From: Fibrobacter sp.
Lineage (GTDB): Bacteria > Fibrobacterota > Fibrobacteria > Fibrobacterales > Fibrobacteraceae
Assembly: GCA_024399035.1 (NCBI GenBank)
Contig: JAKSID010000012.1
Location: 11,125 to 75,124 of the forward strand
Direction of reading: 5' to 3'
Length of the DNA: 64,000 nt
The position numbers were made by a program, and so were the translations under genes. This document shows, in pieces, positions 1 through 64,000 of this stretch. Under the pieces are notes generated by a model. That model had not been told where the DNA came from and made no database searches. It saw nothing but the letters and a program-made list of their open reading frames with translations. How positions within the stretch are numbered: the stretch's first letter is position 1; each line of letters opens with the position of its first letter.

Positions 1-484
1 TGAAACCAGCACCTATGGTCTCATGAGCTGCTACAATGTTAAGGCAGTGAATGCCATCCTCAAGGCCAAGAGCCGCTATATCCTTTTCGGCACCCGCTAC
101 GAAGGTCTCAGCGATTCCGAAATGCGCAACAAGTACCTCATCATGGGTTACATGCGCGTCGACAAGATCAAGGATGTCCGTACTCGTCACATTCAGCGCT
201 TCATGGCAAATCCTGAACTCCAGGAACCGGAATGCATGCAGATGGAACACAACTGGGCTGTCTATGGTCCCATGCGCTTTGTCTCCATGAACGATTCCTT
301 CGTTGTTACCGACGAAATCCTCAAGGAATGGGGCTACCGTGGCCATGCTTCCCGCCAGCTCAAGACTGTTTTCCAGAAGGAACACCTGGAACAGATCCTG
401 GCTCACCTGGATTCCAAGGAAGACATGATCGACGAATACATCGCTACCGTCGACGAATACAAGGAAGCTTTGGCCGAAGGCTAA
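1..484 (+). CDS. Hypothetical protein, 5'-truncated by window edge
   Basis: Frame is open from position 2 (ETSTYGLMSCYN...) to TAA at 482-484. Codon usage is typical, and a terminator hairpin follows. Confidence 0.75.
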   Translation, partial: ETSTYGLMSCYNVKAVNAILKAKSRYILFGTRYEGLSDSEMRNKYLIMGYMRVDKIKDVRTRHIQRFMANPELQEPECMQMEHNWAVYGPMRFVSMNDSFVVTDEILKEWGYRGHASRQLKTVFQKEHLEQILAHLDSKEDMIDEYIATVDEYKEALAEG

Positions 485-525
485 TCTGCCGCAAAGCTTG
501 TTTGGCTGCCGCTTCGGTGGCAGCG

Positions 526-560
526 AAAAAAAAGACCGCTTTTCAAAGCGGCCTTTTTTT
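526..560. terminator. Bidirectional intrinsic terminator
   Basis: A-tract, GACCGCTT-TTCA-AAGCGGCC, then T-tract, between convergent genes. Confidence 0.75.
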
Positions 561-595
561 ATGTCTTGCAGGCTGTCATCGCGAAAATTCTGCTT

Positions 596-640
596 GTCAT
601 TGCGAGGGGTCGAAGACCCAGAAGCAATCGAAGCAGGCTC
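596..640 (+). repeat. GTCATTGCGAG-family palindromic (REP-like) element
   Basis: GTCATTGCGAG-GGGTC-GAA-GACCC-AGAAGCAATCGAAGCAGGCTC. Homologous to the elements at 10964-11004, 27967-27994 and 30077-30114. Confidence 0.75.
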
Positions 641-653
641 CGCCCGCGTCTTG

Positions 654-2831
654 TTATTTCTTAACTGCGCGGACCACGCTGCCCTTGCTCTTGAGCAGGT
701 ACATGCCCTGGCGAACATTCAGGCGCAGGCTGCCGTCGTCGTTGAGGGCCTGGCCTCTGATGCCGCTCCACAGCAGGTTGCCGTTCATGTCGAAGAGCTT
801 TGCGTTGGCGGTATTGTCGATGAGGTTGAACTTGTAGCTTTCCTGGATTGCGGTAGACTTGGTGGTGCAGCCGGTGGCTACGATCTTTGCGATGTTGATG
901 CCTTCGGCGTTGCTGTTAAAGGTAAGGGCGGTAGAACCGTTCTGGCCTTCCTTTGTGAGGGGGACTGTAGTTTCGCTCCACTTGGATCCGCTGGCAAGGT
1001 TGCCATACTTGTAGTCGACCCAGCTGGAACCTGCGGCGCCGCCAATGTTTACGTAGGCATTTTCGGTGGTGGTGCTACGCATGGTGAACACCAACTTTTC
1101 GCAGGACTGCAGAGCCTTGGCGCCAGCCTCGCTAATGTTAAAGAGCTGGTTTCTGTAGGAGCATACGCCGGTGGTGTCTGCCTGGTCGCAACCTGCCAGA
1201 GGAACGACTGCGTAACCGCTGACGCCGTCCAGTGCGGTGGTGCTGTGGGTAACTTCGGCAAGTTCTTCGCTCATGGCCTGCCAGGTGGTAACGTCGGTAG
1301 TGGTGGAGTAGTCTACGATCACCACGTCTTCGGAGGGAACTTCAACCGGTTCCACGTAGCTTGCGTCGGAAGTTTCGTCCTTACAGCCGGAGATGGCTGC
1401 GGTTGCGGAGCTCTTGGAGTAAACCAAAGTGGTGATGGAACGTGCCGGAAGAACAGTGCAATCGGCAATGCTGATTTTCTTGCTCTTGGCACCGTTTTCC
1501 TTGGACTGGACTGCAGTGACAATGCCCATATCGGTGATGACGGGATTGTCCAGCTTGATTTCGGTCTTGCCGGTGTTGATGACGATGACAGAAACGGAGT
1601 CGCCGGCAGTGCTAGCGAAGGCCACGGTCTTCAGGCTAGATTCTGCGGTGGTTGCGGAGACGACCTTCCAGCCCGGATTCACGAACTTGGAGTAGTGACG
1701 CATAGCGTGGTATTCCGGGAAGATCTTGATTTCGGTACCTTCGCAAACGAACTTGCCTTCGCCGGTCAGGTCCCAGCCTGCGCCGGGGCACACACCAATC
1801 ATCTGGCTGTGGTAACCGTAGAAAAGTTCCCAGGCGATGTAACCGTTCAAAAGACCGTCGGTAAAGCCGACCTGCATGATGTGGGCGAGGCCAACCATGT
1901 CTTCTTCACGAGGTTCGTCCAGCATGGGGCAGAACTCGGTCATGATAATGGGCTTGTTGCTTGCAGAAACGCTGGTGGCGATTGCAGTCATGGGCTTGCG
2001 GAAGTTTTCCGGGTTCAGGTAGTTGTTGCCGGAGTTGTCGTTGCCATCGCCTGCGTGGTACAGGTGGTAGGCGTAGCCGTCGAGCTTGCTCTGATCCAGT
2101 TCTGCAAGATACTTCTGGAAGTTGTTGTAGCCGATGCCCAAAGGTTCAGGACCCAGGATCTTGGGACGGTTGGACATGCCGTTAAATGCGTCGTAGATTG
2201 CGTTGAGGGCCTGCTTGTAGCCTGCCTTCCTGGATGTTTCCGTGGGGTCGAAGAGGGTTTCTTCGTAACCGGCGAACATGTCCGGTTCGTTCTGGAAGGA
2301 AATGTAATCCGGGGTGATGCCTAATGTGGCGTAGGTTTCAAGGCTCTTCTTCCACCAGTTTGCAAAATCGGTGTAGGCGTAGGCGCCGTACTTGTCGCCG
2401 CTAGCGGTTTTCAGAGATGCCTTGGTGGAGTCGCCATTGGCTGCGTTGCCGTTGACATTGTTGCTGCCCTTGAGACTGCCCGGTGCTGACCAACTGGACA
2501 TTTCGATCTTCATGTGGTCGCCCAGGCGTTCCTTACCGGCCTTGATGATAGCGAGGTCGTCAGCCAAGCTATCCTTGGCGTTAGCCATTTTTCCGTCACT
2601 CTGAAGCCAGTTGCCGATACGAAGGATTGAAAGATTCAGACCGTTGAAGGCGGTATCAAAAAGATCCTTCTGGTCATCATCTGAAAGGTTTGCAATCCAG
2701 TTCTGGTAATAGACGCTGCCGCCGCCAAAACCAATGACGGTCTGCTTTGTTGCAGTCGGATTTACTGTTACCGTAGCTGCAGAGGCAACCATCGCAGAGG
2801 CAAGGGCTGCGGGAATAAGAATTTTTTTCAT
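654..2831 (-). CDS. Secreted GH30 (glucurono)xylanase-type hydrolase with an extra C-terminal module and basic export tail
   Basis: Signal peptide MKKILIPAALASAMVASA; motifs GFGG, SSWSAPG, ISFQNEPD (acid/base), MTEF (nucleophile) and HYSKFVNPG; tail LFDMNG...GMYLLK. GGAG RBS upstream of 2831. Confidence 0.85.
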   Translation of the reverse strand: MKKILIPAALASAMVASAATVTVNPTATKQTVIGFGGGSVYYQNWIANLSDDDQKDLFDTAFNGLNLSILRIGNWLQSDGKMANAKDSLADDLAIIKAGKERLGDHMKIEMSSWSAPGSLKGSNNVNGNAANGDSTKASLKTASGDKYGAYAYTDFANWWKKSLETYATLGITPDYISFQNEPDMFAGYEETLFDPTETSRKAGYKQALNAIYDAFNGMSNRPKILGPEPLGIGYNNFQKYLAELDQSKLDGYAYHLYHAGDGNDNSGNNYLNPENFRKPMTAIATSVSASNKPIIMTEFCPMLDEPREEDMVGLAHIMQVGFTDGLLNGYIAWELFYGYHSQMIGVCPGAGWDLTGEGKFVCEGTEIKIFPEYHAMRHYSKFVNPGWKVVSATTAESSLKTVAFASTAGDSVSVIVINTGKTEIKLDNPVITDMGIVTAVQSKENGAKSKKISIADCTVLPARSITTLVYSKSSATAAISGCKDETSDASYVEPVEVPSEDVVIVDYSTTTDVTTWQAMSEELAEVTHSTTALDGVSGYAVVPLAGCDQADTTGVCSYRNQLFNISEAGAKALQSCEKLVFTMRSTTTENAYVNIGGAAGSSWVDYKYGNLASGSKWSETTVPLTKEGQNGSTALTFNSNAEGINIAKIVATGCTTKSTAIQESYKFNLIDNTANAKLFDMNGNLLWSGIRGQALNDDGSLRLNVRQGMYLLKSKGSVVRAVKK

Positions 2832-2977
2832 CCAAAACTCCTTATTGGATATATTTCGATATACCCATACGACCAAACCGCAATCTAAAAATTTTTGCGA
2901 CCAAAGGTCAAAACGTGAGTTTTAGATAAGAAGAAATTTAATGGCTCGTTCCTTATAACAGAACGAGCCTGACGACA

Positions 2978-3272
2978 AGCATTAGAAAAGGCTCTGGTTA
3001 TTAAACCAGAACCTTTCTCATGCTAAAATCGTCTATCAAGTACGCGTTGTGCTCTAGACGAGAGCTTGGCTGACCGGAGGTTATTTATTAATGAACGAGC
3101 CAAGCGGTATTGCTGTGCTCATTTTGCGTTAGCATTAGAAAAGGCCCTGGTTGTTTTAAACCAGAGCCTTTCTCATACTAAAATCGTCTTTCCAGTACGC
3201 GTTGTGCTCTAGACGAGAGCTTGGCTGACCGGAGGTTCTCTATTAATGAACGAGCCAAGCGGTATTACCGTG
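2978..3272 (-). ncRNA. Two tandem copies (2978-3117, 3131-3272) of a structured RNA-like unit, each ending in a terminator
   Basis: Near-identical direct repeats with period 153 and conserved stems. Differences between the copies in the terminal hairpin give G-U pairs only on the minus strand. Confidence 0.55.
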
Positions 3273-3317
3273 AGCAAAAAGCCCCTGATATCAATCAGGG
3301 GTGTTTGCGAGAGTGAG
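3270..3317 (-). repeat. Short hairpin element (GTGAGCAA...TGCGAGAGTGAG family), likely terminator of the upstream sugar transferase gene
   Basis: CCCCTGAT/ATCAGGGG stem with a U-tract on the minus strand. Its ends match the element at 23182-23229. Confidence 0.65.
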
Positions 3318-3357
3318 TGCTGTCAAATGGACTTTTGTGCATTGTGCACGAACGGTC

Positions 3358-4530
3358 TTAGTAAGCGCCTTCGCCCTTAAACACAACCTTAAAGGTCTTC
3401 AGGATAAGCTTGAAGTCATCGCCCAGCTTACCGTCGCGACGGATATAGTCGTTGTCCAAACGCATCTGGCCTTCGAAGCTAATATTGCTGCGGCCGCTGA
3501 CCTGCCAAATGCAGGTAAGGCCCGGCGTTACAGACAAACGCATACGGTGCCAGGGCTCGTATTCGGCCACTTCGGAAGGAATCGGCGGACGAGGGCCCAC
3601 GATGGACATGTCGCCCTTGATGATGTTGAAGAACTGCGGGAGCTCATCCAGGCTGAACTTGCGAAGGATGCGACCGAAAGGATAGATTCGGGGGTCGTTC
3701 TTCATCTTGAAAGTCTTACCGCCAGTTTCGTTCATTGCCATAAGAGCTTTTTTGCGTTCTTCGGCGTCGGCGTACATGCTGCGGAACTTGTACATGGTAA
3801 AGAGCCTGCCGTTTTTGCCTACGCGGGTCTGCTTAAAGATAACGGGGCCCTTGGGGTCGCTGATCTTGACTGCTGCGGCGCAGAACAAAAGAATGGGGGA
3901 GCACAGGACGATGGCCGCACTGGTGCAGGTCAGGTCCACGATTCGCTTGATCACATGGCGGTAGCGGATCTTGTTGGGGTGCTGCCAAATGTGGTCCAGG
4001 TTCAAGCGCTGCAAGGTAAAGAATGCGCCGTTGGTGCTGTTGAAGTCATCCAACTGGGCCTGCATCTCGAGGTTCGTCTTTTCTTGGGAGCCCATGTAAA
4101 GGTGGGCTTCGAAAATGGGCTTGCGGGGCTTGATTCGCAGGGACTGGATAAGGCCTGCGTCGTTAAGCTTGTGCAAAATTTCTTTGCGGATAGCCACCAG
4201 TTTGTTCATGTCGGAGTTCAGCAAGATAATGCCGATACCGTTGCCATCGGGGAGGTAGCCCAGAACATCGATAAAGCGCAGGTAGGAGAACATGGTGAGA
4301 ATGCTGATTCGCCATGTGTTTTCTACTGTGGGATCGGGGCGGCCCCAGCCGAGAATATCGTACTGGTGGGCGTAAATTTTGATGTAGAGGAACGGCTTGC
4401 GGGTGCGATTGGAACGGAGGAATTCTTCGTTCAGACGAGCCCTGAACAACTTCGCCGGATAGACGATGTTCTTAAGCTTTTGCTCGTCGAGAATGGATCC
4501 AATGGCTGGATTCACAGATTGCTGTTCCAT
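3358..4530 (-). CDS. Polyprenyl-phosphate sugar phosphotransferase with an N-terminal degenerate GGDEF-like region
   Basis: C-terminal motifs KRIVD, FKQTRVG, KFRSM, DPRI, SLDELPQ and MSIVGPRP. The N-terminus LFRARLNEEFLRSNR...IDVLGY resembles a GGDEF fold. Confidence 0.85.
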   Translation of the reverse strand: MEQQSVNPAIGSILDEQKLKNIVYPAKLFRARLNEEFLRSNRTRKPFLYIKIYAHQYDILGWGRPDPTVENTWRISILTMFSYLRFIDVLGYLPDGNGIGIILLNSDMNKLVAIRKEILHKLNDAGLIQSLRIKPRKPIFEAHLYMGSQEKTNLEMQAQLDDFNSTNGAFFTLQRLNLDHIWQHPNKIRYRHVIKRIVDLTCTSAAIVLCSPILLFCAAAVKISDPKGPVIFKQTRVGKNGRLFTMYKFRSMYADAEERKKALMAMNETGGKTFKMKNDPRIYPFGRILRKFSLDELPQFFNIIKGDMSIVGPRPPIPSEVAEYEPWHRMRLSVTPGLTCIWQVSGRSNISFEGQMRLDNDYIRRDGKLGDDFKLILKTFKVVFKGEGAY

Positions 4531-4684
4531 GGGCTCAAATATATAAACTTTTTATTTGCTTGCAAATAGTTTTCTTGGATATGCCACGGGTGTGATTTGA
4601 CTCGCATAGGGGCCTTTTTCAAACGACGGTTTCCCTTGAATTTTCTATTTTTTTACCCGTAAAATTTTAAAATGGAGACGCTAT

Positions 4685-5974
4685 ATGTTGCGTATTGGTC
4701 TTATTGGTACAGGTACCGTCGGTGGCGGTGTTATTCAGATCCTCGAACAGAAGATCGCCGAGTACAAGGAAAAGCTGGGTGTCGAAATGGAATTGGCTTG
4801 CATTTGCGCCAAGTCCGACGAAGAAGTGGCCCCCTACAAGGCAAAGGGTTACAAGACCTCTACCAACGCCGACGAAATGATCGCTTCTAACGATATCGAC
4901 GTTCTGGTTGAACTGGCTGGTGGCTACAACATGCCCCGCAAGTGGATCCTTGCTGCTCTCGAAAACGGCAAGCACGTGGTTACCGCAAACAAGGCCCTTT
5001 TGGCCAAGTATGGTCACGAAATTTTCCCGCTGGCTGCTTCCAAGGGCCTGCATGTGCTGTTCGAAGCTGCTGTTGGCGGTGGCATTCCTATTATCCGCAG
5101 CCTTCAGGAAGGCTTGCTCGGTTCTACCGTCGAAAACCTGAGCTGCATCATTAACGGTACTTGTAACTACATCCTTTCCCGCATGGCTGACGAAGGCCTG
5201 GACTTTGACGTAGTCCTCAAGGACGCTCAGCGCCTCGGCTTTGCCGAAGCTGATCCCACCTTCGATATCGAAGGTATCGACTCCGCTCACAAGACCGCCC
5301 TCTTGGCTTCTCTCTGCAGCGGCCATCGCGTTGACTTCGAAAAGATTCACGTGACCGGCATTTCCAAGATTACCGCCCAGGATATCGCAATCGCCAAGGA
5401 ACTTGGTTGCTGCGTTAAGCTCTTGGGTATCTACCGCCGCGAAGGCGACCGCGTTGACGCCCGTGTTCATCCCTGCCTGGTCCCCATGGACCACCAGCTG
5501 TCCAGCGTCAACCGCGTTCTGAACGCTGTCTACCTCCAGTGCGACAACCTGGGCGAAACCCTCCAGACTGGTGCTGGTGCTGGCCGCCTGCCTACCGCTT
5601 CTGCCGTTGTAGCCGACCTGGTTTCTTTGGCCCGTTCCACCGACTGTGGTTCCCGCAAGGCTCTGCCCATGGGCTGGTTCAACGTCGAAAATTCCGCCAC
5701 CCTGGTTCCTATCTCCGAAACCAGCGCCCGCTACTACCTGCGCTTCACCTCTCGTGACGCTTGCGGCGTTCTGGCTAAGATCACCAGCATCCTGGCAGAA
5801 AACAACATTTCCATCGAGACTATCATCCAGAAGAACGTGAAGGACCCGGGCAAGGTTTCCGTGGTTGTTATCACCGAAAAGACTCTGGATAGCAAGGCTT
5901 CCAAGGCTGTTGACGCCATCGACGCTCTTGCTGAAATCGTTGAAAAGAGCCAGGTTATCCGCTTCTTGGCATAA
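4685..5974 (+). CDS. hom: Homoserine dehydrogenase with C-terminal ACT domain
   Basis: Motifs GTGTVG, VVTANK, FEAAVGGGIP, INGTCNYIL, GFAEADP and GAGAG. Confidence 0.95.
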   Translation: MLRIGLIGTGTVGGGVIQILEQKIAEYKEKLGVEMELACICAKSDEEVAPYKAKGYKTSTNADEMIASNDIDVLVELAGGYNMPRKWILAALENGKHVVTANKALLAKYGHEIFPLAASKGLHVLFEAAVGGGIPIIRSLQEGLLGSTVENLSCIINGTCNYILSRMADEGLDFDVVLKDAQRLGFAEADPTFDIEGIDSAHKTALLASLCSGHRVDFEKIHVTGISKITAQDIAIAKELGCCVKLLGIYRREGDRVDARVHPCLVPMDHQLSSVNRVLNAVYLQCDNLGETLQTGAGAGRLPTASAVVADLVSLARSTDCGSRKALPMGWFNVENSATLVPISETSARYYLRFTSRDACGVLAKITSILAENNISIETIIQKNVKDPGKVSVVVITEKTLDSKASKAVDAIDALAEIVEKSQVIRFLA

Positions 5975-6031
5975 TGAGTATGGGTCGGGGTTCTCCCGAC
6001 CCGCTTTTGAATTTGTTGCATTGGTGAATTT

Positions 6032-7483
6032 ATGATTCGAGCTGCTACATTGGAACGTGCCCTCATTGTCTTTACGGACTTTGTGGCTTTGTCCATTTGC
6101 TTTGGCTTGGCGTTTTGGGTTCAGTTCCACAGTGGTTGGATTGTCGACAAGTACGACCCGACCAAGTCCATTTCGGAATACTACCGTATGGGCCTGGTGC
6201 TGAATATTGGTTGGTTGATTTTGTTCACGGGTGCCGGTCTCTACAGAACCTGGCTCCTGCAGTCTAGAACCCATCAGGTGCTGCGCGTACTCCGTGCCGT
6301 GGCCCTGGGTATCGTGCTGATTATTATCGGCTTGTTCGGCACCGAGTTCATGAACAAGGTGTTTACTCACGAGCCTTTGATTAGTGGTTACCTCTATGGT
6401 TCCCGTTTCCCCTGGATCTTTATCTACGGCGGATTTGCCATGACCTTGGTGATCGCTCTGCGACTGCTGGTTTACGCTGTCCTTCGCGGATTTATGCGCA
6501 TGGGTTACGGCTGTAACAATATCCTGGTGCTTGGCGCTACGGAATCTGGCCGTAAGATTGCCGAGGCTCTGGCCAAGACCCCTGCCCGCGGTCAGCGTGT
6601 GGTTGGCTTTGTGGACGAACGTTTCCAGGTCATTGATCATGAGTTTGCCGGTTTCCCGGTGCTGGGCAAGTATTCTGATTTGCCGAGCTTGGTGAGCAAG
6701 CTTAAGGTGGATGGTATTGTTATTGCCCACGAAAGTAACTCTCCCCAGGAAATTATGCGCGTGCTGGTGTGGCTCTGCGAAAAGCCTCTCCATGTTTATC
6801 TTGTTCCCGAACTTTACGATGTGATTCACGGCCAGTTCAAGGCCAACTTGGTTTACGGTTTTGAACTGCAGGAATTGCTGCCCTTTACCATGCCTCCTTG
6901 GCAGGTTCAGATTAAGCGCTTTATTGATATTGGTTTTGGCGCTTTCCTGGGTCTTTGTTCCTTGCCGGTTTGCCTGCTTGCTGCTATCGCAATCAAGTTG
7001 GAAGACCATGGTCCGATTTTCTATTCCCAGGAACGTATTGGTTTGTACGGTAAGCCCTTTATGGTTTACAAGTTCCGTACCATGCGCACCGATGCCGAAA
7101 AGTTTGGCGCCCAGTGGGCCACCAAGGACGACCCCCGAATTACCAAGGTGGGTAAGTTCCTCCGCAAGACCCGTATTGATGAACTTCCGCAGATTTTGTG
7201 TGTGCTTAAGGGCGACATGAGCATGGTGGGCCCCCGCCCGGAACGTGCCGTGTTCATTGCCAAGCTTCGCGAAGAAATTCCTTTTTATATCAGCCGTCTT
7301 AAAATCAAGCCGGGCCTTACGGGCTGGGCTCAGGTGTGCCATCATTACGATACTAGCACCGAAGACGTAAAGATCAAGCTGAAGTATGATATGTACTACT
7401 ACGAGAACATGAGCCTGTTGTTGGATTTCCAGATTCTCGTGCGTACGGTTTATGTTGTTTTAACAGGTAAGGGAGCCCAGTAA
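6032..7483 (+). CDS. Undecaprenyl-phosphate glycosylphosphotransferase (WcaJ/WbaP-type)
   Basis: N-terminal TM helices, a CoA-binding-like domain, and motifs KFRTM, DPRIT, IDELPQ and SMVGPRP. Confidence 0.9.
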   Translation: MIRAATLERALIVFTDFVALSICFGLAFWVQFHSGWIVDKYDPTKSISEYYRMGLVLNIGWLILFTGAGLYRTWLLQSRTHQVLRVLRAVALGIVLIIIGLFGTEFMNKVFTHEPLISGYLYGSRFPWIFIYGGFAMTLVIALRLLVYAVLRGFMRMGYGCNNILVLGATESGRKIAEALAKTPARGQRVVGFVDERFQVIDHEFAGFPVLGKYSDLPSLVSKLKVDGIVIAHESNSPQEIMRVLVWLCEKPLHVYLVPELYDVIHGQFKANLVYGFELQELLPFTMPPWQVQIKRFIDIGFGAFLGLCSLPVCLLAAIAIKLEDHGPIFYSQERIGLYGKPFMVYKFRTMRTDAEKFGAQWATKDDPRITKVGKFLRKTRIDELPQILCVLKGDMSMVGPRPERAVFIAKLREEIPFYISRLKIKPGLTGWAQVCHHYDTSTEDVKIKLKYDMYYYENMSLLLDFQILVRTVYVVLTGKGAQ

Positions 7484-8346
7484 TGTACGGCGACAATTCC
7501 ACTCCGGTTTTTCCTACAGAAGATGCTTTGACCATGATCCGTTTGGCTTTGGCCGAAGACGTTCGCACTGGTGACGTGACCAGCATGTGGACTATTCCCG
7601 CTGACCAGAAACAGCACGCCCGCTTGATTGCCAAGGAAGATGGCGTTGTGGCTGGCCTCCCCATTATCGAATTGGTCTTTAAGGAAATGAAGGCTAACGC
7701 CACCGTGACCCTCCACAAGAAGGATGGCGACGTGGTGAAAAAGGGCGACCTGATTGCCGAACTGGATGGCACCACTCATGAACTTTTGACTGGCGAACGT
7801 ACCTTGCTGAACTTTATCCAGCAGCTCTCCGGCGTGGCTACTGTGGCCCACACTTTCCAGGAAGCATTGAAGGGCGGCAAGACCAAGGTCTTGGATACCC
7901 GTAAGACTATTCCCGGTTTCCGTACTTTGCAGAAGTATGCTGTTCGCGTAGGCGGCGGCTCCAACCATCGCATGGGCCTCTTTGACATGGTGCTGGTGAA
8001 GGACAACCACATTGCTGCTGCAGGTGGCGTGCTTGAAGCTCTGGCTGTGGTCAAGAAGAATAACACCCAGAACCTGATGGTGGAAATGGAAGTGGAAAAC
8101 TTCGACCAGCTGCGCGCACTTTTGAACAAGGGCGTGGACGTGATTATGTTGGATAACATGAGTAACGAAACCATGGCCGAAGCTCTGAAGATTATCAAGG
8201 AAAGCGGCGACAAGTGCCTGGTGGAAGGTTCCGGCAACATGACTCTGGAACGCGCCAAGGAAATCGCAACTCTGGGTCTGGATTTTATTTCTGTGGGTGC
8301 TTTGACCCATAGCGTAAAGGCTCTGGACATTTCCATGCGTATTTAG
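7483..8346 (+). CDS. nadC: Nicotinate-nucleotide pyrophosphorylase (carboxylating)
   Basis: Motifs ALAED..GDVT, DTRKTIPG, HRMGL, VKDNH, IMLDN and ISVGALTHS. Confidence 0.95.
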   Translation: MYGDNSTPVFPTEDALTMIRLALAEDVRTGDVTSMWTIPADQKQHARLIAKEDGVVAGLPIIELVFKEMKANATVTLHKKDGDVVKKGDLIAELDGTTHELLTGERTLLNFIQQLSGVATVAHTFQEALKGGKTKVLDTRKTIPGFRTLQKYAVRVGGGSNHRMGLFDMVLVKDNHIAAAGGVLEALAVVKKNNTQNLMVEMEVENFDQLRALLNKGVDVIMLDNMSNETMAEALKIIKESGDKCLVEGSGNMTLERAKEIATLGLDFISVGALTHSVKALDISMRI

Positions 8347-8349
8347 GGG

Positions 8350-8440
8350 AGTGGTTAGTAAACAGTGGTTAGTAAACAGGGGTTGCGGGTAATGTTCTTC
8401 TCCAACGGCCCTAGCCACTAACCACCAACCACTAACCACT
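8350..8440. repeat. Inverted blocks of heptamer tandem repeats
   Basis: (AGTGGTT/AGTAAAC)n on the left and (CCACTAA/CCACCAA)n on the right. Confidence 0.7.
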
Positions 8441-8476
8441 TGCAAAAAAAAGAAAACGACTGCAGAAAAAGAGACT

Positions 8477-9292
8477 ATGGCAGATTCTGTAACATTAGTT
8501 GTTGATGTGGGAAACTCCCATACGGTGCTTGGTATTTTCAAGGGTACCAAGGTGGTGGATTATTGGCGCCTCACGACCCGCAAGGAAACGACCTCCGACG
8601 AAGTGATGAACAAGGTGGGCGGCCTTCTGGGTTTCTCCAAGATCAAACCTTCTGAAATTACTCACGTTGGCCTTTCTACGGTGGTGCCTGCTTTGGAACG
8701 CCCCTGGATTAAGGCTTTGGATTCTTTGCTGAAAAAGCACGTGCAGGTGGTGAACGCCAAGAACTGCATGGGCTTGAAGATTGATTATCAGAACCCGTCT
8801 ATGGCGGGCGCGGACCGTTTGTGCAATGTGCTGGCCATGCGCGAAGAAGGCTTTAAGAATGCCATTATCGTAGACATGGGCACTGCGACTACCTTCGACG
8901 TTCTGAAGGATAACGCCTTTGCCGGTGGTGTGATTATTCCGGGCATTAATGCCAGCTTGGACGCCTTGACTGAAAAGGCTGCCCGCTTGCTTCCGGTGAC
9001 TATTGAATGGCCCGAGGCCGTGATCGCGGATAATACCGACGATGCTATTCGTGCCGGTCTTCTGTATGGCTTTTTGGCACAGCTGGAATTCTTGATTGGA
9101 AAGATCAAGAAGGAAGCAGGCTGCGAAGATATGCCGGTTTATGCTACTGGCGGTTGGGGCAAGATGATTGCCCGTCGCACGAATTTGATTGATAAGTATG
9201 ACCCGTTCCTGACTTTGCGTGGCATTAGGATTGTTGCCGTTAACGGTGGCGATACTTCTGCGGCAGAGGAACGTGACGGGGACGAGGACTAA
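8477..9292 (+). CDS. coaX: Type III pantothenate kinase
   Basis: Motifs [17 protein letters not shown] and GGVIIPG. Confidence 0.93.
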
Positions 9293-9302
9293 AGGAGTCG
9301 CT

Positions 9303-10235
9303 ATGCGTTGCTTAGTTACTGGTGGGGCAGGATTTTTAGGAAGTCACTTGTGTGAACGTCTTTTGAATGACGGTCACGAGGTGATTTGCCTGGACAACTA
9401 CTTTACTGGCCGCATGGCTAATGTGGCTCACTTGCGCGATAACAAGAGCTTCGAACTGATTCGCCACGATGTGACGGAGCCAATCCTTTTGGAAGTGGAC
9501 CGCATCTTTAATTTGGCATGCCCTGCAAGCCCGGTGCATTACCAGTTCAATCCGGTAAAGACTATTAAGACCAGCGTTATGGGCGCTATCAATATGCTGG
9601 GTATGGCAAAGCGCGTGAAGGCCCGCATTCTGCAGGCTAGCACCAGCGAAGTTTATGGCGACCCTGCTGTGCACCCGCAGACCGAAGACTACTGGGGAAA
9701 CGTAAATCCCATTGGCATTCGCAGCTGCTACGACGAAGGCAAGCGCGTTGCTGAAACTTTGTTCATGGATTATCATCGCCAGAACAATGTGGACATTCGC
9801 ATCGTCCGTATTTTCAATACCTATGGCCCCCGCATGCTGCCTAATGATGGCCGCGTGGTCTCTAACTTTATTGTGCAGGCTCTCAAGGGCGATGACATTA
9901 CCATTTATGGTGACGGCTCCCAGACTCGCAGCTTCTGCTATGTGGACGACCTTATCGAAGGCTTTGTCCGCATGATGAATCAGGACAAGATTATTGGACC
10001 GGTGAACATCGGTAATCCTGGCGAATTCACTATGCTGGAACTTGCAAAGGAAGTGCTGGACTTGACCGGATCTAAGAGCAAGATTGTTTACCAGCCGCTG
10101 CCGGGTGACGACCCCAAGATGCGTAAGCCCAACATTGACTTGGCTAAGGAAGCCTTGGGCTGGGAACCTACCATTCCGCTGCGCAAGGGTCTTGAAAAGA
10201 CGGTCTGCTACTTTGACGAATTGTTGAAAGGCTAA
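9303..10235 (+). CDS. UDP-glucuronate decarboxylase (UDP-xylose synthase) family SDR
   Basis: Motifs [33 protein letters not shown] and [17 protein letters not shown] before ATG 9303. Confidence 0.92.
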
Positions 10236-10271
10236 ATAAAAATAGCGAGCTTGATAGCTCGCTTTTTTATT
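10236..10271. terminator. Bidirectional intrinsic terminator
   Basis: AGCGAGC-TTGATA-GCTCGCT flanked by A and T tracts, between convergent genes. Confidence 0.75.
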
Positions 10272-10306
10272 GTTCGCGAAATAATTTTGTTTTGCAACTA
10301 ACGAAA

Positions 10307-10936
10307 CTATTTTGTTTTGCAGCCTACGACACTGCAGATGGGGCAAAGTTCAGGCTTGTGTCCCATGGCCTTGCAATAGGTTCTTCCGAACAAAATAATT
10401 TGCAAGTGCTTTAGTTCCCAGGACTCGGGCGGGAACGCTTTTTTAAGGTCTGCTTCGGTGCGCTCTACAGTACTGCCGTCGGAGAGGCCCCAACGTGCCG
10501 CCAAGCGGTGAATGTGGGTGTCTACGGGAAAGGCCGGTACCTTAAAGGCGTGGATCATCATGACGCTTGCGGTCTTGTGGCCAACGCCGGGCAACGCTTC
10601 CAGCTCTTCGAAAGTGCGGGGCACTTCACCACCATATTTTTCCACCAGGATTTGGGACAGCTTGAAAATGTTCTTGCTTTTATTCTGGTAGAGCCCGCAG
10701 GTCTTGATGTACTCTGCGATTCCATCAACTCCAAGAGCGACCATCTGGGCGGGAGTGCTTGCGACTTTGTAGAGTTCCTTTGTTACAAGGTTGACGCGGG
10801 CATCGGTGCATTGGGCGCTGAGGACAACTGCTACGAGCAAGGTGAAAGGATCGCTGTAATCCAGAGGGATAGGCGGGTTAGGGAATAACTCGTCTAGCTT
10901 CTGGTTGATGAACGCGATTCGTTGGGCTTTCGTCAT
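10307..10936 (-). CDS. nth: Endonuclease III
   Basis: Motifs VLSAQCTD, LPGVGHKTA (HhH) and VDTH, plus a C-terminal Cys cluster. Confidence 0.93.
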   Translation of the reverse strand: MTKAQRIAFINQKLDELFPNPPIPLDYSDPFTLLVAVVLSAQCTDARVNLVTKELYKVASTPAQMVALGVDGIAEYIKTCGLYQNKSKNIFKLSQILVEKYGGEVPRTFEELEALPGVGHKTASVMMIHAFKVPAFPVDTHIHRLAARWGLSDGSTVERTEADLKKAFPPESWELKHLQIILFGRTYCKAMGHKPELCPICSVVGCKTK

Positions 10937-10963
10937 TTTAATACAGTTTCAGAACGTTAGGTA

Positions 10964-11004
10964 GAGCCTGCTTCGTTCGCTTCGCCCTTCGGGCTCGCGA
11001 TGAC
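10964..11004 (-). repeat. GTCATYGCGAG-family palindromic element
   Basis: Reverse complement reads GTCATCGCGAG-CCC-GAA-GGG-CGAAGCGAACGAAGCAGGCTC. Confidence 0.75.
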
Positions 11005-11018
11005 AGAACGTGTGGTTC

Positions 11019-11804
11019 TTATGCGTCGCGGGTGAAGTCCTGCTGCATGTTAAAGCTGGGCATTTCGTCGTGAGGTCTGCCCACCTGAACTGCGGGCACG
11101 CCTGCGTAAGTGGTATGCGCAGGAACGTCGCTCACCACAACGGCACCTGCGCCAATCTTTGCACCGTCGCCGATGTGAATGTTTCCCAGCAGCTGGGCAT
11201 GCGCACCAAGCATCACGCCGTTACCCACCTTAGGATGACGGTCGCCTACTTCGTTACCTGTACCACCCAAGGTCACACCGTGGAGGAAAGAAACGTTGTT
11301 GCCCACAGTAGCCGTTTCACCAATCACAATGTTGGTGGCGTGGTCCACCAAAATACCGTGACCGATGGTGGCTGCGGGGTGAATGTCCATGCCAAACTTG
11401 CGGCTAATAATGCTCTGCAGCATCTTGGCGGGGAAAGACCTGCCTTCGCTCCAAAGAACATGCGCCGCACGGAAAGCCTGCAAACCCTGGAATCCCTTGA
11501 AGAACAACATCGGTTCTAAATAGTTGGTGCAAGCCGGGTCACGCATAACGGTAGCGTGCAAGTCCTTGCAGGCACTCTGAACCAGTTCCGGATACTTTGC
11601 GTAAAGACTATTGAACATACGTTCCAATTCGTTTCTGTCAATGACTTCGCCGGCCAACTGACAAGACAAGGTCACAGAAAGCATTTCAGTGAAATCCTTT
11701 CGGGATGTCACCTGTTCCTTGATCATCAAAACCGACAGCGGCTCGCTCTGCAACAGCTTATCGGCTTCTTCACGAATGTTCTTTTCGATTTCTTCTAAAG
11801 TCAT
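11019..11804 (-). CDS. cysE: Serine O-acetyltransferase
   Basis: Motifs RDPA, FKGF, DIHPAA, DHATNIVIGET and TLGGTG...RHP. Confidence 0.93.
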   Translation of the reverse strand: MTLEEIEKNIREEADKLLQSEPLSVLMIKEQVTSRKDFTEMLSVTLSCQLAGEVIDRNELERMFNSLYAKYPELVQSACKDLHATVMRDPACTNYLEPMLFFKGFQGLQAFRAAHVLWSEGRSFPAKMLQSIISRKFGMDIHPAATIGHGILVDHATNIVIGETATVGNNVSFLHGVTLGGTGNEVGDRHPKVGNGVMLGAHAQLLGNIHIGDGAKIGAGAVVVSDVPAHTTYAGVPAVQVGRPHDEMPSFNMQQDFTRDA

Positions 11805-12298
11805 TTGTTGTCTTTTGCAGGTTCTTCTGTTTCGAGGGTGGGAATATTCTTGTTCTCTTGACAGAGGTTTTCTTCGCGAATTTTAAAGGTGAAGTCCACC
11901 AGGTTGTTTTCGAACATTTTCTGGTAGGGCTTTTTGCTCTGCACACTCTGCAGGGCGCAAGTACAATAGTTAATGCGCTGGATCAGCAAAGTCTCGTTGC
12001 GGGGTGTGCCCTGTGCGAACACGCATTCGTGCATAATGGCGTATTCCATGGGGCGGTCGTAGCGGCCCTTACATTTGTTCTTGATGTCGGGCTGTGCGGC
12101 AACGCGTTCGATAATGCCTTCGCTAGGAACGTGGTGCATTACGCTATTTACGATAAATCCGGCAGCAAAGAAAATGAGACAAACCACAAGGTTTATCACG
12201 AATCGCTTTCCGCGGCTCATGTTGCTGTAGCTTCTGCCAACCGCATTGATTGTCTGCGTGGCATGAAGTCGTACGTCATCTAAATCGTTGTTAGCCAT
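11801..12298 (-). CDS. Hypothetical single-TM protein with a Cys-containing soluble domain
   Basis: Fills the gap between hpt and cysE and overlaps the cysE start by 4 nt. One hydrophobic segment. Confidence 0.7.
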   Translation of the reverse strand: MANNDLDDVRLHATQTINAVGRSYSNMSRGKRFVINLVVCLIFFAAGFIVNSVMHHVPSEGIIERVAAQPDIKNKCKGRYDRPMEYAIMHECVFAQGTPRNETLLIQRINYCTCALQSVQSKKPYQKMFENNLVDFTFKIREENLCQENKNIPTLETEEPAKDNK

Positions 12299-12320
12299 AA
12301 TAAAAAATCAGTAAAAATCG

Positions 12321-12845
12321 TTAGACTTCTTCTAAGGTCCAAATTTCGGGCAAGGTTCTGTAGTCTTGGTCGTAATCAAGACCGTAACCGACCACGAATT
12401 CGTTTTCAATTTCAAATCCCACATAGTCGGCGTGGTAATCTACGGCTCTACGGGCTTCCTTGTTCATAAGAACGCAAGTTTTAATTTCCGTGGCGCCAGC
12501 TTCCTTTAGCATGCCGACCAGAGTGTACATGGTACGTCCGGTGTCCAGGATGTCGTCTACTATCAGTACGCGCTTGCCCTTGATGTCGATTCCGTCAATG
12601 CCGGAAACCTTCAGCTTGCCACTGGATTCCATTCCGGAACCGTAGCTAGAAGCCTTGATGAAGGCTATGCGGTGCTTGAAGTTTGCCATGGCGCGGCACA
12701 GGTCCGTGGTGAACATGAATGCGCCAGTCAAAGCAGAAAGGACGATGTCAAACTCGTAGGAGTTGTTGATGTCTGCAGCGATTTCCTGGACACGAGCCTG
12801 GATTTTTTCTGCAGGAATCATGGGCTTTGCTGACATCTTGTACAT
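12321..12845 (-). CDS. hpt: Hypoxanthine phosphoribosyltransferase
   Basis: Motifs ASSYG, VLIVDDILDTGRT and FVVGYGLDY. Confidence 0.93.
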   Translation of the reverse strand: MYKMSAKPMIPAEKIQARVQEIAADINNSYEFDIVLSALTGAFMFTTDLCRAMANFKHRIAFIKASSYGSGMESSGKLKVSGIDGIDIKGKRVLIVDDILDTGRTMYTLVGMLKEAGATEIKTCVLMNKEARRAVDYHADYVGFEIENEFVVGYGLDYDQDYRTLPEIWTLEEV

Positions 12846-12846
12846 G

Positions 12847-15282
12847 TTAAACCTCGAAGTTCAACCAGCTGAACATAGGCTTCAGGGCTGCCATCTTACC
12901 GGCCGGATCCTTGGTGTATTCCTTGTAGAAGGGGAACACCTTGTTTTCCAGGGTAGTCTTGTCGATTCCCAGGTGAAGCCAGTCGGCGACAGTAATAAGA
13001 CCGGTGATGTGATCCACGGATTTTTTGTCGAAGTTGACAGAAACGGTTTCAATCAACTGGGAGAGCTTTGCAAAGAACATTCTGCCAGTACCGCCGAAAC
13101 TAAATTCGGTGTCCAGAGAAATGGCTTCCTTCACCAGACTCTCGATTTCTTCATAGATCTTGCGGTCGTCCTTATCCATATACTGCAAGGCAAGATGGTG
13201 AATCTTGGAATTGATTTCCAAGGAGAGAATCTTGCGAACGGTATCGGGCAGGGTATGGTCGGGGTCGGCAAGACTGTCTATGGAAAGACCGTGGGTTGCC
13301 GCGATGGTTGCGAAGGTTTCCGTAATGGAGGAAAGATCCTTGCGGGTAGACAGCTGGTTGATACGCTTCAAGGAGTCACTCATCAAATCCTTCATACGAA
13401 CAACATATGCGGTGGGGTACTCACTCTGAAGTTCTTCAGTGGTCATGGAGGGATTTTCCACAAACTTCAAACCATTCTGTTCGTTTTCGCCATCGGCCAC
13501 CACAATGTTGATACGGCCTATGGGGTCGGTAATCACGAGAACGGAGGCGATGCGGGTTTCGCCGATAGTCTTGTCGTTGTATTCGGCGCGGACCAGGGTC
13601 TGGCGACGACGGCTGCCAATCTTGGTTGCGACCATTCGTTCGTCCTTGTTCTCATAGCCTTCTTCAAGGCCCATATGGAAGATAGCAGCACGTTCGGCCA
13701 TTTCCTTGACCACAACGGGGACCTGTTCTTCGGCATAGCGGGTAAATACTTCAGCACCATTCCACTTGTGTTCGTTACTGGTGGCTCGGGCGAGAATGCT
13801 CAGCACCTGGTTACGGATGTGGTGGTCGCGGGGCAGGAACGGATCCAAAAGTTCCATGGCACGGAGGGCGTAGCGCATGTTTTGCACCGGTTCAAGACCT
13901 TCGATATCGTTGAAGAACCAACCGCAGCTGGTAAAGCTGAACATGCAGAACTTCTGGATTTCCAGCAGGCGAACTGCGCGGGCACACATGGCTTCGTTGG
14001 AAGGATCCTTTACGGTTGCGTCCAGAAAAGCCTTGAGGCGGCTCTTGTCTTCGGGAACCACCAATGCCTGTACATAGTTGTTTCTTGCATCCCAAGGATT
14101 TACGTCAGAAATCTTTGCGAATTCGCGAACAAATACGTCGTCAGCCAGCTTCTTCAGGTGGTTGAATGCGTCGCGGAGAGGGCCGCGCCACTTCTGGTTC
14201 CAATCGGGGCCACCGCCGGTAGAGCAACCGCAGTCGCGATACCAACGTCCAACGCCGTGAGCGCAGCTCCAGGCGCAGCCTTCGCTGTGATAGTTCTTCA
14301 AGAGAACTTCGTGCTTAGGCGGGAACTTTTCCAGGAACCAACCGTAGTTCACGGGAACCATGTTGTGTTCAGGAGCGTAATGGTTGTACAGCCAAGCGGC
14401 GCACATATCGCCGAAAGGTTCGTGGTGACCGTAGGATTCACCGTCGGTACCAATGCTTACCAACTGGGCGTCGACCCGGTTTTCGTCCCAGGCGTCGTGA
14501 ATGCGACGGCCGAAGGTGCCTGCATCGCGGAGCAGGTGTTCAAAGCCTACTGCAGAAGAAAGCCAGGGGTTGTAGAAGAATACGTCTAGGTAACCGTCGC
14601 AAACCAGGTTGCCTTCCTTATCGCGGGGGTAAATGCGGTAGGGGCGAGTGGTGTCGATATCGGTGTTGCTGCAACCAATCCATTCTCCATCCTTGGCGGA
14701 ACCATCTTCTGCTAAATCGCGGAAGGAGTCTGCCTGGGTGGGGGAGAGAATGGTAAACTTGATGCCTGCCTTGATCAGCTCAACCACAGTTTCCATATTG
14801 ATGGCGGTTTCGGCGAGCCACATGGCTTCGGGCATACGACCGAAGTGGCTCTTGAAATCTTCAATGCCCCAGTGGATCTGGGTTTTCTTGTCTTCGGCAG
14901 AAGCAAGAGGCATGATGATGTGGTTGTAGACCTGGGCAATGGCGTTGCCGTGGCCACCCATGCGTTCCATGCTGCGCTTGTCGGCTTCCTGGATGCGCTT
15001 GTAGGTGGCGGGGGCGTTGGTACGGATCCAACCCATAAGAGTCGGGCCCATGTTAAAACTCATAAAATCGTAGTTGTTAACGATATCTACGATGCGACCG
15101 TGTTCAGAAAGAATACGGCTTGCGGAGTTGGGGCTGTAGCATTCGCTAGCAATACGGTCGTTCCAGTCGTGGAACGGGCGAGCGCTGGGCTGGTTCTCGA
15201 TAACACCGGTCCAGGGGTTTTCGCGGGGCGGCTGATAAAAGTGGCCGTGAATAGTAAAATACAAAGGATGCTTTTCTGACAT
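12847..15282 (-). CDS. GH57 family glycoside hydrolase with DUF3536-type region
   Basis: Motifs HGHFYQPPRENPW, YNHIIMPLA, WLAETA, TDGESYGHH and FTSCGWFF. Confidence 0.88.
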   Translation of the reverse strand: MSEKHPLYFTIHGHFYQPPRENPWTGVIENQPSARPFHDWNDRIASECYSPNSASRILSEHGRIVDIVNNYDFMSFNMGPTLMGWIRTNAPATYKRIQEADKRSMERMGGHGNAIAQVYNHIIMPLASAEDKKTQIHWGIEDFKSHFGRMPEAMWLAETAINMETVVELIKAGIKFTILSPTQADSFRDLAEDGSAKDGEWIGCSNTDIDTTRPYRIYPRDKEGNLVCDGYLDVFFYNPWLSSAVGFEHLLRDAGTFGRRIHDAWDENRVDAQLVSIGTDGESYGHHEPFGDMCAAWLYNHYAPEHNMVPVNYGWFLEKFPPKHEVLLKNYHSEGCAWSCAHGVGRWYRDCGCSTGGGPDWNQKWRGPLRDAFNHLKKLADDVFVREFAKISDVNPWDARNNYVQALVVPEDKSRLKAFLDATVKDPSNEAMCARAVRLLEIQKFCMFSFTSCGWFFNDIEGLEPVQNMRYALRAMELLDPFLPRDHHIRNQVLSILARATSNEHKWNGAEVFTRYAEEQVPVVVKEMAERAAIFHMGLEEGYENKDERMVATKIGSRRRQTLVRAEYNDKTIGETRIASVLVITDPIGRINIVVADGENEQNGLKFVENPSMTTEELQSEYPTAYVVRMKDLMSDSLKRINQLSTRKDLSSITETFATIAATHGLSIDSLADPDHTLPDTVRKILSLEINSKIHHLALQYMDKDDRKIYEEIESLVKEAISLDTEFSFGGTGRMFFAKLSQLIETVSVNFDKKSVDHITGLITVADWLHLGIDKTTLENKVFPFYKEYTKDPAGKMAALKPMFSWLNFEV

Positions 15283-15517
15283 AATAACACCAAAAATTTT
15301 CTTAAAAGATAGAAATTTGGTATAAGAATCCTTGCAAGGAATTTGCGCTATGAGGCCTTGCTGGGGGCATCGTGGATAAATGTTCCATGGGAACTGTTTT
15401 TACGCATGTAGAATATCAAAAAAAACACATATATTCATATTGACTCATTGTCAACTTTCATTAAGTGGTGTTTTTTGAGAGTTGTTTTTTTGCACGAAAG
15501 GGTGCTATGGGAGTGTT

Positions 15518-17059
15518 ATGAAGAAACAAATAATCAAGTCCTTGGCTGTTGCTGGGGCATTCCTGTTTGGCGCAGCCTCCAATGTGAATGCTGCCCCAGA
15601 TCCTAATTTCCACATCTATATCGCCTTTGGCCAATCCAATATGGCAGGAGCCGCGGGAGCTGCAGAACCCGAAACGAAACCTTATCCTCGTTTCAAACTT
15701 TTGCCCTCTATGGATTGCCCGTCTAAAGGCCGCACCATGGGCGTATGGACCGATGCTACTTCACAGTTGGCAAATTGCGATAATCCGCCCAGCATTTCTG
15801 TTGCTGATTACTTTGGGCGTACCTTGGTGGATTCTTTACCTGACGTAACGGTGGGTATCATTTCTGTTGCTGTGGGTGGCACTGCACTTAAGTTGTTCGA
15901 TAAGGACAATTGGCAAGCTTATCTCGAAGATCCGGACCGTCAAAAGGAAAACTGGATTATCAACTGGGCAAAGGCTTACGATAGCAATTTGTACAAACGA
16001 ATTATTGACCTTGCAAAGATTGCCCAGAAAGATGGCGTCATCAAGGGTATCATAGTTCACCAGGGCGAATCGGACTGGAACAATAATCACTGGGCCGAAG
16101 ACCTCAAGAAAATTCGCGACGACATGCTGAATGATCTTGGACTCAGTTCCGATACGGTTCCGCTGCTTGCTGGCGAAATGCGTGAAGATGGTTGCTGCAG
16201 GGGCTTTAGTACAAGTCAGGTACAGCGCATTACTAAGGTAATGGACAATGCCTGGCCCGTTTCTTCTACTGGCCTCGGAAGCGCTGGAGACAACTACCAT
16301 TTTAACCGCGCTGGTTACATTGAATTTGGCAAGCGCTACGCCAAGGTGATGCTGGAACACATGAACCGTGTTTCTGTACCGCCGTCTCCTCATACACCTT
16401 TTAAGGGAGTTGCTGCAGAAATCCCGGGCAAGCTCCAGGTGGAAAACTATGATGAACCGGGTGTTGGCTCCATCGGAAAATCCTACTTGGATAACGATTC
16501 CGAAAACAAGTCTAAGGCCTACCGCAATGATGGTGTGGACATTGAAGAACTTTCAGCAGAGCCTGGTTCTTATGTGATTGGCTACACAGAGAAGGGCGAA
16601 TGGCTTAAATATACCGTGAAAGTTGCTGACGCTGTAGATTACTCTGTAACAGCCCGTGTGGCCAGCGCCGCAAAGGGTAGTGCTTTCCACTTGGAAATGG
16701 ATGACAAACCCATTACGGATACCGTCAAGGTGGATAGCATTGGCGGCTGGGGCGACTATAAGGAAATTACCTTTAAGACTTCAGAAATCGATGCCGGTGA
16801 ACATGTGCTGAAACTTGTTGTTGATGGCTCCTACGTGAATATCGACTGGCTGGATTTTGTAAGTCGTGCAGATACTACCGCAGCCATCGGCAACAAAGGT
16901 GTACGACTGGAACTTGACAAGTCTGCAACTTATAAGGTCTTTGACCTTAACGGAAATTACCTAGGTGTAAGCGCCGGAACCAAAATTGGTAACCTGGGCA
17001 AGGGCGTATACATGCTCAAGGGAAACGGAAAAACCTTGATGATTCGCAATAACGAATAG
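15518..17059 (+). CDS. Secreted CE6 acetylxylan esterase (SASA domain) + CBM6
   Basis: Signal peptide; catalytic motifs GQSNM, HQGE and DxxH (DNYHF); CBM6 motifs ENYD, GEWLKYTV and GGW. Confidence 0.88.
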   Translation: MKKQIIKSLAVAGAFLFGAASNVNAAPDPNFHIYIAFGQSNMAGAAGAAEPETKPYPRFKLLPSMDCPSKGRTMGVWTDATSQLANCDNPPSISVADYFGRTLVDSLPDVTVGIISVAVGGTALKLFDKDNWQAYLEDPDRQKENWIINWAKAYDSNLYKRIIDLAKIAQKDGVIKGIIVHQGESDWNNNHWAEDLKKIRDDMLNDLGLSSDTVPLLAGEMREDGCCRGFSTSQVQRITKVMDNAWPVSSTGLGSAGDNYHFNRAGYIEFGKRYAKVMLEHMNRVSVPPSPHTPFKGVAAEIPGKLQVENYDEPGVGSIGKSYLDNDSENKSKAYRNDGVDIEELSAEPGSYVIGYTEKGEWLKYTVKVADAVDYSVTARVASAAKGSAFHLEMDDKPITDTVKVDSIGGWGDYKEITFKTSEIDAGEHVLKLVVDGSYVNIDWLDFVSRADTTAAIGNKGVRLELDKSATYKVFDLNGNYLGVSAGTKIGNLGKGVYMLKGNGKTLMIRNNE

Positions 17060-17091
17060 TAAGTTTTGCGCTAGTTGCAGACAAAATAACC

Positions 17092-17129
17092 AAAAAAACT
17101 GCCGCTTCGAAACGGCAGTTTTCTTTTTT
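17092..17129. terminator. Bidirectional intrinsic terminator
   Basis: AAAACTGCCG-CTTCGAAA-CGGCAGTTTT. Confidence 0.8.
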
Positions 17130-17161
17130 ATAGTTAATTTGCTACTGCGAACAGCGCGGCT

Positions 17162-19117
17162 TTATTGAACGTTCACAACCTTGTTTAAGGAGTTGCTGCC
17201 CACTATAGCTCGGAGAATGTACTTGCCGCGAGGAAGAACGCTGGTGCCTATGGATAGCGTTCCTGCGCTGATGTTTCCGCGAGCGATGTTCATGGCAAGT
17301 TTTCCACGAAGGTCGTAGAGCGCCACGGCGCCATGGCCTGCTTCAGGAACATTTAACTGGATAGTGTTTCCAATAACGTCAATGTTCATGGAGCCTGCAA
17401 TCAGCTGCCTACGGTTTGCAATTACCTTGCTTGGGGCGATGATGGCGCCTTCCGTAGACTTGTCTGCAACAACCTTGTCCCAGCCAGGCATGTCGTCCAA
17501 GGCAATAATGCGTTCATCATCCAGGTTGCGTTTCCACATGTCAGTAGGAGTCTTTTCCGGGAAGTTTCCGCTCCAGGTTTGGCTCCAAGTCATCCAGTAG
17601 CTCCAATAGGACTTGTCTTCGGCAATGCTGTCGATGTCGGGAATGGCTCCGTTTTCGCTGAGGGCAATCATCTTGTTGGTGCCTACTTCCTCAATAATCT
17701 TGTTCCAGTAATTGGCTGCGGAATTGTGGTTGTTCAGCGGGTCGTAAATGTCTACGGCTACAATGTCCACGTATTCGTCACCAGGATACCAGGCGCCATT
17801 GAGGGCGGAGTAATCGTAACCGAACTTGGGGTCGGTATTGATGTTCCAAACCCAAATCAGGTTCTTGTTCTTGTTCACGTTCACCATGCGGTCGAATACA
17901 AGGCGCCAAAGCTGAACGTAGCATTCGGGAGATGCAACTCCCCACCAGAACCAGCCACCGCTTGCTTCGTGGAGCGGACGCCATACAACGGCGATGTCCT
18001 TTTCTTCAAGTTGCTTGAAGTAGCCGGAAACAATATCTACATCGGCGACGATGTCCTTGTATACCTTGGAAGTCGGGTCGGCGTCAAGGCATACTGTCTT
18101 GGATGCTTTACATTCGTTTTTGGTGGAGTCCATATCCGTACATACGGATTCTGTCTTGAATGCCTTGGTGTAGTTGAAACAGGTGTTGTTTTCTGCGGTT
18201 CCAGCAACGTCTTCGGTACAGCCTGCATTCTTGAAACCCTGCATCTGGGTGTAGAATACAGTGTCCTGCCCAACCTTCCAGTGCCAGGTATAAGTGGGAA
18301 TGCCGCCCATTTTCCACAGGTCTTCAGTCATGACCAAATTGTTTTCAGTATAGCCTCGGAACCATCCTTCTTCATGGTGGCCGCCGGCGGCAAACAGCAT
18401 GTCAAAACCGCCAATAGCAGGGTAGTGGCCGGAACGCTTGTAGAATTCGGCGATGTCAGTCTGACCCTTCCAGGAAACTTGTTCGTCGGTGAATTTGCAG
18501 GAGTCTGCTGGGGTGCAGCCGCCCGGCGGAATGATTTTCATGTTGCCGTAGTCGTAATTGAAATTCTGGTCGCTAATCATCATGCCACTGATGGTCTTCT
18601 TCATGAAGTTGTCGCGAAGGAATGTCTTTACCTTCATGGCGCTTTCGGTGGCGCCCGGTGTTACAGGCAGTGCGCTGATCTTGAATTCCGGATCCGGATG
18701 CTTGTTTACAGAAATGTAGTCTACGCCAATGGCGCCGTTACCTACGGTCACCGTATTCTTGCCTGCCTTCATCTTTGCAGAAGCGGTTACCACGTATGCG
18801 GAGTCGCAGTTACGGGGCGTTGTCAGCATAGAACCTACTTCTACGCCGTTCACCAAGATTTTGGAAGTTGTCCAGTCGTACTGCTTGATGAGCACTTTGG
18901 TTTCGATGTCGTACATGGCGGTTTCATCTACCGACACGGTAAAGGTCATGGCATCAGAGCCCGGCTTTACGTATTTGCCTCCAGAAAATTCTGCGCCGCT
19001 AAGGATTGCTGCAGCATCAACTCCGGGCTGGTCTTCTGCTTCGTACTTTGCGGCGTTGGTGTTGGTGACAACGCCTGCGACCATTACGGCACTTATCAAT
19101 ATTTTTTTGTAATCCAT
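17162..19117 (-). CDS. Secreted GH26 beta-mannanase with N-terminal CBM35-like module
   Basis: Motifs YEAED, WHW, WRPLHEASGGWFWWG, WYPGDEYVD and ALSENG. GAGG RBS before 19117. Confidence 0.9.
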   Translation of the reverse strand: MDYKKILISAVMVAGVVTNTNAAKYEAEDQPGVDAAAILSGAEFSGGKYVKPGSDAMTFTVSVDETAMYDIETKVLIKQYDWTTSKILVNGVEVGSMLTTPRNCDSAYVVTASAKMKAGKNTVTVGNGAIGVDYISVNKHPDPEFKISALPVTPGATESAMKVKTFLRDNFMKKTISGMMISDQNFNYDYGNMKIIPPGGCTPADSCKFTDEQVSWKGQTDIAEFYKRSGHYPAIGGFDMLFAAGGHHEEGWFRGYTENNLVMTEDLWKMGGIPTYTWHWKVGQDTVFYTQMQGFKNAGCTEDVAGTAENNTCFNYTKAFKTESVCTDMDSTKNECKASKTVCLDADPTSKVYKDIVADVDIVSGYFKQLEEKDIAVVWRPLHEASGGWFWWGVASPECYVQLWRLVFDRMVNVNKNKNLIWVWNINTDPKFGYDYSALNGAWYPGDEYVDIVAVDIYDPLNNHNSAANYWNKIIEEVGTNKMIALSENGAIPDIDSIAEDKSYWSYWMTWSQTWSGNFPEKTPTDMWKRNLDDERIIALDDMPGWDKVVADKSTEGAIIAPSKVIANRRQLIAGSMNIDVIGNTIQLNVPEAGHGAVALYDLRGKLAMNIARGNISAGTLSIGTSVLPRGKYILRAIVGSNSLNKVVNVQ

Positions 19118-19145
19118 AAACACCTCAATAAATCTAATTTTTAAT

Positions 19146-20834
19146 TTACTTGGCAAGCAGTACTTTGTGATGCCTTGTAGAATTTTTCTTAAACTGTTTT
19201 CCGTTCAAGTCAAAAATCTGGGTTTTGTTCCTCAAGGAAATTGCGCCGGACTTTCGAACTGCAATTCCCTTTCCAATGCTTTGAGAAGTTGCAATCTGGG
19301 AAACATCGGCCATTTCGTACTTGTCCCAGCCCGGCATGTCTTCCAGGGTAATGGTGTACTCGTTGTTCATGACGGTGTTCCAGGTTTCGGCTGTATTGTC
19401 GTTTGCCCAACCGGCCATGGCGTAGTCTCCGTACCAGGGCATAAACCAGCTCCAGTTGGCTCCATCGGCTTTCATTTCGTCGGGGTAGGGTACAGAACCG
19501 TTTTCGCTCAAGGTAATGATCTTGCGTCCGCCAAAGAGATCCTTAACGGTTTCGAAACTGCCCACAAGGCTGGAATGATTTGCTTCGCGGGGATAGTAAT
19601 AGTAGTCGCGGCCAACAACGTCTACGTATTCGTCGCCGGGGTACCATTCAATGGCGTCGGCGGCTTCATCGGTTGTCCATACCCAAATCAAGTTGTGGAG
19701 GCCCTTGGTGTTAACGAACAGGTCGAACATCAGACGGTAAAGGGCCACGCAGGCTTCGGCACCATCGGTACCCCACCAGAACCATTTGCCGGCAGCTTCG
19801 TGAAGGGGGCGCCACAGCACGGCTACGCCTGCTTCTTGTAGGGTGAGGAGACTATCTGCGATCATTTCCATATCGCGGATCAGGGCCTTGTATTCGTCGG
19901 AGTCCGTCTTCCACTTTTTAGTGGTCAAGTCATAGGCTTTGGTAATGCTGAAGGTGGTAAAGGGATCGTTACCGCTACTTTCGGTGTAGAAGGCTTCCAC
20001 TTCCCACATGGGATCTTTCCAGTGCCAGTTAAACTGCGGAATGCCGCCTTGCTGCCAGACGTATTTTGCCATTTCCAAAGTGGCGTGGGTGTAGCCCTGA
20101 TGCCACATACCGTCGGAACCGCTTCCGCTGGCGTGCAAAAAGTCGAAACCTACCAGCACGACGTTCTTGCCGGAGGCGTCTGCAACGTACTTCAGTTCTG
20201 TCTGGGTGGCGTAAGTCTGAGGCGTGTACTGTCCGTCGTTCTCGAAGGGGCGTTCTGTCATGACTCCGCTGATTACGCGCTTCCCGAAATTTGCAAGCAG
20301 GAAATTGTAGAGTTTCTGGGCGCTTTCGGTAGGTTCCGGCGTCACGGGGCTTGTACTCAGGCTGAATGGGGTTGCCTCATATTCGGTAAGTTCGATGTAG
20401 TCCAGATTCACCCAGCCCCAGGACTTTACAATGCCGATGGCGTTTTCGCCGGCGGTAAGCTTAATCTTGCCTGCTCCCTTGATGGTCTTGAATTCGTCGG
20501 TCATTCCAAAGGAAATCTGGCCTGCGGAAATTCCGTTGATGGTCAGGTTCTGGATCTTGTCGGTTCCGTCCGTAGGCAGCATATAGTTTGCCCACAAGGT
20601 GTAGTAACCGGTTTCGGGTACGCTTACCTTAAATTCCAGGTTGCCTTCTTTCATGGCCACGTAAGAACCGCCAGAAGCGTTTGCACTTTCGGTAACAACC
20701 ACGCTGTGGTCATTGGCTAAAACGGCGTCTTCCGCCTCTAAACGGATCGGGGCTGCCTGGGCAGAAATTGCCAAGCCGGCGATAAGACTTGCGCCAATGC
20801 CAAAGGCAGAAACGTTTGAACTGAAGAAGGACAT
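19146..20834 (-). CDS. Secreted GH26 beta-mannanase with N-terminal CBM35
   Basis: Motifs LEAED, SWGW, WRPLHEAAGKWFWWG and LSENG. Confidence 0.9.
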   Translation of the reverse strand: MSFFSSNVSAFGIGASLIAGLAISAQAAPIRLEAEDAVLANDHSVVVTESANASGGSYVAMKEGNLEFKVSVPETGYYTLWANYMLPTDGTDKIQNLTINGISAGQISFGMTDEFKTIKGAGKIKLTAGENAIGIVKSWGWVNLDYIELTEYEATPFSLSTSPVTPEPTESAQKLYNFLLANFGKRVISGVMTERPFENDGQYTPQTYATQTELKYVADASGKNVVLVGFDFLHASGSGSDGMWHQGYTHATLEMAKYVWQQGGIPQFNWHWKDPMWEVEAFYTESSGNDPFTTFSITKAYDLTTKKWKTDSDEYKALIRDMEMIADSLLTLQEAGVAVLWRPLHEAAGKWFWWGTDGAEACVALYRLMFDLFVNTKGLHNLIWVWTTDEAADAIEWYPGDEYVDVVGRDYYYYPREANHSSLVGSFETVKDLFGGRKIITLSENGSVPYPDEMKADGANWSWFMPWYGDYAMAGWANDNTAETWNTVMNNEYTITLEDMPGWDKYEMADVSQIATSQSIGKGIAVRKSGAISLRNKTQIFDLNGKQFKKNSTRHHKVLLAK

Positions 20835-21027
20835 CCATACACTCCTGTTTTATCAAACTGAATATATATTCCTGCCGATTTTTTGAGCAAAAAGGAAGTT
20901 TTTTGGCGGTAAAAGGGTTGAAAATTTCACAACAAACGGCCCAAACCGCCCTTGTTTTCCTTGAAAACGCGCCAAAAACAAAAACACCGCGTTTGACCGC
21001 GGTGCTCTTGGTTAGTTTGAAATTTAG

Positions 21028-22956
21028 TTACTTGAGTACAACGGGCTGGGTTGCGGCGATGCCTGCGCCCTTGACGCGCACGATGTACTGGCCCTTAGGC
21101 ATGTCGCTCAAGTCGAATGCGTGAGTGCCTGCAGAGAGTGTGCCGCGGAACAGGGTTGCAATGCTGTTGCCGTTCATGCTGAATACGTCAACAGAGGTTT
21201 CGCTTGCGAATGCAGTGGAGAGCATAATGCTGTTGCCAACCACAGACATCTTTGCGGAAGGAGCTGCTGCGACTGCCTTTACTGCCTGACCGCTACCGTT
21301 GGGGTTGCCGCCCATAACGTAGTCTTCGTTGTACACGATCTTGATTTCAGGAATCATTTCTTCGGTATTTTCGTAACCGCGGCTAAAGGCGTCGTACTTG
21401 TCTTCGTTGAAGTCGAACAAGACGGTTTCGCCGGCCTTGATGTCGTCATAGACAATGGTGCCGGTGTAGCCTGCAGCGTAGTTTGCAAGCACAATTGCCA
21501 AGGTCTTGTTACGGTCGGCCAATTCAGAAATGTCGATGGAACAGGTCACCTTTTCGCCTGCAGGAACCTTGCAACTGCCTTCTGTTTCGGTCCATTTCCA
21601 GGAATCGGTTAATTTCAGAATCAGATAAAGGTCTGCTTCGTCAGAGCCATTGTTCTTGGCAGTCCAGGTGAGGGTTGTTGCGCCGGAAAGGTTCCAACCG
21701 CCCTTGTTCTGGTATTCAATCTGCGCGTTGTCGCCGCCGTAGGTCACTGCCATCTTGCCGTCGCCACTTGCGGAAGAAATGTCTACGTCCTTGATCTTGA
21801 TGGAGGCTTCTGCAGTTGCTGCAAGCTTGGTCATAGCGTCAAGTGCCGGGTCAATGGTGTAGCTGTAACCGCCGAAGTTACTTTCGGTCTTGTCGCCAAT
21901 GTACTGCCATGCCAATGCGCCTGCGTAGCCGCTTTCGTAAGCGAACTTATAGGCCTGTTCCGTAGAAATCTGGGTCTTTGCTGCCATGGAAGCGGTGTAG
22001 GTGTCGCCACTCCAGCCGCTAGCCGGGAATTCACCGATAATCATGGGCTTGGCGTCGTACTTGTACTTAACCTGCATTTCTGCAGCGGTATTTACGAAGG
22101 GAGAAACTGCATCGCCCTGATAGTAGGGATAGTAATGGGTCTGGAAGAAGTCCAGGGTACCGTTGGCTTCGCCGCCGGCTGCAATGAGGTTGGCATCGTT
22201 CCACCATTCCTGATACTGGATATTCACGCTACCGGTAGAAACCAGCAAATCCGGATTTGTGGTATGGATGGCTGCGGCCACCTTGTTGGTGAACTTCTGG
22301 AGGGTTTCCTTTTCCAACTTCTTGGCGGTCCAACCTACGCTGGTCATACCTTCCGGTTCGTTGAAAACTTCCCAAGTCATAAGGGCGTTATGATCGCCAA
22401 TACCCTTGATCACAGGAATCAGCACGTTGTCAATAAAGGCCTTGGTGCCGTCGTCTGTAAAGAGCTTGGAGTTTGCTTCCAAATCCATGCAACCGTCCTG
22501 GGTGCAACCATCAACCTTCGGGTAGATGCCCCACTGGTTCACTTCCATCAGGTTGTGGCTGAACAAGCACATGGAGACCATCACACCGTATTCTTCGGCG
22601 ATGTCCAAAGCCTTCTTCATGTTGGAAATAGTGCTTGCCTTAAGGCCAGAAACCAGGTGGGTGGTTTCGTCAATTGCGGGGCTCTGGCTCATGTTGTTAA
22701 AGAGCCACCAGCGGATTGCGTTACCGCCTGCGGCACGGGTGCCTTCCACAGCCTTGCGCCATGCATTTTCGTCCAGGGGGCTATCGCCAACGTCGGAATT
22801 GTAGTCTGCCCAGGCCAGGTTGGTGCCGCTGAAGAAAATCTTCTTGCCCTTGTACATCAAGTCTGTACCGCTGACGGTAAGACCGGGGGCTGCGAAGGCT
22901 GCTGTTGCGGAGCCGGCGAGTGCGGCGAAAATGGCTGCTTTAGCGAATTTATTCAT
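21028..22956 (-). CDS. Secreted GH5 glycoside hydrolase (probable mannanase) with extra module and basic tail
   Basis: Motifs NLAW..Y..D.G, WEVFNEPEG, QTHYY, IIGEFP and ALAWQY. Confidence 0.85.
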   Translation of the reverse strand: MNKFAKAAIFAALAGSATAAFAAPGLTVSGTDLMYKGKKIFFSGTNLAWADYNSDVGDSPLDENAWRKAVEGTRAAGGNAIRWWLFNNMSQSPAIDETTHLVSGLKASTISNMKKALDIAEEYGVMVSMCLFSHNLMEVNQWGIYPKVDGCTQDGCMDLEANSKLFTDDGTKAFIDNVLIPVIKGIGDHNALMTWEVFNEPEGMTSVGWTAKKLEKETLQKFTNKVAAAIHTTNPDLLVSTGSVNIQYQEWWNDANLIAAGGEANGTLDFFQTHYYPYYQGDAVSPFVNTAAEMQVKYKYDAKPMIIGEFPASGWSGDTYTASMAAKTQISTEQAYKFAYESGYAGALAWQYIGDKTESNFGGYSYTIDPALDAMTKLAATAEASIKIKDVDISSASGDGKMAVTYGGDNAQIEYQNKGGWNLSGATTLTWTAKNNGSDEADLYLILKLTDSWKWTETEGSCKVPAGEKVTCSIDISELADRNKTLAIVLANYAAGYTGTIVYDDIKAGETVLFDFNEDKYDAFSRGYENTEEMIPEIKIVYNEDYVMGGNPNGSGQAVKAVAAAPSAKMSVVGNSIMLSTAFASETSVDVFSMNGNSIATLFRGTLSAGTHAFDLSDMPKGQYIVRVKGAGIAATQPVVLK

Positions 22957-23157
22957 TGAAAACTCCTTAATTTTACGGCATATAATCTATATACCCTTTG
23001 GTAAAATGTTCCCCTTGAAAGTTTATCTTAAACTTTTGTGTGAAAAAAGTCATATTTCAGGGGCGTTTTGGGGCTTTTTTGACAAAAAAAACGCCGCGAT
23101 TTCTCGCGACGTTTCTCCCAAACACTAAACAAGGTTTAGCGAAATTTTATTGTAAGG

Positions 23158-23325
23158 CCTTAGCGGCGAACGGGCTGTGTGAGCAAGAAACGCCTCGTCT
23201 CTTAACGAGGCGCTGATGCGAGAGTGAGCCCTTAGCGGCGAACGGGCTGTGTGAGCAAGAAACGCCTCGTCTCTTAACGAGGCGCTGATGCGAGAGTGAG
23301 CCCTTAGCGGCGAACGGGCTGTGTG
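23158..23325. repeat. 72-bp tandem repeat: three 24-bp direct repeats separated by two identical 48-bp hairpin elements
   Basis: CCTTAGCGGCGAACGGGCTGTGTG at 23158, 23230 and 23302. The third copy is the 3' end and stop of the GH26 gene. Confidence 0.95.
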
Positions 23326-25601
23326 GCTGCGAAGCCTGCGCCCTTCACGCGGATAATGTACTGACCCTTGGCGAGGTCGCTCATGTCAAAGACGTGGGTG
23401 CCTGCAGAGAGCATGCCACGATAGAGGGTTGCAACGCGCTTGCCGGTCATGCCGAACACGTCGACGCTAACCATGCCAGACTGAGCTGCGTTCAGCAAAA
23501 TGCTGTTGCCCATAACGCTGAGCTTGGAACCAGCCATGGCCTTTGCCACGGTCTTGATGGCGGCGGGGGTGCCTGTGCCCTTGCCAGTTTCGTCAACCAG
23601 TTCAATCTTCACGATCATGGCTTCGGTTTCTTCGCTAGCGGTAAACAGCTGCTTTTCGCTATTGAAGTTGTTGATGATCTTGCCGTTGTCGGTAACCATG
23701 TTATCAAAGATCACGGTGCCGGCATAACCCGGGGTAGAAATCATGACGGTTGCGGAGAAAATCTTGTCCAGATCGGTAGCGTGGGTAACGCCGTCGTCAT
23801 CGGTGTATTCGGTAATGTCGAATTCGCAAGTCTTCTTTTGGCCACCTTCGAGCCAGCAGTCGGTGGAGTTGGACATTTCCCAGGTCCAAGCCTTGTCTGC
23901 AGAACCATCGCGAACGAAGGCGAGGCCGATCCATACGCCGTCAGCACCAGTGTTTTCTATATCCAGGGAGATGGTGGTAGAACCAGTTAGGTCGCCAATC
24001 TTGGTGTAGGCGATGTTAGCACCAGCATCTTCAGTAAGTTCCTTGACGGTAACTGCCATCTTGTAATCCTTGGCGGCACCAGAAGCCTTGTCCTTGTCTC
24101 CGTCGTACTTAGCCTGAGCCTTGGAAACGGCGCAAGTCTGAGAACCGACAGTAGCCATGGTGTAGTTATCCCAACCCGGCATTTCGTCCAAGGTGATGAT
24201 CTTGTCGCTTTCCATGTTCTTCTTCCAAACGTCGTTGCTGGTAGAATCAACATAGCCGCCATTCCAAGACTGATACCAAGGCATCCACCAGCTCCAAAGA
24301 GCGTTGTCTGCAGCCATATTGTCTACATCAGGAATCGGACCGTTTTCGGACAGGGCCAGGACCTTGTTGGTGCTGAACTTGTTCATCAAGTCGAAGAATC
24401 CAGAGCTATTGCTGGCGTGGTTACCCTTGTCGTTGTAAATGTCGATGGAGAGAACGTCGTAGTAGGATTCGCCCGGAGTCCAGTCGGTGCGAGCTGCGGT
24501 CTGGGGGTTGAAATCCCAAATCAGGTTGTTCACGCCGTTCTTGAAAACCATGCGTTCGTACATCAACTGGTAAAGGGCTGCGAACTGCTTGCCAGTGTGG
24601 GTGCTCCACCAGAACCAGCTACCACCGGATTCGTGGAGGGGACGGAAGATTGCTGCAACACCTTCTTCCTGGAGAGCGAGGAAGTGCTGAGAAACCTTGT
24701 CAATGTCACCAACCAGAGCCTTGTATTCAGTAGACAGGGTGTCCCAAGTGGTGGTTCCAGTCATGAAGGCGTTGGTGAAATCAAAATCGGTGTAGTTGGT
24801 ATTTGCGCCTGCTACGTAGAACTGGGTTTCTTCACCGGGGCGCCAGTGCCAGGTGATAGCCGGAATGCCGCCCTTCTTCCAAATGGACTTGGCAACATCC
24901 AGAGCCTTTTCGTTGTATTCTTTGAACCAGTTGCTTTCGGAATCACCGCCGGTAGCGTTCATCATATCGACGCCAACCAATGCGGGGTACTTGCCGCTTC
25001 TGGTGTATACAGCCTGGACGTCTTCGTGCTGGGTTGCATCGCCCTTGGTGTAGTTGTCCATGTTACCGGTCATGATACCGGAAATGGTATTCTTCTGGAA
25101 ATTGCTTGCAAGGAAGTTGTAAAGTTTCTTGGCACTTTCAGTTGCGTTTGCAGTGACAGGAGCGTTACAGAGAGTGAATTCACCAACGGTGAACGGTTCC
25201 ACAGAAATGTAGTCCACGTCAATCCAGCCCCAGCTCTTGCCGATGGTAATTTTGTTTGCGCCTGCCTTCAGGTTAGCAACAGAAACGATGTCGGTAAATG
25301 CCTTGCCGCTTGCGAAAGTAATTTCGGCAACCTTGACGCCGTCAATCAAGAGGTTGTTGATTTTTTCGCCGTAGGAGCCTGCGTAATGAATGGTGATGGA
25401 ATAGTTTCCGGCGCTGGGAACGGTGACGTTGAAGTCGATGTCTCCTTCTTCCATTTTCAGGTAGGCGCCGCCGGATGCGGAAGCGCTTGTCAGCTTGCTA
25501 ACGCCGGTGCCGTAAACTGCATCTTCAGCTTCGTACTTGTCTGCTGCAAAGGCGCAGGTTGCGGCCAGGCCAAATATGGCCAAATTTCTCTTGAAACTCA
25601 T
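23304..25601 (-). CDS. Secreted GH26 beta-mannanase: CBM35 + GH26 + extra module + basic tail
   Basis: Motifs YEAED, SWGW, FRPLHESGGSWFWW and ALSENG. Confidence 0.9.
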   Translation of the reverse strand: MSFKRNLAIFGLAATCAFAADKYEAEDAVYGTGVSKLTSASASGGAYLKMEEGDIDFNVTVPSAGNYSITIHYAGSYGEKINNLLIDGVKVAEITFASGKAFTDIVSVANLKAGANKITIGKSWGWIDVDYISVEPFTVGEFTLCNAPVTANATESAKKLYNFLASNFQKNTISGIMTGNMDNYTKGDATQHEDVQAVYTRSGKYPALVGVDMMNATGGDSESNWFKEYNEKALDVAKSIWKKGGIPAITWHWRPGEETQFYVAGANTNYTDFDFTNAFMTGTTTWDTLSTEYKALVGDIDKVSQHFLALQEEGVAAIFRPLHESGGSWFWWSTHTGKQFAALYQLMYERMVFKNGVNNLIWDFNPQTAARTDWTPGESYYDVLSIDIYNDKGNHASNSSGFFDLMNKFSTNKVLALSENGPIPDVDNMAADNALWSWWMPWYQSWNGGYVDSTSNDVWKKNMESDKIITLDEMPGWDNYTMATVGSQTCAVSKAQAKYDGDKDKASGAAKDYKMAVTVKELTEDAGANIAYTKIGDLTGSTTISLDIENTGADGVWIGLAFVRDGSADKAWTWEMSNSTDCWLEGGQKKTCEFDITEYTDDDGVTHATDLDKIFSATVMISTPGYAGTVIFDNMVTDNGKIINNFNSEKQLFTASEETEAMIVKIELVDETGKGTGTPAAIKTVAKAMAGSKLSVMGNSILLNAAQSGMVSVDVFGMTGKRVATLYRGMLSAGTHVFDMSDLAKGQYIIRVKGAGFAATQPVRR

Positions 25602-25813
25602 AAAACACTCCATACAAGTTGTGAATTTTCAACCTATAAACTATACTAGCCACGGTCGTGTAGAAATGTTTTTCTTATTCCACGATGTAATAACGTTGAA
25701 TAAAACTCAACAAGCTAATGGGCATGAAAATGGCGTTTTCTTTTGAAAAACGCCACTTTTTATAAAGGTGTTGAAAAATTTAGGGTCTGAAACAGGCCTA
25801 AAATGCCGCCGGA

Positions 25814-26812
25814 TTACTTCCCGTTGAACTTAAATCCGAACCTGAAAGTTCTGGATTCTCCCGGGGGAATCACGATGAGACCGCGGTGGTGGTTCAGGGC
25901 GTCCGGTTCGGAGGTCATGGGCTCGATGGCGATGCTCATGCGATCAGGGGGAGTGTAAATCTGGATAGCGTTGTACTGCTCGTTGCCGGTTTGCTGCCAG
26001 ATATCCAAGGAACCGAAATTGCCTTCCAGGGAAACGGTGGCGATTTTTTCGTCGGTCGGGGCAGCCTTTGCGAATTCGTCGCCCAGGCAGAAACAGTCGT
26101 TGATGAATTCGTCATTGATTTTGCGGCCACCAACGAAGCGGGTGTCGTCCTTGAAGTTGCCGGTGGGCAGGTCTGCGGAATCCAGCAGGGCCAAGTCGCT
26201 CTTGGGCAAGGTCATGGTCAAGTCGTTAATGGTTTCGCCCAGCATAAAGTAGGGGTGCCAACCTTCGGAATAGGGGAGAGCCTTGTTGCCCACGTTTTCA
26301 ACAGTAGCTTCTACGGTAACGGTGTCGCCAGTAAATGTTACTTTGTTTGTAGCGCGGTAGGGGAAGGGGAATCCTGTAAAAGCGCCCGGCCAGTCGCAGC
26401 TGAAAACGGCTACGGCCTTTGTGCTGTCACTTTCAAAACTTTCGAACTGCCATTCCTTATTAGTCAAGAAGCCGTGGAGGGCGTGGGGAGCCCAGCTCAC
26501 GTTATTCACCAGCTGGTATGTTTCACCGTTCCAGGTGAACTTTGCGTAGGCGGTACGGCCCGGGAAAGGGCTCAGTCTGCAACCGGCGTTGGTGTCGGGA
26601 GCGATCTGATGGATGGTGGAACCGTCGCGGTAACCGAAAAGCAGGTCCAGGAGCTTGTCTTCGTTTTCAGAAGCCTTGCTTGTGGGAACGCGCCAGGCGT
26701 TCAAGCCGCCGCCAAAGCCGCTGAGAATTTCGAATTCAGCGCCATCATCGCGCTGGATAACATAACATTGAACGGTGCCCAGGGGGCGAGAAATAAGTTT
26801 GAACTGACTCAT
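25814..26812 (-). CDS. Aldose 1-epimerase family protein
   Basis: Motifs PFPGR, HALHG, GWHPYF, QIYTP and IAIEPM. Confidence 0.88.
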   Translation of the reverse strand: MSQFKLISRPLGTVQCYVIQRDDGAEFEILSGFGGGLNAWRVPTSKASENEDKLLDLLFGYRDGSTIHQIAPDTNAGCRLSPFPGRTAYAKFTWNGETYQLVNNVSWAPHALHGFLTNKEWQFESFESDSTKAVAVFSCDWPGAFTGFPFPYRATNKVTFTGDTVTVEATVENVGNKALPYSEGWHPYFMLGETINDLTMTLPKSDLALLDSADLPTGNFKDDTRFVGGRKINDEFINDCFCLGDEFAKAAPTDEKIATVSLEGNFGSLDIWQQTGNEQYNAIQIYTPPDRMSIAIEPMTSEPDALNHHRGLIVIPPGESRTFRFGFKFNGK

Positions 26813-26912
26813 GGAATGGAATGTAGAAAAATGAGGAACAGTTAATACAATTGAATATGGAAAGTCCATATTGAGTTTGAACTATATAGACGAAATTTCT
26901 ATTTTTCAAAAC

Positions 26913-28310
26913 ATGGATAAACAGACTATTGTAGCCCCCATGACCCCAAACGGCGTTAGTGCCGTGGCCGCCATCCGTGTGAGCGGTCCTCAGGTCCGTC
27001 AGGTGGTGAAGGCCTTGTTTGGCGAAAAGGCTGTGGCTGGGCTTAAGTCTCACATGGCAAAACTGGGTACGGCCAAGTGGCCTTACGATGTGCCGGGTGC
27101 CTTTGCTAATGGGTGCCGCGCCGGGGCTGTAATCGATAGTCTGCTCTACTTGTTTTTTGAAGGTCCCAATTCCTACACCGGCGAAGACGTTCTGGAACTT
27201 TACCCTCATGGAAATCCGCTCATTGTTCGGGACTTGCTCCAGGCTTGCCGAATGGTGGAGGGCGTGCGTCTTGCGGAACCTGGGGAATATACCCGCCGAG
27301 CTTTTTTGAACGGAAAGATGGACTTGACCCAGGCGGAATCTGTGGCGGACGTGATCCACAGTGCCAATCGTTCTGAACTGGAAAACGCTCATCGTTTGCT
27401 GGGTGGCGCTCTTTCCAAGAAGGTTGCTGCTTTGACTGCCCAGGTGAAGGATATTTCTGCACGCATGGAACTGGATGTGGATTTTGCCGAAGAAGAAGCG
27501 GATCCGGATTACGCCGGTTGGGAAACTCGCTTTGTTGCAATCCGTGAATCGGTTCAGGGAATTCTTGATAGTTTCCGCGGCAAGGCCGAAGTGGGCCGCT
27601 TGCCTCTGGTGGTTTTGTACGGTGCGCCCAACGCTGGTAAGTCCAGCCTGGTGAATGCCCTGTTGGGCGAAGACCGAATTCTCGTTAGCGATATTGCAGG
27701 CACCACCCGCGACTTTGTTGAAGTTCGTCTGTTCCTGGACGGTGGAGAAATCCGTCTGGTGGATACGGCGGGCCTTGCGGAAAAGGCTGCCGACGCTCTG
27801 GACGCCTTGAGCATGGAAAAAAGCCGCCAGATCCTGGCTGAAGCAGATATGAAAATCCTGCTGGTGGACAGTAGCAATGAACAATTAACGATTAACAATG
27901 AACAATTGTTGATGAACGGAACTGCTCCGGATCTTATCCTTCATACCAAAGCAGACTTGGCTGCTTGTCATTGCGAGCGAAGCGAAGCAATCTCCAACTG
28001 CAGTCTTGCCATTTCCTCCAAAACAGGAACCGGTCTTGCAGAACTTAAATCCGCTCTTAACTCCCGCCTTTTCAAGAATCGCGAAAATTCCGAAGACCTC
28101 TGGATCACAAGCGAACGCGAAAAGGCCTGCCTCGAGGAAGCTCTGGCTGGCATCGACCGCGTTCTTGCGCAGCTGCGCTCCAATCCCGCAGTAGAACTGC
28201 TGGCCTTTGAAATGCAAGTCGTTCGCCGCGCCCTCCAGAGCATCACCGGCGAAATCTCATCTGAAGACGTTTTACAATCCATCTTTGCGGGGTTCTGCAT
28301 TGGGAAATAG
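26913..28310 (+). CDS. mnmE: tRNA modification GTPase MnmE/TrmE
   Basis: Motifs SYTGED, GEYTRRAFLNGK, GAPNAGKSS, GTTRD and DTAG, with C-terminal FCIGK. Confidence 0.95.
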   Translation: MDKQTIVAPMTPNGVSAVAAIRVSGPQVRQVVKALFGEKAVAGLKSHMAKLGTAKWPYDVPGAFANGCRAGAVIDSLLYLFFEGPNSYTGEDVLELYPHGNPLIVRDLLQACRMVEGVRLAEPGEYTRRAFLNGKMDLTQAESVADVIHSANRSELENAHRLLGGALSKKVAALTAQVKDISARMELDVDFAEEEADPDYAGWETRFVAIRESVQGILDSFRGKAEVGRLPLVVLYGAPNAGKSSLVNALLGEDRILVSDIAGTTRDFVEVRLFLDGGEIRLVDTAGLAEKAADALDALSMEKSRQILAEADMKILLVDSSNEQLTINNEQLLMNGTAPDLILHTKADLAACHCERSEAISNCSLAISSKTGTGLAELKSALNSRLFKNRENSEDLWITSEREKACLEEALAGIDRVLAQLRSNPAVELLAFEMQVVRRALQSITGEISSEDVLQSIFAGFCIGK

Positions 28311-29181
28311 CTATTTCGGCGCCTTACTCGCCATCGTCATTTTCGGCTCCTACATGGTGCCCCTGAAAAAGTGGTCCTCCTATTCCTCCTGGGCCTTTCT
28401 CTCCATGATGACAACGGGAGCACTCATCTGCTCTCTGGTCATTGCCTTCGTGACGGGAACCTTCAACCTGAATCCCATCGGACTGCTCTGCGGTGTCCTG
28501 TGGGTGGCAGGTGGCGCCTTCAGTTTCTGGGCGGTACAAGCCGAGGCAGACCTGGCTGGCGCTGGCGTTCGTGCCATGGGCGTGAGCATTCTATCGTCAT
28601 TCCTGACGGGGGTTTTGCTCTTTGGGGAAACCTCCGATTTCAAGTTTTCCATCCCAGCGATTATCTGCTTCCTGGTGGGCTTGTCCCGCTTGACTCCGTC
28701 TACCGGAGGTTCCGTATTTAAAAACTGGCGCTCTTTCCTGGGCGGCTTTGTCTTTGGTACCTACCTCATTCCCTTTAAGATCGCTACAGCCAATGGCCTT
28801 GATCTCACTGACCTGGAATTCATGTGCCCGGCATCCATCGGTATTTTTGTTGGTAGCCAGATTCTAGTTGCTATTCTCACGCTGAAACGCAAGAAATCCT
28901 TTGGCTACCCTCTGGTCCCCAGCGTTATTTGCGTGGGTACCGGCGCCCTGTGGGTCTTTGGAATGCACGGCTGCTTTTGGGCTATCGCTCCCATTGCCGC
29001 AGGTGGCGCCTTGGGTTATGCCGTTGGCTATCCCCTTACCCAGCTGAACTTGCTGGTGAACCTTTGCTGGGGTGTGATTGTCTTTGGCGAATACAAAACA
29101 GGCAAGGAACGAATCAAGCTGCTTTTGGCGACTTTCATCATCCTTGCCGGTGCTGTTTTGCTCACCCTGTCTAAGGGCTAA
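28300..29181 (+). CDS. DMT-superfamily membrane transporter (GRP/glucose-uptake-like)
   Basis: About 10 TM segments; motifs FGSYMVP, GYPLTQ and WGVIVFGE. Start inferred at TTG 28300, overlapping mnmE. Confidence 0.75.
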   Translation: MGNSYFGALLAIVIFGSYMVPLKKWSSYSSWAFLSMMTTGALICSLVIAFVTGTFNLNPIGLLCGVLWVAGGAFSFWAVQAEADLAGAGVRAMGVSILSSFLTGVLLFGETSDFKFSIPAIICFLVGLSRLTPSTGGSVFKNWRSFLGGFVFGTYLIPFKIATANGLDLTDLEFMCPASIGIFVGSQILVAILTLKRKKSFGYPLVPSVICVGTGALWVFGMHGCFWAIAPIAAGGALGYAVGYPLTQLNLLVNLCWGVIVFGEYKTGKERIKLLLATFIILAGAVLLTLSKG

Positions 29182-29200
29182 TTTTCGAATAAATCTTTGT

Positions 29201-31798
29201 TTATTTTACTGAGATCTTTCTCTGGTTAAGAACCTTGCTGCCTTCGGTAAGGCGTACTACCAGGACTTTTCCTGCAAAGAGTGCTAGGTCAAGGCTGTAG
29301 TTTTCACCCGCAAATTGTGCGCTTGACATCTTGTTGCCCAACATGTCGAACAAGGCTACGGTCTTGACTGCAGAACCGCGTGCGGTGACGTGCAATGTTC
29401 TGTGATCCAGATTCATCTGGGTGCGGAAATTGCTTTCTACAGCAGTCACTGCGGTTCCAATGCTGGAACTAGAGACGGCGAACTCGCTGGAGCTAGAAAC
29501 TACATTCGCGCTGGAACTAGACACGATTGCTACACTAGAACTGGAAACCGCGACATTGCTTGAACTAGAGACTACAACTTGGCTGACGCTGGAAACGGCA
29601 GTAATCTGAATCTTGAAAATCACCTGCTTTCCGTTGTAAGTCAAGGCCTGGGCAATGTTGTAAGTGCCCGCGGTAACTCCGTTAGGATAATTTCCGATGG
29701 CGGCTGTCATGCTGCTCAAATTCAAGTTGGAATAGAAGGCGGCGCCTTCGCCCCAGCTAATCACGTTGCCTTGTGCGTCAAACCAGTGACCCGGTTCCTC
29801 TGCTGTGGAGGGGGTGTTGTCAAGAACGCCTGCGCTTGTAACAGCGCTGTAAGTCAAAGCTCCGCTCTGGTACAGGGAACTTGCGTTTGCTGCAGAAATT
29901 CCGAGGGCTGTTGCGACACTGCTTAAATCAAGGCTTACAGATTCGTAGGAATCGCTGATGGTCAGCTGAGTGCTCAGGTTAATGGTCTGTGTAACCAACT
30001 GCACGGAACTGCTACTGGACTTCGCGGAACTGCTGCTAATCGAAGAAGAACTTACCTTGACGGAGCTACTACTAATGTCATTGCGAGAGCTCGAAGAGCT
30101 CGTGGCAATCGAAGAGGAACTTGCCTTGACAGAGCTAGAGCTAGAAGAAACAGTACTACTGCAATCCCCGACGCTCACGCCACTTTGGGTTGCAAAGCAC
30201 ACGTTGCTATTCTTCTCTGTAATGCTGTAGAGCTGAATTCCCTGGCTCTTGCCTGCCCAAGAAGTAAAGGGCCCGTAGCTCGTTACATTCTGTGAACCCG
30301 GGAAAGGGTCATCCATAAAATGGGTTGTTTTAAAACCGTCGTAGTATCCGGTCACCCTCAGGTTGCCTGCTTCTACCACGTCGATTCTCTGATGAGTCTT
30401 GTCGTCATTTAGAGCGTCGCCTTCCCAAGCGGTTTGATCGTAGTCAATGTGCCAAATCAGCATGCCGTGATTGGGGAGGGCTGCATCCCATTTGGTCTTC
30501 TGACGGTTTTCCAGAACCCACCATTCATCGTTGTCGCCGCTAACAGAAATTTTGTAGGCCTTGTTGGTGGTGTTCAGCGGAGTGATTGTAGTAACAGCCG
30601 AAGAAGCGGTTAAAGTTGTATAGTTCATCCATCCCATGAATGCGCGTTCAAAACCGCTATAGCTGGGAGGTGTCAAACCGCCATTGGCGTACATGCCGGT
30701 TGCCATCACGTCCCAATAGTGGGTGCCGGGAGCCTGGTAGCTGCTGCTTGTAAAATCGTCATAGCAGTCGCTGGCACGCACGCAGTAATGGTCCATCAAA
30801 CCCATGGTGTGGCTAAATTCGTGAACAAAAACCGGGAAATAGCTTTGGTCACTGATGATGAAATAGCTGTTAAATTTTTTGCCGTTGCCGGCGTCCTGTT
30901 GGCCTACGTTATTCCAGCCCAATTCGTACTGGAATCCGCCCAGTTCTGTGCCGTTGCTGCCAGAAACTGCGCCTGCGTAAAGGAAACCTGTGGCGTCAAC
31001 AATGCCGTCGTTATTGGAGTCGTACTTTGATGCGTCAAAGTTGCTGTACTTGGAACGCATTGCAGAAATAGCTTCTTTTACCAGCTGGTCTTCGTTACCT
31101 ACGTAGCTGCTCAATGATTTGCTGACCGTAACGTAGTACAGGTCAAAGCTAGGTTTGAACACACCGCTGGACTGGTCGTTGAAATAATCGCGAACAGAGC
31201 CGGTGTGGCCTCCGGCGGTGTAGTTGTCTTGGTTGAGTGCCTTGTACAAAGCGGAGGAGTCTGTGCTGGCCTGGCTGCCGGAACCCGCAATCAAAATTAC
31301 GGGGAATTTAATGTCTCCCTTGGTATGGACTTTTGCGTTAGGCAGGGGACGAACCACCGGCACGCCGCTTGCACTGCTTTCGCTAACGGATTCGCTGCTT
31401 TCGCTTGCCACAGGAACCCAGTCGGGGCGCGTATTGCGTTCCTTGCGCTTCAAACGATCCGGATGCTTTTTCTGATGTGCATCCAGTACATTGCTCTTAT
31501 TTAGCGAGCGCAAAAATGCCTTGTCGGTAGCGCTGCGGGCATCCGCATTTTTTGCCTTGACGTTGGAACGCTCTCCCTTGCTATTGACGTAATAGTAGAC
31601 TCCGTTGGAGTCCTGTTCCAGCAAGTAACCGTCAATGGTCCTTGTAAAATTGTAGTGCTCGTCGCCTAACTTTTGAATAGTTACCGAATCGCCGCCGTTG
31701 TCAATTGTTCTGGGCGTCGGGTTGAAAGGCGCTGCCATTGCGCAAGTGAAAATTCCGGAAACGATTAAGCTTCCCCATAGAGTGTTGAGGTTTTTCAT
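29201..31798 (-). CDS. Secreted M6 (immune inhibitor A-like) metalloprotease with Ser-rich linkers
   Basis: Motifs GSVRDYF.DQS, HEFSHTMGLMD, WDVM, LENRQ and GMLIWHIDY. Confidence 0.88.
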   Translation of the reverse strand: MKNLNTLWGSLIVSGIFTCAMAAPFNPTPRTIDNGGDSVTIQKLGDEHYNFTRTIDGYLLEQDSNGVYYYVNSKGERSNVKAKNADARSATDKAFLRSLNKSNVLDAHQKKHPDRLKRKERNTRPDWVPVASESSESVSESSASGVPVVRPLPNAKVHTKGDIKFPVILIAGSGSQASTDSSALYKALNQDNYTAGGHTGSVRDYFNDQSSGVFKPSFDLYYVTVSKSLSSYVGNEDQLVKEAISAMRSKYSNFDASKYDSNNDGIVDATGFLYAGAVSGSNGTELGGFQYELGWNNVGQQDAGNGKKFNSYFIISDQSYFPVFVHEFSHTMGLMDHYCVRASDCYDDFTSSSYQAPGTHYWDVMATGMYANGGLTPPSYSGFERAFMGWMNYTTLTASSAVTTITPLNTTNKAYKISVSGDNDEWWVLENRQKTKWDAALPNHGMLIWHIDYDQTAWEGDALNDDKTHQRIDVVEAGNLRVTGYYDGFKTTHFMDDPFPGSQNVTSYGPFTSWAGKSQGIQLYSITEKNSNVCFATQSGVSVGDCSSTVSSSSSSVKASSSSIATSSSSSRNDISSSSVKVSSSSISSSSAKSSSSSVQLVTQTINLSTQLTISDSYESVSLDLSSVATALGISAANASSLYQSGALTYSAVTSAGVLDNTPSTAEEPGHWFDAQGNVISWGEGAAFYSNLNLSSMTAAIGNYPNGVTAGTYNIAQALTYNGKQVIFKIQITAVSSVSQVVVSSSSNVAVSSSSVAIVSSSSANVVSSSSEFAVSSSSIGTAVTAVESNFRTQMNLDHRTLHVTARGSAVKTVALFDMLGNKMSSAQFAGENYSLDLALFAGKVLVVRLTEGSKVLNQRKISVK

Positions 31799-31915
31799 AC
31801 ACCAATCCTTAAAAACATCCAAGTTGGAATATATGTTGGCATATGAAAAATGTCCCCCGGTGAAAGGGAACATTTTGTATGAAATGTGTTTGAACTGTGT
31901 TAAAGACAGTGTTTT

Positions 31916-34030
31916 TTATTTCACGGCAATTTTCTTGCTTGCACCATTAACCTTTACTATATAAATGCCGATCTTCAATCCGGAGAGGCTCATGGTGGTG
32001 CTGCCTGCGACCATGGGCTGGCTCATAACCCTACGTCCACTCAGGTCCATCAGCTGGACTGCGGTTGCTTTGGCGTTCTGCAAGCTTACGGTTAAGACGC
32101 GTCCCTGAAGGTTGATGTTAGCAGCAATGGACGGTACGTTAGGAATAATGGCGTCGCTAGTAGATGCAATGGGCTTCGTTACTTCGTCATAGCGGGCGGT
32201 TAATGCCATCAGGTACCAGGTGGAGTGGGGAAGCCACTGCTCGATCCAACGCCAGTTGTTCCAGGGTTCATCGGCTTTTCCGATGGCGGCCACATCATCC
32301 CAAACGATTCCGCTACCGTCTTCCTTGAGGCCGCTGATGCCGTTAGCGATACCCCCTTCCAAGGTGGCGTCGTAATCAGAAGATCCGTTGTACTTGGCAG
32401 GATTCTTGTTGCCCTTGCCATACATCATGCAGACGCCATAGGGGTTCTTTCCGAGAATCCAGTCTAGCTGATCGGTGGCGTATTTTTCAACGTCATTTTT
32501 TATTTCACTGTCAGCTAATTCCCCAAGGAATTTCTGGGCGTAGATTACTGCGGCAGAAAGGCTTGCAATGCGGGCGTCTTCGCCTTGCCACCAGTACTTG
32601 CTTTCGTTGTCGTGGGGGATAAAGAAGGTGTTCTTGATGGCGCCTTGGGTCTTTGCGGTCTGGCGGGCGTAACCGAAGGGATTGTCCACTTCTGTAGTTA
32701 CGGAAACGAGCCATTTCAAATGTTTTTTTATGGCATTTACTGCGTAATCAAGCATGATGTTGCGACAAGAGCAACCCATGCAATCGGGACAATCGTTCCT
32801 TCCTTCCTTGTCTTCTACTTCTGCGAAATTGACGAGAGCGACTAGGGGGAGCCCTGCGTCGCTAGCGTGCCAGAAGGGGCGAGTCTTTGCGTCGTCGCTC
32901 CAGAAATAACCTTCTTCGCTGAGTCGGCTAATCAGTTGGTCTGCCCTTGATTCTGCTTCGTAGAGGTATTTGCTTTCGTTGGTAGCCTTGTACAATTCCG
33001 TTGCAGCCAGCAAGGCGGTGTAATCGTCAATGATGTTTTCCTTGCCGTCATCGCAGTATTCGCAGTTGCCGTCAATGGATTGCTTTGCCTGCAAATGATC
33101 AAAACCCTTGATTGCGGCAGCCAAGTATTGTTCGCTAGTGTAATCTCCGTTTTTACCAAGAGTGGATGCGCGGGCGAGAGCTGCGATGGCCATGCCGCCT
33201 CCTTCACGGAAAGCTGCCTGATAGTCGGCACTTTTTACACCGTCACTTCCGCTGAAAGCACAAAGATAACGGTTGCCCTGTCCCCAGTTGTCGAATACCG
33301 TCATGTAGAAGAATCCGGACTCGTCCTGCATGCGCATCAAGAAGTCTGCGCCGTAAATAGCTTCGTCGATGGCGGTAACGGTGGAGGGGTTTGCAGTCAA
33401 TGTGCTGGGCATCTTTTCGGCGGTAAATGCCAATGCCCAGACGGTCAGCGGAATCTGCTGTGGGTTCAGGTAGTTGGCGTATGAAAGATGGCTGAAGTAC
33501 TTGCTCACGTCACCGCTGGCGTCGTACCAGCCACCGTGAACGTCGCGGGTGACTCCGCTGCTGCCGTAGACGGAAACCTTCTTGTCCCAACCTACGATGG
33601 GATCCTTATCGGCGCGGTCCTTGTAGAAGTAATCCATCACAGACTTCAGGGTGTTTGCTGCCAATGCGTTTTCCGCCACTACGAAATAGTCTGATGTGGA
33701 GGGTGAACTTTCGTTGACGCTGACATAGTAGGTGCCAGGCTTAAGTTCTTCGCCCAGGTCGATGACGTAGTACTTGCCGTTCTTGCTCCAGTTATCCGGA
33801 TTGACGCCTGCGCCAAAAGTTCCGTGTGTAACTGTTTGCCCGGTCATTCCGTCAGAACCGCCGCCAAACAAGGCCCAGTCTACACCTTCCAGGTTCTTGT
33901 CGCTTTCCACGATGATGGAAACGGGCTGACCAACATCGTAGCCTACCTGATTGTAATAAAATGCGTTGTCTGCGTTGGCAACAGCGGCCAAGGCGGCGAA
34001 AGTAGAAACGGTAAAAAACTTTGTTCTCAT
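31916..34030 (-). CDS. Secreted GH9 glycoside hydrolase (Cel9D/glucosaminidase-like subgroup)
   Basis: Motifs NQVGY, GGWYDASGD, WILGKNP and WRWIEQWLPH. Confidence 0.88.
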   Translation of the reverse strand: MRTKFFTVSTFAALAAVANADNAFYYNQVGYDVGQPVSIIVESDKNLEGVDWALFGGGSDGMTGQTVTHGTFGAGVNPDNWSKNGKYYVIDLGEELKPGTYYVSVNESSPSTSDYFVVAENALAANTLKSVMDYFYKDRADKDPIVGWDKKVSVYGSSGVTRDVHGGWYDASGDVSKYFSHLSYANYLNPQQIPLTVWALAFTAEKMPSTLTANPSTVTAIDEAIYGADFLMRMQDESGFFYMTVFDNWGQGNRYLCAFSGSDGVKSADYQAAFREGGGMAIAALARASTLGKNGDYTSEQYLAAAIKGFDHLQAKQSIDGNCEYCDDGKENIIDDYTALLAATELYKATNESKYLYEAESRADQLISRLSEEGYFWSDDAKTRPFWHASDAGLPLVALVNFAEVEDKEGRNDCPDCMGCSCRNIMLDYAVNAIKKHLKWLVSVTTEVDNPFGYARQTAKTQGAIKNTFFIPHDNESKYWWQGEDARIASLSAAVIYAQKFLGELADSEIKNDVEKYATDQLDWILGKNPYGVCMMYGKGNKNPAKYNGSSDYDATLEGGIANGISGLKEDGSGIVWDDVAAIGKADEPWNNWRWIEQWLPHSTWYLMALTARYDEVTKPIASTSDAIIPNVPSIAANINLQGRVLTVSLQNAKATAVQLMDLSGRRVMSQPMVAGSTTMSLSGLKIGIYIVKVNGASKKIAVK

Positions 34031-34413
34031 GACCTAAAATTTAAATTCTCGGCTGAAGATTAAATCGGGTGCGGGGGCAAACTCTTGTTTACGGATGTGT
34101 CAGGCTGAAAACGTGTCTCTGTGAATTGTAATTTACGCAAAATGTGCGTTATAAAATAATTCGGAGAAATCGAATTTTCTGTTTATGGGATCGATTTTTC
34201 TTGGCTACTTTCAAGTTTCACTCAGGAAAAGATGTTTTTTAGTTGTAAACTGCTCTCTTAACTGGTTGATTTTTAAGGAAATACAGGTGGAAAACAAATA
34301 TTCTACGCAAAAATATCGTTAAAAACAAAGATTGTTGAATACTTTTTGATCCTCTCCCTTGAACCCCGGATTTGATTAATCTACCTTTGGTCTCATAAAA
34401 AATGAGGTAAAAT

Positions 34414-35355
34414 ATGTACTACGAAAGCATTAAGGTTCTCGACTGCACCATCCGTGACGGTGGTCTCGTCAACAAGCACGACTTCTCCCTGGAATTCGTC
34501 CGTCGTCTTTACACCCTCCTGTCCGCCGCTGGCGTCGACTACATGGAAATGGGTTACAAGAACTCTCCGGAACTGTTCGACCCCAAGGAATACGGTCCGT
34601 GGAAGTTCTGCGATGACGATCTGCTGTGGAAGGTAAAGGACGGCATCGATTCCAAGATGAAGATGGCCGTGATGGCAGACGTGGGTCGCGTGAATATGGA
34701 CGCTGTGAAGCCCGCTTCTGAAAGCCCGTACCAGATGTTCCGCGTTGCTTCTTACGTGAAGAACATCGACAAGGGTATCGAAATGGTGAACGCCTTCAAC
34801 CAGATGGGTTACGAAACCACTCTGAACATCATGGCTGTTAGCCGTGACCGCGGTCCGGAACTGGACGAAGCTCTCCATCAGGTCAACGAAGAATGCAAGG
34901 CCGACGTCTTGTACCTCGTTGACTCCTTCGGCGCCTTCTACCAGGAAGACATCGATAAGGAAATGGCTCGCTACCGCGGCATCGTAAAGAACAAGCGCTT
35001 CGGTTTCCACGGCCACAACAACCAGCAGCTGGCTTTCTCCAACACCATTCAGGCTATCATCAACCACGTTGACTTCCTCGATGGTTCAGTGTCCGGCATG
35101 GGCCGTGGCGCAGGCAACTGCACCACCGAACTTCTCCTTGGCTTCCTGAAGAACCCCAAGTACGATCTGCGCCCGGTTCTCGATGCTTACCAGGAACTGT
35201 TCCTCCCGCTCCAGGCTAAGTACGAATGGGGCTACATCATTCCTCAGATGATCACCGGTATGCTGAACCGTCATCCGCAGGATGCTATCGCCATCCGCAA
35301 GACCGATGACAAGGACAACTACCGCAAGTTCTTCGATCATATGATGAACGATTAA
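34414..35355 (+). CDS. DRE-TIM/HMGL-like aldolase catalytic-domain protein
   Basis: Motifs LDCTIRDGG, VDSFG, GFHGHNN and GMGRGAGN. Confidence 0.85.
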   Translation: MYYESIKVLDCTIRDGGLVNKHDFSLEFVRRLYTLLSAAGVDYMEMGYKNSPELFDPKEYGPWKFCDDDLLWKVKDGIDSKMKMAVMADVGRVNMDAVKPASESPYQMFRVASYVKNIDKGIEMVNAFNQMGYETTLNIMAVSRDRGPELDEALHQVNEECKADVLYLVDSFGAFYQEDIDKEMARYRGIVKNKRFGFHGHNNQQLAFSNTIQAIINHVDFLDGSVSGMGRGAGNCTTELLLGFLKNPKYDLRPVLDAYQELFLPLQAKYEWGYIIPQMITGMLNRHPQDAIAIRKTDDKDNYRKFFDHMMND

Positions 35356-35554
35356 GAGGCGAATCCTGCGCAGAAATGCTCGCATTTCTGCATAGGTGAG
35401 CCGAAGAATCGAGCGCTAGTTATGAAATAACTAGCGCCATGACAAGAGCCGAGGGCTGCGCGGACGCTTGCGTACGCATTGCCGAGGCGCAGCGAGTCGT
35501 GGGGCGGGGCGAAGCACCGGCCAACATGATTGGCAAACCGAGTGCCACGACTAG
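35356..35554. repeat. Multi-hairpin intergenic element (REP-like array or structured RNA)
   Basis: Three different stems separated by GAG(G/C)CG, followed by a domain closed by an 8-bp stem. Confidence 0.55.
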
Positions 35555-35565
35555 CATCCCATCAT

Positions 35566-35615
35566 AAAAAAAATATCCCGAGTCCAGCATTGTGCTGACT
35601 CGGGATTTTTCTTTT
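35566..35615. terminator. Intrinsic terminator
   Basis: ATCCCGAGTC...GACTCGGGAT flanked by A and T tracts. A second hairpin, CCCCCGC/GCGGGGG, lies at ~35643-35660. Confidence 0.75.
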
Positions 35616-35717
35616 CCCTCAATTCTCCGCAAACACAAAAGGCCCCCGCATACGCGGGGGTCTTTCCCTTCCCCTAGAAAACCAAACGTGGGGAAGGAAG
35701 GAGTAGAGGTTAGAAAC

Positions 35718-37193
35718 TTACGGCATGGTGAAGGAATTCAGGAACGGCCAACCGACCTTAGCGTCGCCATAATCGTGGCCACCACCCTGCTTGGTGCAAA
35801 GAACCACTCTGACGCCATCCTTACAACCGGTATATTCTTCGCAACCATCGGAGTTGGTGATAGAGGAGGCTGTGTTACAACCATTCTTGTCTCCCCAGAA
35901 CTTGAAATTCTTCTTGGCTCCAAGGAAGTTCAGACCGTCGTTAAAGCCGCTGTCTCCGCCTTCGTATCTGCAAACATTGTCTGCGGTGCCACGGAACATG
36001 ATGATAGAGATAGGACGAGTGGTATTGCAGCTTGCGCTGTTAACAGTGTTCAAGTCCATAGCTGCGGGTGCAACTGCTGCGAAAATGTCGGACATGTTGC
36101 AAGCAACGTGATTGCTCATGCCGCCGCCCATGGAGAAACCTGCTGCATAGACGCGCTTGGTGTCGATGCAAACCAATTCTTCAACCTTCTTGATCATTTC
36201 GCGAGAGAACTTAATGTCGTCATCGTAAGAGCAGCAAGGACCAACGTTCCAGCCCGGGCCCATAGTCTTGGTGGTGCCCTGCGGGTACAGAGAAATGCCA
36301 CCCAGTGCGTCGGTGTAGGTCTTGTAACCGGAAGCGTTCATGTGGCTGGCAGACTGGCCGCCAATGGGATGGTAGTCCACTACCAGGGGGACGGGCTTGT
36401 CGCCCTTGTATGCAGAGGGAACTCGCATAATGAAAGTGCGCTGTTTGCCGTCAACGGTAATGCTCATGTTGTGCTCGCCTGCGGCGTAAGTCTTGCCTGC
36501 ACAGTTGACGACCAGTTCTACGCTGGAGCTGCTTACGGGAGCAACAGAAGAACTAGAGGGGGTAACGCTGGAACTAGAAACTGCGGGCTTGACTTCGCTG
36601 GAGCTAGAAGCAACAGGAGCTTCACCAACCTTTTCCATCACGATGATAACGCCAGTTTCGACTTCTGCCTTCATGGTGTAAGTCAAGTTGACGTAGCCTT
36701 CCTTAGCGAACTGGAGCATAGCCATAGGATCGCCGGCCTTCATTAAGGCACCGTTTGCAAGAACGTAGTTTTCGCTTTCGCTGTTGCTTGCAACCTTGAC
36801 AATCATCAGCTTCTGGTTGCCGAATTTCTTGAGATCAATAGATGCGCTTGCGGAGTTGAATTCCTTCTGTGCCTGAACCTTGCCCAGAGCGTCCATCAAG
36901 GAAACCTTGACTGCGATTTTGCTGGGGTTTGTGATGTTCAGGTTAAAACCGTCTCTCTTTACGGAAAGGTTGTTCATGGCAGTAATGCTAGGGAGAGCTT
37001 CGGTGCCTTCGTTAGAGAGGTTGAACTTACCCTGGGCATCGGAGGTGGTGGAATAGCCACCGTAGTTAAAGCCATCGATCTTGACAAATGCAAGGGGGGA
37101 ACCGGCCTTATCGGTAACGGTACCGTCAATCGTCCAAGCGGATGCTGCCATTGCGGCCAGCAGGACTCCACCAAAGAGCGGCTTGAAATTCAT
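35718..37193 (-). CDS. Secreted CE1/PHB-depolymerase-like (feruloyl-type) esterase
   Basis: Signal peptide, Ser linker, and motifs WNVGPCC, GFSMGG (nucleophile), GTAD and GGH. Confidence 0.8.
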   Translation of the reverse strand: MNFKPLFGGVLLAAMAASAWTIDGTVTDKAGSPLAFVKIDGFNYGGYSTTSDAQGKFNLSNEGTEALPSITAMNNLSVKRDGFNLNITNPSKIAVKVSLMDALGKVQAQKEFNSASASIDLKKFGNQKLMIVKVASNSESENYVLANGALMKAGDPMAMLQFAKEGYVNLTYTMKAEVETGVIIVMEKVGEAPVASSSSEVKPAVSSSSVTPSSSSVAPVSSSSVELVVNCAGKTYAAGEHNMSITVDGKQRTFIMRVPSAYKGDKPVPLVVDYHPIGGQSASHMNASGYKTYTDALGGISLYPQGTTKTMGPGWNVGPCCSYDDDIKFSREMIKKVEELVCIDTKRVYAAGFSMGGGMSNHVACNMSDIFAAVAPAAMDLNTVNSASCNTTRPISIIMFRGTADNVCRYEGGDSGFNDGLNFLGAKKNFKFWGDKNGCNTASSITNSDGCEEYTGCKDGVRVVLCTKQGGGHDYGDAKVGWPFLNSFTMP

Positions 37194-37430
37194 TTTTACT
37201 CCTTTTTTTTTGTTGCTTTGATTGTGTATGCAACGTGATTTGATTTTATCAACGCTTCAAATATAACTCAAAGTGTGTAAAAACTTGTGTAAATATTTAT
37301 TCAATAATGCGATTTTTGTTTAAAAATGTGCAAATGGTGTGTAAAAATTATTCTGATAAATTCAAAAAAACACAAAAAAACGTGCAGGGATGAACCTTGC
37401 ACGCTTCGTTTTTGAAAATTTTAGCCTTTT

Positions 37431-38759
37431 TTACTTCTTTTTTTTCTTCTTGCCCGGGGGGCCAGGCATAAAGGGACTGCTGGCATCGCCCTTACTTTCT
37501 TTCTTGGCTTCCTGGGTTTCCTGGCCCACCACAACGGTGTCGCCGACGCTTAAACCTTCAAGAATTTCAACGTTTACGCCGTCGTTGATGCCAATTTTTA
37601 CACGGCGGGGGGCAGCCTTGCCATCGATGCTAACCCAGACGTGATCTCCGGTCAGCTTAGGCGGCTTGATGCTCTTCTTCTTTCCTCCGCCAAATCTGCC
37701 AGGACCACCGGGACCGCCCGGAGGACCACCAGCGCCCATGTCGGGAGGCGGCGGGGGCATTTCACCATCCTTGAACCCCGGGGGCGGTCCGAAACCTTCG
37801 GGGCGGGGCATGCTCCTGGGATCTGCCATGGGGGTGCTGGCGTTGGGGGAGAACTTCAATGCCTTTACAGGAACCATGACGACATCCGTAACTTCCTTAG
37901 TGACGATGGTGCAGGTGGCAGTCATGCCGGGAAGCAACTTCTGGTCGGGATTGTCTGCGGAAATCACCACCGTGTAAGTTACCACGTTGGAGGTGGTAGT
38001 GGGGTTCAGACGGACTTCCTGCACTTTTCCAGTGAATTTCTCGTTCTGGAAGGCGTCTACGGTAAATTCAACCTTCTGGTCGGCCTTCACCTGGCCAATG
38101 TCGGCTTCGTCCACGGCGGCCATGACCTTCATCTGGGAAAGGTCCTTGGCGATCACAAACAGGGTGGGGGTGCTCATGGAAGCGGCCACGGTCTGGCCTA
38201 CATCGACAGCGCGTTCCAGGACGACTCCGTTAATGGGGCTCTTGATAGTGGCGTAGCTTAAGTTCAAGCGGGCCTGTGCCACTTCGTTCTTGCGCTGGTC
38301 CATGGTGAATTTTGCGGAATTCATGCTGTATTCGGCAGATTCCAGGTCTACGGCGCTTGCGCTATGGCTTTCAGCCAGCTTCTTGGTGCGTTCGTAGGAG
38401 TTCTTTTTATAGTTATAGTCGTTTTCGGCAGACTTGTAGGCGATTTCGGCCTGGGTCAGGGTGGCCTTCAGCTTGGACTTGTCCAGTTCGGCGATAACCT
38501 GGCCTTTTTTCACCTTGGAGTTGAAATCCACATAAATTTTGCTAATGTCGCCAGAAACCTGGGTGCCCACTTCTACCTGGTCCACAGGTTCCAAAGTACC
38601 GGTGGCCGAAATGGAGGTGGAAATGTTGCCAGTGGCTGCGGTGGCGGTGACCAAGGTGGCTTCCTTGATGGCACCCTCGCTAAATACGAAAGTCTTGACG
38701 CCAAAGGCTATTGCGCCAAGAATGACGATGAAAATCAGTGATTTCAGGACTTTTTTCAT
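37431..38759 (-). CDS. Efflux membrane-fusion (periplasmic adaptor) protein, MacA-like
   Basis: Motifs VGTQVSG, IKSPING, GQTVAAS, VDEADIG and LLPGMTA. Confidence 0.9.
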   Translation of the reverse strand: MKKVLKSLIFIVILGAIAFGVKTFVFSEGAIKEATLVTATAATGNISTSISATGTLEPVDQVEVGTQVSGDISKIYVDFNSKVKKGQVIAELDKSKLKATLTQAEIAYKSAENDYNYKKNSYERTKKLAESHSASAVDLESAEYSMNSAKFTMDQRKNEVAQARLNLSYATIKSPINGVVLERAVDVGQTVAASMSTPTLFVIAKDLSQMKVMAAVDEADIGQVKADQKVEFTVDAFQNEKFTGKVQEVRLNPTTTSNVVTYTVVISADNPDQKLLPGMTATCTIVTKEVTDVVMVPVKALKFSPNASTPMADPRSMPRPEGFGPPPGFKDGEMPPPPPDMGAGGPPGGPGGPGRFGGGKKKSIKPPKLTGDHVWVSIDGKAAPRRVKIGINDGVNVEILEGLSVGDTVVVGQETQEAKKESKGDASSPFMPGPPGKKKKKK

Positions 38760-38904
38760 AATTGTGCCCAAAAATAGAAGGTTTTAACTCTTTATACGTT
38801 GGATTTGATGCTTAAGGTCCTGTTTTTGTTGCATTGTATTGGAAAAAATTGAAAAAAAGATTTTCCCTTGCCGACCTTTCCAAGGATTATTTACATTTTC
38901 CGCT

Positions 38905-39819
38905 ATGACTCGCATTGTGAAAGCAGACGATAGCTACGAAGTCCGTAGGGTAACCTGGGTTGGCCTGGGTTGGAACGTTGCTTTGTCCATTGGAAAGTTC
39001 CTGGCGGGCTTTTTCGGCGGATCTCAGGCCTTGATTGCCGACGCCATTCACAGTGCCTCTGACTTTATAACTGATATTGCCGTGATTGTGGGTTCCAGGT
39101 TCTGGAATTCTCCTCCCGATGCAGACCACCCGTATGGGCATCGCCGTTTCGAGACCCTGATTTCTGTGGGTATCGGTGTGGCGGTCTGTGCCGTAGGCGT
39201 GGGACTGGGTTACAATGCCATTCAGTGTTTGCTGGCTGGTGAAGAGGTCGCTTCCCACCCTGAATTGATTGCTGCCATCATGGCCTTGGTTTCTATCTTG
39301 GTAAAGGAAATCCTTTTCCGCTACACCGCCCACGAAGGCAAGAAGATTCGCAGCCAAGCTCTGGTGGCAAACGCTTGGCATCATCGTAGCGACGCCTTCA
39401 GCTCTATTCCTGTTTTGATTGCCGTTGGCATTGGAATTCTTTTCCCCTCGCTTTGGTTCGCTGACTCAGTTGGCGCTATTATCGTGGCTTGTTTTATTCT
39501 TCATTCTGGTTACGAAATTGCTTGGCCCGGAATCCATCAGGTTGCCGATAAGGGCGCCTCTGAAGAAGTTGCAAAAAAGCTCCGCGCCATTGCAGAAGAA
39601 ACTCCGGGCGTCATTAGCATTCACGGTTTCCGCACCCGTTTCGTAGGTAGCGACCTTCATGTGGACCTGCATATTGTGGTGGATGCCGATATGACTCTGC
39701 TTGCTGCTCACGATTTGTCCGAAGAAGTGGAACGCCGTATTCTTGAAGCTGGCGAAAACGTGGTGGATGCCATGGTCCATGTGGACCCCTTCGATCCTAA
39801 GAAAGCTGGCTCCGTATAA
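38905..39819 (+). CDS. Cation diffusion facilitator transporter
   Basis: Motifs ADAIHSASD, HPYGH and AWHHRSD. Confidence 0.92.
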   Translation: MTRIVKADDSYEVRRVTWVGLGWNVALSIGKFLAGFFGGSQALIADAIHSASDFITDIAVIVGSRFWNSPPDADHPYGHRRFETLISVGIGVAVCAVGVGLGYNAIQCLLAGEEVASHPELIAAIMALVSILVKEILFRYTAHEGKKIRSQALVANAWHHRSDAFSSIPVLIAVGIGILFPSLWFADSVGAIIVACFILHSGYEIAWPGIHQVADKGASEEVAKKLRAIAEETPGVISIHGFRTRFVGSDLHVDLHIVVDADMTLLAAHDLSEEVERRILEAGENVVDAMVHVDPFDPKKAGSV

Positions 39820-39944
39820 TCCAAGTTAGAATATCAAAATAACCATAAAAAAGGCCTTTTACGAACAATGTGAAAGGTCCTATTTATTTTATTAGGAATT
39901 AGTATATATTATTTCAAGTTTTGAACCAGTATCAAGGGGTAATT

Positions 39945-40778
39945 ATGATCTTGGATGAAACTTACAAGTTGAGTAACGGCGTGCGTATTCCTAAGGTTGC
40001 CTTGGGTACATGGCAAGCTACGGATAAGGAAGCCTGCGATGCCGTTGTTGCCGCTATTGATGCCGGTTACAAGCATATTGATACTGCTGTAGTTTATGGC
40101 AATGAGGCCGGTGTTGGCAAGGGTCTTAAGATTGCTCTCGAAAAGACTGGAATTCATCGCGAAAGCATCTTTGTGACCACAAAGGTTCCCGCAGAAATCA
40201 AGACCTATAAGGATACGGAATCCTGCATTCAGGAAAGCTACGAAATCCTGGATTGCAAACACATTGATATGATGTTGATTCATTGGCCAAAGCCCTGGGA
40301 ACTGATGAAAGACCCCACCGCTCCCAGCTATAACGCCGAAAACTTGGAAGTCTGGCGCGCCATGGAAGCCGCCTATGATGCCGGAAAGATTCGTTGCCTG
40401 GGTGTTTCCAATTTCAGTATTGACGACATTAAGAACATCCAGGATAATTGCAAGGTACAGCCGGTGGTGAATCAGATTCGTGTGCATATCGGCCACGTTC
40501 CCATGGAGTTGATTGAATTCTGCCGAACCAATGGAATCCGCGTTGAAGCTTATTCTCCCAACGCCACAGGCCGTTTGGCTAATGTGCCTGGGATTTGTGC
40601 CATGGCCCAAAAGTACGGCGTGTCGGTGCCACAGCTGGCAAACCGATTCTGCCTGCAGTTGAACCTGATTACGCTTCCCAAGTCCATTCACACTGAACGA
40701 ATCCGCGAAAATGGCAACCTGGATTTTGAAATCAGTGCAGACGACATGACAGAATTGCTGAACATGTCGGAAAATTAA
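39945..40778 (+). CDS. Aldo/keto reductase
   Basis: Motifs LGTW, IDTA..Y, LIHWP, GVSNF and PKS. Confidence 0.92.
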   Translation: MILDETYKLSNGVRIPKVALGTWQATDKEACDAVVAAIDAGYKHIDTAVVYGNEAGVGKGLKIALEKTGIHRESIFVTTKVPAEIKTYKDTESCIQESYEILDCKHIDMMLIHWPKPWELMKDPTAPSYNAENLEVWRAMEAAYDAGKIRCLGVSNFSIDDIKNIQDNCKVQPVVNQIRVHIGHVPMELIEFCRTNGIRVEAYSPNATGRLANVPGICAMAQKYGVSVPQLANRFCLQLNLITLPKSIHTERIRENGNLDFEISADDMTELLNMSEN

Positions 40779-40832
40779 AGGAAAGTGGGGCGAATCCCAA
40801 AAGGTGCGCCTCGCTTTTGCTACATTAAGAGT

Positions 40833-42326
40833 ATGAAGTTTTCTAGCAAAGTCTTGTTGCCGGTGATGGTTGCGTTCGCAATGGCGCTGCCTACCTCTGT
40901 TTTTGCCGAAGTAAATTTGAAGGTCCATAAGGAAGTCTTGCCCAACGGCTTGACTGTTCTTTTGCATCCCAATTCCCAGGCGCCTACGGTAAGCTGCCGA
41001 CTGTTTTACGTAACGGGCTCTGTTCACGAAGTCCCGGGTAAGTCTGGCTTGGCTCATTTGCTGGAACATGAACTTTTTAAGGGTACCAAGAAGGTTGGCA
41101 TTACGGACAGCGTTGCTGACGTACGCTTTATGCAGACCCAGGATAGCTTGCAGGCGTTGATTCGCCCCGCGAAAATTGCCGGCGACACCGCTACTGTCCG
41201 CAAGTTGACTGCGGAACACGATTCTGTGGTGAACGAACATCGCAAAATCTTTGTGAAGGATGAACTGTGGGGGGCCTACCAGGCAGCTGGCGGAACGGGC
41301 CTTAACGCCTTTACGACGGACCTGATGACCGCCTACATCGTCACTCTTCCCAAGAACAAGATTGAAATGTTCATGTGGCTAGAAGCAGACCGTATGCAGA
41401 ATGCTGTACTTCGTGAATTCTATTCCGAACGTGACGTGGTCCGTGAAGAACGCCGTATGCGTTACGATGATAAACCTACGGGCCGTTTCTACGAAACTTT
41501 GAACTCCATGATTTACGAGGCTTTCCCGTACCGTGTGCCAACCATTGGCTGGCCCAGCGATATTGCCAACTTGACTCGTGAAATGGCTGACGAACATTAC
41601 CGTAAGTACTACAAGCCCCGCAACGCCATTCTGGTTCTTGCTGGCGACCTGGATACTACCGCCACCATGGAAATGGTGAAGAAGTATTTCTCCAACATTC
41701 CTTCTGGTGAAGCTTTCCCGCCCTTGACTGTTCGTGATCCTGAACAGGCCGGCGAAAAGCGTTTGACAGTAAAGCGCCCCGACGCTCCCAACCTGTTTAC
41801 CTTGGTGTTCAAGACTCCCGAAGTAGGCGACTCCACTTTGTACGCCCTGGACATTGCTGAAGGTGTATTGAATGGCCGTACCGGTAGACTTTACAAGCGT
41901 CTGGTGGAAGAAGAAAAGTTGGCTGTTAGTGCCAGCGCCAGCAATAGCCCCAACAAGTACATTTCTGAATTCAGTGTCCGTGTGAACATGCGCCCCGATG
42001 CAGATCCCGCCAAGGTGGAAAAGGTCGTTTGGGAAGAACTTGAAAAGTTGAAAACCGAAACCATCAGTGAGCGTGAATTCCAGAAGGTCAAGAACCGCGC
42101 CTATGCAGGCTTGATCCGTAGCCTTACGGATATGGAAAACGTGGCTACCATGCTGGCTTGGTACGAAATGTACGGCGATTACAAGATTTTCTTGCATTGG
42201 GCTGATCAGCTGGACAAGGTAAAGGTTGCCGATGTTCAGACAGTGTCCAAGAAGACTTTTGTGCGAGACCAGTCGATCATGGGATTGTTGCAAAAGGATA
42301 AGTCCGCAGCAAAGCCTGCGAAGTAA
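40833..42326 (+). CDS. M16 family zinc peptidase (exported)
   Basis: Signal peptide and motifs LPNGL, GLAHLLEH (HxxEH), NAFT and EERR. Confidence 0.9.
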   Translation: MKFSSKVLLPVMVAFAMALPTSVFAEVNLKVHKEVLPNGLTVLLHPNSQAPTVSCRLFYVTGSVHEVPGKSGLAHLLEHELFKGTKKVGITDSVADVRFMQTQDSLQALIRPAKIAGDTATVRKLTAEHDSVVNEHRKIFVKDELWGAYQAAGGTGLNAFTTDLMTAYIVTLPKNKIEMFMWLEADRMQNAVLREFYSERDVVREERRMRYDDKPTGRFYETLNSMIYEAFPYRVPTIGWPSDIANLTREMADEHYRKYYKPRNAILVLAGDLDTTATMEMVKKYFSNIPSGEAFPPLTVRDPEQAGEKRLTVKRPDAPNLFTLVFKTPEVGDSTLYALDIAEGVLNGRTGRLYKRLVEEEKLAVSASASNSPNKYISEFSVRVNMRPDADPAKVEKVVWEELEKLKTETISEREFQKVKNRAYAGLIRSLTDMENVATMLAWYEMYGDYKIFLHWADQLDKVKVADVQTVSKKTFVRDQSIMGLLQKDKSAAKPAK

Positions 42327-42332
42327 TGAAAC

Positions 42333-42398
42333 GTCATTCTGGCTCTTGAAATGTCATTCTGGCTCTTGAAATGTCATCCCGGCTTTAGGCCGGGATCT
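42333..42398 (+). repeat. Three GTCAT-initiated units at 20-bp period ending in an ATCCCGGC/GCCGGGAT palindrome
   Basis: GTCATTCTGGCTCTTGAAAT occurs twice, then GTCATCCCGGCTTTAGGCCGGGATCT. Confidence 0.75.
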
Positions 42399-42402
42399 TT
42401 TT

Positions 42403-43314
42403 TTATTTGAGAAGCTCAGTAATCTGATGGGCGATTTGTTGAGCCAAAGCGGAATCTTCGTCGTAGACGGCGCAAACCTTTTTACAACTCAGTTCCAACA
42501 GCTGGCGGGCGATCTTTGAATCACGCTGGGTGCGGATTTCCCTCAGGGCGATGTCAATTCGCTTGATATCCTTTTGGTCGGGATAGCCCTTCATAAATTG
42601 GAAGAACTGCTGGACCTGAACGTCATAATCGTAGTCGCTTTCCAAAGCCAACAGGAATGGAATCACGCGTACGTTCAAAAGCTTGCTCAAGTTGCCAACG
42701 AAAGTGTTCAGGCTGACGCCCTTGGGGAACAATTCTTCAGTATTGTTTTGTAAATCGTCGGTATCCACGAAGGCGCCTGCTTCAATTTCTTCTAGGGCGG
42801 CATTCAAGAAATCAATTTCCTGACGCTTGGCTTGTTCGCGATAGACAGCCTGATAATAAATGGGCAATGTGGTAAGGCAATAGTGGGCTTGACTTGCTCC
42901 GATGAATTCGCCGATGTAGTAGATGTCGGCATCTTCTGCCAGAATTTCTTCTTCGCGGGTGTAATTGCCGATGCGTGCGGGAATAGGAATGACTTCCATG
43001 CTGGAAAGTTCCTTCATACGTTCGCGCATTGCTTCTACATCCAGGTTTGTCGGCAGTTCAATGCCTTCGGCTTCCATGGATTCCAGCATGTGGTTCAACT
43101 TGTCATCTACAGCTTCGTTGATGGCCTTGCGGTTAGGCACCTTCGGGGAAAACTGTCTAAAGTCGCCTTCCAATGCCAAAAGACCATTTTTGATCATGTC
43201 ATCAAAAGGACTGTTGCTTCCCTGTTCATCGGGGCTGGGTAAAATTCTGGCGTATGCGATCATGCGACCGCACAAATCTTTATCGTTGCCTTTCTTTTGC
43301 TCAATACCTAACAT
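42403..43314 (-). CDS. Hypothetical protein
   Basis: Long ORF filling the intergenic space. The C-terminus weakly resembles a UVR coiled-coil motif. Confidence 0.75.
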   Translation of the reverse strand: MLGIEQKKGNDKDLCGRMIAYARILPSPDEQGSNSPFDDMIKNGLLALEGDFRQFSPKVPNRKAINEAVDDKLNHMLESMEAEGIELPTNLDVEAMRERMKELSSMEVIPIPARIGNYTREEEILAEDADIYYIGEFIGASQAHYCLTTLPIYYQAVYREQAKRQEIDFLNAALEEIEAGAFVDTDDLQNNTEELFPKGVSLNTFVGNLSKLLNVRVIPFLLALESDYDYDVQVQQFFQFMKGYPDQKDIKRIDIALREIRTQRDSKIARQLLELSCKKVCAVYDEDSALAQQIAHQITELLK

Positions 43315-43389
43315 ACGAGGCAAATATACAAAAAAACAAAAAGCCGTAAGAAGTGTGATCCTACGGCTTTGTATTGAGAAATAGAACAG

Positions 43390-45552
43390 TTACTTTACGC
43401 GGAAAACCCTTTGCTTGCTATATCCCGGAGTTATAATCTTAAGGATGTAGTTGCCTGCAGGGAGGTTCCTGGTGGCAAGTTCCCAACTTTCAGCATCAAA
43501 GTTTGCCAATTTGATATTGCGGATCAGCTTGCCGTGCATGGAGAACAACTGGATGTGTGCGCTCCTGTTTGCAAAGTTTTGCTGCAAGCTGTTACCTGCG
43601 ATAGCGGCGGGAATAGTATCAACTGTATTCGTAGTATCCTTGGGTTCTTCTGTTTGGATTACTTCAACATCGACAGGAACGAGTTCAATCTGATCCAGAT
43701 TGGGGCCGTCATTGCTGCCCACTACTGCAAACTGGATGTAGCTGGCGCCTCGGGGCAACTTGATTTCAGTTTCCTTGGTGGGGTAGGTTTTCCAGTCTGC
43801 GGTCTTTTCGAAGGTGATTTGCTGGCCTGCATCTACGGTGGAACTGCCGTCGCCGATTGCCTTTATAATCAAGTCGCGATCGCTTGTGCTGCCGTTGGTA
43901 TAGGTCATGACCATCTTGTAGGTACCGGCGGCGCTTACGTACACAGGAATGTTCACGTAGGAATTGCCTGCGCCGAAGTTCACGTAGCCAGAACCTGCGA
44001 ATCCAGCGTTAGAACTTTCATTAATCGCGTTTCCAAGAACGCCGGTTTCTGCCTGGAAAACAGTCAAGCCGGGGGCTGCAAAGATTGCCCCCAGTTCAAT
44101 GTCGCTGGTGGCGGTGATTTCTATGGTTGCGTCGGTAGCATTTCCGGCGCTAGCTCCGGTCCAGCCTGCAAATTTCCAACCGTCCACGGGTTTGGCAGTA
44201 AATGAGACTGTTTTTCCTTCTGCCACTTTATTGCTGTTCAGACCTGTTTCAATGGATCCGCCGATGGATTCGTTTAATTTTACGTTGAAATAGGTGACGT
44301 TGCTTTCCTGTACGGAGATTTCATTAGAGGTTGCTCCCAGGCCGCCCATGGAATTTGCTGCACGGACAGTAACCTTGGAACCAACAGCGATACCTTCGGT
44401 AGAAACGCTATTTGTTGCAACGCTGGTCTTGAATTTCCCGTTGACGAATACCGCCCAGCAGCGTGCGTTTTCGTCATCGGCCCAGACGATGTCTGCTCCA
44501 TCCTGAGAAATTTGCGGAGCGCCCATCTGAACTGTTAGTTTGTTCGGTTCCCATTTGTCGGAACCTCCTAGAACATTGGCTAGGGTGTATTTGGCTGCGT
44601 CGCTGGCACTCCACACGGTCTTCAAATTCTTTGCTGTGGAAGCGTCCTTGCCTCCGTCAAAGTAGGTCTTGCGTCTGCTGACGTCCACGGCACCGCCGTT
44701 TCCGTTCTTGCTGTTGTATTCGCCGAAGACATCTGGACCAGAATTCATATCCGGACCCCAACCTTCTGCTCTCGGCTGTGCATACATGGTGGTGTTCAGG
44801 AATACAGTTTTAGCATGTCCCCAGGAACGTCCCAAATAAAAAGTTCCATTGAAACTGTTATTGGATACGTTGATTTTTGCGTTGTTAAAGACGTAGCCCC
44901 AGCTAGTAGAAGTCTTGGCTGCGGTAATGTAGCCTCCGTTTCGGGTCATGACCAGGTTGGTGCCTTCAAACCATACGTCGCCATCGCCACAGATGAAGTC
45001 CACTGTACCCTGGATTTCGCCGCCTTCCCAATAAGTTCTGCCGCCTTTGTTGGTGTAGTAGGTATCCTGTCCGCTGAGCAAACGCACATTCTTGAAAATG
45101 TACCTGTCGCCAATCTGCTGGATCGTTACCTGTCGGGCAGCTTCGGCACTGGCAAAGGAACTCTTGTTTTTTACCGTCAGATCCTGCATGTACATCCCAT
45201 TGTTATTGGGAAAGTACAAGGTCGCGGTGACGCTGATGCCTTCGGTGTCTGTGGTGTTGGATATGGTTGTCTTGTCGCGGTTTTGACCAACCAGCGAAAC
45301 GTATGAGGTGGAAAAAACGCTTCGACCATGGGAATCGCCGGTCACCTTTGTAATGTCGTATTCTCCCTCGGGAAAGAAAATCACGAAGCGGTTGTTTTCG
45401 GAGGGCTTGGCTGCCGCTGCCGCTGCTGCAGCCGCCTTAAAATCCCCATCGACGCCTACGACAAAGTCAAACTTTCTTTTGGTGACGCCAAAGGCGTCTG
45501 TAACAAAGCCGGCCGCAAGGAAGGAGGCAATGAATAAACTAGTCTTCTTCAT
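43390..45552 (-). CDS. Secreted pectin methylesterase (CE8) + CBM35-like module
   Basis: Motifs QDT, GTVDFI.G and YLGRSW; C-terminal FQAE...GFAGSGYVNF. Confidence 0.88.
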   Translation of the reverse strand: MKKTSLFIASFLAAGFVTDAFGVTKRKFDFVVGVDGDFKAAAAAAAAAKPSENNRFVIFFPEGEYDITKVTGDSHGRSVFSTSYVSLVGQNRDKTTISNTTDTEGISVTATLYFPNNNGMYMQDLTVKNKSSFASAEAARQVTIQQIGDRYIFKNVRLLSGQDTYYTNKGGRTYWEGGEIQGTVDFICGDGDVWFEGTNLVMTRNGGYITAAKTSTSWGYVFNNAKINVSNNSFNGTFYLGRSWGHAKTVFLNTTMYAQPRAEGWGPDMNSGPDVFGEYNSKNGNGGAVDVSRRKTYFDGGKDASTAKNLKTVWSASDAAKYTLANVLGGSDKWEPNKLTVQMGAPQISQDGADIVWADDENARCWAVFVNGKFKTSVATNSVSTEGIAVGSKVTVRAANSMGGLGATSNEISVQESNVTYFNVKLNESIGGSIETGLNSNKVAEGKTVSFTAKPVDGWKFAGWTGASAGNATDATIEITATSDIELGAIFAAPGLTVFQAETGVLGNAINESSNAGFAGSGYVNFGAGNSYVNIPVYVSAAGTYKMVMTYTNGSTSDRDLIIKAIGDGSSTVDAGQQITFEKTADWKTYPTKETEIKLPRGASYIQFAVVGSNDGPNLDQIELVPVDVEVIQTEEPKDTTNTVDTIPAAIAGNSLQQNFANRSAHIQLFSMHGKLIRNIKLANFDAESWELATRNLPAGNYILKIITPGYSKQRVFRVK

Positions 45553-47342
45553 TATTTTCTTCCGTTGACGCGGACAGCGCCTTTTTTACTATTCAAAATG
45601 TAGTAGACGCCTGCGCCTTTGCCGTAATTGCCTGTGTAAGACTTGTAGGATGAAGCTTTTCCGTTGCGCATGACATTGTTAATTGCCATGCTGGAGTCAG
45701 GTTGTTGAATCGGATTGTCGGGAGTTGTAACTTTTACCTTGCCAACTTTCAGATTTTCGTTCATCCATCCGATAACATCGATGTTTGCCATGCCGTCCTT
45801 TTCGAGGCTGGTGAATGTCAATTCGGTATAGCCGGCAGCGAGTTCAACATCAAAGGCGGCTGTTTTATAGGTAGTCCATCCGCCGGTACTTTCCATGCTG
45901 CCCTTTTCCAATAAGGTTACTGCTGAAGTACCTTCTACAATGATTGTATCCTTTTCTGCAGTTTTTGCGGAAATGCTGAATCCGCGGGCGGTACTTCCTC
46001 CGTTTGCATAGCGGATGTACAGAGTGTACTTGCCTGTTTCTGTAGCAGTGACGCCGTAGGTCACGTAACTACCAATTGCGTTATCCACGTTGGCGTAACC
46101 TTCGCCCACGAAACCTGTGTTTGTTGATTCCTTGACGCCCTTGATATCGACGAAGTTGACGCCATCGATGACCGTCTTGCAGGTGTCGCTTCCGCACATG
46201 GCAACAGGAGGCGGCGGGGGAGGAGGCGGTACGTAATCGTCACTTGTTTTTTCAAGAGCTTCCAGGTATGCCTTTTCTGTGCTCAACAAGGCGGTTCCGT
46301 ATTCGCCAGCCCACTGGTAACCGGTGCGACGTTCCTCGGAAATCTTGGTAAAGTCCTGTGTCTTGGTGCTTACGCCGTCGCGGTCGCAGAAGAAGTAGTT
46401 GTCGTTGTTCACTTCGTAGAAGCGGTACCATAGAACGCTGCCGTCTTTTTTGTCAAATGTTCCTGCTTTCTTGTTGAAGTAAAGGCCTGTGACCTTCGTT
46501 TTCTTGTACCAGTTGATGGCGCTCTTGACTGCCAACTGGATTTCGGGAGTCTGGTTTGGCCAGTTCATTAGGAACCATACGACGCCTGCGGATTCGCTGC
46601 CGGACTTGCTTTCCAGTTCGTAGGCGCGGGCTGGGCGGGGAGCGTAGTTTGCGGTATCGTGCTGGGCGCACCACACGGTGGGTACGCCATTATTGATAAT
46701 CTGGGCTTTCAGCAAGTAATTGATGGCCTTGTCCATGGCGCCGCTCATCTTGGCGCGGGTAGCGTCATCGATGATGTCACTGTCGAAGGGCGACGTCTTG
46801 TTGGCGATATCCATCATGGTCACCATGGCGCGAATCATGGCGTTGTCATTTAACGTAATGTGGTCACTATAGTTGCCGCGCTTGGGCCAAACCTGAGGCA
46901 GGCCGCCTGTGGAGCGCTGCATGGTCAAAAGGAAATTGACGGCCTTGTTGAAACTGCTCTTGAATGCTGCCTTGTAGGTGGCGTTGGTGGTTTCCTTGTA
47001 GCGGACTGCCAACAGTCGCATTTCCTGTACGGTGGCGTCGTTGTCGATGGTGGCCAGGTCGCCACCGCTTGCGGAACGCCACTCGGACTTTTGCCCGCCG
47101 GCATAGGCGCTTACGTACTTGCTTGCCATGGCCTTGTAAAAACCGCCATTGCTGATTTGCCAGGTGGTCATGTTGTAGGCGTATTGGTCAATATCCATGC
47201 CCTTGGCTGCGTTAGTCAGTTCGGAGTAGCCGCGGTAACTATTGATTTTGGAAACTGCCGTAGAAGGTGGTTCGTAAGTGGCGCCGAAGGCACCAGATAC
47301 ACAAATGCCAGCAATAATTGCCAAATTCAACTGGGTTTTCAT
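45552..47342 (-). CDS. Secreted pectate lyase (PL10, PelA-type) + CBM35-like module
   Basis: Motifs TIDNDAT, HITLNDNAM, WCAQHD, PARAYE and WYRFYE. The stop overlaps the CE8 start. Confidence 0.9.
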   Translation of the reverse strand: MKTQLNLAIIAGICVSGAFGATYEPPSTAVSKINSYRGYSELTNAAKGMDIDQYAYNMTTWQISNGGFYKAMASKYVSAYAGGQKSEWRSASGGDLATIDNDATVQEMRLLAVRYKETTNATYKAAFKSSFNKAVNFLLTMQRSTGGLPQVWPKRGNYSDHITLNDNAMIRAMVTMMDIANKTSPFDSDIIDDATRAKMSGAMDKAINYLLKAQIINNGVPTVWCAQHDTANYAPRPARAYELESKSGSESAGVVWFLMNWPNQTPEIQLAVKSAINWYKKTKVTGLYFNKKAGTFDKKDGSVLWYRFYEVNNDNYFFCDRDGVSTKTQDFTKISEERRTGYQWAGEYGTALLSTEKAYLEALEKTSDDYVPPPPPPPPVAMCGSDTCKTVIDGVNFVDIKGVKESTNTGFVGEGYANVDNAIGSYVTYGVTATETGKYTLYIRYANGGSTARGFSISAKTAEKDTIIVEGTSAVTLLEKGSMESTGGWTTYKTAAFDVELAAGYTELTFTSLEKDGMANIDVIGWMNENLKVGKVKVTTPDNPIQQPDSSMAINNVMRNGKASSYKSYTGNYGKGAGVYYILNSKKGAVRVNGRK

Positions 47343-47438
47343 ACACACATCCTTTTTTTACCCATAGGCCTTCGCCTATTTCATCCATTTTACAATCTAT
47401 GTTAAAATTGTAAAAGCGGACCTTTACACTCTTTAGAA

Positions 47439-47458
47439 GTGTTGCCTTTAGACAACAC
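47439..47458. promoter_or_regulatory. Palindromic candidate operator
   Basis: GTGTTGCCTTTAGACAACAC, with a near copy at 51828-51845. Confidence 0.45.
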
Positions 47459-47472
47459 CTCTACAAACATAA

Positions 47473-49821
<2,349 letters not shown>

Positions 49822-49934
49822 GATGCAAGGGGCTCTGCCCCTAAATACTCCCTCCTCAGAGGGGAGCAGAAAGACCTCACGAAATAAATCGTGAGGTCTC
49901 TTTTTCTATCTCAAGTTTTTTTTCAGATTCAAAA

Positions 49935-51731
49935 TTAGTTCTGGAAACTGCCTTCGATAATCCAGCGGCAGAGTTCCTCGATGCTGGCGTAGTCAGGCAC
50001 GGTCTTTGCAAAATTCTGGGCCTTGCTCTGTTCAATGAACTTGCTCCAGGTGGCCTCGTTCTTGGCGGTAAGACCCAGGTGCTCTTCGATAGCACCTTTG
50101 GTCCAGACCCAAATGCCCTGGCTGCGAAGCTTGGCGTGAATGCTCTTGATGGGGCGCTCGGCTTCGGGCATAGCGGCCATCATTGCGTAAGCCTGCGCAG
50201 CAGTGGTATTGCTGTGCTTACTTACGGGGAGACCATTAACCAGGCGTAAATGCTGGTGGAATGCCAGTTCCCTAAAGAGTCGCAGGCAGTACTTCAAATC
50301 CGGGTCGTTGTAATCCAGGAACCCGTCGTGGGGTGCTGTGGTAAAGGCGTAGTCCAGGTCCACGATGGCGCGGACCGGCATGTCCATGGCGTCTAGCACC
50401 TGCATACTCTTGCGGGTGTTGCTGACACCGCCCTGGCGAACCAAGGCGCACTTGATCAATGCGAAACTCTGTCCGGTAATGCGTTCGAACAATGCGGGCA
50501 ATACACGGAGTTCAGTCTTACCTTCGGTAAGCAGCACGTAGTCGGCAAATAAAAGTTCGTTACTGTTGCTCAGGCTAAAGAGCATCTGGAGCTGGCTGGG
50601 CGCATCCTGAACCACCTGATGGACTGCGTCTTCCATTCGCTTTCGCATAAAGGTGCCGCGTTCCTTGTTCTTACGAATCAGGAGGGACGTGCTTACGTCT
50701 TCACTGGTAACCATCTGGGCGCTGTGGGTGGCGAACACCACTTGGTAGCCCTCGTTGGAAAGGTTCTTCAGGGCGACTCGCACCAACTCAACCGCCTGGG
50801 GATGCAAGTACAGTTCCGGGGAGTCGATGAGCAGCATGGTGCGGCTCAGGTAATGGTTGTTATGGTGTTTCTTGATATCTGCAAGATAGCGGATCAATGC
50901 CATCTGGATGGCTCTCTTGGAGCCTGCACCCATACGGGAAATATCTCGTTCAAATCCGTCGTCTTCGTCAATAACCTTGATGCTGGCCTTCTTCAGGAAG
51001 GTCTCCAAGGTCGGTACAGGAATGTCCAATTCCACCTTGACGCTGGGGAATAGCGGGCGGAGTTTTTCATTGACGTCGCGGTCGAATGCCGACAACTCGT
51101 CGGCGCGGTTTTCGCTATCGGGGGAGAGAATGTCGCTGAACTTATTCAGCAGCATATTGATTTCGCCTCCGAAACGTCTTTCCAGGGGCTTAAAAATTTC
51201 GTGCAACAGCTTAGTAAAGGCTTGGTTCCCCTCAAAGTCCCAGATGGCAATGGATTCGGGGAACATTCGGTTGAAGGCGGCGAGGAAATCGTCGTCGGCA
51301 CGGATCCATTCCTTGTTGTTCTTTCCATTGCGCTTGTTGGGCGGTACGAAAACGAAGGTTTCCACGGTTTCTGGATTTTCCCCAGGAATTCGCTGCAGTT
51401 TCTTGATGCGGAGTCTGCCGGCGGTGGGGCCTGTGGTTACCAGATAGGGTAGGATCGCCGTAGCCTTGTCTTCCCCAAGCCTAGCCAGAACCTGCTCTGA
51501 AATTCCGTCAAAGATTCCTTCCACCTCAACAGGTTCGTTGGGGTTGTCGAAATAGGAAATATCCAGGGAAAAATGGGACAAAAGCCAGCGGATGCCCATC
51601 AAGATGTTGGTTTTGCCGGCGTTGTTGTACCCGATCAGGGCAGTAAAGCTACTGAGTGGAAACGTCTGACGCTGGATGGAGCGCAGATTTGCGATTGTAA
51701 TCTCAGAAAGTCTTAAAGCCTGTGGTTGCAT
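49935..51731 (-). CDS. OLD-family ATP-dependent nuclease (ABC-type ATPase + Toprim)
   Basis: Motifs NLRSI, GYNNAGKT, MGAG, LLIDSPELYLHP and ATHS; Toprim motifs EGKTE and DLD. Confidence 0.85.
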   Translation of the reverse strand: MQPQALRLSEITIANLRSIQRQTFPLSSFTALIGYNNAGKTNILMGIRWLLSHFSLDISYFDNPNEPVEVEGIFDGISEQVLARLGEDKATAILPYLVTTGPTAGRLRIKKLQRIPGENPETVETFVFVPPNKRNGKNNKEWIRADDDFLAAFNRMFPESIAIWDFEGNQAFTKLLHEIFKPLERRFGGEINMLLNKFSDILSPDSENRADELSAFDRDVNEKLRPLFPSVKVELDIPVPTLETFLKKASIKVIDEDDGFERDISRMGAGSKRAIQMALIRYLADIKKHHNNHYLSRTMLLIDSPELYLHPQAVELVRVALKNLSNEGYQVVFATHSAQMVTSEDVSTSLLIRKNKERGTFMRKRMEDAVHQVVQDAPSQLQMLFSLSNSNELLFADYVLLTEGKTELRVLPALFERITGQSFALIKCALVRQGGVSNTRKSMQVLDAMDMPVRAIVDLDYAFTTAPHDGFLDYNDPDLKYCLRLFRELAFHQHLRLVNGLPVSKHSNTTAAQAYAMMAAMPEAERPIKSIHAKLRSQGIWVWTKGAIEEHLGLTAKNEATWSKFIEQSKAQNFAKTVPDYASIEELCRWIIEGSFQN

Positions 51732-51904
51732 ATCCTGAACATATATAAAATTCGGGGTCGGGGAGGCCAAAAAAAGGAAAAAACGCAATTTTGGTGTGTT
51801 TTAGAGCACTAGAAACATTAAAAACCCGTTGTCTATGGGCAACACCTTTGTTTTTTTTCGTTGTCTAAAAAACGTTAAACATATCTATATTTATATTGAG
51901 TATT

Positions 51905-53569
51905 ATGAGATTTGGGCTAAAATATGGTTTTCTTGCTGCCGGAATGGTCAGCCTGCTGTCTGCAGGCTGTACTACTGATGTTGCCGGCAATAGTGCTGAA
52001 ACTGGATCTCCTGAATTGGCCGGCGTCCTGTATTTGGACAATGGTAATCCTGCAAGCTTTGCCCGCGTTCGTGTGGTTGGTTCTAGCTTTGACTACTATC
52101 GTGGCGATGACCTGAGCGACGTTATCGAGGTTGTTGCTGATTCCAATGGTGCCTACTCCATTGACTCCATGCCGGAAATCAATTCCAAGTCTTTCTCCCT
52201 GGAAGCATTCCATGAAGAATCCGGTAAGCGCCTGTTGATCCAGAATCTTGCTCTGGAAGACGACAGCCTGGTGGTGAACGATTCTCTCCAGAATCCTGGT
52301 GTGGCGCTCCTGAATGTTGAAAATATCTTTGAATCCAAGGTTGAAGGTCTTAAGGGCAGCGCCACTATTGTGGGCACCACCTTCATGCAAAGTGTGGAAG
52401 TCAAGGATGGTTCTGTGCTGGTGGATTCGCTTCCTGCAGGTGAACAGGATTTGGTAATCCGACTCTATGACAAGGATACGCTGAAGACTCAATTCAACAA
52501 GATTGATGTTGTGCCCGGAGATACTGTCGTATTCGATACAATTTCGGAAGCCATTGTTCGTTCCTATGCGATGCCTCTTCTGCTTGCCAAGGAAACATCT
52601 CTGGATTCCTCCGAATCCGTGTTGACGGATGTTCCGATGGTCTTTGGCCTTGATAGTTCTGTTTTTGATTTCGATAGCCTTTTGACAAACGGTAAGAATG
52701 GTCGTTTCGAGGCTTTCAGAGTCAATGCGCAGGGTGAACGTTCTGCTACTTTGCCCATTGATGTCGGTCGCTGGGACGCAAGTTCCAAGGAAGCCTTGTT
52801 CTGGGTTCGCGTGGATTCACTGAATGTCGATGATTCCCTGGTCATCGAGTTCAATTCTCGAAAGTCTTCTGTTTTTGCAAAGGATGTTTTCCCCACCAAC
52901 GGTTATTACCGTACGGTATGGCATTTTGACGGTGGAGCCAAGCAGCTGATTGATGTTGCTGAAAACGAGTCTGTTTCCATGGGTGTTCCTTCCAAGGTTT
53001 CCGAAGTGGATGGCGTTGTTGGAAAGGCCTTCGGTTTTGATGGATCTGCTTCCGTGGTCATCGACAATTCTTCCGAAGGTGAATTGAACTTCCCGGCAGA
53101 TACCTTAAGTTTTGGTGTCTGGGTCAAGCTTGACGATGTGAAGGATTCCAGCATGATTTTCTCCAAGGATGGTCAGTATAGTCTTGTGGTCGATCCAAAG
53201 GAGGGCTTTGTGGCTGGTTATCGCGAAACGGTGGTGGACTCTCTTGGAGATACCCTTCAGAAGGCTCATACCTTCCACAGTGGCGACAGTCTTTTGGTGG
53301 CTGATAAGTGGACGTATATTTATTTCCAGAAGCGCGGGCCGATGCAGTCTTTCTACGTTGACGGTGTCAAGATTTCTCAGGCAGAAAAGGTGACTACGGC
53401 CCAGTTCCAGCGTTACGAGTTTGCTAATCTTGTCGTTGGAAAGGGTTTTAAGGGTGCTATCGATGAACTGATGTTTAGCGACGGCTACAGAACCGATAAT
53501 TGGGTTAAGGCAACCTATTATAATCAAAAAAATGCTAATAATAGCGCAAAATTCTGCGTTCGAAAGTAG
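51905..53569 (+). CDS. Lipoprotein with DUF2341-like and LamG/concanavalin-like domains
   Basis: Lipobox LLSAGC; motifs LFWVRVD, VWHFD, GVVGKAFGFDG and FKGAIDE. Confidence 0.75.
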   Translation: MRFGLKYGFLAAGMVSLLSAGCTTDVAGNSAETGSPELAGVLYLDNGNPASFARVRVVGSSFDYYRGDDLSDVIEVVADSNGAYSIDSMPEINSKSFSLEAFHEESGKRLLIQNLALEDDSLVVNDSLQNPGVALLNVENIFESKVEGLKGSATIVGTTFMQSVEVKDGSVLVDSLPAGEQDLVIRLYDKDTLKTQFNKIDVVPGDTVVFDTISEAIVRSYAMPLLLAKETSLDSSESVLTDVPMVFGLDSSVFDFDSLLTNGKNGRFEAFRVNAQGERSATLPIDVGRWDASSKEALFWVRVDSLNVDDSLVIEFNSRKSSVFAKDVFPTNGYYRTVWHFDGGAKQLIDVAENESVSMGVPSKVSEVDGVVGKAFGFDGSASVVIDNSSEGELNFPADTLSFGVWVKLDDVKDSSMIFSKDGQYSLVVDPKEGFVAGYRETVVDSLGDTLQKAHTFHSGDSLLVADKWTYIYFQKRGPMQSFYVDGVKISQAEKVTTAQFQRYEFANLVVGKGFKGAIDELMFSDGYRTDNWVKATYYNQKNANNSAKFCVRK

Positions 53570-53706
53570 AAAAAAGCCTTTTTGGAGGCGTTGTAATGCT
53601 TTGCAACGCTTTTTCTATCTGTAATACTGAAAAAAGTCCATCAGAAAGTATCTTTATATTGGGATTTGGGGCATTAAACCCTACTTGGATATAAGGATTA
53701 GGCATA

Positions 53707-55623
53707 ATGAAACAGTCTTTTGCTGGGCGCATCGCCATGGTGTGCGCTGCTGTCTTAACTCTTAACACGGCTCTGTTTGCTCAAACCGATAGTACCCTTC
53801 GTCAGTTGGCAGAGGCCCGTGGCCGCTTTGTGGGTGCCATCTTGAATTCCAACTGGTTCAGCTACGGCCTGGGTGATGATGCAGAAGTCTACGAGAATAC
53901 CCACAAGTCCCAGTTCAATATTGTGGTTGCAGAAAACGAGATGAAGTTTGATGCAACGGAACCTGCCCGAAACTCCTTCAACTTTAAGAATGGCGATAAG
54001 CTGATGGCTTACGCTGCAGCTAATGGTATGCAGGTCCGCGGTCATGCGCTGGCTTGGCATAGCCAGGTTCCAGATTGGGTTCCGAAGTTGGCTGAAAGCG
54101 TGGCTGCCGCTGGAGGCTCCCCCAAGGATACCTTGCTGGCTGTATTGAAGAATCATATTGAAAATGTGGTGGGTCATTACAAAGGCAAAATCCGTGAATG
54201 GGACGTGGTGAACGAAGCCATTGATGGAACTCCTGCCGCTTGGCGTGATGGTTCCGCTTCTGTGTGGTACAAGTACATCGGCCGTGAATTCATCGACTCC
54301 GCTTTCGTATGGGCCCACAAGGCCGACCCCGATGCAAGGCTTTACTACAACGACTATTCCCTGGAATGGGGCGTGGCAGAAGGATCCAAGGGCAAGTTCG
54401 CTGTGGATTCTGTGGCTAAGCGTTTGAGGGCTGCGGGCATTTACATTACAGGTATCGGCTGCCAAACTCATATTTCTGATTATCATGTGACCACTCCGCA
54501 GAATGTAAAGGCGTTGGCTCAGATGCTGGAAGCAGAGGGTATGACCTTGCAGATTACGGAACTGGACATTGGCTTTGACAAGAAAACTGCGACCCAGTCT
54601 GATTACGAAGCCCAGGGGAGTCTGTACCGTCAGTTTATGGACTTGTTCCTGGAAGCGCCCAACATGGAAGCCTTTGTGATTTGGGGCTTTTCTGATAAGT
54701 ACAGCTGGCTTGCGGATTTGTACAAGTATAATGGTTTGATTTTTGATTCCAGCTTTGCAGCAAAACCTGCTTACGACAGTCTGGTTGCTAGTCTCAAAGC
54801 ACATAGTGCAGATAAAGTAACGAAAGTTAAAGACGCGATTCCTCTAGTTTGGGAAAATACTTCTCCCTTTGGAAAAGCCTCCTATGTCATCGTAGACTAT
54901 AGCCAACCGGGTGCTGAATCCCGTGGAGAATGGTCCGGCGATGTAAAGAATGGCAACGGAAAGTTTGTAGGTGATGCTTTGGCCGGAAAGACGGGCTATA
55001 TGAATGTTCCTTTGGCAGGCTGTGACCAGAACGCTGATTACTGCGGTTACCAGCACGCAATCTACACACTCCCTCAGGATGCGGTGGATTCCAATCTCTT
55101 GAGTAAGTGCGAGGCCCTGGTGTTTACTGCCTACGGCCCTGGCGGCAGCACCGCTTATGTGAATATCGGTATCAACGATCCCAAGATGACTTTGCAGAAT
55201 GGCCGTCCCCTCAGTTCAAAGGTCTGGGCGGGTATGACGGTGGACTTGCAGGCCGTCCGCGATGCAGATGTTAAACCCACGCAGCTGACTTTTAACAGCA
55301 GCAATACCTCTGCCATGTACATTTCAAAGATTGAAGCGGTGGGCTGCCCCGACGAAAACAGCGCAACCCCCGTTACCCCCAGCGGAATCAAGAGTGTGGC
55401 AAAGGCTTTTGAAGCCTCCGGACGAGTTGTCCGTTTTGACGGAAAACAGCTTTTTGTTCCTTCCTCCGCTCAGGTGGAATTGTTCGATATGCAGGGCCGC
55501 CCTGTGTTTACTGCCAGGGATATTGAAGGCGTTGTCAGCCTTTCTTCTGTGGCTAAGGGCCTCTATGTGGTTCGCGTTCGCGTGGGCTCCCAGAGTCTTG
55601 TCCGCCAGATTGTTGTTAAATAG
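53707..55623 (+). CDS. Secreted GH10 endo-xylanase with extra C-terminal module
   Basis: Motifs AENEMK, RGHALAWHSQ, WDVVNEA, YYNDY and ITELDI. Confidence 0.92.
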   Translation: MKQSFAGRIAMVCAAVLTLNTALFAQTDSTLRQLAEARGRFVGAILNSNWFSYGLGDDAEVYENTHKSQFNIVVAENEMKFDATEPARNSFNFKNGDKLMAYAAANGMQVRGHALAWHSQVPDWVPKLAESVAAAGGSPKDTLLAVLKNHIENVVGHYKGKIREWDVVNEAIDGTPAAWRDGSASVWYKYIGREFIDSAFVWAHKADPDARLYYNDYSLEWGVAEGSKGKFAVDSVAKRLRAAGIYITGIGCQTHISDYHVTTPQNVKALAQMLEAEGMTLQITELDIGFDKKTATQSDYEAQGSLYRQFMDLFLEAPNMEAFVIWGFSDKYSWLADLYKYNGLIFDSSFAAKPAYDSLVASLKAHSADKVTKVKDAIPLVWENTSPFGKASYVIVDYSQPGAESRGEWSGDVKNGNGKFVGDALAGKTGYMNVPLAGCDQNADYCGYQHAIYTLPQDAVDSNLLSKCEALVFTAYGPGGSTAYVNIGINDPKMTLQNGRPLSSKVWAGMTVDLQAVRDADVKPTQLTFNSSNTSAMYISKIEAVGCPDENSATPVTPSGIKSVAKAFEASGRVVRFDGKQLFVPSSAQVELFDMQGRPVFTARDIEGVVSLSSVAKGLYVVRVRVGSQSLVRQIVVK

Positions 55624-55732
55624 TTGAAATTAGGCATTTTTCCCCAAAAAAAGCCCGGATTGGCAAATCTCGGGGGCTCAACTTTTGTATTTTTGGCTGG
55701 AATTAGATTTTTATACAGGTAGGTTTACTCTG

Positions 55733-58510
55733 TTGTTGCGATTGTTGTTTGCTATTGTAGTCTTGGTTGGCTTTGCTCAGGCCCAGCTTTTGGATATGTC
55801 CGAAATGTCCGAAAGCTATATGGCGGAAAATGCCGTTACGAAGGTGAAGGTCGAAGGTACTGTTCACATGGATCCCCGCGCAGTGATTAGCCGCGTTGGC
55901 GTCAAGGAAGGTCAAAGCTATTCTCCTTCGGCTCTCTCCGATAAGGTCCAATCTTCTGTAACCTCCCTGTACGAATCTGGTCTTTTTGATGATGTTTCCG
56001 CCTGGATTGACTACGTGGGCGATGGCACCGATGTAGAATTGATCTTTAAGATTAAGGAACTCCCCGCGCTGGATACCGTTGTTTTTGAAGGCTGCGACGA
56101 TATTTCCGAAGAAGATTTGCGCCTTAAGGTTCGTTTGATTCCTGGCCAGGTCTATAGCAAGAGCCAGCTGGAACGTGATCGCCAGGCTATTTTGGATCAT
56201 TACCACTCCGAAGGCTACCTCCTTGCAGAAGTCGGCTATCGCGAAACCGAAGCAGACGAAAATAAGAATCAGGTGACCTTTATTGTTCGCGAAGGCGGCA
56301 AGGTCAAGGTTCGTCAGTTTGATATCCAGGGCAACAGCAACGTCCCCCGCGAAGACATCATGGACCACATGAACACCAAGCTGGACCAGTGGTGGGGCGG
56401 TGGCGAATTTAAGGAAGATGTGTTTGCTGCTGACCGCGATTCTGTGTTGAACGCTATTCGCCATTTTGGCTACCTGGATGCAGAACTTACCGAATACAGC
56501 GCAGAATACCTGCCTGATTCTACCTGCTTGTTCTACATGGGCCGTATGGTTCCCATGGGCGCAAAACTTGAAAATCTCTATGAACAGCTGAATGTGGCTT
56601 TGGCTGATACCAATTCTGCCTTGAATAAGATGGCTGGTAAGCCCACTATGCAGGTGACCCATATCTTCCGTAACCATCGAGCCATTGGCGAAAAGCAGTG
56701 GGTGACCCGTTCTGTGCCTAAGGTTAAGTCCGAAGAAGATGCCTGGAAGTACCTGAACGACATTATCCGCTACGAAGATGCCCGTAAGGAATGGCTGTCT
56801 CTCGTCAAGAACAACAAGTGGTCTAATCCCAAGATTGACTCCTTGTTGAAGATCAAGAAGTTGAACGGCTATCAGGAAAAGCTCCTGGTCCGTTACATGA
56901 TCGAAGACATTTTCCCGGCCTTGAATAAGTACGACGAAATCAAGACCTCCAGTGCTATTCTCGTTCATATCCACATGAACGAAGGCCGCCGCTACTACAT
57001 GGGAGGCTTGCACTTCTCCGGTAACGAAGTTCTGAGCGACCAGATGCTTAAGTATGTGTACCGCTTGGATAGCGGCAAGGTCTTTGACCAGTACCTCTAT
57101 GATGCCTCTCGCAAGGCTTTGATTGATGCCTACCGCGAAGACGGCTACCTCTTTGCCCAGTACGAAGAAGAACGCACCTTTACTAACGACTCCATTGTGA
57201 ACCTGTCCTACAAGATGACCGAAGGCTTGCCGGCCCAGATTCATAAGGTTCATATTCGTGGCAATACCAAGACCAACGAAAAGGTGATCCGTCGTGAAGT
57301 CCGCTTGTTCCCGGGTGATACTTATCGCCAGTCTGCTTTGGAACGTAGTTTCCGCGAAATTATGCAGTTGAACTACTTTGACATGGTCGTACCGGACATC
57401 AAGGTCGTGGGCGATCAGGAAGTGGATCTTGACTTTATGGTTCAGGAAAAGGAAGCCGGTACGGGTCAGTTCAGCCTGGGTGTTTCCTATAGCGAAAGCG
57501 ACGGTCTCGTTGGTACTGCCTCTATTTCTATTCCCAACTGCTGTATGGGTGGTGGCCGCGCTGCATCCTTGAATGTGGAATACGGTGCTGACAAGAAGAG
57601 TGCTTCTATTAGCTTCCAGGAACCTTGGTTCTTGGATAAGCCTATTACCTTGGGTGCTAGCTTGAGCTACTCCTGGTGGAACATGGAAGACTACAACGAC
57701 CCGAATATTACCCGTTATGGCGGAAGCGTTTACCTGGGTAAGCGACTCAAGTGGCCGGATGACTACTTCTATGGTCAGGTCGGTTACAGCTGGCTCATGA
57801 ACAAGCAGGGCGACAACATCCCCAATAGCTATGTGGTTTACACCGGTATTGAATCCGCTATTAACTTCCGCTTGATCCGCGACGATAAGAACTTGCCGCA
57901 GTTCCCCACAGATGGTTCTCGCTACGTCTTGGATATGCAGTGGGCTGACGGCTACTTGGGTAGTGACTTTGAATTCTTGAAGACTGAACTTACCGTAAAG
58001 TGGTGGTTCCCGTTGTTTAGGGATCGTTTGACCTTGGCTTTGACCAACCAGTATGGTGTGATTATGGGTGACCATCTGCAGTACCGTACTTTGTACACAA
58101 TGGGCGGCGCCTATGGTTACGAAGGCATGATGCGTGGTTACAGTTCCGGATCTATCGGCTATCGCCGCCTGGGCCGCAGCTACCAGTACATCGGTGCTGA
58201 ACTCCAGTTGGGCCTTGTGCCCCAGACTTTCTATCTGTTGCCCTTCTTCTTTGATGCAGGTAACGTATTCGGCGAACGCTATGACCCCAAGACCCAGGTT
58301 CCTGTGCCTAGCCGCAGTCCGCTTGCTGAATGGGATCCCACTAGCCTCAAGAAGGACATTGGCTTTGGTTTCCGCGTAGTTGTGCCTATGCTGGGTATCA
58401 TTGGCTTCGACTTCGCATGGCCTCTGGATGTGGGCGAAAACTACACCGGTACCAAGAAGGATAAGGTGGGCGATATGGAATTCAACTTCGTTATCGGCCA
58501 GGGCTTCTAA
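55733..58510 (+). CDS. bamA: Outer-membrane protein assembly factor BamA
   Basis: POTRA repeats (GN.KT...VIRRE), barrel loop MRGY, FDAGN and terminal Phe; followed by skp. Start codon uncertain. Confidence 0.92.
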   Translation: MLRLLFAIVVLVGFAQAQLLDMSEMSESYMAENAVTKVKVEGTVHMDPRAVISRVGVKEGQSYSPSALSDKVQSSVTSLYESGLFDDVSAWIDYVGDGTDVELIFKIKELPALDTVVFEGCDDISEEDLRLKVRLIPGQVYSKSQLERDRQAILDHYHSEGYLLAEVGYRETEADENKNQVTFIVREGGKVKVRQFDIQGNSNVPREDIMDHMNTKLDQWWGGGEFKEDVFAADRDSVLNAIRHFGYLDAELTEYSAEYLPDSTCLFYMGRMVPMGAKLENLYEQLNVALADTNSALNKMAGKPTMQVTHIFRNHRAIGEKQWVTRSVPKVKSEEDAWKYLNDIIRYEDARKEWLSLVKNNKWSNPKIDSLLKIKKLNGYQEKLLVRYMIEDIFPALNKYDEIKTSSAILVHIHMNEGRRYYMGGLHFSGNEVLSDQMLKYVYRLDSGKVFDQYLYDASRKALIDAYREDGYLFAQYEEERTFTNDSIVNLSYKMTEGLPAQIHKVHIRGNTKTNEKVIRREVRLFPGDTYRQSALERSFREIMQLNYFDMVVPDIKVVGDQEVDLDFMVQEKEAGTGQFSLGVSYSESDGLVGTASISIPNCCMGGGRAASLNVEYGADKKSASISFQEPWFLDKPITLGASLSYSWWNMEDYNDPNITRYGGSVYLGKRLKWPDDYFYGQVGYSWLMNKQGDNIPNSYVVYTGIESAINFRLIRDDKNLPQFPTDGSRYVLDMQWADGYLGSDFEFLKTELTVKWWFPLFRDRLTLALTNQYGVIMGDHLQYRTLYTMGGAYGYEGMMRGYSSGSIGYRRLGRSYQYIGAELQLGLVPQTFYLLPFFFDAGNVFGERYDPKTQVPVPSRSPLAEWDPTSLKKDIGFGFRVVVPMLGIIGFDFAWPLDVGENYTGTKKDKVGDMEFNFVIGQGF

Positions 58511-58520
58511 GGAGAAATTT

Positions 58521-59045
58521 ATGGTTAAGAAACTTCTCGTAGTTTTGACTCTTGCTTTGTTCTTCGGCGCCTCTGCAGGCTTTGCCGAAGACGGACTCCG
58601 CATTGCTCACGTAGATTCCAAGCTGATCTTCGATGGTTACAAGGGTACCAAGAAAGCTCAGGAAGAATACGACCGCCAGGTGGCTAAGTGGGAACAGCAG
58701 GGCAACTTGCTGCAGAAGGAACTTGCTGCCATTAAGGAAAAGTTGGACAAGCAGGTTCTGATGCTTTCCGACGAAAAGAAACGCGAACTTGAAGCCGAGT
58801 ACGCCAAGAAGGACACGGAACTGAAGAACTTTATTGACCGTGTCTATGGCCGTAAGGGCGAGCTGATTTCTGAAAATGAAAAGGTAAGTGCTCCAATCAT
58901 TCAGTTGATCCGTAAGGCCGTTACCGAAATTGCCTTGCAAGAAGGCTACGACATGGTCGTTGACCGTGCTACAGGTTCTGTTCTCTTTTGGAAGAAGGAC
59001 AATGACCTGACCAACAAAGTTCTGGAATATTTGAATAACCGATAG
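58521..59045 (+). CDS. skp: OmpH/Skp periplasmic chaperone
   Basis: Signal peptide, IAHVD, coiled coil, GYDMV and DLT.KVL. Directly downstream of bamA. Confidence 0.88.
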   Translation: MVKKLLVVLTLALFFGASAGFAEDGLRIAHVDSKLIFDGYKGTKKAQEEYDRQVAKWEQQGNLLQKELAAIKEKLDKQVLMLSDEKKRELEAEYAKKDTELKNFIDRVYGRKGELISENEKVSAPIIQLIRKAVTEIALQEGYDMVVDRATGSVLFWKKDNDLTNKVLEYLNNR

Positions 59046-59110
59046 TTTCGCAGCTCGAATCAGTTAACCATTAAACCCCGGGCCTCGTGCCTCGAACCTG
59101 GAGCCTCTAC

Positions 59111-60799
59111 ATGGCCGACAATAAAGCAGAAAAGTTTGTATTCTACATGTACAAGATGTGCAAGTCTTACCCCAACAAGGAAGTCTTGAAGGACATCTCC
59201 CTTAGCTTCTACTATGGCGCTAAGATTGGTATTATCGGTCAGAATGGTGCCGGTAAGTCTACGCTTCTGCGTATTATGGCTGGTATCGATAAGGAATTCC
59301 AGGGCGAAGCTTGGATTGAACCTGGTCGTACCGCTGGCTACCTGCCTCAGGAACCTCAGCTGGATCCGAACCTGACCGTCAAGGAAAACGTGATGCAGGC
59401 TGTGGCCAAGAAACAGGCTATTCTTGACCGCTTCAACGAAATCTCCATGAAGTTTGCAGAACCCATGGAAGATGATGAAATGAACAAGCTCCTGGACGAA
59501 CAGGCCAAGCTTCAGGACATCATTGACGCTCAGGATTTGTGGAGCCTGGACCGCAATATTGAAATTGCTATGGACGCCCTCCGTTGCCCGCCGGGTGACT
59601 GGCCGGTGACCAACCTTTCCGGTGGTGAAAAGCGCCGCGTGGCTCTGTGCCGCCTGCTCTTGGAAGAACCGGACCTGTTGCTCTTGGATGAACCTACCAA
59701 CCACTTGGATGCAGAAACTGTTGCATGGTTGGAACGTCACCTTCGTGAATACAAGGGATCCGTCATTCTCGTGACCCATGACCGTTACTTCCTGGATAAC
59801 GTGACCAACTGGATTCTTGAAATCGACCGCGGTCGCGGCATTCCTTGGGAAGGCAATTACGCCCAGTGGCTGGACCAGAAGCTGGAACGTATGCGCGGTG
59901 AAGAAAAGGGCGAATCTGACCGTCAGAAGCGCCTGGCTCGCGAACAGGAATGGGTCAAGCAGAGTCCCAAGGCTCGCCAGGCCAAGAACAAGGCTCGTCT
60001 TAAGGCCTACGAAGAACTCCTGGCTGAAGATTCCAGAGAGAAGATCAACGTGGCTCAGATTCACATTGCCAACGGCAACCGTCTGGGTGACATCGTTATT
60101 CAGGCCGAACATTTGCAGAAGGCCTTTGGCGAAAAGGTGCTTTTCGACGATATGAACTTCAGCCTGCCCCGCTCCGGTATCGTGGGCATTATCGGCCCCA
60201 ACGGTGCTGGTAAGACCACACTCTTCAAGATGATTACCGGAACCGAAAAGCCGGATGCTGGTACCTTGAAGATTGGTGAAACTGTCCAGATCATTAGTAT
60301 GGAACAGGGCCGCGATTCTCTGGATGATACCAAGACCGTTTGGGAATCCATTACGGGCGGCAACGACGAAATAATGGTGGGCGACCGCAAGATGAATGGC
60401 CGCGCTTACTGTGGCTTGTTCAACTTCACTGGCGCTGCCCAGCAGAAGAAGCTGAACACTCTTTCCGGTGGTGAACGTAACCGCGTTCTCATGGCAAAGA
60501 ACTTGCAGCAGCCCGGCAACCTGTTGTTCCTGGACGAACCGACCAACGACTTGGATATTGAAACCCTCCAGGCCCTGGAACAGGCTATCCTTAAGTTCGC
60601 AGGCTGCGCCGTGATCATCTCCCATGACCGCTGGTTCCTGGACCGTATCGCAACCCATATCCTCGCTTACGAAGGCGACTCCAATGTTGTCTGGTTTGAA
60701 GGTAACTGGAGCGAATACGAAGCCGATCGCCGCAAGCGTCTTGGCGAAGATGCGGAAAACCCCAAGCCCATCAAGTACAAGACCCTGACTCGTAACTAA
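59111..60799 (+). CDS. ettA: Energy-dependent translational throttle protein (ABC-F)
   Basis: Motifs SFYYGAKIG, GYLPQEP, AMDALRCP and GIPWEGNY; two NBDs. Confidence 0.93.
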   Translation: MADNKAEKFVFYMYKMCKSYPNKEVLKDISLSFYYGAKIGIIGQNGAGKSTLLRIMAGIDKEFQGEAWIEPGRTAGYLPQEPQLDPNLTVKENVMQAVAKKQAILDRFNEISMKFAEPMEDDEMNKLLDEQAKLQDIIDAQDLWSLDRNIEIAMDALRCPPGDWPVTNLSGGEKRRVALCRLLLEEPDLLLLDEPTNHLDAETVAWLERHLREYKGSVILVTHDRYFLDNVTNWILEIDRGRGIPWEGNYAQWLDQKLERMRGEEKGESDRQKRLAREQEWVKQSPKARQAKNKARLKAYEELLAEDSREKINVAQIHIANGNRLGDIVIQAEHLQKAFGEKVLFDDMNFSLPRSGIVGIIGPNGAGKTTLFKMITGTEKPDAGTLKIGETVQIISMEQGRDSLDDTKTVWESITGGNDEIMVGDRKMNGRAYCGLFNFTGAAQQKKLNTLSGGERNRVLMAKNLQQPGNLLFLDEPTNDLDIETLQALEQAILKFAGCAVIISHDRWFLDRIATHILAYEGDSNVVWFEGNWSEYEADRRKRLGEDAENPKPIKYKTLTRN

Positions 60800-60829
60800 G
60801 TTTCGGGTAAGCGGTTTTGCTGAAAAATT

Positions 60830-60861
60830 AAAGAGCGAGTAGCATTAGCTACTCGCTTTTA
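60830..60861. terminator. Bidirectional intrinsic terminator
   Basis: AGCGAGTAGC-ATTA-GCTACTCGCT followed by a T-tract. Confidence 0.75.
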
Positions 60862-60876
60862 CTTATTGGGATAAAC

Positions 60877-62130
60877 TTAGAATTCAAGATGTTCTGGGAA
60901 AGCTTCCTTTCTCATGATTCCCCACATTTTGTCGATATATGAAAGGGTGTAGAACTGTTCGTAATAATGGTAGTAGAACGCGCCTTTCATCGTCATGGAA
61001 TAAATCCCATTTTCTTTTGTCAGGAATCCCAGTTTCTGCGCTAGCCAGAATTCAAGACCGTACGCTTTTTTTAGAGGTACTCCGAAGAAACTTTCGAAAT
61101 CTCGTTCGTCCAGATGCATGCTGTAAAGCGTCCAGAATAGGAAATACACCATTCTCTGTCGCGGAGTGAATCTGATGGTCAAGGAAGTGGGCAATTCATC
61201 ATTGTTGATTCTTTTGCAGTATTCGTCAACCGAGAAGGTGTTGATCTTGAATTGCTTTTCCAGCAATGTGGTTGCGGAACATCCAAAGCCCAGAAAGTTT
61301 TCTCGGGTCATTGAAGAATACTTGGCTTCTTCTTTGTTGGAGAATGTCCAGATGGAATTGCGATGGTAACCCTTCTGGTTAAAGTAGTTGGTGATTTGAT
61401 CCAACAATTCCTTTTTCTGTTTTTTAGGCATTGCTTTCACTTTACTTTGAGTAAAGGAAAAATCAATGAACGGATAAATGGCCACGTGGTTTGCACCACA
61501 TGCAAAAGCGTCATCTACGTCAGTCTTGAGGTCTTCGAATGTTTGGCCGGGCAGCGCAAAGATGAAGTCCATGGAGACTGTTTCGAAAGCGACTTGGCTT
61601 AGGGCGGCATTCAATTTGCTGGGGTCAACTTGTTTTCGCCCCAAGATGTTCTGGTAACGTTCCGAGAAAGACTGGATACCGATGCTGATCTTTGAAACAC
61701 CTGCGGCCTTAAGTTTTTCAAGGGTTTCTACGTTGACATTGTCGGGATGCAGCTCAACGCCGATTCCTTCCGTAATGATGAAATGCTCTTGAATGGCCTC
61801 GATGATTTCGCCAATTCTATCCGCGATTAGAGCGGGCGTGCCTCCGCCAAAATACAAACTGGTTGTTTCTTTTTTGCCTTCGTACTGGCTCCCGACTTTA
61901 TGGATTTCCTTGATGAGTGCATCAAGATACTTGTCGCATTGCAACTGGTTGTAAACGGTCTTGCAGTAAGGGCAAAACGGACAAATGCTTTTGCAAAACG
62001 GAATGTGAACGTAAAGCCCTAGGTTTCTGCAATCCTTGAAGGGCAGAAAATGATCATAATCGTTCTTGAATGAAAATGGATTGAATGATCTTGTGAGCCA
62101 GTTCCTTGTCAGTGTGGTAAATAAACTCAT
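60877..62130 (-). CDS. HemN/class-C-like radical SAM protein
   Basis: Motifs LYVHIPFCKSICPFCPY, YFGGGTP, SIGIQSF and DFIFALPGQ. Confidence 0.85.
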   Translation of the reverse strand: MSLFTTLTRNWLTRSFNPFSFKNDYDHFLPFKDCRNLGLYVHIPFCKSICPFCPYCKTVYNQLQCDKYLDALIKEIHKVGSQYEGKKETTSLYFGGGTPALIADRIGEIIEAIQEHFIITEGIGVELHPDNVNVETLEKLKAAGVSKISIGIQSFSERYQNILGRKQVDPSKLNAALSQVAFETVSMDFIFALPGQTFEDLKTDVDDAFACGANHVAIYPFIDFSFTQSKVKAMPKKQKKELLDQITNYFNQKGYHRNSIWTFSNKEEAKYSSMTRENFLGFGCSATTLLEKQFKINTFSVDEYCKRINNDELPTSLTIRFTPRQRMVYFLFWTLYSMHLDERDFESFFGVPLKKAYGLEFWLAQKLGFLTKENGIYSMTMKGAFYYHYYEQFYTLSYIDKMWGIMRKEAFPEHLEF

Positions 62131-62138
62131 CAAAAATC

Positions 62139-63041
62139 CTAGATGTACTTTAGGTATGTTCTTAATGCTTCGAATACAATCTTTAATTTGCCTTGGAAGA
62201 ACAAGGTATATTCGGCCACAAAGAAATAACCGCACTGCTCACAAAGTCCCGGTACATCGATGCACCTGCCGCAAACGGAAATCTTGCCGTTTTCCATGAC
62301 TAGACATTGATGGCAGGGTGTGGGGAATGTGTTGTTGACGAGATAAGGAAGCCCGCTCTTTAAATTGAAAATCGGTGCGCCTTCGTCCATCATTTGTGCA
62401 ATCAAATCGGCAATGGATTGTTTTTCTGCCTTGGTCAATTGCAAGTCTTTTGTATCAGGATAGGGCGTATGGAAGTTGAAGGAAACCGCCTTGACATGGT
62501 TTGTCTTTTTCGCGATTTCGACCACGTCTCGCACGGCACCCTTGTTAATCTGGTTGATTGCCATGTAGAAACAGATGTTGTCTGCAGTTGCGTTTTTGAC
62601 ATTCTCCATGATGGTGTCGAATGTGTTTCCGCGGATGGCATTGTGACGTTCTTTGTCGCCATCGAGGCTCAGGAGAATCAAGTCGGCTTCGGGTAAGTCA
62701 ATGGGCTGTGTACCATTTGTGACCAAGTTGACAATCATGAAACCCATTCTCTTGGCTTCAATGACCAGGTCTCTTACGGTCATGTCCCCGTCACGCCACA
62801 GGAATGTTTCGCCGCCGCAAAAGAAGAGAATTCTGACACCCATGTCGTAAAGGGTTTGCATTTCCTTGCGGATTTGCACGTAAGGATGCATAATGGCGGT
62901 GATGTTATTGACGGAACAGTGCTTGCACTTTAGATTACATCTGTCCGTTAAGATGATGGTTCCAAGGATTGGATCTTTCTTTTTGAAGAGAACTGTTTTC
63001 AGCCAAAAATTGCCGAGATACAAAAAAGATGACGCCTTCAT
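62139..63041 (-). CDS. Radical SAM protein with a Cys-containing C-terminal extension
   Basis: Motifs CNLKCKHC, GGE, TNG and SLDG; C-terminal C...C...CxxC. Confidence 0.85.
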   Translation of the reverse strand: MKASSFLYLGNFWLKTVLFKKKDPILGTIILTDRCNLKCKHCSVNNITAIMHPYVQIRKEMQTLYDMGVRILFFCGGETFLWRDGDMTVRDLVIEAKRMGFMIVNLVTNGTQPIDLPEADLILLSLDGDKERHNAIRGNTFDTIMENVKNATADNICFYMAINQINKGAVRDVVEIAKKTNHVKAVSFNFHTPYPDTKDLQLTKAEKQSIADLIAQMMDEGAPIFNLKSGLPYLVNNTFPTPCHQCLVMENGKISVCGRCIDVPGLCEQCGYFFVAEYTLFFQGKLKIVFEALRTYLKYI

Positions 63042-63142
63042 AAAACGATGCTCCTCCTATTTAGCAATGTTGTTTTGTTAGCTAGATTGTATTATACAAA
63101 TTTTTTCTTTAATAAGCGCAATTTTTTGTATAATTGCATTCA

Positions 63143-63793
63143 ATGATTCTTCACGTTCTTAAACATGAACTGCGGTTGATTTTCCGGGAGCCTCGCTTCT
63201 GGATTCCTTTCGTGATTCCGCCGGTACTGTTGGCGGCGTCCCAGGGAATTGCGGTGTCTCGTTATGGCGGGCAGATTATGCAGGGCATGGAAGGCTACAT
63301 GATGCTGTTGCTGGGTTGCCTCATGGCGCCTATGGGTGCGCCTCTTGCAGCCGATAGCTTTGCTGGGGAACGTGAAAGAAATTCTTTGGAATTGTTGCAG
63401 CTGTCGCCTGTGAAACCTGCGGACTTGTTCTGGGGTAAGCTGCTGGCTGTGTTGCCTTTCTCTGTGATATTCTCTCTGTTAGCCCAGCTGGCTTATTTGG
63501 CTGCTCACGCTGATGCGGTTGATGGAACGACTGCTTGTGCCGCCATTTTGGGAGCGGTGTCTGCTTGTTTGCTGATTAATGCATTCTCTCTGTTGCTTTC
63601 TCTGAAATCAAAGACAGTGCGCTCTGCAACTCAGGGCTCCCTGTTCCTGATTGTTCCGTTGTTGCTCTTGGTGCAGTTCGGCTATCAGGAATTTTTGAAC
63701 GGATTGGTGATGCCTGTGTTGGCCTTGATTATTTCTCTCGTTGTGTGCATTGCCGCTACTGTAGTGGGCATGCGCAAGTTTATTAGTTTATAA
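63143..63793 (+). CDS. ABC-2 type transporter permease
   Basis: Motifs LKHELR, DSFAGERERNSLELL and GKL; multiple TM segments. Confidence 0.85.
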   Translation: MILHVLKHELRLIFREPRFWIPFVIPPVLLAASQGIAVSRYGGQIMQGMEGYMMLLLGCLMAPMGAPLAADSFAGERERNSLELLQLSPVKPADLFWGKLLAVLPFSVIFSLLAQLAYLAAHADAVDGTTACAAILGAVSACLLINAFSLLLSLKSKTVRSATQGSLFLIVPLLLLVQFGYQEFLNGLVMPVLALIISLVVCIAATVVGMRKFISL

Positions 63794-63848
63794 TTGCTTG
63801 AACGCTGCGGAAAGTTTTGATGGAACGCCGCGGGAGGTTGAGGCGCGT

Positions 63849-64000
63849 TCATCGTTGGAATAAGTCCGGCTGAACGCTGGGCTTTCTCTTTATCCAGGAA
63901 ATTTGTTTTGCCGGGTGAATGATTTCACCGGGTTTGACATTTCCTATAATGAGCGGCGAGTCTGGGTCGTGCCGCTTGTGGTTTGCGGTTACCTGGCTGT
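63849..64000 (-). CDS. 3' end of a gene entering from the right, probably DUF1848-family
   Basis: Hand translation: ...SQVTANHKRHDPDSPLIIGNVKPGEIIHPAKQISWIKRKPSVQPDLFQR*. The HDPxSPL.G motif resembles DUF1848 C-termini. Not in the ORF track. Confidence 0.55.
   Translation of the reverse strand, partial: SQVTANHKRHDPDSPLIIGNVKPGEIIHPAKQISWIKRKPSVQPDLFQR

Follow-up and report, generated by a model that had tools for sequence, protein, structure and literature searches.

The window, a stretch of 64,000 nucleotides of Fibrobacter sp. DNA, carries a direct repeat pair on its minus strand, between a sugar transferase gene and a GH30-like ORF (Table 1). The initial annotation had described two near-identical units at this place, and the comparison bears this out: the repeats are 92% identical over the whole unit of about 140 nt and 93% identical over a 117-nt core, far beyond chance. 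The sugar transferase gene ends with a TAA codon at 3358-3360 and the repeat array lies in its 3' region. On the other side of the array, the GH30-like ORF starts with an ATG at 2829-2831, with AAGGAG about 8 nt before it, and encodes a protein of 725 aa. This gene had been taken for a GH30 xylanase. A weak GH30-like character stands, but the xylanase identity has only sub-threshold matches behind it (E = 1.7e-16, below cut-off, for the XynC-like family of NCBIfam; E about 0.005-0.01 at best for the GH30 domains of Pfam). The protein probably contains extra domains beyond these matches.

Table 1. Features of the repeat locus, positions in the window. HP1 and HP2 are the two hairpins of a unit, P1 is the stem of HP1 and CM is the covariance model.
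Feature	Position	Strand	Details and evidence
Sugar transferase gene, upstream of the array	3358-4530	(-)	ORF list; Pfam Bac_transf, E 9.6e-63
T0 terminator-like hairpin	3263-3317	(-)	stem 3282-3301; terminator scan
Unit 1	3131-3272	(-)	CM core match 3180-3265, 93.7 bits
Unit 1, HP1	P1 3253-3260 with 3219-3226	(-)	conserved interior 3227-3252; ACCUCC 3231-3236
Unit 1, HP2	3185-3215	(-)	conserved loop 3196-3208; GCGUAC 3195-3200
Unit 1, terminator-like hairpin T1	3131-3180	(-)	
Unit 2	2978-3117	(-)	CM core match 3025-3110, 95.2 bits
Unit 2, HP1	P1 3098-3105 with 3064-3071	(-)	
Unit 2, HP2	3030-3060	(-)	GCGUAC 3040-3045
Unit 2, terminator-like hairpin T2	2978-3026	(-)	
Terminal partial unit	2943-2969	(-)	repeat search, terminator scan, ortholog comparison
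Promoter-like site for the GH30-like gene	2882-2911	(-)	TTGACC-18-TAGATT; 3' of all units
GH30-like glycoside hydrolase, downstream gene	654-2831	(-)	weak family matches

Read on the minus strand, each unit is composed of a stem (GCUUGGCU/AGCCAAGC), a loop carrying ACCUCC, a second hairpin in which UCGUCU is paired with AGACGA, and a 13-bp hairpin followed by UUUUCU. These parts had been pointed out in the initial annotation, the AGACGA segment as the partner in a possible pseudoknot or alternative fold, and are present in both units. A GCUCU-CGUCU-AGAGC hairpin, described at the same time, is also found in the window pair; it is confined to these two copies, and since the other members of the family described below do not have it, it does not hold as a family trait. 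Compared with shuffled sequences, the two units fold with z-scores of -4.7 and -3.8; the plus strand also folds better than its shuffles (z -5.6). In the last hairpin, the copies differ at two places: on the minus strand, C-G becomes U.G and U.G becomes U-A; on the plus strand, these changes would give A.C mismatches. As originally noticed, pairing is thus kept through U.G on the minus strand only, and the view of a structured, RNA-like element on that strand is supported. The terminal partial unit that follows unit 2 consists of the 5' half of HP1 (GGCUCGUUC) and of its own complement, which together form a terminator-like hairpin of 9-10 bp.

Another terminator-like hairpin, T0, sits between the stop codon of the sugar transferase gene and unit 1. 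It has conserved flanks (CACUCUCGCA ... UUGCUCAC) and a linker GGUAA, and is one of a separate family of dispersed, terminator-like hairpins in which the stem varies and the flanks are kept. The flanks of this family are CACUCUCGCA upstream and UUYUUGCUCAC downstream. Elsewhere, members are found at 23158-23325 of the window, as two occurrences together with a second copy of the final codons of the gene, at L012:1467-1500 and, in the genome of the window (G000), at about 33730-33775 of contig C1; at other loci the family adjoins the units. At the orthologous site, T0 is shared with genome G030 and missing in G035, G079 and G080, and therefore looks like an insertion. Because this terminator-like hairpin precedes unit 1, transcription into the window units needs read-through.

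A search of the whole window against Rfam 15 at gathering thresholds, which covered riboswitches, ribozymes, csRNA and the Fibrobacteres motifs, gave no match, in agreement with the earlier remark that the pair was not recognised as a classical riboswitch or ribozyme. With E-values up to 10, the region 2800-3400 only returned chance matches to miRNA models and to assorted sRNA or leader models (ncr1015, rli117, LPR69, L31 leader), all far under their thresholds. Literature searches did not find a description of the two-hairpin element. BLAST with one unit as the query identified partial copies at other places of G000 and in four further genomes of the genus, often at several loci each. An alignment of 17 cores was then analyzed with RNAalifold, and a covariance model was built on the 87-nt core. 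This model finds 12 copies on 9 contigs of G000. Across 101 Fibrobacter species genomes it gives about 140 matches, with robust scores in 14 of the 101 genomes, where 2-21 copies are present in each. The carriers include the nearest relatives of G000, as judged from ArgJ identity. No match was obtained in 53 other genera of the phylum, and a complete single-contig genome searched with the same model contains no copy. A loose three-block DNA pattern was also run on all species genomes, and chance matches dominate among the matches listed. A tighter DNA pattern matched 3 JGI metagenome contigs and no viral contig; within the collection searched, the family is not phage-borne. From these sequence comparisons, the repeat pair belongs to an undescribed, multi-copy family of predicted two-hairpin RNAs carried by one Fibrobacter subclade.

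The family core is made of hairpins HP1 and HP2. HP1 is built on stem P1, of 8 bp and up to 11 bp, and on the asymmetric, conserved interior that this stem closes, CGUUCRU ... GAACCUCCGGUCA, with C-GUUCRUY on the 5' side, a variable apical part, and (A)GAACCUSCGKUCA on the 3' side. HP2 has a 5-6-bp stem, typically UCRRG/CUUGA, which closes a 13-nt loop ending in a near-invariant AGYGCGUAC. P1 is locus-specific yet complementary, and it abuts or overlaps the stop codon of the upstream gene.

RNAalifold on the 17 cores retained one stem, P1, with 7 of its 8 pairs changed on both sides. Over 73 distinct sequences, P1 is 87.5% paired and double-sided changes are observed for all 8 pairs, which none of 500 shuffles reached. 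The sequences define 18 independent P1 classes, differing from each other at at least 3 of the 8 positions and each self-complementary; pairing is 86% within classes and falls to 48 +/- 4% with partners swapped between classes. In an all-against-all analysis of column covariation, P1 alone stands out, and HP1 and HP2 showed no tertiary covariation with each other. The covarying homologues that the initial annotation had looked to are thus present, at more than 100 sites across 14 genomes. The stem of HP2 reaches 69% pairing; 49 of its cells are G.U and would turn into C.A mismatches if the opposite strand were read. A competing pairing of HP2, between an upstream segment and CAGYGCGU, is weaker than the loop-closing stem (53% paired). 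Two mutually exclusive pairings can be drawn in the HP1 interior, GUUC with GAAC and CCUCC with a GG-rich 5' strand, and these fit 83% and 65%, in columns that barely vary. Mismatches in P1 amount to 15 G.U and 24 A.C and carry no strand signal.

A second type of HP1 was also observed (L238, at G079:C80:13251-13338, as well as L074 and L075). It combines a covarying P1 and an unrelated interior of about 28 nt (CACAC...GACA) with a consensus HP2. As this other HP1 is also joined to a consensus HP2, it seems to be HP2 that stays constant across the family. HP2 may also stand alone and be repeated, for instance five times after efp. At that locus (L027, G000:C14:1821-2131), five HP2-like modules (RRAGYGCGUACU) are found in 310 nt. 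A terminator-like hairpin splits the series, and a full HP1 is located before the first module only.

The units are placed systematically. At about 50 of 56 loci, a same-strand ORF of 150 codons or more comes before the first unit, which starts at -10 to +16 nt relative to the stop codon of this ORF. The TAA codon is inside P1 at the loci following ArgJ, EF-P, the phosphorylase and the DnaQ-like gene. Upstream genes are diverse, coding for EF-P, ArgJ, glycogen phosphorylase, DAP dehydrogenase, a SerA-like dehydrogenase, a DnaQ-like exonuclease, a TPR protein and the sugar transferase; in the genome of the window, the module stands behind the stop codons of about ten unrelated housekeeping genes. 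There, all 11 full copies are followed by a hairpin and a U-run. Stop codons in this genome are TAA (58%), TAG (27%) and TGA (15%). Units are strictly oriented as their upstream gene, and at most loci the interval from stop codon to unit contains neither promoter nor terminator. At no fewer than two loci a convergent gene comes next, which excludes a 5'-leader role there. Stop-codon placement, the hairpin and U-run that come after the unit and the convergent neighbours together argue for a 3'-end feature of the upstream gene rather than a leader of the downstream one.

These results bear directly on one of the two functions first proposed for the pair, that of a tandem attenuator or riboswitch controlling the GH30-like gene. 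At the window locus, the arrangement would suit such a switch: the units share a strand with the GH30-like gene, lie some 150 nt before its start and have a terminator-like hairpin each. However, other members of the family follow the stop codons of unrelated genes or face convergent genes, the promoter-like site of the GH30-like gene lies 3' of the units, the gene pair is kept in G080 and G030, where no full unit is present, and no Rfam riboswitch was matched. The proposal is therefore abandoned, and a GH30 switch is, in our view, scarcely credible.

Units occur singly or head-to-tail. Array periods are of 76-88 nt when there are no internal terminators and of 123-155 nt when there are, and arrays end with a partial unit and then a terminator. 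Comparison of orthologous loci reveals a rapid turnover. Behind ArgJ, a plain terminator is present in species that lack the element, and 1-4.5 units or deletion remnants in those that carry it. At the window locus, 0-2 units are found in sister species. G035 has one unit directly after the stop codon. G079 also has one unit, with a different P1, a different HP1 interior and a consensus HP2. G030 has T0 and a remnant. In G080, a truncated HP1 hairpin, equivalent to window hairpin 2943-2969, stands alone directly after the stop codon and is the sole terminator-like hairpin. G000 itself has T0, two units and the partial unit. From this comparison, the window pair can be read as a local tandem duplication of a lineage-specific module that is predicted to be a structured RNA.

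Could the family be a selfish or neutral DNA repeat, of the REP/BIME, MITE or minisatellite kind, spreading and expanding in DNA close to terminators, with a hairpin that matters only at the DNA level, for example as the substrate of a recombinase or transposase? The turnover would fit, with copy numbers from 0 to 4.5 and deletion remnants at orthologous loci. So would the identity of units within arrays, implying recent amplification, the occupation of the stop-proximal site of G079 by a different HP1 type, and the fact that G.U is not in excess over A.C in P1. Against this, neither terminal inverted repeats nor target duplications were seen, orientation strictly follows the upstream gene and viral contigs are without matches. 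Changes in P1 are compensatory between paralogues while the loops are constant, which argues for long-term selection on structure and not for recent copying. Moreover, the Y1 (RAYT/IS200) transposase (PF01797) does not co-occur with the element: it was not found in the carriers G000 (88% complete), G014, G079 and G030 (99% complete) but is present in many element-free genomes. The one IS200-like copy that adjoins units is merely inserted between two of them. It lies at L073:1190-1890 (G035:C46), between two diverged units of an array behind a TPR gene, and has a Y1 transposase of about 150 aa and subterminal hairpins. Altogether, we consider a selfish or neutral repeat unlikely.

REPs stabilise the upstream mRNA. 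They are also said, in work by Liang, Rudd and Deutscher from 2015, to affect translation when located within about 15 nt of the stop codon. The REP/BIME elements of Enterobacteria and Pseudomonas and the Fibrobacter units are both dispersed hairpin repeats of 3' regions, between stop codon and terminator, often clustered in tandem and variable between strains. In contrast with the near-identical stems of REP-family copies, those of the Fibrobacter units differ at each locus and form 18 distinct classes, the loops are conserved and a second hairpin is present. REPs are tied to RAYT transposases, whereas the units do not co-occur with Y1, and the units are counted in tens rather than in hundreds. 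An assignment to REP/BIME was therefore rejected on both stem identity and RAYT/Y1 co-occurrence.

Another possibility keeps a function for the RNA but in trans. The units would then be 3'UTR-derived sibling sRNAs, or a decoy, cut out of the parental mRNA close to its stop codon, arrays being divided into single units. Their action would go through the HP2 loop or the CCUCC bulge, which would either base-pair with mRNAs, Shine-Dalgarno sites being one example, or titrate a protein. Processed 3'UTR sRNAs classically run from the stop codon to the terminator, and this is the span occupied by the units. The units also have conserved, single-stranded-looking segments within variable stems, and their multivalent arrays are reminiscent of RNAs that act as protein sponges. 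Shine-Dalgarno sites are in use in the host: in G000, Shine-Dalgarno-like motifs peak at -9 to -13 before the first ATGs and are found for 30% of long ORFs. The 3' end of 16S rRNA was not found in the G000 assembly.

The second function first proposed for the pair was a version of this possibility, a trans-acting sRNA with an anti-Shine-Dalgarno and an anti-AUG seed. The Shine-Dalgarno usage of the host leaves it some plausibility, but the seed itself does not hold well. CCUCC is CCUGC or CCUGU in about 30% of copies (column 37 has G instead of C in about 22 of 73 sequences), about 60% of copies have CGU in place of CAU (column 19 has G instead of A in about 38 of 60), and CCUCC is often predicted to be paired with a GG-rich partner inside HP1. 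The conserved, accessible CCUCC and CAU of a csRNA-like sRNA were thus not found, and the anti-SD/anti-AUG reading is weakened. A search for trans targets was also negative: once the antisense strands of the elements themselves are set aside, sites of at least 11 nt complementary to either conserved segment are not above chance. In addition, arrays with a period of 76-83 nt have no space for promoters or terminators of their own, and searches of 5 Fibrobacter genomes for Hfq, CsrA and RRM proteins found none. The family has several traits in common with CpxQ-type sRNAs, LhrC1-5 and csRNAs with C/U-rich anti-SD loops, namely an RNA running from stop codon to terminator, several paralogues, some of them in tandem, and a CCUCC loop. 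It differs from them by a putative seed that is variable (CCUGC) and often paired, by the lack of a chaperone among those searched and by its 10-20 loci behind housekeeping genes. Processed sRNAs or a decoy are possible but rather unlikely.

Self-processing can also be envisaged. A new class of small ribozyme would divide arrays into their units or free the mRNA of its terminator. About 25 near-invariant nucleotides located in internal and hairpin loops, beside variable stems, would suit a catalytic RNA, as would the head-to-tail arrays lacking internal terminators. However, no ribozyme family of Rfam was matched, even with E up to 10, HP1 and HP2 gave no sign of tertiary covariation, and nothing positive was obtained beyond the architecture. 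A ribozyme is very improbable. We rank the alternatives with processed 3'UTR sRNAs or a decoy first and the selfish DNA repeat second, self-processing RNA and then the GH30 switch being far behind.

Other known systems were also considered. Type III antitoxin RNAs (ToxI/CptI/TenpI) are, like the Fibrobacter arrays, head-to-tail short structured repeats ending at a terminator. Their 34-45-nt units, however, are directly upstream of an endoribonuclease toxin gene, whereas the Fibrobacter units are of 76-155 nt and stand behind housekeeping genes. The genes downstream of the latter are diverse or convergent, and a type III array with a ToxN/CptN/TenpN-like neighbour was rejected on this gene context. 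Integron attC sites were rejected as well, the copies being behind core genes on many contigs and conserved in the interior rather than at the stem ends. Bacteroides-1 is reported to lie mostly downstream of genes. This motif and similar Weinberg-type motifs of the FCB group (Rfam RF01693-RF01694 and others) are also clade-restricted and were also found by covariation, but sequence and architecture differ from those of the Fibrobacter units and Rfam gave no match. Bacteroides-1 is listed in PMC2864571, and a motif search directed at Fibrobacteres in 2017 started from two RefSeq genomes (PMC5737381). Overall, dispersed hairpin repeats of 3' regions and 3'UTR RNAs are known kinds, and the family differs from both by its combination of locus-specific covarying stems with conserved loops, systematic abutment to the stop codon and tandem amplification.

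The reading that we favour, tentatively, is that of a cis-acting, lineage-specific structured 3'UTR RNA module present in many unrelated Fibrobacter genes. Since neither promoter nor terminator separates the unit from the stop codon at most loci, the module would be transcribed as the tail of the upstream mRNA. That this sense-strand RNA tail is under selection is suggested by its conserved loops, its compensatory stems, its strict sense orientation and its location after the stop codon and before the terminator. The module may act in cis on the mRNA 3' end, as a structured barrier or a termination aid at the stop codon, and such a structured block would shape 3'-end formation and decay. The conserved HP1 bulge and HP2 loop would be recognition sites for a putative factor. 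Arrays would be gained and lost through unequal recombination. The rapid gain and loss of units and the different HP1 type at the same site in G079 are as compatible with a dispensable or selfish repeat as with a functional one.

A more specific version of the cis-acting module can be proposed, in which it would be a new class of RNA device that clamps the stop codon and couples translation of the upstream gene to the 3'-end fate of its own mRNA through the melting of HP1. As P1 abuts or includes the stop codon, each terminating ribosome would melt HP1. The conserved 3' strand of HP1 and the HP2 loop would then become free for a putative factor or for self-processing. The outcome may be decay, release of the unit RNA or avoidance of non-stop transcripts. 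As a whole, this version is improbable.

If the family is only a selfish repeat, it would account for much of the intergenic repeat content of these Fibrobacter genomes and for much of the variation in 3'UTR length between them, and screens for sRNAs and riboswitches should mask it. If the RNA is functional, it would be a new, well-supported bacterial RNA motif in a phylum with almost no characterised non-coding RNAs and with neither Hfq nor CsrA in the genomes searched. Its unusual and testable trait would be that many housekeeping genes have a conserved structure at their stop codon, which can be amplified into arrays. The family would then offer a natural system to study how 3'UTR structures adjacent to the stop codon affect translation termination, mRNA decay and ribosome rescue.

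Follow-up and report, generated by a model that had tools for sequence, protein, structure and literature searches.

Bacterial genomes commonly contain small structured repeats, REP, BOX, SPRITE and ERIC among them, and to our knowledge neither the mechanism by which most of them spread nor their effect on the host is known. REP, BIME and REPIN sequences are mobilised by RAYT (Y1 HUH) transposases in Proteobacteria, and integrases of the Cas1 family, acting in CRISPR repeat duplication and in casposons, are known to generate target or repeat duplications as long as 14-37 bp. The SPRITE and BOX repeats of pneumococci are small (<200 nt) non-coding interspersed repeats of one species group that are predicted to fold and are enriched near gene 3' ends (2011, PMC3049150). 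SPRITE is terminator-like, with neither a transposase nor a target-site duplication (TSD) assignable to it, and BOX is modular, with modules that can be absent or repeated (PMC3049150).

The locus analysed here lies in a stretch of 64,000 nucleotides, referred to as the window (G000:C4:11125-75124), of a Fibrobacter metagenome-assembled genome (MAG; G000) of 2.94 Mb in 95 contigs that is 88% complete. Tandem Repeats Finder analysis of the window identified a repeat of period 72 at 23158-23325, present in 2.3 (2.33) copies with 100% matches and zero indels. This bears out the layout DR24-E48-DR24-E48-DR24, in the phase of a preliminary description of this DNA, at the end of a GH26 gene whose stop codon falls in the gene-proximal DR24 (Table 1). 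The GH26 gene carries the Pfam domains CBM_35 (3e-24) and Glyco_hydro_26 (8e-51), and the Por_Secre_tail domain is present in its neighbouring paralogue and in its orthologues. An exact-protein look-up of the 769-aa product returned no record, and a 765-aa form and cluster members were used instead. The product ends ...ATQPVRR* as opposed to the usual ...TQPVxIK*, with the TAA at 23304-23306. Beyond the third DR24 the native flank CCTTACAAT is the same as the flank after the single gene end in two alleles that lack the element (L156 and L165), and the native terminator-like hairpin on the 3' side of the array is kept in relatives both with and without E48 (L005, L007, L014, L015, L156 and others). 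As a separate observation, the last ~150 nt of the neighbouring GH5-like and GH26 genes (21028-21180 and 23304-23480), which code for the T9SS sorting tail, share ~80% nucleotide identity, a similarity that fits copying of a C-terminal cassette between the two genes; within this pair the RR* ending and the repeat occur in the GH26 copy only.

Table 1. Positions, in the window, of the features of the GH26 locus and of the related full-length repeat unit.
Feature	Position	Strand	Basis or remark
Secreted beta-mannanase-type gene, CBM35 + GH26 + C-terminal T9SS sorting tail	23304..25613	-	769 aa, ORF list
DR24 copy 1 (gene-proximal)	23302..23325	-	Last seven codons of the GH26 gene + TAA + GG
E48 copy 1	23254..23301	-	Sequence, conserved-ends pattern
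DR24 copy 2	23230..23253	-	Internal, untranslated; E-DR-E junction in X1 and X8 contigs
E48 copy 2	23182..23229	-	Sequence, conserved-ends pattern
DR24 copy 3	23158..23181	-	Trailing partial unit (box only), abuts native flank
Family unit 1	23251..23319	-	cmsearch 53.6 bits, E 6.9e-12, model positions 1-89 of 89
Family unit 2	23179..23247	-	cmsearch 53.6 bits, E 6.9e-12; identical to unit 1
Native intrinsic-terminator-like hairpin, T8 tract	23083..23119	-	Fold -21.3 kcal/mol, z -4.05; 3' of array
Full-length 88-nt family unit	3270..3357	-	cmsearch 85.3 bits, E 4e-20

The family to which the array belongs was defined from an alignment of 72 distinct units from other Fibrobacter genomes, and the covariance model (R1) was built without the genome of the window. 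The consensus of these units reads GACCGTTCGCGCTAAA...(hairpin 1)...GCG-CTCACTCTCGCAACC-(stem)-TTAATA-(stem)-TTTGTTGCTCAC. A canonical unit of ~89-95 nt opens with a GACCGTTCG box, which touches a stop codon or overlaps with it and is invariant or nearly so in the 72 training units. The box is followed by hairpin 1, closed by a covarying 3-bp helix (P1) that pairs the base after the box with bases before CTCAC, then by the linker CTCACTCTCGCA and by hairpin 2, in which the G+C stem covaries freely, the loop is TTAATA-like and the U tract is weak, and the unit closes with TTGCTCAC. RNAalifold analysis gave 17 pairs, 12 with compensatory changes, among them the P1 pairs with 24 and 22 double changes.

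This foreign-built model matched the window three times, at the family units listed in Table 1. Both array units aligned end to end and skipped only 24 interior positions of hairpin 1, and the P1 pairing GCC...GGC is retained despite the loss of this interior. The window box GCCCGUUCG falls at model positions 1-9 in both units and DR24, from GCCCGUUCGCCGCUA to the terminal GG, aligned to box and P1 in both. The DR24 sequence GCCCGTTCG corresponds to the 5' box of the family, DR24 also holds the closing helix of hairpin 1, and in copy 1 the 3' two-thirds (GCCCGTTCGCCGCTAAGG) are box plus P1 helix, with model positions 1-15 aligned. As DR24 and E48 together match the model from end to end, each 72-bp period is a whole unit, shortened internally to 69 nt, together with a 3-nt spacer, and its family membership is directly observed. 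The order within unit 1 is box, P1 mini-hairpin, linker, hairpin 2 (stem GCGCCTCG/CGAGGCG, loop TTAAGAGA) and 3' end; its RNA is predicted to fold at -28.5 kcal/mol (z -3.5) with an AGCCC/GGGCU pairing. Family homology enters DR24 by 3 nt (GTG/CAC), which makes the E module 51 nt and the remainder 21 nt. A pattern of the conserved ends, GTGAGCAA-N-TGCGAGAGTGAG, occurs three times in the window (3270, 23179 and 23251) compared with 0 in 100 shuffles, and linker and 3' end are matched exactly at 23179-23228 and 23251-23300. Read from the sequence, the box is fused in frame to the GH26 gene, as the ORF terminates 16 nt into the family unit and the element region comprises the last two Arg codons and the TAA; an ORF likewise terminates 16 nt into a unit at G000 C1:95426.

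Searches of the genome G000 identified ~17 related sites with nhmmer seeded with the window copies and 18 matches with the covariance model, and the family was found in dozens of Fibrobacter genomes. When one genome of each prokaryotic species was scanned for the exact pattern, at least 119 DNA stretches matched; among the 80 listed, 75 come from Fibrobacter or Fibrobacterales and the other 5, about the number expected by chance, have no hairpin. Rfam matched nothing in the whole window at gathering thresholds and gave only chance-level matches (E >= 1) near the array, full-text searches of the literature on Fibrobacter found no description of the repeat family, and pattern scans of metagenomes for the DR24/E48 junction and the E48 subtype gave no match.

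Our survey of hairpin-bearing E units showed that a box lies upstream, within 62 nt, in 128/132 cases (97%), indicating that the dispersed unit is box plus E and not E alone. Genes of many unrelated kinds lie upstream of the units, and several species retain units at orthologous loci. At 30/41 loci with an upstream ORF of at least 80 codons, the CCG core of the box begins 0-5 nt behind the end of the stop codon, and at a few family loci the upstream ORF ends inside the unit, as in GH26. A candidate explanation in which solo boxes are common at stop codons in G000 was rejected, given that GACCG[TC]TCG is not over-represented outside units. Head-to-tail arrays occur elsewhere in G000 (C12:100584-100808, C67:49018-49220 and C10:50547-50823), and the layout of n units plus a trailing box recurs in these three and in L028 (91 nt x 2.2, 100% identity). 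A downstream copy of the box is present in 16/64 array-terminal units and absent in 48/64. Where present, it is identical to the upstream copy over 1-28 nt and is always the conserved box, never an arbitrary target.

These results change the outline given in the preliminary description. E48 is indeed dispersed, as it had proposed, and is co-oriented with the upstream gene, but its choice of the 48-mer as the dispersed unit gives way to a unit made of DR24 and E48 together. The homologue it had listed at 3270-3317 as free of the direct repeat is part of the 3270-3357 unit, which does carry a box, directly behind the TAA of the upstream minus-strand gene. Its reading of the 24-mer as a long TSD, made by a staggered-cut or RNA-templated process, does not agree with trailing copies that are restricted to a quarter of terminal units, vary in length and always consist of the box, nor with the non-identical copies of one natural allele (L164) described below.

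Several further loci were recorded during this survey. In G001 (C9 ~15740-15790; L002/L016) an E48 92% identical to that of the window stands without a box, a single base separating it from the TAG of a GH5-like paralogue with the same kind of sorting-tail 3' end; this is the only clear box-less E unit of the 132 examined and counts as evidence that E may travel alone. The G001 locus was also considered as a filled orthologue and rejected, its gene being GH5-like, 35% identical to the neighbouring gene and without a GH26 domain. Orthologous loci can differ entirely in the stem of hairpin 2 (GCCCTCGA... in L047 and L067 vs ACGCCTCG... in L060, L098 and L110; likewise L084, L086 and L104 vs L091). 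As upstream context, box and hairpin 1 are identical at these loci, the hairpin-2 module is exchanged or differentially lost within arrays. In L080 (RUG12637) and L061 an endonuclease-III-like gene ends ...CPICRHMTVRA*, and the sequence of its last codons plus TAA (CACATGACCGTTCGCGCCTAA) is itself the spacer plus box of the two-unit array that follows, which looks like a second case of the repeat supplying a gene C-terminus. At G000 C12:100413-100810, three units with hairpin-2 types A-B-A follow a gene ending ...FMRMFGGKDNF* and another hairpin, and all their boxes carry a locus-specific TA(T)ACCG variant. Just downstream of the 3270-3357 unit in the window, at 2978-3272 (-), there are two tandem units of ~140 nt, each opening with the box variant ATACCGCTTGGCTCG; their blocks GAACCTCC and GCTCTCGTC recur in long family units such as G000 C67, but these tandem units have a different terminator-like end hairpin and are probably a longer relative of the repeat family. 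A sister genome (L102) has only a box fragment at the equivalent position.

Logan contigs of four runs from four studies were compared across the array locus. Contigs of two studies (X1 record 3 and X8 record 12) contain the E48-DR24-E48 junction, and since the 31-mers that span it need at least two units, the duplication exists in the reads and was not made by an assembler. In X1 the repeat contig has a depth of ~1.75x that of its flanks, where 2.33 copies predict 1.9x. Two runs of the other two studies (X4 and X11) each gave one continuous contig that skips exactly 72 bp, that is, the one-unit allele DR-E-DR, and contigs from four further runs encoding the same protein stop 8 nt past the stop codon, as expected at a repeat.

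Comparison of the GH26 locus among relatives showed that orthologues at 62-73% identity have the xIK* ending and no unit (L005, L007, L024, L025, L167 and L168). The members of a clade at or above 78% identity have a (V/I)RR* ending and no E48 (G071, G064, G063 and the syntenic gene of G065), and their nucleotides CC(C/G)(G/A)T(T/C)CGCCGCTAA match the box consensus at 14/16 positions with one extra C. Empty alleles occur in L156 (gene 98.8% identical, JGI contig) and L165 (98.4%). Both read ...CAGCCCGTCCGTCGATAA followed directly by GGCCTTACAAT..., with the protein end and both flanks as in the window, and differ from DR24 by three synonymous changes that make them less box-like. Alleles with zero, one and at least two units are therefore all directly observed. 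L156 and the window are 99.0% identical upstream of the site and 93.7% downstream, which points to a recombination boundary nearby. The three differences in L156 (3180-3186, GTC CGT CGA vs GTT CGC CGC at 23307-23315 in the window) occupy three consecutive codons exactly on the box, with perfect identity over 75 nt and 60 nt on either side in strains that are ~99% identical; this micro-cluster could be a short conversion tract or the result of selection on box-likeness. In a lineage at 95% identity (L157, L162, L163, L014 and G071) the GH26 stop and first box are followed, at 3 nt and with no intervening hairpin, by a second degenerate box (TAACCGAGCGCCGCTAA), which could be what is left of a lost unit or the result of a small tandem duplication at the gene end.

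The one-unit allele of L164 (97.4%) differs in its flanks, an arrangement that is directly observed. Its single E48 stands between ACC-CAGCCCGT-TCGCCGCTAAGG and ACA-CAGCCCGT-CCGTCGATAAGG, the two copies (ACC..GTTCGCCGC vs ACA..GTCCGTCGA) differ at 4/24 positions, all of them third codon positions, and each half matches a known allele. This fits the product expected of a crossover, or of a mismatch-repaired heteroduplex, between a filled and an empty allele, and the same product would result if a 72-nt unit underwent one crossover within CAGCCCGT. We infer that the 72-bp heterology can move by homologous recombination with the repeats as flanking homology. L164 was rejected as decisive proof against a TSD, as recombination of filled and empty alleles can also produce it. 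The alleles also bear on what had been predicted for this locus beforehand: the anticipated empty site with a single DR24 exists, as a DR24-equivalent, in the near-identical L156 and L165, and the second copy, for which re-insertion or slippage had been suggested, is a secondary amplification, given the one-unit alleles of X4 and X11. The assembly artefact against which the preliminary description had cautioned is excluded by the junction contigs of two studies, while the flanking duplications that it expected at other copies are mostly missing (48/64).

Overall, the array is probably best explained as two full units and a trailing box of a Fibrobacter-specific structured repeat of the REP/BOX/SPRITE kind that became fused to the end of the gene and was amplified by recombination between the 24-nt repeats. 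The RR* ending would have arisen in the ancestor of the clade, through recombination of a family box with the native ...CCGT where the coding sequence ends. The first step to DR-E-DR would most readily be copy-choice or recombination at the box, with a dedicated enzyme as the alternative. In the copy-choice variant the gene end would be re-copied after E48, and box-directed integration or staggered-cut insertion would also fit this locus. Once present, the 24-nt direct repeats may drive gain and loss of 72-bp units through unequal recombination or slippage, and the 72-bp heterology may pass between alleles by ordinary homologous recombination. An origin by simple CAC/CAC microhomology slippage was rejected, as it yields 2.04 copies instead of 2.33 and leaves the trailing DR24 unexplained. 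In the transcript the hairpin probably acts as a partial terminator or stabilises the 3' end; the predicted fold and the covariation make a role in RNA plausible, and the unit could also be the source of a 3'-UTR RNA.

Several findings count against this explanation. Target duplication, too, predicts an empty site that has identical flanks and just one DR24-equivalent. The duplicated 24 nt contain 9 nt of clearly native coding sequence (ACACAGCCC), which orthologues without the element share, so this gene end, and not a donor unit, was the source of the trailing copies. All three of the youngest arrays have a trailing copy (24 nt in the window, 18 nt in L028 and ~21 nt in G000 C67), and such a copy of 18-24 nt could be a signature of how they formed. 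A box-like PVRR* end without E48 exists in sister species and the empty alleles of the same species encode less box-like codons, so a native 'pseudo-box' later struck by E48 is a possible origin. The box-less E48 of G001, next to a paralogue's stop, also belongs here. On the other side, variable or absent trailing copies, a repeat that is always the box and the lack of any enzyme found mean that the family-wide data argue against a classical TSD of the transposase type.

Alternatively, though we consider this unlikely, the units may be kept mainly for a function in mRNA and not as selfish DNA, as a 3'-UTR module read by the terminating ribosome or by an RNA-binding protein. The unit would then terminate or stabilise the transcript or give rise to a small RNA derived from the 3' UTR, with the single-stranded CUCACUCUC as a putative seed or binding site and the array as a dosage variant. 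Both helices covary strongly while the single-stranded linker, loop and box are invariant, predicted folds are stable (z ~ -3.5 to -4), units sit at a fixed position 0-5 nt past the stop codon in the orientation of the gene, and they are retained at orthologous loci in several species, all of which is consistent with such a role; however, selection on a DNA hairpin would preserve covariation equally well. Units are also present or absent between strains that are 98-99% identical with nothing else changed, copy number differs among populations, the upstream genes are unrelated in kind, and a separate native terminator follows the array and is kept whether or not units are there, which together argue against retention for this purpose. 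With regard to intrinsic termination, the stem in the window is predicted to be stable (-28.5 kcal/mol for the unit) and the tail reads UUUCUUGCUCAC. A simple terminator and promoter scan of 22900-23400 flagged nothing and also missed the obvious native terminator, and is therefore uninformative.

It is also doubtful, if conceivable, that a dedicated activity inserts E-containing pieces at box-like sequences beside stop codons and duplicates ~18-24 nt, with arrays growing by repeated strikes on the box. Candidates for such an activity are a staggered-cut integrase of the Cas1 or casposase type, a site-specific recombinase, or a process templated by RNA or single-stranded DNA. This proposal accounts for the empty alleles with one DR24-equivalent and identical flanks, for the native coding bases inside the duplicated segment and for trailing copies of 24, 18 and ~21 nt in young arrays. 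Hairpin 2 is often heterogeneous within arrays whose boxes share locus-specific variants (A-B-A in G000 C12; L061), as fits separate strikes on an existing box, and the exchange of the hairpin-2 stem at orthologous loci (L047 and L067 vs L060, L098 and L110) can be read in the same way. It is opposed by the 48/64 array-terminal units without a trailing copy and by the range of 1-28 nt in the remainder, where no fixed length is kept, and by the repeat being, in every case, the one conserved box instead of arbitrary target sequence. The L164 copies differ at 4/24 positions, and the two E48 copies of the window are identical, hence the second is a local duplication.

No candidate gene lies adjacent to the array in the ORF list of the window. 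The preliminary description had pointed to co-occurrence with RAYT/TnpA, and this was not borne out: Y1 transposase (PF01797) has 0 matches in G000, at its 88% completeness, and is found in only 41/101 genomes of the genus. It is absent from the other 60, several of them 99-100% complete, and the repeat exists without Y1 in complete genomes such as G005 and G064; mobilisation by a RAYT was rejected for want of support. In a bolder form, which we regard as improbable on balance, the proposal is that a box-directed process of insertion, as yet undescribed in bacteria, spreads the family. A unit, perhaps excised as a single-stranded circle or made by copy choice at a stalled fork, would insert into a GACCGTTCG-like sequence beside a stop codon and duplicate ~18-24 nt of it. 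If true, the last codons and stop of a host gene would be rewritable in frame, and the GH26 locus, with its alleles of 0, 1 and 2 units and its hybrid, would be an example caught in the act.

Least credible of all, and by a wide distance, is that the MAG assembler expanded one copy to 2.33: short-read assemblies are prone to errors at short, perfect tandem repeats, the genome is a 95-contig MAG and some runs gave one-unit contigs, but this is contradicted by the E48-DR24-E48 31-mers in X1 and X8 and by the X1 depth of ~1.75x where 1.9x is expected.

The Fibrobacter family is unusual in that it hugs stop codons, has modules that vary independently and here supplies the last codons and stop of a secreted mannanase. 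Gut metagenomes hold an allelic series at the GH26 locus, consisting of empty, one-unit, two-unit and hybrid one-unit alleles, and this series makes copy-number dynamics, the origin of the flanking repeats and any effect on termination or mRNA stability directly testable. The results also carry a warning for annotation, as the 3' ends of Fibrobacter genes can derive from repeats.

In comparison with known systems, the array recalls CRISPR loci and casposons in its order of repeat-insert-repeat-insert-repeat with a 24-nt repeat and in an empty allele with one repeat. It differs from them in that both of its 48-nt 'spacers' have one and the same sequence, which is itself a dispersed hairpin, the repeat belongs to the dispersed unit, trailing copies in the family vary in length or are absent, and no cas gene was noted near the array. 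Integron attC recombination sites are likewise structured, begin at the stop codon of the ORF before them or inside it, have conserved ends around a paired interior that varies, and share one orientation within an array, whereas the Fibrobacter units have no RYYYAAC/GTTRRRY core pair and no ORFs between them, and follow conserved housekeeping and glycoside-hydrolase genes in stable synteny. Miniature inverted-repeat elements (MITEs) differ as well, in that the Fibrobacter units have no terminal inverted repeats and their flanking repeats are absent in 48/64 terminal units or else consist of 1-28 nt of the conserved box.

The nearest described elements are pneumococcal SPRITE and BOX together with REP/BIME. 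Like REP, BIME and REPIN sequences, the Fibrobacter repeats are short intergenic G+C hairpins after genes that have conserved flanking bases, are often clustered, show compensatory stems and vary in copy number between strains. Their arrays are, however, all head to tail and so form no inverted doublets, they have no GTAG-type head, their position is tied to the stop codon and G000 has no Y1_Tnp. With SPRITE and BOX they share small size, foldability and a place near gene 3' ends, and hairpin 1 is missing here as BOX modules can be. SPRITE has short AAAA/TTTT inverted termini and an 18-bp duplex, whereas the ends of the Fibrobacter unit are direct (CTCAC...CTCAC). SPRITE and BOX are not known to be related in sequence to the Fibrobacter units. 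By their description, they also differ from these units in the position of the latter 0-5 nt from the stop codon or overlapping it, their conserved 5' box, their head-to-tail accumulation and the wholesale compensatory replacement of their stems. New to this locus are a 72-nt unit without the interior of hairpin 1, an in-frame fusion that supplies the last codons and stop of a gene, and a natural allelic series of zero, one and two units with a hybrid.
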